In this document: piece after piece, positions 1 through 41,044 of the stretch
Position numbering within the stretch: position 1 is the first letter of the stretch
Layout of the letters: the number at the start of each line of letters is the position of its first letter
Source of the DNA: Guillardia theta CCMP2712
Taxonomy: Eukaryota > Protista > Cryptophyta
Direction of reading: 5' to 3'
DNA length: 41,044 nt
Assembly (NCBI RefSeq): GCF_000315625.1
Contig: NW_005434655.1
Location: 486,672 to 527,715, forward strand
Made by a program: the position numbers and the translations under genes
The notes under the pieces: model-generated
Told to the model about the DNA's origin: nothing
The model's database searches: none
The model's input: the letters and a program-made list of their open reading frames with translations, nothing else

Positions 1-83
1 CCTGAAGATCAACTCCATCTCTATCATCATCATCATCATTGGGTCGTCATCATGATTTCCATCATCATCAACAACAACATCAA

Positions 84-117
<34 letters not shown>

Positions 118-142
118 GTCATCGTCATCATCATCATCATCA

Positions 143-175
<33 letters not shown>

Positions 176-251
176 TCATCATCATCATCATCGTCATCAT
201 CATCATCATCATCGTCGTCGTCGTCATCATCATCATCATCATCTCCATCAT

Positions 252-313
<62 letters not shown>

Positions 314-1355
314 TCTCCATCATCACGAATCCTGCTTCATACCTTCAGCGTTCTTCAAGGTGGGGAAGAACTTGATCAAGACTTTCAGTATCTCTGAAAC
401 TAAAATCTCAGCACACGAAACCATGACGAGAGACTCTTGCTCCCTCGCCATCGCATTCTTCACCTACAGTGTCGCTGACCTCGTAGTACCTGTCCACCTC
501 CTTCCCTGCCTTCTCGTCCACCTCAATCGGCTGCAGCAGGAGCTTCTTCAACTTCTCACTGACGACCAACATGTACATCTCACCACTTTCAGCTCCATCG
601 CCCCATCTCTCTCCCTCAGCCACATGTCGTTGGATGTCAACACATTGTTCTTGTCGTCCAAGTACTTGTCCTCGATCTTCACCTCTTGCTGGTAACTGTC
701 AGAGCGAAGTCTGTCTCCACCCGTTGACGTCTACCTTGAACACAAGATGCTGCGATATGCGTTCCTCCACCCCTTCCTCCACCACGAACTTCCTTTCGAT
801 CTCAATCTGACGTCCAACTGGTGAGGGCAGGAGCAAGCATACGCAAGCATCATGGCAAGTGACATTCACCTGCTCTCTTCCTCCCCCCGCCGCACTCATC
901 GCAACATTCCGTCCGAAGGACAGGAACGCCGTCCCTGCTAGCACGCCTATGAAGGCATGGTGGCGCGTCGGCGTGTAGTGGTGTTTGATCTGCAGGACAA
1001 GTCCTCACATCGTGCGAGGGGAAGGAAATCAGAGCAACCATGCTCGTCCAACCTCGTCGGTTCCTCGAGGCTGCCGTCGAGCTCATCGACAGCTGCGGCC
1101 CTGCATGGACAAATGCAGCACATGGACCCGTGGACCTGCAGGGTCGAATCATTCTCCTCTCTCCTCTCCTCGGCTCCGCTCCGCTCCGCTCCCCTCTCTA
1201 CCCCTCCTCCTTCCCACCCTGTTCCTTCCACTTCTGTCTCCTTGCCCCTGTTCCTTCCACTTCTGTCTCCTCGCCCCTGTCTCCCTCCTTTCCCCTCCTT
1301 CATTCTCCCCCTCCTCTCTTCTATACCAGGTCATCGAAGCCCGACGAGCTAGCAT
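1..1355 (-). CDS. CYTH-domain thiamine-triphosphatase-like protein, multi-exon, 3' end runs off the window
   Basis: Hand-spliced from ATG 1355: MLARRASMTW|STGPCAAFVHAG...|IEIERKFVVEEGVEERISQHLVF...|YQQEVKIEDKYLDDKNNVLTSNDMWLRERDGAMELK|PIEVDEKAGKEVDRYYE. The ExExKF motif and the D-x-Y-x-D...WLR-x-R...ELK pattern are hallmarks of CYTH/THTPA enzymes. GT-AG introns separate the pieces. Confidence 0.8.
22..326. repeat. Compound trinucleotide microsatellite (CAT)n/(CGT)n/(CAA)n with CTCCAT interruptions, probably inside an intron (~2-342) of the CYTH gene
   Basis: Directly visible. A minus-strand GT lies at 342-341 and a CAG at 4-2. Confidence 0.93.
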
Positions 1356-1932
1356 GCTAGATATAAAGGAGCTCGAAGCACGGGTGCTTTTATCCTCGAA
1401 TTGAGGGGTACCCTAATGGTAGGGTGCGTATCCCCGATGGGACGGAACGAAACCTGCGCGATGGAGGGGGAGAAGGGAGGACGAGAGGGACGAGAGAAGA
1501 GAGGAGGAGCAGGGAGGTGACGAGAGAGAGATGACGGAAGGGTCTTCCTGTAGCCTGATGGGCGTGACAACCTTACATGTGACGCTCTGAGCTGCCTGAG
1601 GAACGTGCATGATGCTGGACCAAGTTTCGGTCACCGAAACTTGCCATGCAGATTATGAGCGAGGAGGGCGAGAGAGGAGCAGGTCACGTGTGCGCCAAAC
1701 TCAATGGAGAGGATGCGCAGTCAGGGAAGGGCTCAGACACTTGATGTTGCTGGCCATAGCCATAGACTGCTGCCCTCGAGCCTCTCCGTCCCTGCCTCCG
1801 CATACGAGCGTGGAGCGTTTGCTTGCTTTGACGAAGAGCATGAAACCTACTCGTCTACTCCAGACATGCATGACATGCGTGTCTCTACGTGGAGGGACGG
1901 TGCGTCTCTTGCTCTCTAATCGAGAACCTCTC

Positions 1933-2895
1933 ATGGCATCCCAGAAACCTGCCAAGCAGCCCGGGAAGAAAGTCAAACGTCGATGGATCGGTGAGGGCGT
2001 CTTGAATCCGTACCTGCTGAATCGTGCAGAGGAGGAGGGAGCAGGGAGCAGGGAGCAGGGAGGCAGGGAGGAAGGGAGGAGGACGTAGGAAAATATGGCG
2101 ACCAGAGAGAAGGAATGAGGTTGGAGAATGGGGTGAGGGAGAAGGATGAAGATAGGGAGGGGATGTCGCTCACAGAGAGGGCTGAGAAGGGAGGGTAAGG
2201 GGGACAAGGATGATGAAAAGATTTCCTGCAGGCACTGAGCCGCAGCCCCGGGTGGTCATCGAGAAGATCAAGAAGCAGATCGTACTTTAACGTGCTTCAC
2301 CTTGCTCCCTCGTCACTCCCCAGCAGGAGGCCAAGAAGAGCAAAGTTACCGAGCCGGTGAAGCAGCCGAAGAAGAAGAAGGTCGGGAGCTGGTGGCAGAG
2401 GGTCCCGCAGGTCTTCGGTGACGATGGGACGATGGACGAAGACAAGTTGCTGCCGTCTACTCGCTGCCTTCTAGTCTGACCGTCACTCTCAAGGTTCGAG
2501 CAAGGTTGCATGGAGTTCGAGAAAGGATTCAAGAATCAAAAGACCAAGGTGTTACATGTCACTGCACTCCCGGTGCCTGACAAGCCGCGCAGAGAAGGAA
2601 GATTGCGATGAAGATGCAGCAAGAAAAGCAGAAGAGGGAGAAGAGGGAGCGACAAAGGGTGTTGAGGGAGCAGGAGAGGCAGATGGTGATGCGATCGTGG
2701 AGGAGCGGAGAGCTTGACACTCCTGTAGGAGGAGCAAAGGGAGAAGATGAGGCAGGAGGTTCTGTCGGAAAGGCTCTTGCAACTGGGTGCAGCGCTCTTG
2801 GCTGGTTACTCCACCAACTGATCGATGTGGCAGACTACAAGGATCCACTCTTGACGCCGACCAACGACGTCAAAGATGAGCCGGTGGGCCAATGA
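1933..2895 (+). CDS. Hypothetical Lys/Arg/Glu-rich multi-exon protein
   Basis: Exons splice in frame: MASQKPAKQPGKKVKRRWI|GTEPQPRVVIEKIKKQI|QEAKKSKVTEPVKQPKKKKVGSWWQRVPQVFGDDGTMDEDK...FEQGCMEFEKGFKNQKTK|RRKIAMKMQQEKQKREKRERQRVLREQERQM. No family recognised; both ends uncertain. Confidence 0.5.
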
Positions 2896-3229
2896 GGCCT
2901 TCAGGCAAGTTTGACGAGTTCGACAGGTGCACGAGACTGTCAAGTTCGATCATCAGGGCGGGTCGTCGACTATAGTAGAGGTCGAGAGCTTGGAGATCGA
3001 CCCGATGGCGGTGACTGGAACCTTTCGTGCTGCCTCTTGTAATGGAAACGCCAGGCTAAGATGGCGATGCTCCAGAACCTCCCTCCCCTGCCCAACTCAA
3101 GACACAAGTGACGAGACAGTCAACGAATTGACGCGTTCATTTGATGCCAGTGCAACAAAAATGCCTCACTGCAGCAGCACGAGCTCGTTGAGGGTGAAGA
3201 CGAAGACGGTCGCATCACACGCGCACGTC

Positions 3230-5027
3230 TCATGACTTGGAAGAACTCTTGGCTGCTGCCTTGCGAGCTTCCGCTTTTCGCTCCGCGGACTCGATGAGAG
3301 GACCAAGCTTCTGCTTCTCTGCAAGACCCTGCAAAGCAAGAGAGTGTCAACGTGCAAAGCATTTGCTAGACAAGCATTCGACAACAAACTGACCTGAAGC
3401 AAGTTCATGATAAAAGGAATGAAGTTATGTCGGCGACGAGCATTCTCTCTCGCGTATCGTTGAAATTTCTCATCCTCCATGTCCAGGAGCTGCAGCGTAA
3501 CCAAAAGTCAAGACAGAGAAACTTGAACTCGAGCTACCGACCTGACGCAGCTCTGACGCGCGATACTTGAAGCGGTTCAGCATGCTCTGCGCGCATCGGG
3601 AATCATGAGGAAAAGATTGTGAGGGGCGTGGGACGAACCTTCAGCTGCTCGACACTCTTGTCCGTCACGTCGACTGGCGCCTCCTTGCTATCATAGCCCT
3701 CCGTGTCGACGTCCTCCATCATGTCTTCCACCTCCTCTCCTGCAGTCAAAATGAGAACAATGCGGACGGGCGGCCAGTGGGCAACCGTGAGAGAGGAGCG
3801 CCGCACTGATGAGCTGAGAGTCCGTCTGCAGCTTGCATAGCTCTTGCATGTACATGTCCCTAGGAAGATTCAGTACGACCAAGAGGTACAAGGGATCCAG
3901 GACTTCTTGTTGGCGCAGACAGCCAAAAGATTAAAGCGGATCTCGTTGGAGGAATATTTCTCGATCCTATCCTGCAGGATGGGCCGCACCTGGCGTGCAA
4001 GGGTTGAATCAGAAGGAGCTTCTGTAATGACTCAGCAGACTTTCACCTGTTTCCACCACTGAGAAGTATCTGTGCAATCTCCCAACAAGATCGGTCCCTC
4101 TTGCAGACCATCCAGCTCCCAGAGTTTGCCACCGATGGGCATGTAAGCTGTGAAGTGATAGGCGTCTCCGTCTTTCCTTGACTTGTCCTCTTCCATTTCA
4201 AACGGTTCGGGTCTGAGCCACAGAAGTCAGCCACGAGCGACACAAGGGAGTCTGTAGAGACCTGGCGAAGCTGTTGTGGCAGCTTCTCATCATCTCACTG
4301 TTGCTCATCGCCTCGCCCTTGAGGTCAGGAGGGAAGTCAGCCGTGAAGGTCTTGAACTCCGTCAGCTCCTTGCCCAGGTTAATGCCCTCCGCGTTCATCA
4401 TGATGTTGAGCAGGGCTTGCGTGCCGCAGGCGTTGTGGATGACTTGCTTGGCGAAGTAGAGGTTGTGGTTTTGAACGCAAGTCGAGCTCGCACGATGCGT
4501 CGACGCCATGTCTTGCGTCCACTTGAACAAGAAGATCAAACCATAGATCGGAGCCAAGTTTGAAAACTCAGCATCTTCCATAGTCACAATCTCCTCCACC
4601 TGTGAGTCAAAGATGATATCATTTCGTCATGGCAAAATACCTTCACAGAGAATGTTGTCGACTACTTCTTAAATTAAATGGTTTGAGCTGTGCAAATCTC
4701 ATCCTACCTCCTGCATGCTCTTTTCCTTGTGCCTCATCACTTTGTACGAATACATTCCAACAACAACGTGCAGCAGTACATCTACCCTATACCACTGAGA
4801 CCGGAAGTGGGAAGCGATGATAGAGAGGAGGGACGTCGGAAATGGAAGAGGAAGCTATGAGTGATGAGGTGAGAGAAGATGGAGGTGGCAGGAGGGAGCA
4901 AGAGGCAGGGAGCTGAGAGGAGGAGGGAGAATGCGTCATCAACCTGGGTTCCTCGTATCCCGAAGTCTCTTGCAAGCGACGTGAACACCGCGGGGTCGCT
5001 CTCGATAGTCGACCATCCCTGCGTCAT
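3230..5027 (-). CDS. UCHL5: Ubiquitin C-terminal hydrolase, peptidase C12, UCH37/UCHL5 type
   Basis: Motifs seen: [41 protein letters not shown] (catalytic Cys), [19 protein letters not shown] (His/Asp), and the UCH37 tail [19 protein letters not shown]. Last exon [32 protein letters not shown] ends at TGA 3232-3230. Confidence 0.92.
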
Positions 5028-5290
5028 TGAGCAACTCCCGCCGCTTTCCTGTATCCGGCCCTCATCCCCACTTTTATATTCGATCTGACAGACGGGCCAA
5101 CCCCTAGTGTGGGAATTAATTGGTACAAATATTTAGTTAAATACCCCGTCTTTCCCTATCGCGCCTCCGATGCAGTAGTGCGTTCGGGGCGCTATGGCGA
5201 GGAATTTGGGGGGTGCGGCATGCCATGGCAGGGTGTCACGAGAAAATTCAAAACAGACTTTTGGCGGGCAAAGCAAAGTTGCCCCACACC

Positions 5291-7070
5291 ATGGGCGGGC
5301 CGCGGCCGTCAGCGAAGAAAACATGCTCATCATGCCACAGACGAAGTGAGATGACCAGCGTTCGAAAGTGGCATGGTGTGCCTTTGTGCACAGCTTGTGT
5401 TGCAAGGTTGAAAAAACACAAGAATTTCAACGATCTTGAGCAGAGTTTGCTCAACTAAATGTGATGATGCCTTGGTTTTTAAGCTGTTGAATTCTTGCAA
5501 TGTCATGGCCATGCAACTTTATCTGTGGAGTGTGAAGACGAGAATCTTCTAGCTTCAGCGACCCATTAAGTGGAGTCTTCGTTATGTATCCTAGTTGAAG
5601 TCCAAAACAAACTAAAGGTCCTCGGAGATGTCTATGGGCATACATCAGAAGGATTTTCGAGATGTTTTCTCCAGCACTATATGCAGGTTTTCGAAAAACA
5701 AGCATCTGGTAGATCACATGGAGGGACAAAGGCCGTGTATGAGCACTTGAATCGACTTCGTACACGTATTGGCAATATTCACAGGAAGAATCGAAACCTT
5801 CTTTCTCGAATCGAAGAATGGTCTACTGCTCACTTCGAGGATTTGCATTCATTGCAAACTATACACGATTACTTTGTGGAGTAAGTCTTAGATGTTGCTT
5901 TCTTTCCATGCCAGTGACCTGACGATCATTGTACAGGTATGCAAGAATGCGGGATGACACAAGTGAGAGTCTTCCAAACAAACATGCCAAGGCGAAATCC
6001 GATGGTGACGATTTGTCTTCATTGCCCATCACACCTCAGCGAGCAATTGTACACATTGATGTTGCCGAGATGAGAGAAATCAAACAGTTGGTTTTGCATT
6101 TACGACAGAACCAGGCCACATGGCAAGTTCAACAGGAGAAGACGCTATGATGCAATACGAGCAAGAGGCCCAGAGCGACCCTGAAAGAGATGTTATGCAG
6201 GCTTCAAATAGTTTGCAGACGGCACGGATATGAAGAAGTTCTTTCATTGGCCAACCACAATGAAGAGGGGGGGGAAACATTCACTCCTTGGGAGATGGAG
6301 CGAAGAATAGCTGATGGACTAAATGACTTTGATGAACACAAGATCCGATCCTGTCATCTCTCCAATTACTAAGAAGTTTTGTTGTTTTTCTCGCCGTGCA
6401 TCAATCACTTGCTGAAGAATGTAAGACATTCAATTGGATCAGGGAAGTTGCAGTCATCATCAAGGGAAGCAAAGACATGGCATAAAGCTTACAGCAATAT
6501 CGCAAAGAAGAATCCTGCATGGATGACTCAGATGGAAGTCGACGGGACCGCCGATCCACAATCGGTGAATATCATGCTGAAGATGTTCAGTGACAAGGCC
6601 ATCAGTCTACTGAAGGCAGAAGGGCATGAAGCAACAGCATGAATGGCAGAAAGTATGTCTAGCCTGCACAATGCATTCGATCAAAGAGAGCTGAAAGTTT
6701 CAGAGAGGATAATTCTCGTACAAGATGGTCGAAGATGCTTGTTGGAAGGCATCGACTGGACCAGTGTCAGCCACAAATATGTCAAAGGACTATCCTCTGT
6801 CACATTTTGAAGGGTTTATGGTTGCAATTGATACTCATTTGCAAGTACAACAGTATGTTAGGGATAAGAATCATGCGCTGGGTGATAGAGAGTATGACTT
6901 CAATTCACGAACTCTCTGTAGAGAATCTTTGGTCCTTGATCGGCCATCTGAACAAGAAGGATTTCTTGAGAAAATTCAATCAGGCTTGCACAGAGTTATG
7001 TAAAAACGTGGAGCCTGACCTGCCCTTTGTGTACGAGCATTCGAAAAAACGAGTTGTCCTGGCCAGATCA
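5291..7070 (+). pseudogene. Decayed P-element/THAP9-superfamily-like DNA transposase with an N-terminal C4 zinc finger
   Basis: One reading frame runs through in-frame stops at 6148, 6370 and 6640 and frameshifts near 6807 and 6915. It gives FFSPCINHLLKNVRHSI (cf. DxxHLLKxxRN), DPQSVNIMLKMFSDKAISLLKAEGHEATA*MAESMSSLHNAFD, and FNSRTL..SVENLWSLIG (cf. catalytic ENFFS). The GTAAGT...TACAG intron at 5881-5937 keeps the frame. N-terminal motif is CxxC-x17-CxxC. Confidence 0.7.
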
Positions 7071-7129
7071 TCTCTGAGCCCTTTTAGGCGTAGGAACTCC
7101 TCCATGCTACATGCTACATGCTACATGTA

Positions 7130-9262
7130 GCTCTGGGTTACAGAACTCAAGAACCGGAGAGCCCTCACAAATGCCTGCTTCAACTGGTCTGATGGCTCCT
7201 GACACCCCTTGACCCACACGAACTTGACATTCTGTTTCAAGAGATTCGTCAAAGGTATCGCCAATTCAGCGAATTTAGGAATGAAGCGTCGATAGTAGTT
7301 GCCTACTCCAAGCCAGGAATTGACTTCCTTCACGGTGATTAGTAGGAGGCCTCGCCATGATAGCATCCACTTTCGGCTTTTCACGGTGTGCGGATTCAAA
7401 ATTCTTCAATGCGGAATCCCAAGAACTGACATGTCGACTTCTTATCTGACGGTCGTGCTCCTCTGATATTGCCAACTGAAATGGATGCCACGTTGTCCAT
7501 TTAAGAAAAGTCGGGTGTGTCCTCCAGTCCCTGCAATGCAGACTCCAGAAAGCGCTGGAACTGTGAGGCCGAGTCGTCCAGCCCAAACAGTAGACGTGTG
7601 AATTGAAACTTGCCGAGCTTGCCGCACAAAGGCTGCCCCGGTGATAGGGCGAGAGCTCACCTGTAGCTCGACCTGCCAACATGAGCGTGAGAGGTCCATG
7701 CTAGATATGAAGACTCTGATTTGCTCCTCTGGAACGGATGAGACTTTGACCATATCTCTCTGAAGCATGTAGGATAAAGCCTGGGCCTGCAAATCCCCTT
7801 CAAGTGCGATTCAGTGGAATCGGGTAAGGCTTGCTCTGAACGGGTTGACCTCCTTCATGCAGTTCGATTTTAATTTTGAACTCCCGATTGAGTTTCGCTC
7901 CCACTTGGGGACCTCCACGGGGACCTCCACGGGGACCTCCACGGGGACCTCCACGGGGACCTCCACGGGGACTTCCACGGGGACCTCCACGGGGACCTCC
8001 ACGGGGACCTGCACCAGCCCTTTCAACCAGAACCTAGCATATACCTTCTAGTCTCCCATCCAGATCGTGACATCACTATCATGGAGCCACGAAGACGAAA
8101 TAATATCAGTATGTTGTAAGGATATGACATAAAACCTCGCCCTGCTTTGGAAACGCGGCCCTAGTGCGTCAATGTCACCACTCCCTTGGATATCTCCAGT
8201 CTCACGAACCCGATTAGCCATCTCCACTGCCACGATCTCGTCCGCAGTCCAAGTCTTGTGTGTTGATCGGCGACAAGACCCATCTGTCGAGCCACTCTCT
8301 CATCGATGAAGTTCTCGTCCGCCCCTGTGTCCAGCAACGCACGCAGCGCTGGTTGTTTAACGCCCTTCAGGTAGAGGCACAGGTGAGGAAGAGGGGGGGA
8401 GTAAAATGTCGTCGCCTGGGGTCCCCCCTTCGCTAGGCGACGGTTCTCATGGAAATGTACATTCTTCGACAACCTGGGACACTTGGATCGTACACGCCTC
8501 AGAAGTTCCCAAACGATTCCTTCCTACGATACCTTATCCGGGGAGCAGGCGACCATACGATACGTCACTGCTGAGTGTTATCTCTGGAACAAGTTGGCCA
8601 CCACCGACTCCTTGGTCCCTTGCTTCATGTCCCGAAGCAGGGTCATCAGCTTGATCGGAAAGTCCGGTGACATCCATGTTTTCTTATCCCCAAGAAGTAA
8701 TTCAATTCGTAACGTATTCACCCATGAGGCCTTTGGCGGAGTTGATCCACTGCTCCTTTGGGATAGACTGCGAACTCAATTGAAACTCAAGTGACGCCAG
8801 CCAGGTAACGACCGAGAATTCCACTTCCCTCTTGCCAATTCCACTTTCCTTGTTCCACTTCCCATTTGAAAGCTTCGTAACGATAGCGGAGGATAAGAAA
8901 CCGTATGATAAGAATCGAATTTGATAGGCATCGTTGTAACTTCCGGCGACGTGCATCACCCGACTCACTTCTACATCGCCACCATGATCGGATCGCAGTC
9001 CGTGTTGTCGTCTTGTGCATGGCATCAGTGACCTCCTCTTCACAAATGCCGGGCAGCCCCGCGGAGTCACCCGACAGGCAGGGGACGCGAGCGAGCTTGT
9101 CCCATCCGTATCTCTATCCTTCCGCGAGCTCCTGCCTCTCGCCCTGGGTGTCGCTCTCTCCCGGTCTTCTTCCGAGGCTTCATCCCCATCGGGTGATCGC
9201 CCTTCCCTGCCCATCGGCTCCTCTAGTAGCCTGGACCCCTGTCGGGTTCTCATACGCGGCAT
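7130..9262 (-). mobile_element. Degenerate Ty3/gypsy LTR retrotransposon internal region (gag, aspartic protease, RT, RT-RNaseH connection), truncated before RNase H/integrase
   Basis: Gag-like VVTWLASLEFQLSSQSIPKEQWINSAKGLMG. Protease LRALLDTGADENFIDERVARQMGL. RT FISSMDLSRSCWQVEL, LGKFQFTRLLFGLDDSASQFQRFLESALQGL, *MDNV (decayed YxDD) and EEHDRQIR. Connection VKEVNSWLGVGNYYRRFIPKFAELAIPLTNLLKQNVKFVW. Many stops and frameshifts. Confidence 0.88.
7907..8014. repeat. 12-bp minisatellite (GGGGACCTCCAC) x9, reading (PVEV)n between protease and RT
   Basis: Nine near-perfect tandem copies visible, two of them variants. Confidence 0.95.
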
Positions 9263-9537
9263 TTATTCATGTTGCGACCCACGGCAATACAAACTGCACA
9301 ACTGAGGTCCGACCTGTCCTCTACCATCCCATAGATCATCAACCCGCAGGGTTGCGATGCCATGCGGCTAAGATCGAAGACATGACGAAAAGAAGGCTGA
9401 GCATGACATTGAGTTTGAAGCTCCCCTTGGAGTCGAGCTCATCCCTCTGGCCGGCGGTGAGCTGCCTCGGACTGTGTCGGCCGCATCGGCTCGATGCTTG
9501 ATGGCCACGGCGTCACCTTTGAGCTAGTTGGTTTGCC

Positions 9538-11612
9538 TTAGTTCTTTGTCGCCTGGTTGTCTGGGTTGATGATGGCACTGTCTCCGGCTTCTCGTGCAGT
9601 ACGTGGAGCTTTTAGCTTTGCAGATGGAACGTAGCACAGGTACACAGGTATCTCTGCCGAGTCACAAACCATCAGGCCACAATCACGCGCATCAGTAAAG
9701 AACTGGGTCGCTACGCGACCAGCATCGTCAAACTGCTCTCGGGTGCCATTGAAGAGTATACCCATGGCTGCGAGCCTGGCATCCTTTCCTAGTATGTCAG
9801 CTTTGGCATTGAATGCTATGGACATATTGTAGATGACATGGAAGAGCTTCCTTGGGTCTTCGCAGAACTCAAAGTATATGTACTCTCCTCTCTGGATGTT
9901 GACGTCGGAGAAGGCTTGTTGGCATGTCCCAACCCGGTATATATCTCTCTCCGGGTCTTGAATGACATCCTTGAACAATGTCCCGAGACGCAGGTTATCC
10001 TCTTTGAAGGTAAGACACAATCCCAACCTCAGCACATCCCCGGCTTTGTATTGCCGCGCCTGCTCCGGTCCAAACAGTAGGTACTTTGTCACTTGTTGCT
10101 CTTTGTTGTACTCAGAGATCCTGGACAACTATGTATTAGCATTGGACTAGCAAGCGCCAGCACCAATAAGATGTTCGCAGACCTGGAGTTCGTGCCATGC
10201 TTATCGCTGCTTTCGGCTTGCTTGAGCTCGGCTATGGAAGGTTTGTGTTGTGTGCTTGCCTGGCTCATGATGATACTGTCTCCGGCCGTACGTGCAGTAC
10301 GTGGAGCTTTTAGCTTTGCAGATGGAACGTAGCACAGGTACACAGGTATCTCTGCCGAGTTATAAAACATCAGGCCACAATCACGCACATCAGTAAAGAA
10401 CTGGGTCGCTACGCGACCAGCATCGTCAAACTGCTCTCGGGTGCCATTGAAGAGTATACCCATGGCTGCGAGCCTGGCATCCTTTCCTAGTATGTCAGCT
10501 TTGGCATTGAATGCTATGGACATATTGTAGATGACATGGAAGAGCTTCCTTGGGTCTTCGCAGAACTCAAAGTATATGTACTCTCCTCTCTGGATGTTGA
10601 CGTCGGAGAAGGCTTGTTGGCATGTCCCAACCCGGTATATATCTCTCTCTGGGTCTTGAATGACATCCTTGAAGAATGTCCCGAGACGCAGGTTATCCTC
10701 TTTGAAGGTAAGACACATTCCCAACCTCAGCACATCCCCGGCTTTGTATTGCCGCGCCTGCTCCGGTCCAAACAGTAGGTACTTTGTCACTTGTTGCTCT
10801 TTGTTGTACTCAGAGATCCTGGACAACTATGTATTAGCATTGGACTAGCAAGCGCCAGCACCAATAAGATGTTCGCAGACCTGGAGTTCGTGCCATGCTT
10901 ATCGCTGCTTTCGGCTTGCTTGAGCTCGGCTATGGAAGGTTTGTGTTGTGTGCTTGCCTGGCTCATGATGATACTGTCTCCGGCCGTACGTGCAGTACGT
11001 GGAGCTTTTAGCTTTGCAGATGGAACGTAGCACAGGTACACAGGTATCTCTGCCGAGTTATAAAACATCAGGCCACAATCACGCACATCAGTAAAGTGCT
11101 TTGGCGCTACGCGACCAGCATCGTCAAACTGCTCTCGGGTGCCATTGAAGAGTATACCCATGGCTGCGAGCCTGGCATCCCTTGGTAATATCTCAGGATT
11201 GCAACTGAACACTGCGCACATATTGTAGATGACATGGAAGAGCTTCCTTGGGTCTTCGCAGAACTCAAAGTATATGTACTCTCCTCTCTGGATGTTGACG
11301 TCGGAGAAGGCTTGTTGGCATGTCCCAACCCGGTATATATCTCTCTCCGGGTCTTGAATGAGATCCTTGAACAATGTCCCGAGACGCAGGTTATCCTCTT
11401 TGAAGGTAAGACACAATCCCAACCTCAGCGAATCCCCGGCTTTGTACTGCCGCAACTCCGGTCCTCTCTTTTGGCACATTTTCATTGGTTGTTGATACGC
11501 CCTAGCACTAGCAAGCGCCAGCATCAATAAGTTGTTCGCGGACCAGGAGTTCCTGAGCGAAGGGGTCAGATCCTGTCGCGCCGCCCATCCCCTCGTACCT
11601 CTGCCATGCCAT
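9538..11612 (-). CDS. Unknown protein with three tandem copies of a ~140-aa core domain (left palindrome arm)
   Basis: ATG at 11612, then a 46-nt first intron. The 62-nt introns at 10819-10880 and 10121-10182 join the three overlapping ORFs in frame (NSR|ISEYNKEQQ). No stops or frameshifts within the units. Confidence 0.65.
10121..10818. repeat. Extra 698-bp tandem unit in the left arm (chimeric copy)
   Basis: ORF ends 10089/10787 and starts 10128/10826 are offset by exactly 698 bp, and the flanking sequence recurs at that period. Confidence 0.9.
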
Positions 11613-12207
11613 GTTTCTGCGGAACGGATCCTCGACCGGCTTGTACCAAAAGAGGAGAGGAGGGGCGAGGAAAAAAAGAAAGAAGCGCGGGAAACCTTGT
11701 TGCGATAAGCGTTGGTTTGCATTTACCCGCGTTGTTTGATTTAGAGACTGTAGGTGGGTAGGATTTCAAATATGAGGCGGAGGTTTGGCACATTTCGATT
11801 GGATTTCACGCTCGCCGCAACGTTCTTGCAGCTTTCAACTCGATATTGGCATGAGTGATCCCCACCCCACCCTACACCACCCCCTGCATCTTGCAGACAA
11901 ACCCACCCCTACTTACATCTCTTAAACCTGGGGTATCAACTGGAGCCTCGGCGAAACAGCAGTTGCTTTAAACTGGCTGCCAAAACGTTCCATACCAGCA
12001 GGCGGCGAGCGTGAAATCCAATCGAGATGTGCCAAACCCTCCCCTCATTTTTCAAATCCTACCCACCTACAGTCTCTAAATCAAACCGCGCGGGTAAATG
12101 CAAACCAACGCTTATCCCAACAAGGTTTCCCGCGCTTCTTTCTTTTTTTCCTCGCCCCTCCTCTCCTCTTTTGGTACAAGCCGGTCGAGGATCCGTTCCG
12201 CAGAAAC

Positions 12208-13584
12208 ATGGCATGGCAGAGGTACGAGGGGATGGGCGGCGCGACAGGATCTGACCCCTTCGCTCAGGAACTCCTGGTCCGCGAACAACTTATTGATGCT
12301 GGCGCTTGCTAGTGCTAGGGCGTATCAACAACCAATGAAAATGTGCCAAAAGAGAGGACCGGAGTTGCGGCAGTACAAAGCCGGGGATTCGCTGAGGTTG
12401 GGATTGTGTCTTACCTTCAAAGAGGATAACCTGCGTCTCGGGACATTGTTCAAGGATCTCATTCGAGACCCAGAGAGAGATATATACCGGGTTGGGACAT
12501 GCCAACAAGCCTTCTCCGACGTCAACATCCAGAGAGGAGAGTACATATACTTTGAGTTCTGCGAAGACCCAAGGAAGCTCTTCCATGTCATCTACAATAT
12601 GTGCGCAGTGTTCAGTTGCAATCCTGAGATATTACCAAGGGATGCCAGGCTCGCAGCCATGGGTATACTCTTCAATGGCACCCGAGAGCAGTTTGACGAT
12701 GCTGGTCGCGTAGCGCCAAAGCACTTTCTTGATGTGCGTGATTGTGGCCTGATGTTTTATAACTCGGCAGAGATACCTGTGTACCTGTGCTACGTTCCAT
12801 CTGCAAAGCTAAAAGCTCCACGTACTGCACGTACGGCCGGAGACAGTATCATCATGAGCCAGGCAAGCACACAACACAAACCTTCCATAGCCGAGCTCAA
12901 GCAAGCCGAAAGCAGCGATAAGCATGGCACGAACTCCAGGTCTGCGAACATCTTATTGGTGCTGGCGCTTGCTAGTCCAATGCTAATACATATTTGTCCA
13001 GGATCTCTGAGTACAACAAAGAGCAACAAGTGACAAAGTACCTACTGTTTGGACCGGAGCAGGCGCGGCAATACAAAGCCGGGGATGTGCTGAGGTTGGG
13101 ATTGTGTCTTACCTTCAAAGAGGATAACCTGCGTCTCGGGACATTCTTCAAGGATCTCATTCAAGACCCAGAGAGAGATATATACCGGGTTGGGACATGC
13201 CAACAAGCCTTCTCCGACGTCAACATCCAGAGAGGAGAGTACATATACTTTGAGTTCTGCGAAGACCCAAGGAAGCTCTTCCATGTCATCTACAATATGT
13301 CCATAGCATTCAATGCCAAAGCTGACATACTAGGAAAGGATGCCAGGCTCGCAGCCATGGGTATACTCTTCAATGGCACCCGAGAGCAGTTTGACGATGC
13401 TGGTCGCGTAGCGACCCAGTTCTTTACTGATGCGCGTGATTGTGGCCTGATGGTTTGTGACTCGGCAGAGATACCTGTGTACCTGTGCTACGTTCCATAT
13501 GTAGAGCCAAAAGCTCCACGTACTGCACGTACGGCCGAAGACAGTGCCATCATCAACCCAGACAACCAGGCGACAAAGAACTAA
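12208..13584 (+). CDS. Unknown protein with two tandem copies of the same domain (right palindrome arm)
   Basis: ATG at 12208, intron 12222-12267 (GTACGA...CTGAC...CAG), and intron 12940-13001 (GTCTGC...GCTAAT...CCAG) fusing unit 1 to unit 2 in frame. TAA ends at 13584. Confidence 0.65.
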
Positions 13585-14169
13585 GGCAAACCAACTAGCT
13601 CAAAGGTGACGCCGTGGCCATCAAGCATCGAGCCGATGCGGCCGACACAGTCCGAGGCAGCTCACCGCCGGCCAGAGGGATGAGCTCGACTCCAAGGGGA
13701 GCTTCAAACTCAATGTCATGCTCAGCCTTCTTTTCGTCATGTCTTCGATCTTAGCCGCATGGCATCGCAACCCTGCGGGTTGATGATCTATGGGATGGTA
13801 GAGGACAGGTCGGACCTCAGTTGTGCAGTTTGTATTGCCGTGGGTCGCAACATGAATAAATGCCGCGTATGAGAACCCGACAGGGGTCCAGGCTACTAGA
13901 GGAGCCGATGGGCAGGGAAGGGCGATCACCCGATGGGGAGAGAGAGCGACACCCAGGGCGAGAGGCAGGAGCTCGCGGAAGGATAGAGATACGGATGGGA
14001 CAAGCTCGCTCGCGTCCCCTGCCTGTCGGGTGACTCCGCGGGGCTGCCCGGCATTTGTGAAGAGGAGGTCACTGATGCCATGCACAAGACGACAACACGG
14101 GCTGCGATCCGATCATGGTGGCGATGTAGAAGTGAGCCGGGTGATGTCAGTCGGACGACCCTTGTCATG

Positions 14170-15600
14170 TCAAGTTTTGTTCTTGTCTTGTTTACTTTCT
14201 ATCGTGCCTTCGACACCGCTACGTGCAAGGTCTGCATATTGCAGAGCAAAGGCCTGGAGCTGGTCAGGTCTGACAGATCTTTGTTTTTCACCAAGCAATG
14301 CTGTCGCTTCGTTCAATGATAGCGGGGGGGGTCTGCTTGAAGAACTCGGTTTCATGATCGCCTCCGGCCCTGGTGTCGCTGTCGGCATCCGGCACGGAGT
14401 CCTGCTCCTTGCTGACTTGCCGTGGTCCCTCCTTGTTTTCATGGCAGTCTGACAAACTCTGCTCTGTCATCCGTCTAGCAGGAGCCTCGTCCAGCCATCC
14501 TTGCTGTCCTGAGGCAGAGATATCAAGCTCCGAGGGAGTGGGAGGTGTCGCTTGAAAGAGTAAGTCGTGTCAGTGTCATCGAGATGCCGCGATGTCTGAA
14601 TGAAATCCTGGTAGACTTCTTCTTTGGTCCGCCTCCTCGCTTCCTGACCCTCGATCCATCGACCCCCTCCTTCATCCAGCCCTGCATGCATATTCCTGTC
14701 TCCGGGTCCTTTGGCATCGTCTGCCGACAGGCTTGCTGTAGCAGTTGCCTCACAGCTCAACGAGTTGCCCTCCCACGGAACGCGAGGATGGCATGTCTTT
14801 GCCTCGCTCAGATCTTGGTGCTCATCACCAGACATACGATGCTCTGCCAGATTGAGCGTCGTCGGGTCATCTGTTCCGCCGCGCTCGCACAAGTCCTGAG
14901 AAACTGATTTTTCGGGCTCAGGACAGCATGGTTGCATTTGACGGCGGGGTCGAGTGTGGTCAGGTGTACCATGTCACCTTTCTCATCAACCTTGCTCTCG
15001 TGGTTGTCTTTCCTGCCATTCTGCACAGAAAAGTGCACTCCCGATCCTCATCCCCGAGCTCCTCCTCCATTCCAAGTCCTCTTCATCTCCTGCTGCATCT
15101 TATGCTGCAGGTTGCGGAAGGCGAAAGGGCTCCCAGAATTCCAGCACCGCACGCGGATAAAATCGAATCAACTCGTCCAAGAAGGGGCCAGCGCCTTTCA
15201 CTCGAAGTTTGTGCGTGTTGATAGCTTCGGAATCGTAACTGATCTCAGGGTATAGCGAATCCATCTTGATGGAGTGGTAGATGTCGACGTGGGTGGTGTG
15301 ACTCGCGCTCAGCAAGTGTTGTGACCTTCTGCCTTCTCTCCTCCTCCAGTAGCTTCTCAGCTTGCTCCTTGAGGATTGCAAGGTTCGGAGCCAATGCCCA
15401 TAGCGCTGCACGAGCAGCTCGTTCAATTCCCACGAATTGTTCCCAAACTTATCCTGACGACATTAAGCATGGCGTCGCACGATGCTCGTGCAAGTCAGGC
15501 GATATCACCACAAGTCTCTCTACATTCTTGAGGTTCGATGGGTTGTAGATGGCTGGAAGATGATCTGCAAGCTTGACTTCAAGTCCGTCCCCTCCCTGAC
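14170..15600 (-). pseudogene. Truncated or decayed hypothetical gene fragment
   Basis: Spliced segment LEVKLADHLPAIYNPSNLKNVERLV|DKFGNNSWELNELLVQRYG resembles a small helical motif seen in protist proteins (Y.PEKL..V..L..KY...L..KY, from memory). Broken ORFs follow and there is no clear start. Confidence 0.35.
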
Positions 15601-15881
15601 TGTTTTAAAACAACTTAAAAACTTTAGTTAATTAGAGGACGAAGATAAAACCTACAAACCCGCCTCAATAAAATACTAGGAAACGAAGGAGGCAGCGAAA
15701 ACCGAACCACGCGAGCCTTGTGTCACGGCAGTTGGACCCGTTCGGTCGGTTGACTAGGCTTGTCAACCCGTGACACAGATGAGAGCAGGAGGATGAGCGG
15801 GATGGTGGCAGTGCGATGGAGGATGAGAAGGAGCACGCTGACGCTCCTTGCGGCAATAATCAGCGGCATGTACGTACACAC

Positions 15882-15968
15882 GGTGGTGGTGATGATGATG
15901 AAGGAGGAGAAGATGATGATGATGATGATGATGGAGATGATGATGATGGAGATGATGGAGATGATGGA

Positions 15969-16023
<55 letters not shown>

Positions 16024-16051
16024 ATGATGGAGATGATGATGATGATGATGA

Positions 16052-16094
<43 letters not shown>

Positions 16095-16123
16095 GACTCA
16101 GTGATGGAGACGATGATGGAGAT
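15882..16123. repeat. Compound microsatellite (GAT)n/(GTT)n with GGAGAT interruptions
   Basis: Directly visible; a reverse-complement analogue of the 22-326 tract. Confidence 0.93.
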
Positions 16124-16149
16124 GTTTATTTCGCATATTCTTCTTTAAT

Positions 16150-16532
16150 CGTGACAATCGCTCGCTCATTTCGCCTCGTCGACAGGCGTGCGGCTGAAGC
16201 GGCGATCTGCTGCAACCCAATTCCGTTCGGAGATGGCGGGTGGTGCCATAGATCCAACTGTCTTGGTGCCGGCTGTCAACTCGATGACCCGAGAACGCCG
16301 GAAGATGAATCTTTAAGGCAGGTGAAGGAATTGTTTCAGCAACATTGTAACTGTTCGATCCTGAATGGTTCCCTAGTGTTCAGACATCACTCAGTGCGTC
16401 TGCGCTGGAATTGTTGGATGGACAACCAAATCGTTTTGTTCGATCGAAAGGTACACACCTGTTCACAGATAAGGTAGAGAGAGCAACAAGAGATTGAGGA
16501 AGGTCATTCAAAGGCAGACAGAAAGAGTAGGA

Positions 16533-16581
<49 letters not shown>

Positions 16582-17330
16582 ACTCAGATAGAGTCAAGAC
16601 AGAGAGGCAGAAAATTGAAGCAAAATGAAGGTGTCTGACCTGTTCGAACTTCAAGGTCTTGTAAAAATGCACAAGCAGACTATGACAGTGCAAGACAATG
16701 GGTTTGTTTCTCTGTGGATCGAATGAACCATCTTCCTTTCTCACACTTGGAGATCAGATTGTAGACAGAACAACTGAGAATCCTGGTGAAGAATGTGTGA
16801 AGGTGTTGCTGAAGGTGAGGACTCATATAATTATCTAGCTCGATCGTGAGACAACAATGAACGCAGGTTGTGTGTGCTTATCACTTTCCGTGAGTTCTTA
16901 TCGAGACAATTCTTGATCTCGTTGCCTCAGATCACTTTGCAATGCCCGCAGATTCTGCGCCAATGATGTTCTCTCGTATGACCAAGTCTGTTACTCTGCA
17001 TGCAAGGTAAGGCATCTTTGCAAGCTCTGTTTGTGACCTCTAAGTTTCTCAAGGCTATGAACGATACTTGTGGAATAACCCTGGACAAGTTTGCGCATGT
17101 GGGAATGAGATGTAACTTCAAGAAGATCGATCCAGCAAACGTCGGCCAGGTTAGCCCGATCGCATGCACGAAGCTCCCGTTGCAAGTGACACCGAGCAGG
17201 TCACTCGTGGCAATCAGAGGTGCACGGCCAGCGGTTCACGCCTGGACCTATCCATCCCTCTGATCCTGTTCTCTGTACTCGTGATCTTCAGCCTGGAAGA
17301 GTTGAGATTGGGATCGCGACCCGCGATGAG
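16150..17330 (-). CDS. Possible hypothetical multi-exon gene
   Basis: Exon-like segments (e.g. RKEDGSFDPQRNKPIVLHCHSLLVHFYKTLKFEQ|GTCAGA) with GT-AG boundaries around a (CAGG)n-containing intron. No family recognised. Confidence 0.3.
16535..16581. repeat. (CAGG)n tetranucleotide microsatellite
   Basis: About 11 copies, directly visible. Confidence 0.95.
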
Positions 17331-17523
17331 TGCTGGTTGACAGCAGCGATGAAGTCTGTTCTCAGTACTCGCGAGCTCATCAGATATCTCTCTGTATTCC
17401 TACCCTGTTATCTTGTTCATTAAATCCACACACACCAAATCTGGTTAGCGAGCATGGGCGCAAACAAGCTCTCACTTCACGCCTATCTGCCTCCGCAAGC
17501 TCTTTTAAGGGTGTCCTACATTC

Positions 17524-18206
17524 TTAACAGTTGGTGCCACCCTCGATGCAAACGTCGAAGGGGTTGGGAATGACGCCAGCAAGGTATCCAATGGCAAGGA
17601 TGAGAAGAGGAGCCCCGATGAAGATGACCCCTTGGAGAAGACCAGGGTCACATTAAGGACACACCTATGATGATAGTAGGACACTGACCTAGGATGACGG
17701 CAACTCTGTTGCTGGCCAGTGCTAGTGGGCCCTTCTCTTGCTTCTCGCGATCTTGAATCCTGCGTCCAGCGCAACGTCAGCAGGGAAATATCTTACGTGT
17801 TTCAGAGACGGAGCGCGACTCACTTCTGTCTCTCCATGACTCGCTCCATCTGAAGCTGCCTTGCGCTCTTGCCCTCTGAGCTCACTGGAGCAGGGGAGGA
17901 AGAGGAATCCGAGCTGGGACGCTCCCACTGTGTCGTCCCCTCCGGACTCATGTAGTATGGGTTGCCGGAGGAAGGATCAGTGAACTCCTGCCAGCCGGGC
18001 GGCAGCTGCGTCCCCTGACTGCCCTTGCGTGTCTGCATGCAGAGAGACAGCTTGGAGGTCTGAACACGATTCTTGGAGATGCCAGCAAGGGGGAGGAGAG
18101 CGAGAGAACTTGAAACGCCAGCCTTCCTTGGCAACCATGCCGCCTGCTGGCCTGTGAAAGCAGAAGCAGAGGCACAAAGAGCGAAGAGAATCAAGCTTCG
18201 GATCAT
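17524..18206 (-). CDS. Plastid-targeted WW-domain protein with a C-terminal transmembrane helix
   Basis: Signal peptide MIRSLILFALCASASA-F plus a transit peptide. WW domain LPPGWQEFTDPSSGNPYYMSPEGTTQWERP. Spliced tail KIQDREKQEKGPLALASNRVAVIL|GVIFIGAPLLILAIGYLAGVIPNPFDVCIEGGTNC, stop TAA at 17526-17524. Confidence 0.85.
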
Positions 18207-18632
18207 GTCGAAAGTTGTCTCAGTCTGTGTCTTTCTCGTTCTGTCTTCGTCTCCTCCTCCTCGTTCTTCCCTCCTGCCTCTTCCTGGCTGTGCTCGTAGA
18301 ATTTAGCAGTGGAGGTGTTTGTAACCCCCCACCCCACCCCCCTAAGTACACATTAGTACCACCCCCGGAGACATTAAGAGCAAACGGGGTGGTGTATGTA
18401 TGGATTTTGCAGATGAACTCCTCAGAAATGCATAATTCAGAAATTCAGAAAACAAGAAAAAATTACAAGCCGAGAGCACAAAACCAACACAACAAGGCAT
18501 CACAACAAGGCATGTCGCTTGTAGGATCCCAGTTACTGTTAGTAATATCAATCGAAAATCCAGCATGAGTTTAAGATGTAGAACGTGTATGATCCAGTAC
18601 ATCTCGACACAGTCGTAGTCCACGGCACGGTA

Positions 18633-21498
18633 TCACCTTTTCCTCCTTTTAGAGTTCATGATGACCTGAATCTTCTTGGTGTAATCCTTACATCTGGCCA
18701 CCGCGTTACACTCGAAGTTGTCGACATTGTCAAAGAGCTTCTTGTAGTAATCCCTTCGCTTTTCGCTCTCACTCTTCTCAATAACCCTATCGTCAGTCTC
18801 AATCGAGTCCTCCTCCTCTGCTCGCCCACGGGACCCTGGCATGCAGCACGTACAACACTTGATCGTCTTGTGCAACCATTTTTGCAACCAGTTTTCACTC
18901 TTGATCTTCTTGCGCGAAGAGTTTTCCCTCTTGATCTTCTTGCGCAACCAGTTTTCCTTTAACATCGACTCATATCGCAGGACCTCACATGCAAAAGGGA
19001 AAATCCACAGGGTGGAAGCGATCTTCATGCACTTTTCGATCTCGTCGGAGATAATGGCGATGATGACGTTCATGTAGAGGAGGTTCAGGAGAATCACCCA
19101 CACGACCTGCAGTATCAGCGTAAACTGCCAGACGCTGGAGCTGATGAGGAAGGTGTCGAACGAAACTTGCCCCAGCATGATGAACACAAGCTCGAGCATG
19201 ACTTGGAACACGTCTCCCTCATAGTTGAAGTCCTCTGCTTCACCTTCAGCGGGATGCCGAATTGTTACCCATATTGAGAAACCGAAAGACATGAGCAGAG
19301 GAACAAACAGAAGCGTAAGGAAGAAGACGTGCTTGATAAGCACGATGTAGAGCACCAGCAGGTTGGTGCCGATCCTCTCGATTGGCAGGAGGGCATGAAG
19401 GAGGGTGCACACAACGAAGATCCAGCCGAGGGCAAGAGCAGTCAACTCCCCTCGGATGTCATCCCTGTAGAAGCAGATGAGCGAAGCGTGGACGGTGACG
19501 TTGATGCAGACATAGAGGATGAGCGCAAGGTTCTTGAACACCCCTGAGGAGATCTTGTCGTACAACTTCACCGGCCTCCCGTCCTCGTTAGGATGGAAGT
19601 CTCGGTGGGTCAGCCTGCGGCGTTTCCATCCTGGATACAGCAGCCACCAGGTCGCAGCCATCTTCGTCCAAATCGGAACTTCTGTCTTCCAGCTTGCTGG
19701 TGTGACACTTCCATCCTCTCTGAAGTCGAGCAGCCGTAGGATGGAGCAAACAGAGAATACGACGAGGTAGGCAATATAGGGGATGAGCGTTTTCCCGATG
19801 TAAACGTAAATCCCAGACTTCCACCACTTGCTCTGGATGATCTCCTTGAAAGTTTCCTCTTCTGCAAACTCAGCAATCTCATGATATGCGATGATTTCGA
19901 CCCCACAGAGAGTTCTGAGTTTCTCTGCCGATCCGCCGTTAGTGTCCATCTGAAGTTTTTTCAGAAGATGCCCGTAGGGAGGCGCTCTTCTTTCAGCCGA
20001 TCTGAGAATATAGTCGTACATGTCTCTGTATCCCAGTCGTATCGCGAGGAGAAAGGGAGTGAGGCCATCCAGGTTCATGATTTCAAGAGAGGAAGTGTAA
20101 GAGAGATTTTCGATGCATTGGTTACAACCTTTGCACGCTGCTCCCTTGCAGAAATTTTCTGGGTAGCGTTCATCATGCAATTGATCTCCCTGCGGCTTAG
20201 CAACTCCCTCCATTCTGCCTCCATTTTGGTCGTGCCCCTTCACTTGACTTGCAGGCCTTCCTTTCCCCTCCCTTTCCTTGGCATGCCTTCTCTTGAGTTT
20301 CAACAACTTGAGCTTTGACATGATCGTGTATTCCAGATCCAACAAGCAGTCGACGACTTCCTTCTGTTGGTGCATCACAGCAAAGTGAAGAGCCGTGTTG
20401 CCATGGAAGTCCTGCAGCCACAGTATCTTGAGACTGTTCGTGTAGTTCGTGAAATGATGCTCCTCACTCTTCTCAGGGTCGCCAAGGACCAAGAGTTTGC
20501 AGATCTCCTTCTCGCCTATGCTTGAGGCAAGAGAGAGGGGCAGTCCTCCCAGATAGACCATCGGGGATGCTGCGTCCATATGCGAGCTGTCGGGGTTTTG
20601 AGTGAACTTGAAGCGGTGGACCTTGTTGATATTGTATCCTCGCAGCCACTTGATCAGCCTCTTGCGAGAACTCAGCAGATTGTTCGGTTTCTGCATGCGG
20701 ATCACGGATGGCTTGAAAAATGCTCCTTGAATCTCTTTGTCTACCATGGCCCCTTTCGTCAGCAGGAACCTAACCAGTTTCTTCCTCTTGCCAACGATCG
20801 CCATGTGCAAGGCGGTTTCTCCTGTGTAAAGACCAGCATCGTAGGGCAGGATCTTTCGCCGGAGAAGTTCAGGATGGTTTAAATCAGATTTGTACTCTTC
20901 GTTTACAACCCCTTTCCAATTTCCAACAAACACATGTGCCATGTCCCAGAAGACGTCGGAAATCTTTCCCGACGCCTCCCCCACATTCCTCAGCGCGAAC
21001 AAACAGATGAGATGCAAAGGATGTTCTCCTACAGGCCCGTGGGAACACATCTCAACTCCATGCACTTCCAGAAGGAGGTCGATGACGCTTTTGATCAGGC
21101 TAGTGTATCTGTTGCCGTGGGCACACTCCAAACCTTGGTCCTTTGCTTTGATGATTTCCGAGCACATGGTAGATAAATCCATGTCTGACTGTTCGCCTTG
21201 GCTGCAATCCTCTCTTACAGTGTCAGAGTTCTGATAATTCTTTTTAAGGTGATCTTGAACCTCTTGCAGCTGTTTCCAGATCTGCAGGTGGATTGTTCAG
21301 AGGAAGAAGTTGTTACCTTACACTTGTTACCTTAGTGCCGAACTGCTTCTGAGTGAAGTGCATCCGTATCGCTGTGTTGGTCTGCCTTTCATAGTCTTGA
21401 AACAGCCAACCAAAACTTTCCTTAGCATGGTAATCATTCTCAATCTTTGTCAACAACTTGGTGTCGGGGTGAACTCTTGATGATTGTGACATCTTCAT
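18633..21498 (-). CDS. TRPV-like ankyrin-repeat cation channel
   Basis: Ankyrin motifs YTGETALHMAIV, YLGGLPLSLASSIG, QDFHGNTALHFAV and NLDGLTPFLLAIRLG. About six hydrophobic helices; S6-like LLNLLYMNVIIAIISDEIEK; TRP-helix-like LWIFPFACEVLRYE. The upstream exon joins via a short GTAACA...CTGCAG intron (~21283-21331). Confidence 0.85.
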
Positions 21499-21639
21499 TT
21501 CATCAGAACTCAATCAGTGAGAGTCGATGGGGCATCTCATCCCTCGCTGCTCTCCTTCCTCTCCCTCCTTCGCTCCCCTCCTCGCCTTCCCCCATCCGCA
21601 ACCCCTGCTGGACCATTCCAACCGACACCCTTTGTAATT

Positions 21640-22030
21640 TACGACACAGATTCCCGGGCCGGGCCGGGGCCCGGGGCCCGGGCCACCGGACCGTGTGCCG
21701 CCGCCGCAGTGCCACGCCGGTCCGGCGTCGGCCCTCAGCCTGACTCAGTGACTCAGTATAACCGTCGGTGGCTACCGTGCCGCCGTCGATCGTCACCGTG
21801 GCAAGGGGTTTTTCATGGGAGAAATCCAGCAAGTAGCGAACTGTGTCAGCGCCCGGCACTGCGGCAGCAAGGCTGTGACCGTACAGCCCGGCTTTTCGGG
21901 CCCAAATCAGCAGTGTTTCACAATTTTTCTGAATTTCGGAAAACAAAGCCGTACCAAATAACATAATCAATAGTAGTATAGTACAGAGAATTTACCCGAT
22001 GATCGCCCCCCGGCGGGCCGGTGATCATCG
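21640..22030. repeat. GC-rich CCGG/GGCC island of a dispersed intergenic element type
   Basis: GGGGCCCGGGG, TGACTCAG and CGATGATCG/GATCATCG motifs are shared with 28735-29200 and 36585-36910. Confidence 0.5.
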
Positions 22031-22195
22031 CTCAAAGGTGCCACGGTGGTTGGGTTGGGCCAGGGCATCTGGTTTCCAGTCCGATCCAACCGTCCTTTGA
22101 ATAACTATGCTTCTTCCAAGTTCCTCTTGACGCACAACAGGGATTACTCTTAGTTCGTTGAGCTCACGTCCTTGATTGGTAACTGGGGAACTTAG

Positions 22196-23794
22196 TCAGG
22201 CAAGCAATGATGAAGCAGGATTCACTGCCTGTGAGATTGATGAACGTCGAATGATGGCCCTAGCAGTATGTTGTTGATGTTTCCGTTGCAATTTCAAGCC
22301 ATACATGGCCGCCTCGCTCTGAAGCTCCTTCAGCTGCTTCATCTTCTCTTCGGTCTTGACACGATTGGGAGCACGGTTCTCAATCGGGTTGCTCGATGAC
22401 TTGCCTTTTGCTGAACTGATCAGGTGGAGGAGAGGAGATAGATTATGGGTCAACGCTCGATTCTGCAGCAAACACAAAGATTGGGATGGGTTAGGGTATT
22501 GAGATGCACAGAAAGGAAACATCTCACTTGAGGAGTGGGCCACGCGAGTCCGGTGGGTTTGACAGCGGCTTGCTGAACAGATCCGAGTTGTCAGCGTATC
22601 GAAGAAGCACAAGCATAACATACATCAGAATGACGTACACGACGCGTCGGCCTCGTGCTCAGTCTTGATCTCAGCGTACTCTTAGGCTGAGCCCCAACCG
22701 GTTCTGGGAACCAAGTCAAAAAGTCAGCAAGAGAATAGCAATAGAGGAAGCTTACTCGCAGCAGAATAGATCGATCTTGATCTCTTTGCCACATAGTCAT
22801 GGAAAAGCTCCTTCACTTGCTCGAGATGGAAACCTCGAAGCAGACTGTCCTTATCTAGCGTGTCTGGCCCCTGGTACGTCAAGATCATGGTCGTAGGCTT
22901 GTCAGTCTGATAGAACTCCAACTTGATATCATGATATCCGGAATCAAGGAATATCCCTGCGTTCTCTTCATGTATGCCAGAGAACCCCGTGTTGTTGATG
23001 AGAGAGACGCCGTCGATGGAGAAAGTCGAGAAATTAGAGGACATAACAGTGAATTGGTAGTCTCCAGAAACATAGATTCTGATGGATCCCACCCATACGG
23101 CAGCGATTCGCTTGTCTTTGTACTCGTTGTGTCCATCCAAAAAGTCATCAAGAGTCAGGAAATCGATGGTGTTCTCTACGTTGGAGAAGTCAGGATCGAG
23201 TTCTGACAGTGATACGTTGCTCATATCCACTGAGGGGTCGAAGAAGTAGTAATCGCCCCAAAAGCCGTTGATGTACTCATGCCGAACCGGGTTGTTGCAT
23301 CCGAATCGTGCCATCACATCAGCAACCGAGGAGTTCTGAGTCCCATTGCTGCTGCTGTTGCTTATCGCAAGCAGAGTTTGCCAGGCTGCCTCTCTCGAGT
23401 CATCATCAAGGGTGCGCAGACGCTCCATCTGCTGCTCAGAGTCTACTTCAGACAGCATATCATTCACGTCTAGGAGGAAGCTACACAGCGATGACTCCTG
23501 CTGGGTTGTCTCATTGTTCACGGCAGCCAGGAATTCTTGCACGAGCGGGTTTGAGCTCTTGGAGAAGGTCTGGAAGGCTTGTCGCACCATCCACTCGTTC
23601 TCGTCAGCATATCCAGCTGAGGAGCTGAAGCCACTAGCTGTAAGAATACCATTCCGAGGAGAGGAGGAGACACAGAGGCACAGGAGGCACAGAACAAGAC
23701 CCGAGACGAAGAGCAACGCGCCTCGGGGTATTGAGCATTCTGGTTCTGCTCTGTGGGATGGCAACGAGCGACAAGAGGAAACAATATGATCCAT
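22196..23794 (-). CDS. PA14-domain protein with an N-terminal transmembrane/signal-anchor segment
   Basis: Hydrophobic LLFVSGLVLCLLCLCVSS. PA14-like IAAVWVGSIRIYVSGDYQFTVMSSNFSTFSIDGVSLINNTG...GIFLDSGYHDIKLEFYQ...MILTYQGPDT. Further 3' exons follow a GTAAGC donor near 22755; 3' end approximate. Confidence 0.78.
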
Positions 23795-24448
23795 CGCGAA
23801 GTTTTTTGAGCGTCAGATGTTTGAGAGACGATCCACTATGACTCTTTCCCTCCTCCTCACTTCCCGATCCCCAACCTCACCATCTCGTCCTTTCCCCGCC
23901 CGCCATGACTCTATTCTGGGAGCGACCGGGCGGTTAAGTCCAGTTACAAGAACACCAACACCTCAACGACCATGTTGCAGCGGTAACGGGGAGGTGTACG
24001 CTGGTGGGTACGGGGGTCAGGTGGGTAGGAGGTGTGAAAGTACCGGGTACTTTATAGTGATATGTTATGTGCTTTTGGGGGTATACTCGTCAACCTGTGA
24101 TGAGACAGGGGGTAGTGAACCAAACGGTAGGTGGCGTGGGGGGTGGGGGCCGCCTGTGCACGAGCCTTGTAGCAAAGGGAGGAACGATATACTACCCCTA
24201 CTAATAACCTCTAATTTTCTGCATTTGGAGGGGTACATTGAAGGCTCTGATTTTGTGAATGATTTACTTATATTATAAATAATATTAAATTGACTTGCGT
24301 TCGGTAGTGATTTGGAAGAAAATATTTTTGGATGCTGAAAAATTGAAAGTTAGGAGAACAAATATAATGTAATATTCATTTATAGATTCTTGAGTAAAGA
24401 TGTGTTAGACAATCGTTGATCCCATCCTCCGCCCCCTTCCCCACAACC

Positions 24449-26570
24449 ATGCTCTCCCTGGTGCGCGCGCGCGCCGTTCGGGCGGCAAGCACGAGCATGA
24501 AGCGATCGATGAGCTCGTCTGCTCCATCCGGAAGCAACAAGAGGCTCGTCCTTGCCTACTCTGGCGGTCTCGACACCTCCACTCAGCTCAGGTGGCTTGC
24601 CGACAAGGGTTACGAAGTCATCGCTTTCACCGCCAATCTTGGACAGGTTGGAAAATCAGCGCAGTAATTGACATCGTGTGTATTGTTCAGATACCAGAAG
24701 AGAAGAACAAAAAACTGATGACACTGTTTTGCGTTTTGCTTTGCGTGCCGATGATAGCTTAGCTTTGTTGGAAGGAATTTCAACAAAAGATCCACTGTTC
24801 TGGCGAGTTGGTGACAATGTGGTTTTCAGGGTGGAGGAATTGTTGAGGAGGACTTCTCGGGTATCGAGGAGAAGGCGCTGAAGTCTGGAGCCGTCAAGGC
24901 TTATGTCTTGGATCTTCAAGAAGACTTCGTCAAGAACTACGTCTTCCCCATCATCCGATCCAACGCCATCTACGAGAGCAGATACTTGCTCGGAACCTCT
25001 CTTGCCCGTCCCTGCATCTCTAAGGCTCAGGTGGAGATCCTCGTTTCACTGCCTCCTCACGTCGAAGATGCATGACCGGGTGCTTGCAGGTTGCGATCGC
25101 CAAGAAGGAAGGCTGCAAGTACGTGTCCCACGGGTCCACAGGAAAGGGTAACGACCAGGTAGATCTGAGAGGCAAGGCTCATCTGCTGCCGTGCTAACAG
25201 CTGCCCGCAAAGGTTCGCTTTGAGCTCAGCACCTACGCTCTCGCCGCTGGCCTCGAGTGCGTTGTGCCATGGCGCATCCCCGAGTTCTACAACAAGTGCA
25301 GTCCCTTGATCTCCTGCTGCCCACCATGGCTGACGTTGTTACGTGCTGCAGGTTCCAGGGCCGCCAGGACCTCCTCGCCTTCGCTAAGGAGCGTGGAATT
25401 CCCATCGCTATGGACGCAGGGAACAGGCCTCCCTACAGGTGACGCGCGTTACTATGCTACTCTTCGTGATTGCCTGGTTGCAGTATGGACGATAACATGT
25501 TCCATATCTCGTTCGAGTCCGGCGTGCTCGAAGACCCGGCTGCTACTCCTCCTGAGTCCACCCACAAGTACACCACTCCCCTCGCAAAGTGCAAGGAAAC
25601 GCACGATGATGTGCAGGTAAGGGAGAATGAGAAGGACAGCCCCGGGTGTCGAGGACTAACGGTTGCTGCTCTGCAGATCTGGTTCGAGAAGGGAGACCCT
25701 ATCAAGGTGAAGAACCTCAACACTGGAGAGGAGGCAAGCACTCCCGCAAACATCCTCAAGGTTCCAGCTCGCCCTCTCTTCGGCTCTTCTGACAGGCAGT
25801 CAGTTCCTCAACAGGATCGGTGGACAGCATGCCATCGGCCGCATCGACATCGTCGAGAACCGTTACGTCGGCATCAAGTCACGAGGAGTCTACGAGACTC
25901 CAGGAGGTGACTCCTTTAGCTCTCACTCTCGCTCCTTCCTCCTCTCTCTGACTTGTTGCCCTCACTGCGTCGACCATCCGGCACATCGCTGAGTCTTTCT
26001 GCCCTCAGGCACTATCCTCCGTGCCGCTCACTTGGATATCGAGGCTCTCACGCTTGATCGCGAGGTACTGCGGTCTATCCATCGGCATCGGTCGACGTGA
26101 TGACATGGGCTGCCAGGTCCTTAGAATCCGTGACATGCTCTCCTTGAAGTACTCTGAGTTGGTCTACAACGGCTTCTGGTCTCCCCCTTTGCTCCTCAGT
26201 CTCATCCCTCCTCCCATGACCATGTGCACAGGTTTTCTCCCGAGATGGAGTTCTTGCAGCACTCGATGGACTTCACTCAGCGCCATGTCAACGGAGAGGT
26301 GACGTTTCCTCCTCCTCCTCCTCCTCCTCCTCCTCCTCCTCCTCCTCACTCTTGTCTCTGCAGGTTCGCCTTCGCCTCTTCCGCGGCAACGCCATTGTGC
26401 TCGGACGCTCCTCTCCCAACTCTCTCTACAACAAGGACATCGTGTCCATGGATGTGGAGGGAGGATTCGACGTCTCTCACTCGGAGGGATTCATCCGCAC
26501 CCAAGCCCGTCGCCTCCAGGCCTACCGCAACATGGCGTACCCCAAGGGCAGGGATCTTCCATCGGTCTGA
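24449..26570 (+). CDS. ASS1: Argininosuccinate synthase with an N-terminal mitochondrial-type presequence, intron-rich
   Basis: Motifs seen: [38 protein letters not shown]|[71 protein letters not shown]. Confidence 0.96.
26308..26347. repeat. (CCT)n microsatellite in the last ASS1 intron
   Basis: Directly visible; it produces the poly-P and poly-R shadow ORFs. Confidence 0.9.
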
Positions 26571-26689
26571 GAAAGATAGGAGCGAGATAGGCCTTGAACG
26601 TCTCTTCTGTCAGCCTACAGCCTGTGGGTAGACAAGTCTGGCAGCACTGTTTTGTATTCCCGCGTCTTGTCACGTTAAGAATATCAACG

Positions 26690-28320
26690 ACTCCTGAAGC
26701 TTGAAGCGAACCCTCTTGTTCTCTCGGGCTACGGCACCGTACGAGGAGGCTTACCTGACCTCAAACTCATCTTCTGGTCGACCTCGCGCTCGTGACGTGT
26801 AGGAGCTCTGCATCCTAGTGAGCGAGGGAGAGGACAAGCACGCGAGAGCTTCTTACCTTGAGCCAACAGCCTGACCCACCCAACCATTGTAGTGAGTGTC
26901 TAGAAAGATCCTCTGAGGGTGCGGTTGGTTGGCTGTCATGGGCACAAGGATGGTTCTTCCCCCATAGATCAGCTTGCCATACTTGGCGATCGGACGCCTG
27001 TGGTCGTACAAACGCCCTGTCGACAACCTGCTGCTGGGTCGAGGAGAGAACCCGGCGACATCTCGCAGCTCGTCCTGCTCAAGAGGTCAGAGGTGTTGCC
27101 GCACGGAGACCTCACCTTGTCAGGAGCTTCCTTCGAGAAGATGATGCTCGTCTTGCTGCCGTACCCTACCACGTTGATCCGTCGGGCTGACTGATCTCCT
27201 CGCGCTGCTCGCTCTTTCATCTCGTTCCAATTTCGATGCATTCCAGCATGGTATGCCGGCCTCTCTATGCTGTGTCTCTTCAGCACTGTTTCAGACTTGA
27301 CAGGCGACTCGTATGGATGGAACGTGTCTAGGATTGGAGTTGGAAGACGATTTTCTTTGTCGTCAAATCGACGAGTGCTCCGAAACAACATACCGTCTCT
27401 CTCCTCCTTGTCGAGAAGGGGAGTACCGATACATCGAAATCTGTTCCGATCGTTGTAGACCATGGTCTTGCTCAAGAAACTGCTCTTCCTGGAGTGCACC
27501 TTTTCTTCCGCTTCCGCTTGCCTTGCTAGCTTCTGTAGTTTGATTCTGTCGATCCTGGAAACAGAGCAACGAAGGAAACGTCAACACAGCACAACAGAAG
27601 AACAATCGCATTACGATTTCGTTGCCATCTCCGCTTCTGCAAACAAGTCTGCGCTCTGCCTTCCAACCGAGGACACCCAGCTGGTGGCTGGTCGCTTGAA
27701 TTTGTCGGAAGCTGTCCATTCCCTATCCCAGTCCATCTTGCCCTCGTTGTGAGCTGTCACACGGTGAACAAAGTCAGCGACATGCCTTTCACAACAACAG
27801 CACACAACTACCGACTGTCATGCGATCCACCCGAGTTTGATGCGTCATGTGCAACGGGCCCGAGTTTCTCAGATCGAAGCGAAAAGAATGCAGAGATTGA
27901 GGAGAGAACGATCTCATGATGTAGAGCCAGACACAAGAGTCTTTCTCCAAGTGTTCGCCCCACGTGCCTTTCCCTCCAAGGACAAAACTTGGAACAGCAC
28001 ACTTTTCCCCAAAGACCCTACCACGTTCCAGATGTTGCTCTCATAGAAGTTCAGAACATCGCAGACTTGGCGAATGCTCTTTGCAGGTAGGTGTGGACGT
28101 TTTCCCAGCTCAGCCCTCCAGTTACCTGCGGATTCTTTTGAGAGTCATTTCGTGAATCGGAGCGGTCAATCGTCTCCACTCCTCTCATGTCTTCCATTTC
28201 CTCATTCTACAGACAGGAATATTGCTATCGTGTTCTTGATTCTTGCATCCTTTACACATGAAAATCCGTTGTTCAAGTGACCTGCTCGTCCTCCTGAACA
28301 CTCCTGCTCCGATTCTGCCT
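26690..28320 (-). CDS. Hypothetical multi-exon hydrophilic protein
   Basis: Long exon ~27115-27560 (...HSRKSSFLSKTMVYNDRNRF...IIFSKEAPDK|GTGAG) plus flanking exon-like segments with GT-AG boundaries. No family recognised; limits approximate. Confidence 0.4.
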
Positions 28321-28734
28321 ACAACGGCTCATGTTCCTACCCCTCTCCAACTTCACCACCATCATCCTGCCACACTCTCAGAGTCCCGATGTGCATCAGA
28401 GGAGAGGCCCATCTCCTGTCCCTAGCTCGCCTACCTCTCCTCATGTCTACCCTTCAACTTCCTCCCGCCTCCGCCCCTGCCCATCTGCCTACCATTCCCT
28501 CCAACCCATCGGTCCTGCATCCTGCGGCCATCACTTTTGCACCAGTACAAGCATTTCCTTACTCATATTGTAAAGTTTACTCAACTAAAATTTCATACAC
28601 AGTTTTTATCAAATAGTCCTGAGATACCTTCATACGTCTCAGTACATAGGGGGTGGGTGGGTGATTTATCGCTGTACCTGGCGTACCCCTACCCCTCTCC
28701 CTCCCCTCAGTGGTATCCTCGAGTAACGCGAGGG

Positions 28735-29200
28735 ATCGGAGGGCCTAATGGATCCACTGCTGGCCGTTAGCGGATTACCCAAAGAAATCAGTCAATGTTT
28801 TTTTCCTTTTTTTATTTCTTTTTTTATTTGTGTATTAGAATCCGACGGTACGGTAGTACCGGCGGTAAGAACTTTCGCAACTCATTGGAAATTACTGCCG
28901 CAGTACCAAGTTGAATCAGCATGGCACTGCGGCAGCCAGGGCCCGGCGGCCCCCGGCCCCCGGTGACCCGGGCGGCGCCGGGCTGAGTGCCAGATCCGAT
29001 CAGGGCCATCTGAGCCCTCCGGCGAGGGGGCCGGGCGCCATCACAGGCGGCTCTGGCCCATATGAGGGCACTCCGTAGCGTCCCCGGGGACTCAGGGCCG
29101 ATCATCGGATGATGAGTGCGTCACCGTCAGTAGCAGCTGCTCATCGGCCGCGGCTCGGTGAACGGATCATGCCAAGTTAGCCTGTTTGACTCAGGCCGGC
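28735..29200. repeat. GC-rich CCGG/GGCC intergenic island (second instance)
   Basis: GGCCCCCGGCCCCCGG, CCGATCATCGGATGAT and TGACTCAGG motifs, similar to 21640-22030. Confidence 0.5.
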
Positions 29201-29210
29201 GAGCTCAGAA

Positions 29211-30709
29211 TTAGCTCTGGTGGTCCTGATAAATGCGGTGTACAGCGGAGAAGTCAAGGCCCCCCGCCCCCTTGGCTTCAGCCTTGAGATATTGTTGACT
29301 GGCTGCAGCAGAAACTGGTAGCTCCAACTCTGGATAATTACATTAAACAAGCTCTTTGAGGAGAACAATTACCGTTTTGGCTTGCAAGTAGGAGCGCAAG
29401 GTTGATATCCTTTCTTGCATGCTTCAGCGGGAAAGCGGGGTCGTACTTGCCCTGATTCATGAGAGGCCCCTTGAGCTTGAACATGGGGCTAGCGATGGCT
29501 CCAGAGTCAACGACATCAAGCAGATCCGATATCTTGCAGGACATCATCGTCTGGTCAAAGCTATGCTATTTGCAAACCTGCAACCCGGTGGAAGAGGCAA
29601 GCGCCATGCCCTCAGAGAACGCACTCAGCATGCTTGTCATGATCATGTTGACGACTAGTTTCATCTTGGCTCCTGCTCCGACCTCACCTGCAGCGATGCC
29701 TTCACCAACAAGCTTGCGGCAGAGTCTCGAGAGGTTTGCTCAGTCAAGAATCACTTCACCTAAAAATACGCTCTTCTTTCCCATCGCGTTGAGTGCAGGG
29801 AGAACCTACAGCTGTCTCTTAAACATCGTTCTTGTATCACTCAAAATCTCAACCTCATCATAGAGCGACTTGTCGCCGGCACACAGGAAAATCAGGCTTC
29901 GGAACTTAGATCACTGCGGAGTGTACAAGAGCACGTATTGAACTCACGTTCCATCTTCAGCAGGCTTCTTACTACCAGAGACAGGAGCCTTGAAGATAAA
30001 CAGGTCACACAGAGAGCGGTTCTTAGATCATTGTGACTGCTACCTCAAGAAACCTTCCTCCCTTCTCCTTGATGGAAGCACAAATTTGCCTGCTGCAATC
30101 GTCCGAGACTGTACTGACATCCACATACGCCTGCAAGGACTTGTCAAGATGGAGGGGTCGACCAGGAGATCCGGCTTACTTTTCCCTCTTTGATTTCGCT
30201 GAGAACTCCTTGAATGTCGTCTGTTCCATACACAACATCCTTCGCTGCTTTTGGGTCCGCCAGCATCGCAAAGGTTACGTCGCACTGGTTGACGACCTGC
30301 CAGAGAGTGTAAGGTTCTACATCTGTAAGGTCCTCCGCCACCTCTGCCGGGCTGTTGGCTTGCTGTGCTCCACATTCCACCAATGGAACACATTTCTCTG
30401 GACTGCGATTCCACACTGTGACGGAATAACCTGCCTTGAGAAGATTCTTTGCCATTGGAATCCCCATAATCCCCATACCAAGGAAACCAAGGCGAGTGGC
30501 TCCCTACAGAACATCAGAAGCACTCTTGTGCCTTGCCCTGGTACCATCACCTCGGTTGGACCTCCTCCAGTCATCCTCAAAGGCGTCTTCACGCCCCTGG
30601 TTTGTAGGATCGCTCTACCATGAAGATATTGAATACTCGGACTACTTGTGTAGGCCTTGGCTTCAGACGTAAAGAGAACAAGCAGCGCCAAGGCGTTTCT
30701 CATCATCAT
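29211..30709 (-). CDS. GLYR: Glyoxylate/succinic semialdehyde reductase (beta-hydroxyacid dehydrogenase family), probably plastid-targeted
   Basis: Motifs seen: LGFLGMGIMGIPMAKNLLKAGYSVTVWNRS, APVSGSKKPAEDG, GAKMKLVVNM, YDPAFPLKHARKD, GLDFSAV. Leader MMMRNALALLVLFTSEAKA-Y followed by a transit-like segment. Stop TAA at 29213-29211. Confidence 0.88.
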
Positions 30710-31143
30710 CTAACCGTAAGAACGTGTAGGTCAGTAAACAAGTCAGCCGTCATCAACGAATGTCTGTGAAGGAACATATCACGATCTTGTAGGAGAGAAA
30801 CAAGCATCATCATCTCTGGCTAGGAGACAAGACAAGACATTCTCTTGCGCGCCTTCGCTTCAGCGCTCCCCTCGCTCATCTGCTCGCTCATCTGCTCGCT
30901 CATGGCTTATATGACTGCACTAGTTGGTTGTCTTGGCGCTGCCAAGTTGGAGCAGGTCACGTGACCTGGTCAAAGGGGAGATGAGGTCCCAGCATTGCGA
31001 GCAAACCGATGGTCGGAGGTCAGTTCGATGGCGCCTGGCACAGATGAACAAGAGCGAGAGGAGGAGGGAGAGGAGGCAGGGAACGAGGATGAAGGAAAGG
31101 AGGTGAGTATGAATCACTCGAGCGCCTGTCTTGCTCTGTGAGG

Positions 31144-34100
31144 ATGAGGAGGCTCGTACAGCTGAAGGCTGCCAGTGACCGAAATCGTAGCTCCGCGGGA
31201 TTCTCGGAGTACCTGGAGGTGTGCGGGCAGTGAGAGGTGGGGAGGAAGGTGACTGAATGATGTGCTGCTCCAGCGCCATAAGGTCTTCAACCTCATCTCC
31301 GACCTCATCTCCGAAGTCCTCCTAGTCCAACCTGACGACCCCCTTCGGTAGTTTGCAGTCTCCTGTGCGCATCTCTGACTGGGCAAGCCCTCCTGCAGGT
31401 TTGTCCATGATGCGACAGCCAGACTGCTCGACGTAGACAAGTTCAGTCCAGAAGAGGTTCAAGACGACCATGAGGAAGAGGAGACGATGCAAGAAGCAGA
31501 CAACGAACGACTCGCCCTGAGGATGCGAATAGAGTGTGTGGGCAGTAGCGGGAAAGTGGAAAGGTCCTACTTTGTCAGGAAATGTCCATCATCTGGGACA
31601 AGCGAGCTTCGCATCCAATCTTGGAAGGAGGTTTGCGTCGTTCTCCTGCTTCTCGTGTCACTCAATCTCATCAGGAGGCGATGGATGAGTTGTGTAGGGT
31701 TGTTGAGAAAGCTTTCAAGTACCCTTCTCATCCGAACCTCGCTGATGGTGTAGGAGTTGAGGTAACTCTGTTCTTGTACATGCTACGATGGTCCTATGTG
31801 ACGATTCCGTGCTCAGGTGGGCTCTGGTAGAGAAGAAAGCTCAGGGTCGTGGGTGCTGGACGATCAGTTCAGAACGAGGCTGAAGGATTTGCACGACAGG
31901 ATGAAGGGGGGGAGGAGCAGGAGTGAGATCAAGTCAATGATCTTCGAACTCTCCATGCAGACGGGGTTGAGCTCCGAGGTGTTGAGCGGGCTTTACGACC
32001 TTGACTTCGGCCGGTACGAAGAATCCGTCCAGAGGGAGCGGGAGATTCTAAGGAAAGAGTGGAGTCTAGTCCACGAGACCAACGTCGTCCGGGTTCTTGC
32101 TCGAAGCCTTCCTGGCGGGTCCCCCGACTCTCCTCTCTCCTTCCTCGATCGAGCCACACCAGCCGAGCTGAAGAGTGTCTGGAGCAAGCTGACGTCGCTG
32201 CTCGCCGGCCCTGATGTTGAGCGGAACCAGTCCAAGTCACAGCTGGCAGTCAGCCGGAGGGGGGCCTCCGGGAACTCCAAGTTTGAGATCTTCACCAACG
32301 GCAAGGATGCGCGAGTGGCGACATTCGGGAGGCTGGGGGAGTTCTACAAGGGGCTGATCGACAAGATCGGGCTGCCGTCTCCGCAGCTGATGCGCGCGAT
32401 GGAGAGCGAGCACTGCATGCGGGGGGACTCTCAGGATGAGTTCGAGCCCGGCAACTACGACACTCGCACAACTCCGTGCAAGGAGTGGCAAGCGCTGACT
32501 GATGAAGCGACTCGTAGACGGCTGTCCGTTCCTCCGAGGAGGATCAGGTCGATGGAGGACCTCATGAAGGAGCATGTGGTACAGAGTGCCAACTTGCTGC
32601 CTGAAGAGGTCCTCGCGTTGCAGCTTTATTCTGGTGAGACTTCCTTTACAGCATGTTCTTACGTTTGATCGCCCCGCTCATCTCCTCGTGGGTTCCTCTT
32701 GCAGCATCACTATTCTCTCCTCCTCCTCCTCCTCCCCCCCCCCCCCCGCCCTTGAACCTTGACTTGGAACTCCAGGCCCGATGTTCCGCAAGTACAACAC
32801 CGTCCTGCGAAAGTTCCCAGAGACGGAGGTGAAGGCGCTGAAGAGCAACAACTACGTCACGACCATCTTCTGCGTAGTGAGCGGCATCATCAAACTGTCG
32901 CGGGTCAGCGAGCTGTCGGAGAGCCGGCTGGTCTTCCGCGGCCTCAAAGATCTCTCGCTCCCTCAGGAGTTCTTCACAGAGGACGAGTACGGTGTGAGGG
33001 GAGGCATCGAGTTCGCCATGATGAGCACCACAAGAGACAAGTCAGTGGCGCTGCAGTACGTCGGGACAGGCACAGCAACTGTCTTCGAGATCGTCTACGG
33101 GGCTGTTGACCGCGGAGCCTCGATCGGCTTCTTGTCTCAGTACCCGGATGAAGATGAGATTCTGTTCCCTCCTCTCTCGTTTCTTGAGGTCGTGGGTCAG
33201 CCGCGGGTTGAGGGCGGGCCGGCCAGCGTTCCCATCCGCATCATTCCTCTGAAGATCAATGCCAACGTCACTTGCTCGACCATCGAGGAGATCGTTGAGA
33301 AACGGAAGCAGCTGCACATGGCACTTCTGACTAACACCATGAACGAGGCGATAGGAGAGCTCAACAGCATCTTTGCGAGCGAGAGGGTCGAAGCTCGGCT
33401 CACGCATGCCCCATACGATCGCATGCAAGATGGTCATCACAAGATCAAGGCCTCCATCCTTACGGAATGTCAAGAGCTCATGGACTTCTATGCCAAGAGC
33501 CCTCCCTCTTGGTTCAACGACGACGAGAACTATGCCAAGGCCATGCTGCAGGCTTCCAAGCTCAAGCAGATGGCGCTGGGCAAGTTTGTCTTCTGGCTGG
33601 ACCACAACTCGGGGGATGGGATGGCGGGAACGATAACCAAGGAGTCGATCTTCTACCTCCATCGGCTCATGGAGTCCAACCTCCTCCGACGATTTCGCGA
33701 CAAGGATGAGGAAGAGGATCGCGAGGCTCTCGCGCTGCAGATCTGCAAGCACAAGGGGCTGATCTTCAAGGACCTCGCTGAGCTCAACGACTTGGGCGAA
33801 CCTCCTCTCTTCGCCGTCGTCGCGAATGGCGATGAGGAAGGCGTCGAGCTGCTGCTGACGGCCGGGTGTGAGATCGACTCCAGAGATCGCGACAAGTCGA
33901 GCGTCCTGCATGTCGCAGCCTTCATGGGACACACCGAGATGATCGATCTCCTCATCCAAAGACAAGCAGATCTCTACGCCGTCAACTCCACTGGTCACAC
34001 GTGCCTGCACACGGCCTGCCGCAACGGACATGTCGACGTCGTTCGCAGGCTGATCGCCCTAGGAGGTGAGAGGCTGGTCCTGATGCAGACCAACACGGGG

Positions 34101-36422
34101 TGGTTGTGTACTCACAGTGCAGCACAAAACGGTCACTTCAAAGTGTTGGAGGTTCTTCTGCAAGTCGCATGTGAACAGCAGCTGAGCACTCAAACCAACA
34201 CGGGCTGGTATTGTGTTCATACCGCAGCGCAGAACGGACATGTGCGTGCGATAAGATTAATCTTGCAGACTGGAGGGAACCAGCAGCTGCTGAACAAGAC
34301 GAATGACCTTCGGACGGTGGCGTACATTGCCTCTCAATACGGGCATATGAACGTGCTCAAGCTGATAGAGGAAGCCGGTATGAACGAAAGCTTCAACATG
34401 CTAACAGATGACGACAAGTCTTGTGCGTACATGGCCGCCAGGTTTGGGTTTATCGAGGTTCTTCGATACCTCATCGCGCATTGCGACAAATCTTTGTTTG
34501 CTGTCAGGACTTTGAAAGATCAGCACTCTTGCGTAACAGCTGCTTGCTCGAGCGGAAGTGTCGAGGCCCTGAGGCTCGTCCATGAGGTCGTGGGGTCGAA
34601 GGTGGTACAGGAGCAGGCGAGGGACGGAAAGACCTGCTTCCACATGGCTGCGATCTTCGGGCATGTTGAGATCATGAGAGAGTTGATCGCCATGGGACAC
34701 GCCAGCCTCATGTCCAAGGTGTCTCGCGACGCCTCCACCTGCGCCTTCACCGCCTGTACCCACGGACATGCCGCGATCTTGCAGCTCATAGCAGAGACCG
34801 TCGGAACTGACTTGCTGTTCAAACCATCCCGACAGAAGCGATCCTGTGCCTTCATCGCCTGTCAGAACGGGCACATGGACTGCCTGAGGCTGTTGTTGCA
34901 TACAGCAGGAAGAGAACTCTTCGACCAGCTCACAGACGACGGAACGACCTGCGCTCACATTGCAGCTTTTCATGGACATCTGAATGTTCTGCAGTTCCTG
35001 GTAGAGAACATTGGGGAGAACGTGATCTTTAGCAGCAACACCGCAGGGAAGAGCGTGGCCATGTTTGCTGCAGAGAATGGCAAGATCGGGGCGATCAAGT
35101 TTCTTTTGCAGCATGGAGGAAGAGAGACCATCTTGCGGCCAACGAGCATGGGCAAGACTTGCGCTCATGTCGCTTGTGCCAAGGGCGATCTCGAGATGCT
35201 GCAGCTCATCCTTGACATCGACGCAGCTGAGCTCCTGTCGATGCTGACCAAGAGAGGAGAGAGCTGCGTCCACTTCTGCGCCAAGAGAGGCCGCGAAGAC
35301 GTCATGCAGCTCGTTATGCAGCTGGTCCCGCACGAGTTCCTGACCCTGAGGACCGAGGAGGGGATCATTCCCTTGCACCTCGCGTCTCAGTACGGTAACT
35401 TACAAGTGTTCGAGCTGCTCGTGGAGAAAGCCGGCAAGGAGCAGGTGGCCTCCTGCACGGCAGCAGGTGACTCTTGCCTGCTCCTCGCAGCGGCCAATGG
35501 CCACGTGAACGTTGTGGGGAGGCTGTTGGAAGAGATGCCGAGCCTGGTGGAGGTTGCCAACGACAAGGGGGAGAGCTGTGTCTACGCCGCTGCATCCAAC
35601 GGTCACGTCCCAGTGTTGAGGGACCTGCTGCGGTCAGCGAGCAGGGAGAGCTTGTTGCGAGGCATCAAGGATGGAGGGTTCACCAGCGCGCACATGGCCG
35701 CCGTCAGTGGGCAGCGAGAAATCCTGAAGATGCTGCACGAAGCTGCTGGAGACGAACTTCTCTTCCTCCTCGATCATAACGGGAGGTCCTGCGCGTACCT
35801 GGCAGTGCAGAACGGGAGGCTCGACGTACTCGAGTACCTGGTGTCCGTGGGAGGCAGGCAAGCTCTCAGTGCGAGGACTGTCGATGGCAAGAGCTGTTTG
35901 CACGCCGCATCACAAGGTGGGAGGGTGGAAGAGATGAAGGTGATGATGTCGGTGCTGGACTTTGACGATCTTCTCTTGACGGACAATCATGGCAAGTCCT
36001 GCCTCCACGTTGCGGTACAGCAGGGACATGCTGGCATAGTCGAGGTCCTGCTGGGTTACACCAGAGCAAGGGAGTTGGTGGGACTGGAAAGTGATCAAGG
36101 GAGGTCAAGCGCGTACGTGGCCTCTCAGGAGGGCCACTCCCTCCTCTTACAGCGTCTGCTTGAGGTTGGGGGGGCTGAGCTTCTCAACAGACGCGCCAAG
36201 GATGGGAGGACTTGCGCGCATGTTGCCGCTCAGAACGGGCACCTCGAAGTCCTGCAAGTCATCGCAGAGACTGGCGGGCCGGCGCTCTTCGCCGTCAAGA
36301 CGCCGGACGGCCAGACGTGCAGGAGTCTCGCAGAAGACAAAAAGCGAGAGAAAGTCCTGCTGCTCATGGACAGCCTGGAGGAGGCGGGTGCTGGGGCCTC
36401 AGCAGCGAGCGAGCCGGAGTGA
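31144..36422 (+). CDS. Dpy-30/RIIa-like docking motif + mono-ADP-ribosyltransferase (R-S-E) domain + ~24 ankyrin repeats
   Basis: Spliced N-terminus FSEYLE|RHKVFNLISDLISEVLLVQPDDPLR|FVHDATARLL. ART motifs LALQLYSG|PMFRKYNTVLR, VFRG, MMSTTRDKSVALQY and SQYPDEDEILFPPLS. Then ~24 repeats of ~35 aa with consensus GxTCAHxAAxxGHxxxLxxL. The start codon could lie further upstream. Confidence 0.85.
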
Positions 36423-36584
36423 CTGGTCGGACTTAGGGTGCCACGGTGGTGCCAGGTCACCGTGCACGGTCAGTGTAATGCTGAACTTGAAAGTTTCTTT
36501 ACTCAAAGATGAGTTAACAATCTTTACTCAAAGTTAAGTTAACAATCAGTACGAGAACAATCCGACATCCCCCCGCTTCGAGGC

Positions 36585-36910
36585 GGCCTCAGTCGCCCGG
36601 CCGCGGGGCCCGGGGGCCGCGCCGGCCACACGCGGCCGTTCGGAGCCCGGCCCGGGCCGCGCTAGTGACAAGTGAGTAGTGGCCGCCGGGCCGGGGACCC
36701 TGAGGCGGCGAAGGTCCGTTGAGCCAACGGAAAATCGGGGGTAAGTTTTCGAGTTGTGTCATGCCCCGGCCTGACCACAGGGAGGCACATTTTGCGGCCC
36801 CCAACACCCGTACTTGTGACCCCATACCTTTATGTGTACCGTCTTGGTGGTAGGGTAGGTACATACCCCCGTCCCCTTTACCCTAGGGGTGCCAGGGAGA
36901 GCGGGGGCAA
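36585..36910. repeat. GC-rich CCGG/GGCC island (third instance) with adjacent TACCCC/GGGTA motifs
   Basis: GGGGCCCGGGGGCCGCG and GCCCGGCCCGGGCC, similar in character to the other two islands. Confidence 0.5.
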
Positions 36911-39900
36911 ATAATTCTTGCTGCTCGCTGCTTGGCATGCTCTGCTCCCCTGATGCTGCTGCTGCTGCTGCTACATGTGGGAGGGCTGTTTGCCTCTCAA
37001 GCACAGAGCGCCTGACTCTTCTCTGCATGCCTTGCTCAAGCCTCCACCCTCCTTCCTCCTCCTCTGATGTGCTCTGTGCTCATGCCCATGTTGCGTGAAG
37101 CTCGGAGCGGGGGAGAATTGTTTGCGTTTAGAGGTAGAGGAGAAGTGTGAGCAGCCGTGTATGAGAGCGAGCAGCGTCTGAAGCTGCAGCCACACCCTGC
37201 GGATGCACGTAGATCAGCTCCTGTCATATCTGACGCATGGTAGGCAGTGCGGAGAGGCTTGAGTGTGTCGGAGCTGTTTTGGTTGGGATGAGTGTCGAGT
37301 GATTGTTGGGAGCGCGAAGGGGAAAGGAGAAAGGCGATAGTATTTTTTCATTTGAGATCTACATACAAGGAAGCCCAGGAGCGTGTACTTTGGGGCAGGT
37401 CATGGATGTGCACGACGATGTCGGACAGCCAAGGCCGCATGGTCATCTCGATAGCATGGAGAGACGTGGAGTGCTTGAGGTCGGGAGTGCGAGAGAAAGT
37501 GATGTGTGCCGGATGACCGGAAGAGATGATGAGAGGCTTCAGCGAGGAAGGGAGAAGTGTGCCGGGCTTGTGATCCTCTTCGAGGGAAACAACAGGTGTC
37601 GATGGAAAGGCAGAGAGCAGGAGCGGAGACGAGGGGAGCAAGGACAGTGCAAGGATAGTGTACGATTGAGTTGAAGTCTAGGATTGCTGGACGCTTGAGC
37701 CCGAGGACCTGCGGGCTCAGCTTGTCTGACTGACATGCGGGAGAGAGTGGCGGCTGTTGCTTCGGGATGCGGAAGCAAGGGGAATAGGGATCAAGGCTCC
37801 GGGACTCTCAAGAAACGACAGGAGAGGCTTCATTGGAGGAGGGGGGGAGGAGAGGCGGCGGGAGTGATCGGCAGGGGAAGATATTCTATGCTAGTTGTAT
37901 TGAAGAACGGAATGAAGTCATGAGCCTCACACCCTGTGTCTCTTGTGAGATGCTCACCTGCTCTGCGATCACTCTGCAAATGGAAGCGCCCACTGACAGC
38001 TGCTTGGAGGTATCAGAAGTATGAATGGCGCGAGAGCAGACATGTGGGGAAGCATGTCGCTGAGAGGGGCGACGTGCTCCTGCTTGCGTCGGCATGGAGA
38101 GGGTTGGAAGCCTGCGGAGAAAGGGACGACTCGCCCGAGCATGATGGCACTGAGGCCTCTGACTGACCGCGCGCAAGCATGTGCTTCATCATCCCACTCA
38201 TCGACGAGCAGCAGGAGCATGTGGCCCCCGCCATGTGGCTCTCAGTGTGCGATACGCGCGCAGGCGTCGAGCCATCCTTGGCTGACCTCGTCCCGTGGCT
38301 GCTGGTGCATCCTGCTTCCTCTTGCCCTGACCTGACAGACATGCAGGAAGCATGAGGAGCAGTGCCTTCTCCTCGCCTCGCGCGCTCGCATGGGCGCATG
38401 TGCTTTGCACGCAGGAGGGCGGCGAGAGGAGGAGGCTCGCAGGCTTAGCTTGTGAGGAGGTGAGCGTCGGGGCTGCATGCGAGCATGCGGAGGGCATGAT
38501 CAGAAGGGTTCATTTAACAGACTTCTCGCTGGCATCTCAAACCAAACCAAACGCCCCCCCGCCCCTCGCGACGAGCAGGCGACCCTGCGCCTCCTGGGAG
38601 GGCCGCTGGGAGCATCGGAAGAGGAGGCAGCAGCGGCAAGACCAAGCAAGCAAGGAAGCCAGTCGCTACTCGAAACCAACCTCCCTCAGGGCGAAGAGCA
38701 AGTGCCTGCATACTGAGCCTCCGGTCGAGGGCGAGGAGCCTCCGAGAACAGGGAACAAGACCAGGGCAAGACCGGGCAGGGGAGAGCCGAGGCTACGACA
38801 TCACGGTAAGGGAGGAGGGGGGGGGAGAGGACAAGGGAAGCGATGGAAGGGAGAAGGGGTAGGGAGGGGTGAGCGGAGGGGTGGGGTTGGAGAATCTTTC
38901 CGATTGAGAAAAGGGGCGGTGCAAGGGGCCGGGGAGGAGCAGGGGTGGGTGGGTGGTGGCATGTGGGAAGTGAGGGGGTAAGGTGCTGGGACCAGGAGGG
39001 TAGGGGTGATGGGTCTGTCAGGGGTGGGGTGAGTCCGTAGCGACATCCTTTGTCGGGAGGAGGATGCACCCCCTTCTTTCCCCTCACACCACCCCACCCT
39101 CGAGAGCTCTCCTGCCTTTCCCTGCTCCTGCACAGGATGCTTGTAAGCGAAGACGCGATGGTAGCTGATGGTCGACGGACAGGCCGCACACCAGCAGCGA
39201 GGAGGGGGCGTTAGCTGCAGGATCAGGAGGCTTGGCCAGTGCTGGGAAACGCGACGACAAGGTCGGAGAACGACCGGAGAGCAGCGAGGAGAGCGGAGAG
39301 AAGGAGGACAAGGGCAAGGCTCGTCAAGAGGAAGTGGGCGATAGAGCAGAGAGGAGGACGGGTGACGCGAGGAGACTTGTCTCTGACTGTACCTTGGGTC
39401 GGACACTAGCAAGGCAGGCGGGCAGCAGGAGGGTACTGACTATGACACGACGGCGGGGGAGAAGGGGAGGCGGTCGAGGTAGGAAGCAAGGATGCCAGAG
39501 GGCCTACGAGACTGAGACGACGAGCATGCAGGCAGGCCAGGGATGAAGCTTCTGGCCAGCGGGGAGAGAGTCGCCAACCCTGCAAAGCTTGATGATGGTA
39601 GCGAGTGCGACTGACCAAGAAGAGGGTTGACGACTTGATCACGACTAACGCAGGAGACGAGGGTGGTGGGGGGTGGGTAGGGAGCGGGTACAGGTCTGCC
39701 AGGCCATAGGAGCATAGGCATTGGAATAGACCCGCGCTGGCATGAACTGGATCAAAGGGGGAGGGGGCTTCACGGGATTGCTTGCATGCTGCATGACGGG
39801 CGGAGAGGAGGAGGGGTCGGGCGAGGAGGGGATTTGAGCTGATTTGTGCAGATTGTATGTACACAACATTACAATGGCGCGACTTGTGCATCCAACTCTA

Positions 39901-39916
39901 TCGTGTTTGATTACTT

Positions 39917-40860
39917 TCACAGTGACTCTTGTTCTTCGCCTGCCAAGTACCACTCGAGCCAGTTCGCATCGATCGATTGCGAGGACTCAGCGGCTGACTC
40001 CCGCGACCCTGACCCTGACTCGCCCCGGCTTTGCGAGCTGCTCTTCCCGTCGGCTCCCGGCCTGGGAGGGGTCCTGCTGCTTGACGACATGTATGTGCTG
40101 CTCCCCTCCGCTCCGCTCGGGTGTGCCATGGCGGCCTGAGCTTCTTGCGAGCTTGACGATGACCCAGGAGGGTCTGCGTGTGCGTTCTGCTGGTCGGGCA
40201 GCCTGCTGCTGCTACTCGTCGCTCCCGCTTCCTCGTCTAGCCCGTTTTCATCGCTTGGGCTCCCGCCGTCGCCGCTCATGCTGTCGCCATTGCCGCTGCC
40301 GCCGCTCATGTGGCGAGAGTAGTCCCCCGCTCGCTCGTTCCTCAGGCGAGCGTAGGGCCATCGCTGTATGCCGAGCATACGACAGGCCTTCTTGAGGCTC
40401 GTCAAGGAGATGCCCTGCGACACTCATTGAGCGCAAGCGCATGCAGTCGCTGGGGCGACCATGAGCTCACCAGAAACTTGGCGGCGTCCTCCTGTCGCAT
40501 GTGGAACAGCGGCTCGATGATGTGAGGTCGAGCTGCACGTCGTACACTCTTGNNNNNNNNNNNNNNNNNNNNNNNNNNNNNNNNNNNNNNNNNNNNNNNN
40601 NNNNNNNNNNNNNNNNNNNNNNNNNNNNNNNNNNNNNNNNNNNNNNNNNNNNCGCGCACCTCGAGACAAGACATGGCCCTCGTGGCCTCCCTCCGTCTTC
40701 CTCTCTCTCTCTCTCCCGTCTCCTTCACGCTTCTCCTCGGTTACTCTTTGACCTCGGCAAAGCGCTCAGTTGGCGTATTACCGTCTGTCGCGAAACGTTG
40801 ACTTCCCCCTGCTCCTCCTGCTCCTCGTTCGCCCTGCGTCTCCCCTGGCCCTGGCCATTC
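39917..40860 (-). CDS. RWP-RK domain transcription factor; 5' part uncertain and spans an assembly gap
   Basis: PHIIEPLFHMRQEDAAKFL|GISLTSLKKACRMLGIQRWPYARLR across a GTGAGC...GTCGCAG intron, followed by a Ser/Gly-rich tail ending EEQESL*. Confidence 0.85.
40553..40652. other. Assembly gap (100 N)
   Basis: Run of exactly 100 N, a typical placeholder for a gap of unknown size. Confidence 0.99.
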
Positions 40861-41044
40861 TCCCGCCAAGCCGTGTCCCTTTTTTTAATCTTTTTTAGTC
40901 TTTCTTTCTTCGATCTTTTTTGCTTCTTTTTTTTACCCCTACGTCGGGGAAACTGAGGTGGGGTGGCGAAGCGCCTGGGGTAGACGAGCATCGAAGGGGT
41001 CGGGGTGGAGGGACGAGGGAGGACGGGAGTGGTGGTGGAGAGAT

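What the first reader, a model, noticed from the sequence alone, without database searches (positions are those of the whole stretch)
8954..14146. 5.2-kb palindrome carrying head-to-head, intact, copy-number-variable genes of an unknown domain family in a transposon graveyard
Seen: two inverted arms (~2.9 kb and ~2.1 kb) around a ~180-bp spacer, each with a gene transcribed outward. Their ATGs (11612 and 12208) share a ~600-bp bidirectional upstream region. All five domain copies are free of stops and frameshifts, while the neighbouring transposase and gypsy sequences are full of them. The arms differ by scattered substitutions, a ~20-bp deletion and one whole 698-bp unit. Inference: the locus is real, recent and/or kept similar by arm-to-arm conversion, and possibly under selection. 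Palindromic, accordion-like arrays of this sort are typical of fast-evolving conflict or effector genes. This is the best candidate for an undescribed system in the window.
Basis: partly seen in the sequence, partly recalled or inferred. Interest (0 to 1): 0.88.

Follow-up and report, generated by a model that had tools for sequence, protein, structure and literature searches.

The report
Young gene-bearing palindrome in Guillardia theta
A real 5.2-kb mirror-image duplication in the alga Guillardia theta carries two head-to-head copies of a repeated gene piece, but the copies show no sign of selection or expression and look like recent, drifting offshoots of a large alga-specific gene family.

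Summary
Arms 8947-11818 and 12002-14153 are 98.6% identical in inverted orientation around a 183-nt spacer. They carry three and two tandem 698-bp units, each with an open ~190-aa domain ORF. Contigs from two separate DNA runs cover the centre and both outer junctions.

The window is Guillardia theta CCMP2712 nuclear DNA. The two genes are already public hypothetical-protein models, GUITHDRAFT_105176 and 105177. In those models the units are joined by predicted, unverified 62-nt introns.

The domain is not an orphan. It is a divergent, truncated offshoot of an undescribed G. theta family. That family gives 75 matches in the genome, many in tandem or inverted arrays. Its core looks weakly like a restriction endonuclease (Z about 5).

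The palindrome copies lack the family's N-terminal region and coiled-coil tail. They also lack four of its best-conserved polar residues. dN/dS is about 1 in every comparison. An RNA-seq sample of about 20 million reads placed three reads on 5.7 kb. Stop-free ORFs are expected by chance at this age.

The most likely reading is a young inverted plus tandem duplication of unconstrained gene copies, not a conflict system. A fast-evolving functional gene pair is not excluded. A nearly invariant 3' block with a tail-anchor-like reading frame remains unexplained.

The parts
8947..11818 (-). Left arm of the palindrome (2872 nt, three 698-bp units)
   Evidence: Inverted repeats I1, I2 and I5. The arm alignment gives 98.6% identity. 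The outer junction is seen in contigs of runs X1 and X2.
11819..12001 (.). Spacer between the arms. The unique core is 11833-11975, and the arms extend 14 nt further with a 12-nt indel.
   Evidence: An X2 contig covers 11764-12056 and an X1 contig covers 11400-11904.
12002..14153 (+). Right arm of the palindrome (2152 nt, two 698-bp units). It carries derived 698-bp and 22-bp deletions.
   Evidence: The C228 paralogue and the left arm both keep the 22 nt.
9538..11612 (-). Public gene model GUITHDRAFT_105176 (P0026, 634 aa, three domains). Exons: 11612-11599, 11552-10881, 10818-10183, 10120-9538.
   Evidence: The cluster look-up names it. The exon coordinates reproduce the protein exactly. Splicing is not verified.
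12208..13584 (+). Public gene model GUITHDRAFT_105177 (P0002, 422 aa, two domains). Exons: 12208-12221, 12268-12939, 13002-13584.
   Evidence: Splicing is not verified.
9538..10128 (-). Domain ORF, left unit 3 (196 aa)
10236..10826 (-). Domain ORF, left unit 2 (within ORF 10089-10826)
10934..11500 (-). Domain, left unit 1 (within ORF 10787-11722)
12320..12886 (+). Domain, right unit 1 (within ORF 12098-13033)
12994..13584 (+). Domain ORF, right unit 2 (196 aa). It is a mosaic of left units 2 and 3.
12940..13001 (+). Predicted 62-nt GT..AG intron joining the units (698 = 636 + 62). Mirror copies lie at 10819-10880 and 10121-10182 on the minus strand.
   Evidence: Its size is close to the species' modal intron size of 47 nt (PMC6260743). 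No read shows the joint.
13651..13765 (+). Nearly invariant 3' block with a tail-anchor-like reading frame that is out of frame with the domain ORF. An exact mirror lies at 9357-9471 on the minus strand.
   Evidence: Unexplained.
8161..8472 (-). Context: a weak retroviral-type aspartyl protease relic in the left flank
   Evidence: Pfam PF13650, E = 1e-4, just under the curated cutoff. The flank has old dispersed copies.

Best explanation
This is a young palindromic segmental duplication in the nuclear genome of the cryptophyte alga Guillardia theta.

Inferred order of events:
1. A ~1.3-kb segment carrying one copy of a ~190-aa domain existed as a single unit. One such single-unit copy survives on another scaffold (C228).
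2. A 698-bp unit was amplified in tandem, most likely by unequal crossing-over.
3. The whole block was then duplicated in inverted orientation around a short spacer, as in fold-back or template-switch inverted duplications.
4. The right arm later lost one unit and 22 bp. Patches were exchanged between units and arms.

Shown: the domain is a divergent, truncated offshoot of a large G. theta-restricted gene family. The core of that family resembles the restriction-endonuclease (PD-(D/E)xK) fold.

Inferred: the palindrome copies have lost the family's flanking regions and most of its conserved polar residues. They evolve without detectable constraint and are not detectably transcribed. They are therefore most likely drifting duplicates (pseudogenes in the making, or at best new-born genes) rather than a working system.
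For: Structure:
- define the arms, units, spacer and mosaic.
- Contigs of two DNA runs cover the centre and both outer junctions.
- The one 'loose end' in run X2 at 11998 matches the sequence just upstream of the C228 paralogue. It is therefore not an alternative arrangement of this locus.

Identity:
- P0002 and P0026 are GUITHDRAFT_105177 and 105176 of G. theta CCMP2712.
- The genome has 87,145,349 bases in 669 pieces, matching the published 87.1 Mb and 669 scaffolds (PMC6260743).

Paralogue: the unit, the 5' region and the tail occur at only one other place in the genome, once each (C228).

Family:
- An exhaustive HMMER search gave 25 cluster representatives. The distant ones (E 1e-19 to 3e-4) are G. 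theta hypothetical proteins or unnamed metagenome proteins.
- A profile search of the genome gave 75 matches, mostly intact ORFs of 325-611 aa, many in arrays.

Losses:
- The palindrome copies have no N-terminal region and no coiled coil.
- D36, K98, Q101 and R104, conserved in 76-97% of canonical members, are G, V, N and I here.

Neutrality:
- dN/dS is 0.8-3.1, never significantly different from 1.
- As a control, distant canonical pairs give 0.56-0.62 (p about 0.001-0.003). C228 against its metagenome orthologue gives 0.29 (p = 0.05).
- Simulated neutral substitutions leave the ORF open in 42% of runs (25 substitutions) and 18% (50 substitutions).

Expression:
- 3 of about 19.8 million sampled RNA-seq records fell on 8700-14400, with no joints.
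- The 90% cluster of P0002 holds only the two genome-annotation proteins. The canonical member P0007 has an MMETSP transcript.
Against: - No indel falls inside the ~535-nt domain between the window units and C228. The linker and tail have seven gap events in about 460 nt. This suggests frame-preserving constraint for at least part of the history.
- The domain is more diverged from C228 (9.4%) than the 5' region (5.0%) and the tail (5.3%), p = 0.01-0.03.
- Unit 1 against units 2 and 3 gives dN/dS of 1.6-3.1 (p = 0.05-0.27). Both of these results would also fit diversifying selection.
- The RNA test is one run, about 6% sampled, with no expressed neighbouring gene laid as a positive control.
- The predicted introns are of typical size for this species.
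- The model's N-terminus has a hydrophobic stretch ending in Ala-Ser-Ala that could be a signal peptide. This was read from the sequence and not tested with a predictor.
Confidence: 0.58

Rival explanations
1. The two head-to-head genes are functional, fast-evolving genes, possibly secreted multi-domain proteins. They would be kept alike by arm-to-arm gene conversion, vary in copy number, and be under diversifying selection.
For: - All five domain ORFs are open and free of indels, while the linker and tail collect indels.
- The domain has diverged faster than its flanks.
- dN/dS is 1.6-3.1 between unit 1 and units 2 and 3, with a borderline p of 0.05 at best.
- The predicted 46- and 62-nt introns fit the species' modal intron size of 47 nt.
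- The model's N-terminus has a hydrophobic, signal-peptide-like stretch (sequence reading only).
- Other family loci also sit in tandem and inverted arrays.
Against: - No dN/dS value differs significantly from 1.
- There is essentially no RNA-seq coverage and no splice joint.
- Four of the family's best-conserved polar residues, its N-terminal region and its coiled coil are lost.
- Open ORFs are expected by chance at this divergence.
- Relative to the continuous ORF of the C228 paralogue, the unit junction carries a 1-nt frame change that the gene model has to splice around.
Confidence: 0.24
2. The palindrome is an assembly artefact: a fold-back chimera or a collapsed or mis-joined repeat in the 2012 Sanger/454 assembly.
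For: - No read or contig spans a whole arm.
- Arms of 98.6% identity and tandem units are hard for assemblers.
- Another family locus on C29 shows 100%-identical inverted arms, which could also be artefactual.
Against: - A 293-nt contig of an independent 2021 run (X2) crosses the entire spacer into both arms (11764-12056). Contigs of X1 and X2 cross both outer junctions.
- The arms differ by 30 substitutions and by 12-, 22- and 698-bp indels. They are therefore two distinct sequences, not one read twice.
Confidence: 0.05
3. The ~1.3-kb segment (5' region, unit and tail) is a low-copy mobile or captured cassette. The palindrome would then be two insertions, or a fold-back-type element.
For: - The segment has sharp, shared homology ends in three different contexts: the window, C228 and a metagenome contig (L004 position 1054/1055 in all comparisons).
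- The inner edge of the arms coincides with the start of the C228 homology.
- Retroelement debris lies beside it.
- The 3' tail block is conserved.
Against: - There are only two loci in 87 Mb.
- There is no transposase, reverse transcriptase or integrase domain in the arms.
- The arms extend about 140 nt beyond the C228 homology.
- I did not identify target-site duplications or terminal repeats.
Confidence: 0.08

Closest known systems
Palindromic segmental duplications with gene pairs and arm-to-arm gene conversion, such as the mammalian sex-chromosome ampliconic palindromes (my own knowledge), and inverted duplications formed by fold-back priming (PMC3907307 and PMC10622511, abstracts seen)
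   Same: Two inverted arms of over 98% identity around a short unique spacer, a gene in each arm, copy-number differences between the arms, and mosaic sharing of variants.
   Different: This one is a hundred to a hundred thousand times smaller. There is no evidence of expression or selection. The formation mechanism is inferred, and no diagnostic short inverted repeat was found at the spacer.
The unnamed Guillardia theta family of hypothetical proteins: GUITHDRAFT_109687-109709 (seven listed models in that range), 117846, 99739, 122192, 121946, 118166, 151982
   Same: Significant profile homology over the ~140-aa core (E down to 1e-19). The structural core residues are shared (L48, F52, F86, E87, A121, G123, G128, F133, P161). 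Both occur in tandem and inverted arrays.
   Different: Canonical members are single-domain proteins of 300-540 aa with an N-terminal region and a C-terminal coiled coil, often ending in a hydrophobic stretch. The palindrome copies are bare cores repeated two or three times. They have lost D36, K98, Q101 and R104.
PD-(D/E)xK (restriction-endonuclease-like) nuclease fold
   Same: The predicted strand and helix order fits. About 20 of the 50 best structural neighbours are nucleases of this fold: BglII, Can2, PaqCI, McrC, Cfr10I, FokI, NucS, HamA and XPF/ERCC4-like domains. The canonical family conserves an Asp before a strand, a Glu on the next strand, and Lys and Gln on the following helix.
   Different: All matches are weak (Z 5.2 or less, Foldseek E 0.04 or more). 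There is no sequence-level match to any nuclease family. The window copies lack the Lys.

Membership tests
DNA palindrome / inverted segmental duplication | Two long arms in inverted orientation, far more alike than chance allows | tested here: met
   2122 of 2152 aligned bases are identical.
DNA palindrome / inverted segmental duplication | Centre and outer junctions present in independent sequence data | tested here: met
   An X2 contig covers 11764-12056. X1 and X2 contigs cover 8700-8993 and 14107-14400. No read spans a whole arm.
G. theta GUITHDRAFT_109707/117846-like family (unnamed) | Significant profile homology over the conserved core | tested here: met
   E 1e-19 to 3e-4 to canonical members. 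The window units score E about 1e-62 to 1e-67 against the family profile, which includes them.
G. theta GUITHDRAFT_109707/117846-like family (unnamed) | N-terminal ~100-aa region and C-terminal coiled coil | tested here: not met
   Both are absent from the window units and from the C228 copy in the family alignment. The coiled-coil hits occur only in canonical members.
G. theta GUITHDRAFT_109707/117846-like family (unnamed) | Conserved polar residues D36, D62, E87, K98, Q101, R104 | tested here: not met
   D62 and E87 are kept. D36, K98, Q101 and R104 are replaced by G, V, N and I.
PD-(D/E)xK nuclease superfamily | Restriction-endonuclease-like alpha/beta core | tested here: inconclusive
   The model's core has pLDDT about 90. 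The best Z values are 5.0-5.2 and many nuclease folds appear among the neighbours, but none stands out.
PD-(D/E)xK nuclease superfamily | Catalytic Asp, then Asp/Glu-x-Lys | tested here: not met
   The window copies have E87-F-C with no Lys, and the helix Lys98 of the canonical family is Val.
Transposable element | Many dispersed copies and a transposition enzyme | tested here: not met
   Two loci only. No enzyme domain was found.
Selected, expressed conflict or effector gene array | Transcription of the genes | tested here: not met
   3 reads from about 19.8 million sampled records, with no joints. This is one run with no positive control.
Selected, expressed conflict or effector gene array | dN/dS significantly different from 1 | tested here: not met
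   All pairs have p of 0.05 or more. Power is low.

The most novel reading that the evidence does not exclude
Two linked claims.

First, the G. theta family is an undescribed cryptophyte-specific family with a nuclease-like core, a coiled coil and a tail anchor, and it repeatedly amplifies in tandem and inverted arrays.

Second, the palindrome genes are a living, secreted, catalytically dead derivative of it under diversifying selection. In them, the duplicated leader-coding segment of each internal unit has been turned into a 62-nt intron.
Probability: 0.12. Interest if true: 0.55.

Novelty: new member of a known kind. Interest (0 to 1): 0.27.

Why it matters
As it stands, this is a small, clean example of how a lineage-specific gene family throws off tandem and inverted duplicates. 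It shows that open reading frames in young duplicates say little about function.

The wider family is the more useful lead. It has many loci in one alga, no named domain, a possible nuclease-like core, and several inverted arrays. Nobody appears to have described it.

If the palindrome genes proved to be expressed and spliced, they would show a duplicated coding segment becoming an intron.

Tried and rejected
- **Sequence libraries.** Pfam, PHROGs, PDB-sequence and ESM-Atlas feature searches of the domain and of canonical members gave nothing beyond coiled-coil noise.
- **First structure prediction.** With only close copies in the alignment it was useless (pLDDT 43).
- **Viral fold library.** No match.
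- **Polinton-like virus origin.** A paper on cryptophyte polinton-like viruses offered nothing that links them to this locus.
- **High-copy transposon.** Rejected, because only two loci exist.
- **Antisense ORFs in the tails (8905-9501 plus strand, 13621-14085 minus strand).** Not conserved in frame in C228.
- **Joining the conserved 3' block to the domain ORF.** Stops in all three frames intervene. The only GT..AG candidate (45 nt) does not change frame, and its counterparts in C228 and the metagenome copy are 18-30 nt.
- **Repeat-induced-mutation bias.** The substitutions are a mix of types.
- **Literature.** No paper mentions the locus tags or palindromes in G. theta.
- **Handling of spliced models.** I sent no joined spliced model of my own to any search. 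Searches used single exons by reference or database proteins returned by the tools. only checked, inside a script, that the exon coordinates reproduce the public proteins.
Full report
**1. The observation.**
A repeat scan of 8000-15500 finds inverted arms that join into 8947-11818 and 12002-14153, with 183 nt between them. It also finds a 698-bp direct period, three copies on the left and two on the right.

A gapped alignment of the arms gives 2122 identical of 2152 aligned bases (98.6%). The arms differ by 30 substitutions, one 698-bp gap and one 22-bp gap.

The arms in fact run 14 nt further inward, with a 12-nt indel. The truly unique centre is therefore 11833-11975.

Every unit carries an open ORF across a ~190-aa domain.

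**2. Is the locus real?**
I laid four public runs on 8700-14400.
- A 293-nt contig of a 2021 DNA run (X2) covers 11764-12056. It crosses the whole spacer into both arms.
- A 505-nt contig of a 2011 run (X1) covers 11400-11904.
- Contigs of both runs cross the outer junctions (8700-8993 and 14107-14400).
- The one loose end, in X2 at 11998, matches the sequence upstream of the paralogue on scaffold C228. It does not indicate a second arrangement.
- No record spans a whole arm, so unit counts rest on the assembly.

The arms also differ at 30 sites and by several indels, so they cannot be one sequence read twice.

**3. Organism and annotation.**
The exhaustive protein search returned a 422-aa protein with two copies of the domain (P0002). 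The cluster look-up names it GUITHDRAFT_105177 of Guillardia theta CCMP2712. Its 634-aa cluster mate (P0026) is GUITHDRAFT_105176.

The genome handle has 87,145,349 bases in 669 pieces. This matches the published 87.1 Mb, 669 scaffolds and 52.9% GC (PMC6260743).

The exon sets reproduce the two proteins exactly:
- Right gene: 12208-12221, 12268-12939, 13002-13584.
- Left gene: 11612-11599, 11552-10881, 10818-10183, 10120-9538.

So both genes are already public hypothetical-protein models. Each unit is one 636-nt exon plus a 62-nt GT..AG intron. This is as another first-stage note (s1-445676) proposed.

The intron sizes (46 and 62 nt) are near the species' modal intron size of 47 nt. No read shows the joints.

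In the C228 paralogue the same stretch is read through as one continuous ORF, and the window units differ from it there by a 1-nt indel. The intron may therefore be a device of the gene predictor.

**4. What the domain is.**
Pfam finds nothing. The exhaustive HMMER search found 25 cluster representatives. Beyond the locus's own proteins and two metagenome fragments, the rest are distant (E 1e-19 to 3e-4). Where named, they are G. theta hypothetical proteins.

A family profile finds 75 matches in this genome. Most are intact single ORFs of 325-611 aa. Many lie in arrays, on C41, C4, C3, C29, C71 and C265.

Canonical members have an N-terminal region, the ~140-aa core and a C-terminal coiled coil, often with a hydrophobic end. 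One has an MMETSP transcript (P0007).

No Pfam, PHROG, PDB-sequence or literature match exists.

With a 42-sequence alignment, AlphaFold gives a confident core (residues 30-170, pLDDT about 90) with strands and helices alternating. Fold searches give only weak matches (Foldseek E 0.04 or more, Z 5.2 or less). About 20 of the top 50 are restriction-endonuclease-fold nucleases: BglII, Can2, PaqCI, McrC, Cfr10I, FokI, NucS, HamA and XPF-like domains. The Atlas neighbours include YhcG, NucS and DUF4143 clusters.

The canonical family conserves D36, D62, E87, K98, Q101 and R104, a pattern that would suit such an active site. A restriction-endonuclease-like fold is therefore a reasonable but unproven reading.

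**5. How the palindrome copies differ from the family.**
They are bare cores. The N-terminal region and the coiled coil are missing. D36, K98, Q101 and R104 are G, V, N and I, as in the C228 copy. D62, E87 and the hydrophobic core are kept.

**6. History of the locus.**
The unit, the 5' region and the tail each occur only here and once on C228.

C228 (L004 1055-2329) is a single-unit version of one arm, 86-94% identical. Its homology starts at the inner edge of the right arm and ends about 140 nt short of the outer edge. A metagenome contig (L007) carries an orthologue of the C228 copy in different flanks.

Relationships among the units:
- L1 and R1 are 99.3% identical over the 698-nt unit.
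- L3 and R2 are 98.3% identical.
- At the sites where L2 and L3 differ, R2 alternates between the two.
- The 22 nt and the 12 nt that differ between the arms are present in C228 on the side of the left and right arm respectively.

The simplest order of events is:
1. a single unit;
2. tandem amplification to three units;
3. inverted duplication;
4. loss of a unit and small deletions, with patchy exchange between copies.

The fold-back mechanism is an inference from how such duplications are known to arise (abstracts of PMC3907307 and PMC10622511).

Other family loci are also inverted. C2 has 544-nt arms at 98%, and C29 has a nest of 97-100% arms. C228 is not inverted.

**7. Selection and expression.**
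- Nei-Gojobori dN/dS among the five units and against C228 is 0.7-1.3 over the whole ORFs and 0.8-3.1 over the 152-codon core. It is never significantly different from 1.
- The same script detects constraint elsewhere. Distant canonical pairs give 0.56-0.62 (p 0.001-0.003). C228 against its metagenome orthologue gives 0.29 (p = 0.05).
- Random substitutions leave the 196-codon ORF open in 42% of trials (25 substitutions) and 18% (50 substitutions). Five open copies that are recent copies of each other therefore carry little weight.
- An RNA-seq run of the species (about 6% sampled, 19.8 million records) placed three reads on 5.7 kb and showed no joints.
Both hold, but weakly: there was one RNA run without a positive control, and the dN/dS tests have low power.

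**8. What argues the other way.**
- No indel falls in the ~535-nt domain between the window and C228. The linker and tail have seven gap events in about 460 nt.
- The domain is more diverged (9.4%) than the 5' region (5.0%) and the tail (5.3%), p = 0.01-0.03.
- Unit 1 differs from units 2 and 3 mostly by amino-acid changes.
- The model's N-terminus has a signal-peptide-like hydrophobic stretch. This is my reading of the sequence and was not tested.

These points keep a functional, fast-evolving reading alive at about one in four.

**9. Unexplained.**
A ~115-nt block of the tail is nearly invariant in the window arms, C228 and the metagenome copy. It lies at 13651-13765, with an exact mirror at 9357-9471.

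In one frame it reads as a short, hydrophobic, tail-anchor-like C-terminus. Its six variable sites are four synonymous changes and two conservative ones (binomial p about 0.04).

It is separated from the domain ORF by stops in all frames, and I found no convincing intron. It may be a C-terminal exon joined by splicing I cannot see, or a conserved non-coding element.

**10. Verdict.**
The structure is real and neatly resolved. The 'undescribed conflict system' reading is not supported.

The most likely reading is a young inverted and tandem duplication of unconstrained offshoots of a large, undescribed alga-specific family.

Noticed in passing
G000:C41:36900-41513 and 73894-86601; C4:205852-216148; C3:512394-519682; C29:522344-539127; C71; C265: An undescribed G. 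theta gene family gives 75 profile matches, mostly intact ORFs of 325-611 aa. It sits in tandem arrays with a period of about 1.95 kb on C41. Members have a conserved ~140-aa core, a C-terminal coiled coil and often a hydrophobic end or a signal-like start. No Pfam, PDB or PHROG match exists.
   Followed up: partly
L028 (G000:C29:521000-530999) and L029 (G000:C2:1284500-1293000): Other loci of the same family also lie in inverted repeats. C29 has a nest of 150-654-nt arms at 92-100% (most at 97-100%). C2 has a 544-nt pair at 98% with 4 kb between the arms. Either the family is prone to inverted duplication or the genome has many such duplications.
   Followed up: partly
window 13651-13765 (+) and 9357-9471 (-); L004 about 1310-1435; L007 about 1040-1140: A nearly invariant 3' block, more conserved than the coding domain, has a tail-anchor-like frame that is out of frame with the domain ORF.
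   Followed up: partly
window 31817-36422 (+): A long ORF (32781-36422) has an NAD:arginine ADP-ribosyltransferase domain at its N-terminus, followed by many ankyrin repeats (Pfam). Another first-stage finding (s1-445677) covers it.
   Followed up: no
window 22724-23794 (-) and 18633-21182 (-): A 356-aa ORF with a PA14 domain and an 849-aa ORF with ankyrin repeats.
   Followed up: no
window 3166-5027 (-): Exons of a ubiquitin C-terminal hydrolase (Peptidase_C12 plus UCH_C). An ordinary host gene therefore lies about 4 kb from the palindrome.
   Followed up: no
window 8000-8946: The left flank has 69-88% identical fragments on six other scaffolds and a sub-threshold retroviral aspartyl protease match at 8161-8472. 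It is an old retroelement relic.
   Followed up: partly
runs X6, X7, X9-X16: Freshwater and lake metagenomes hold 5-35% of the locus's 31-mers, although G. theta is, to my knowledge, a marine culture strain. X6 contigs match at over 95% with a few differences. These may come from a close relative, or from contamination.
   Followed up: no
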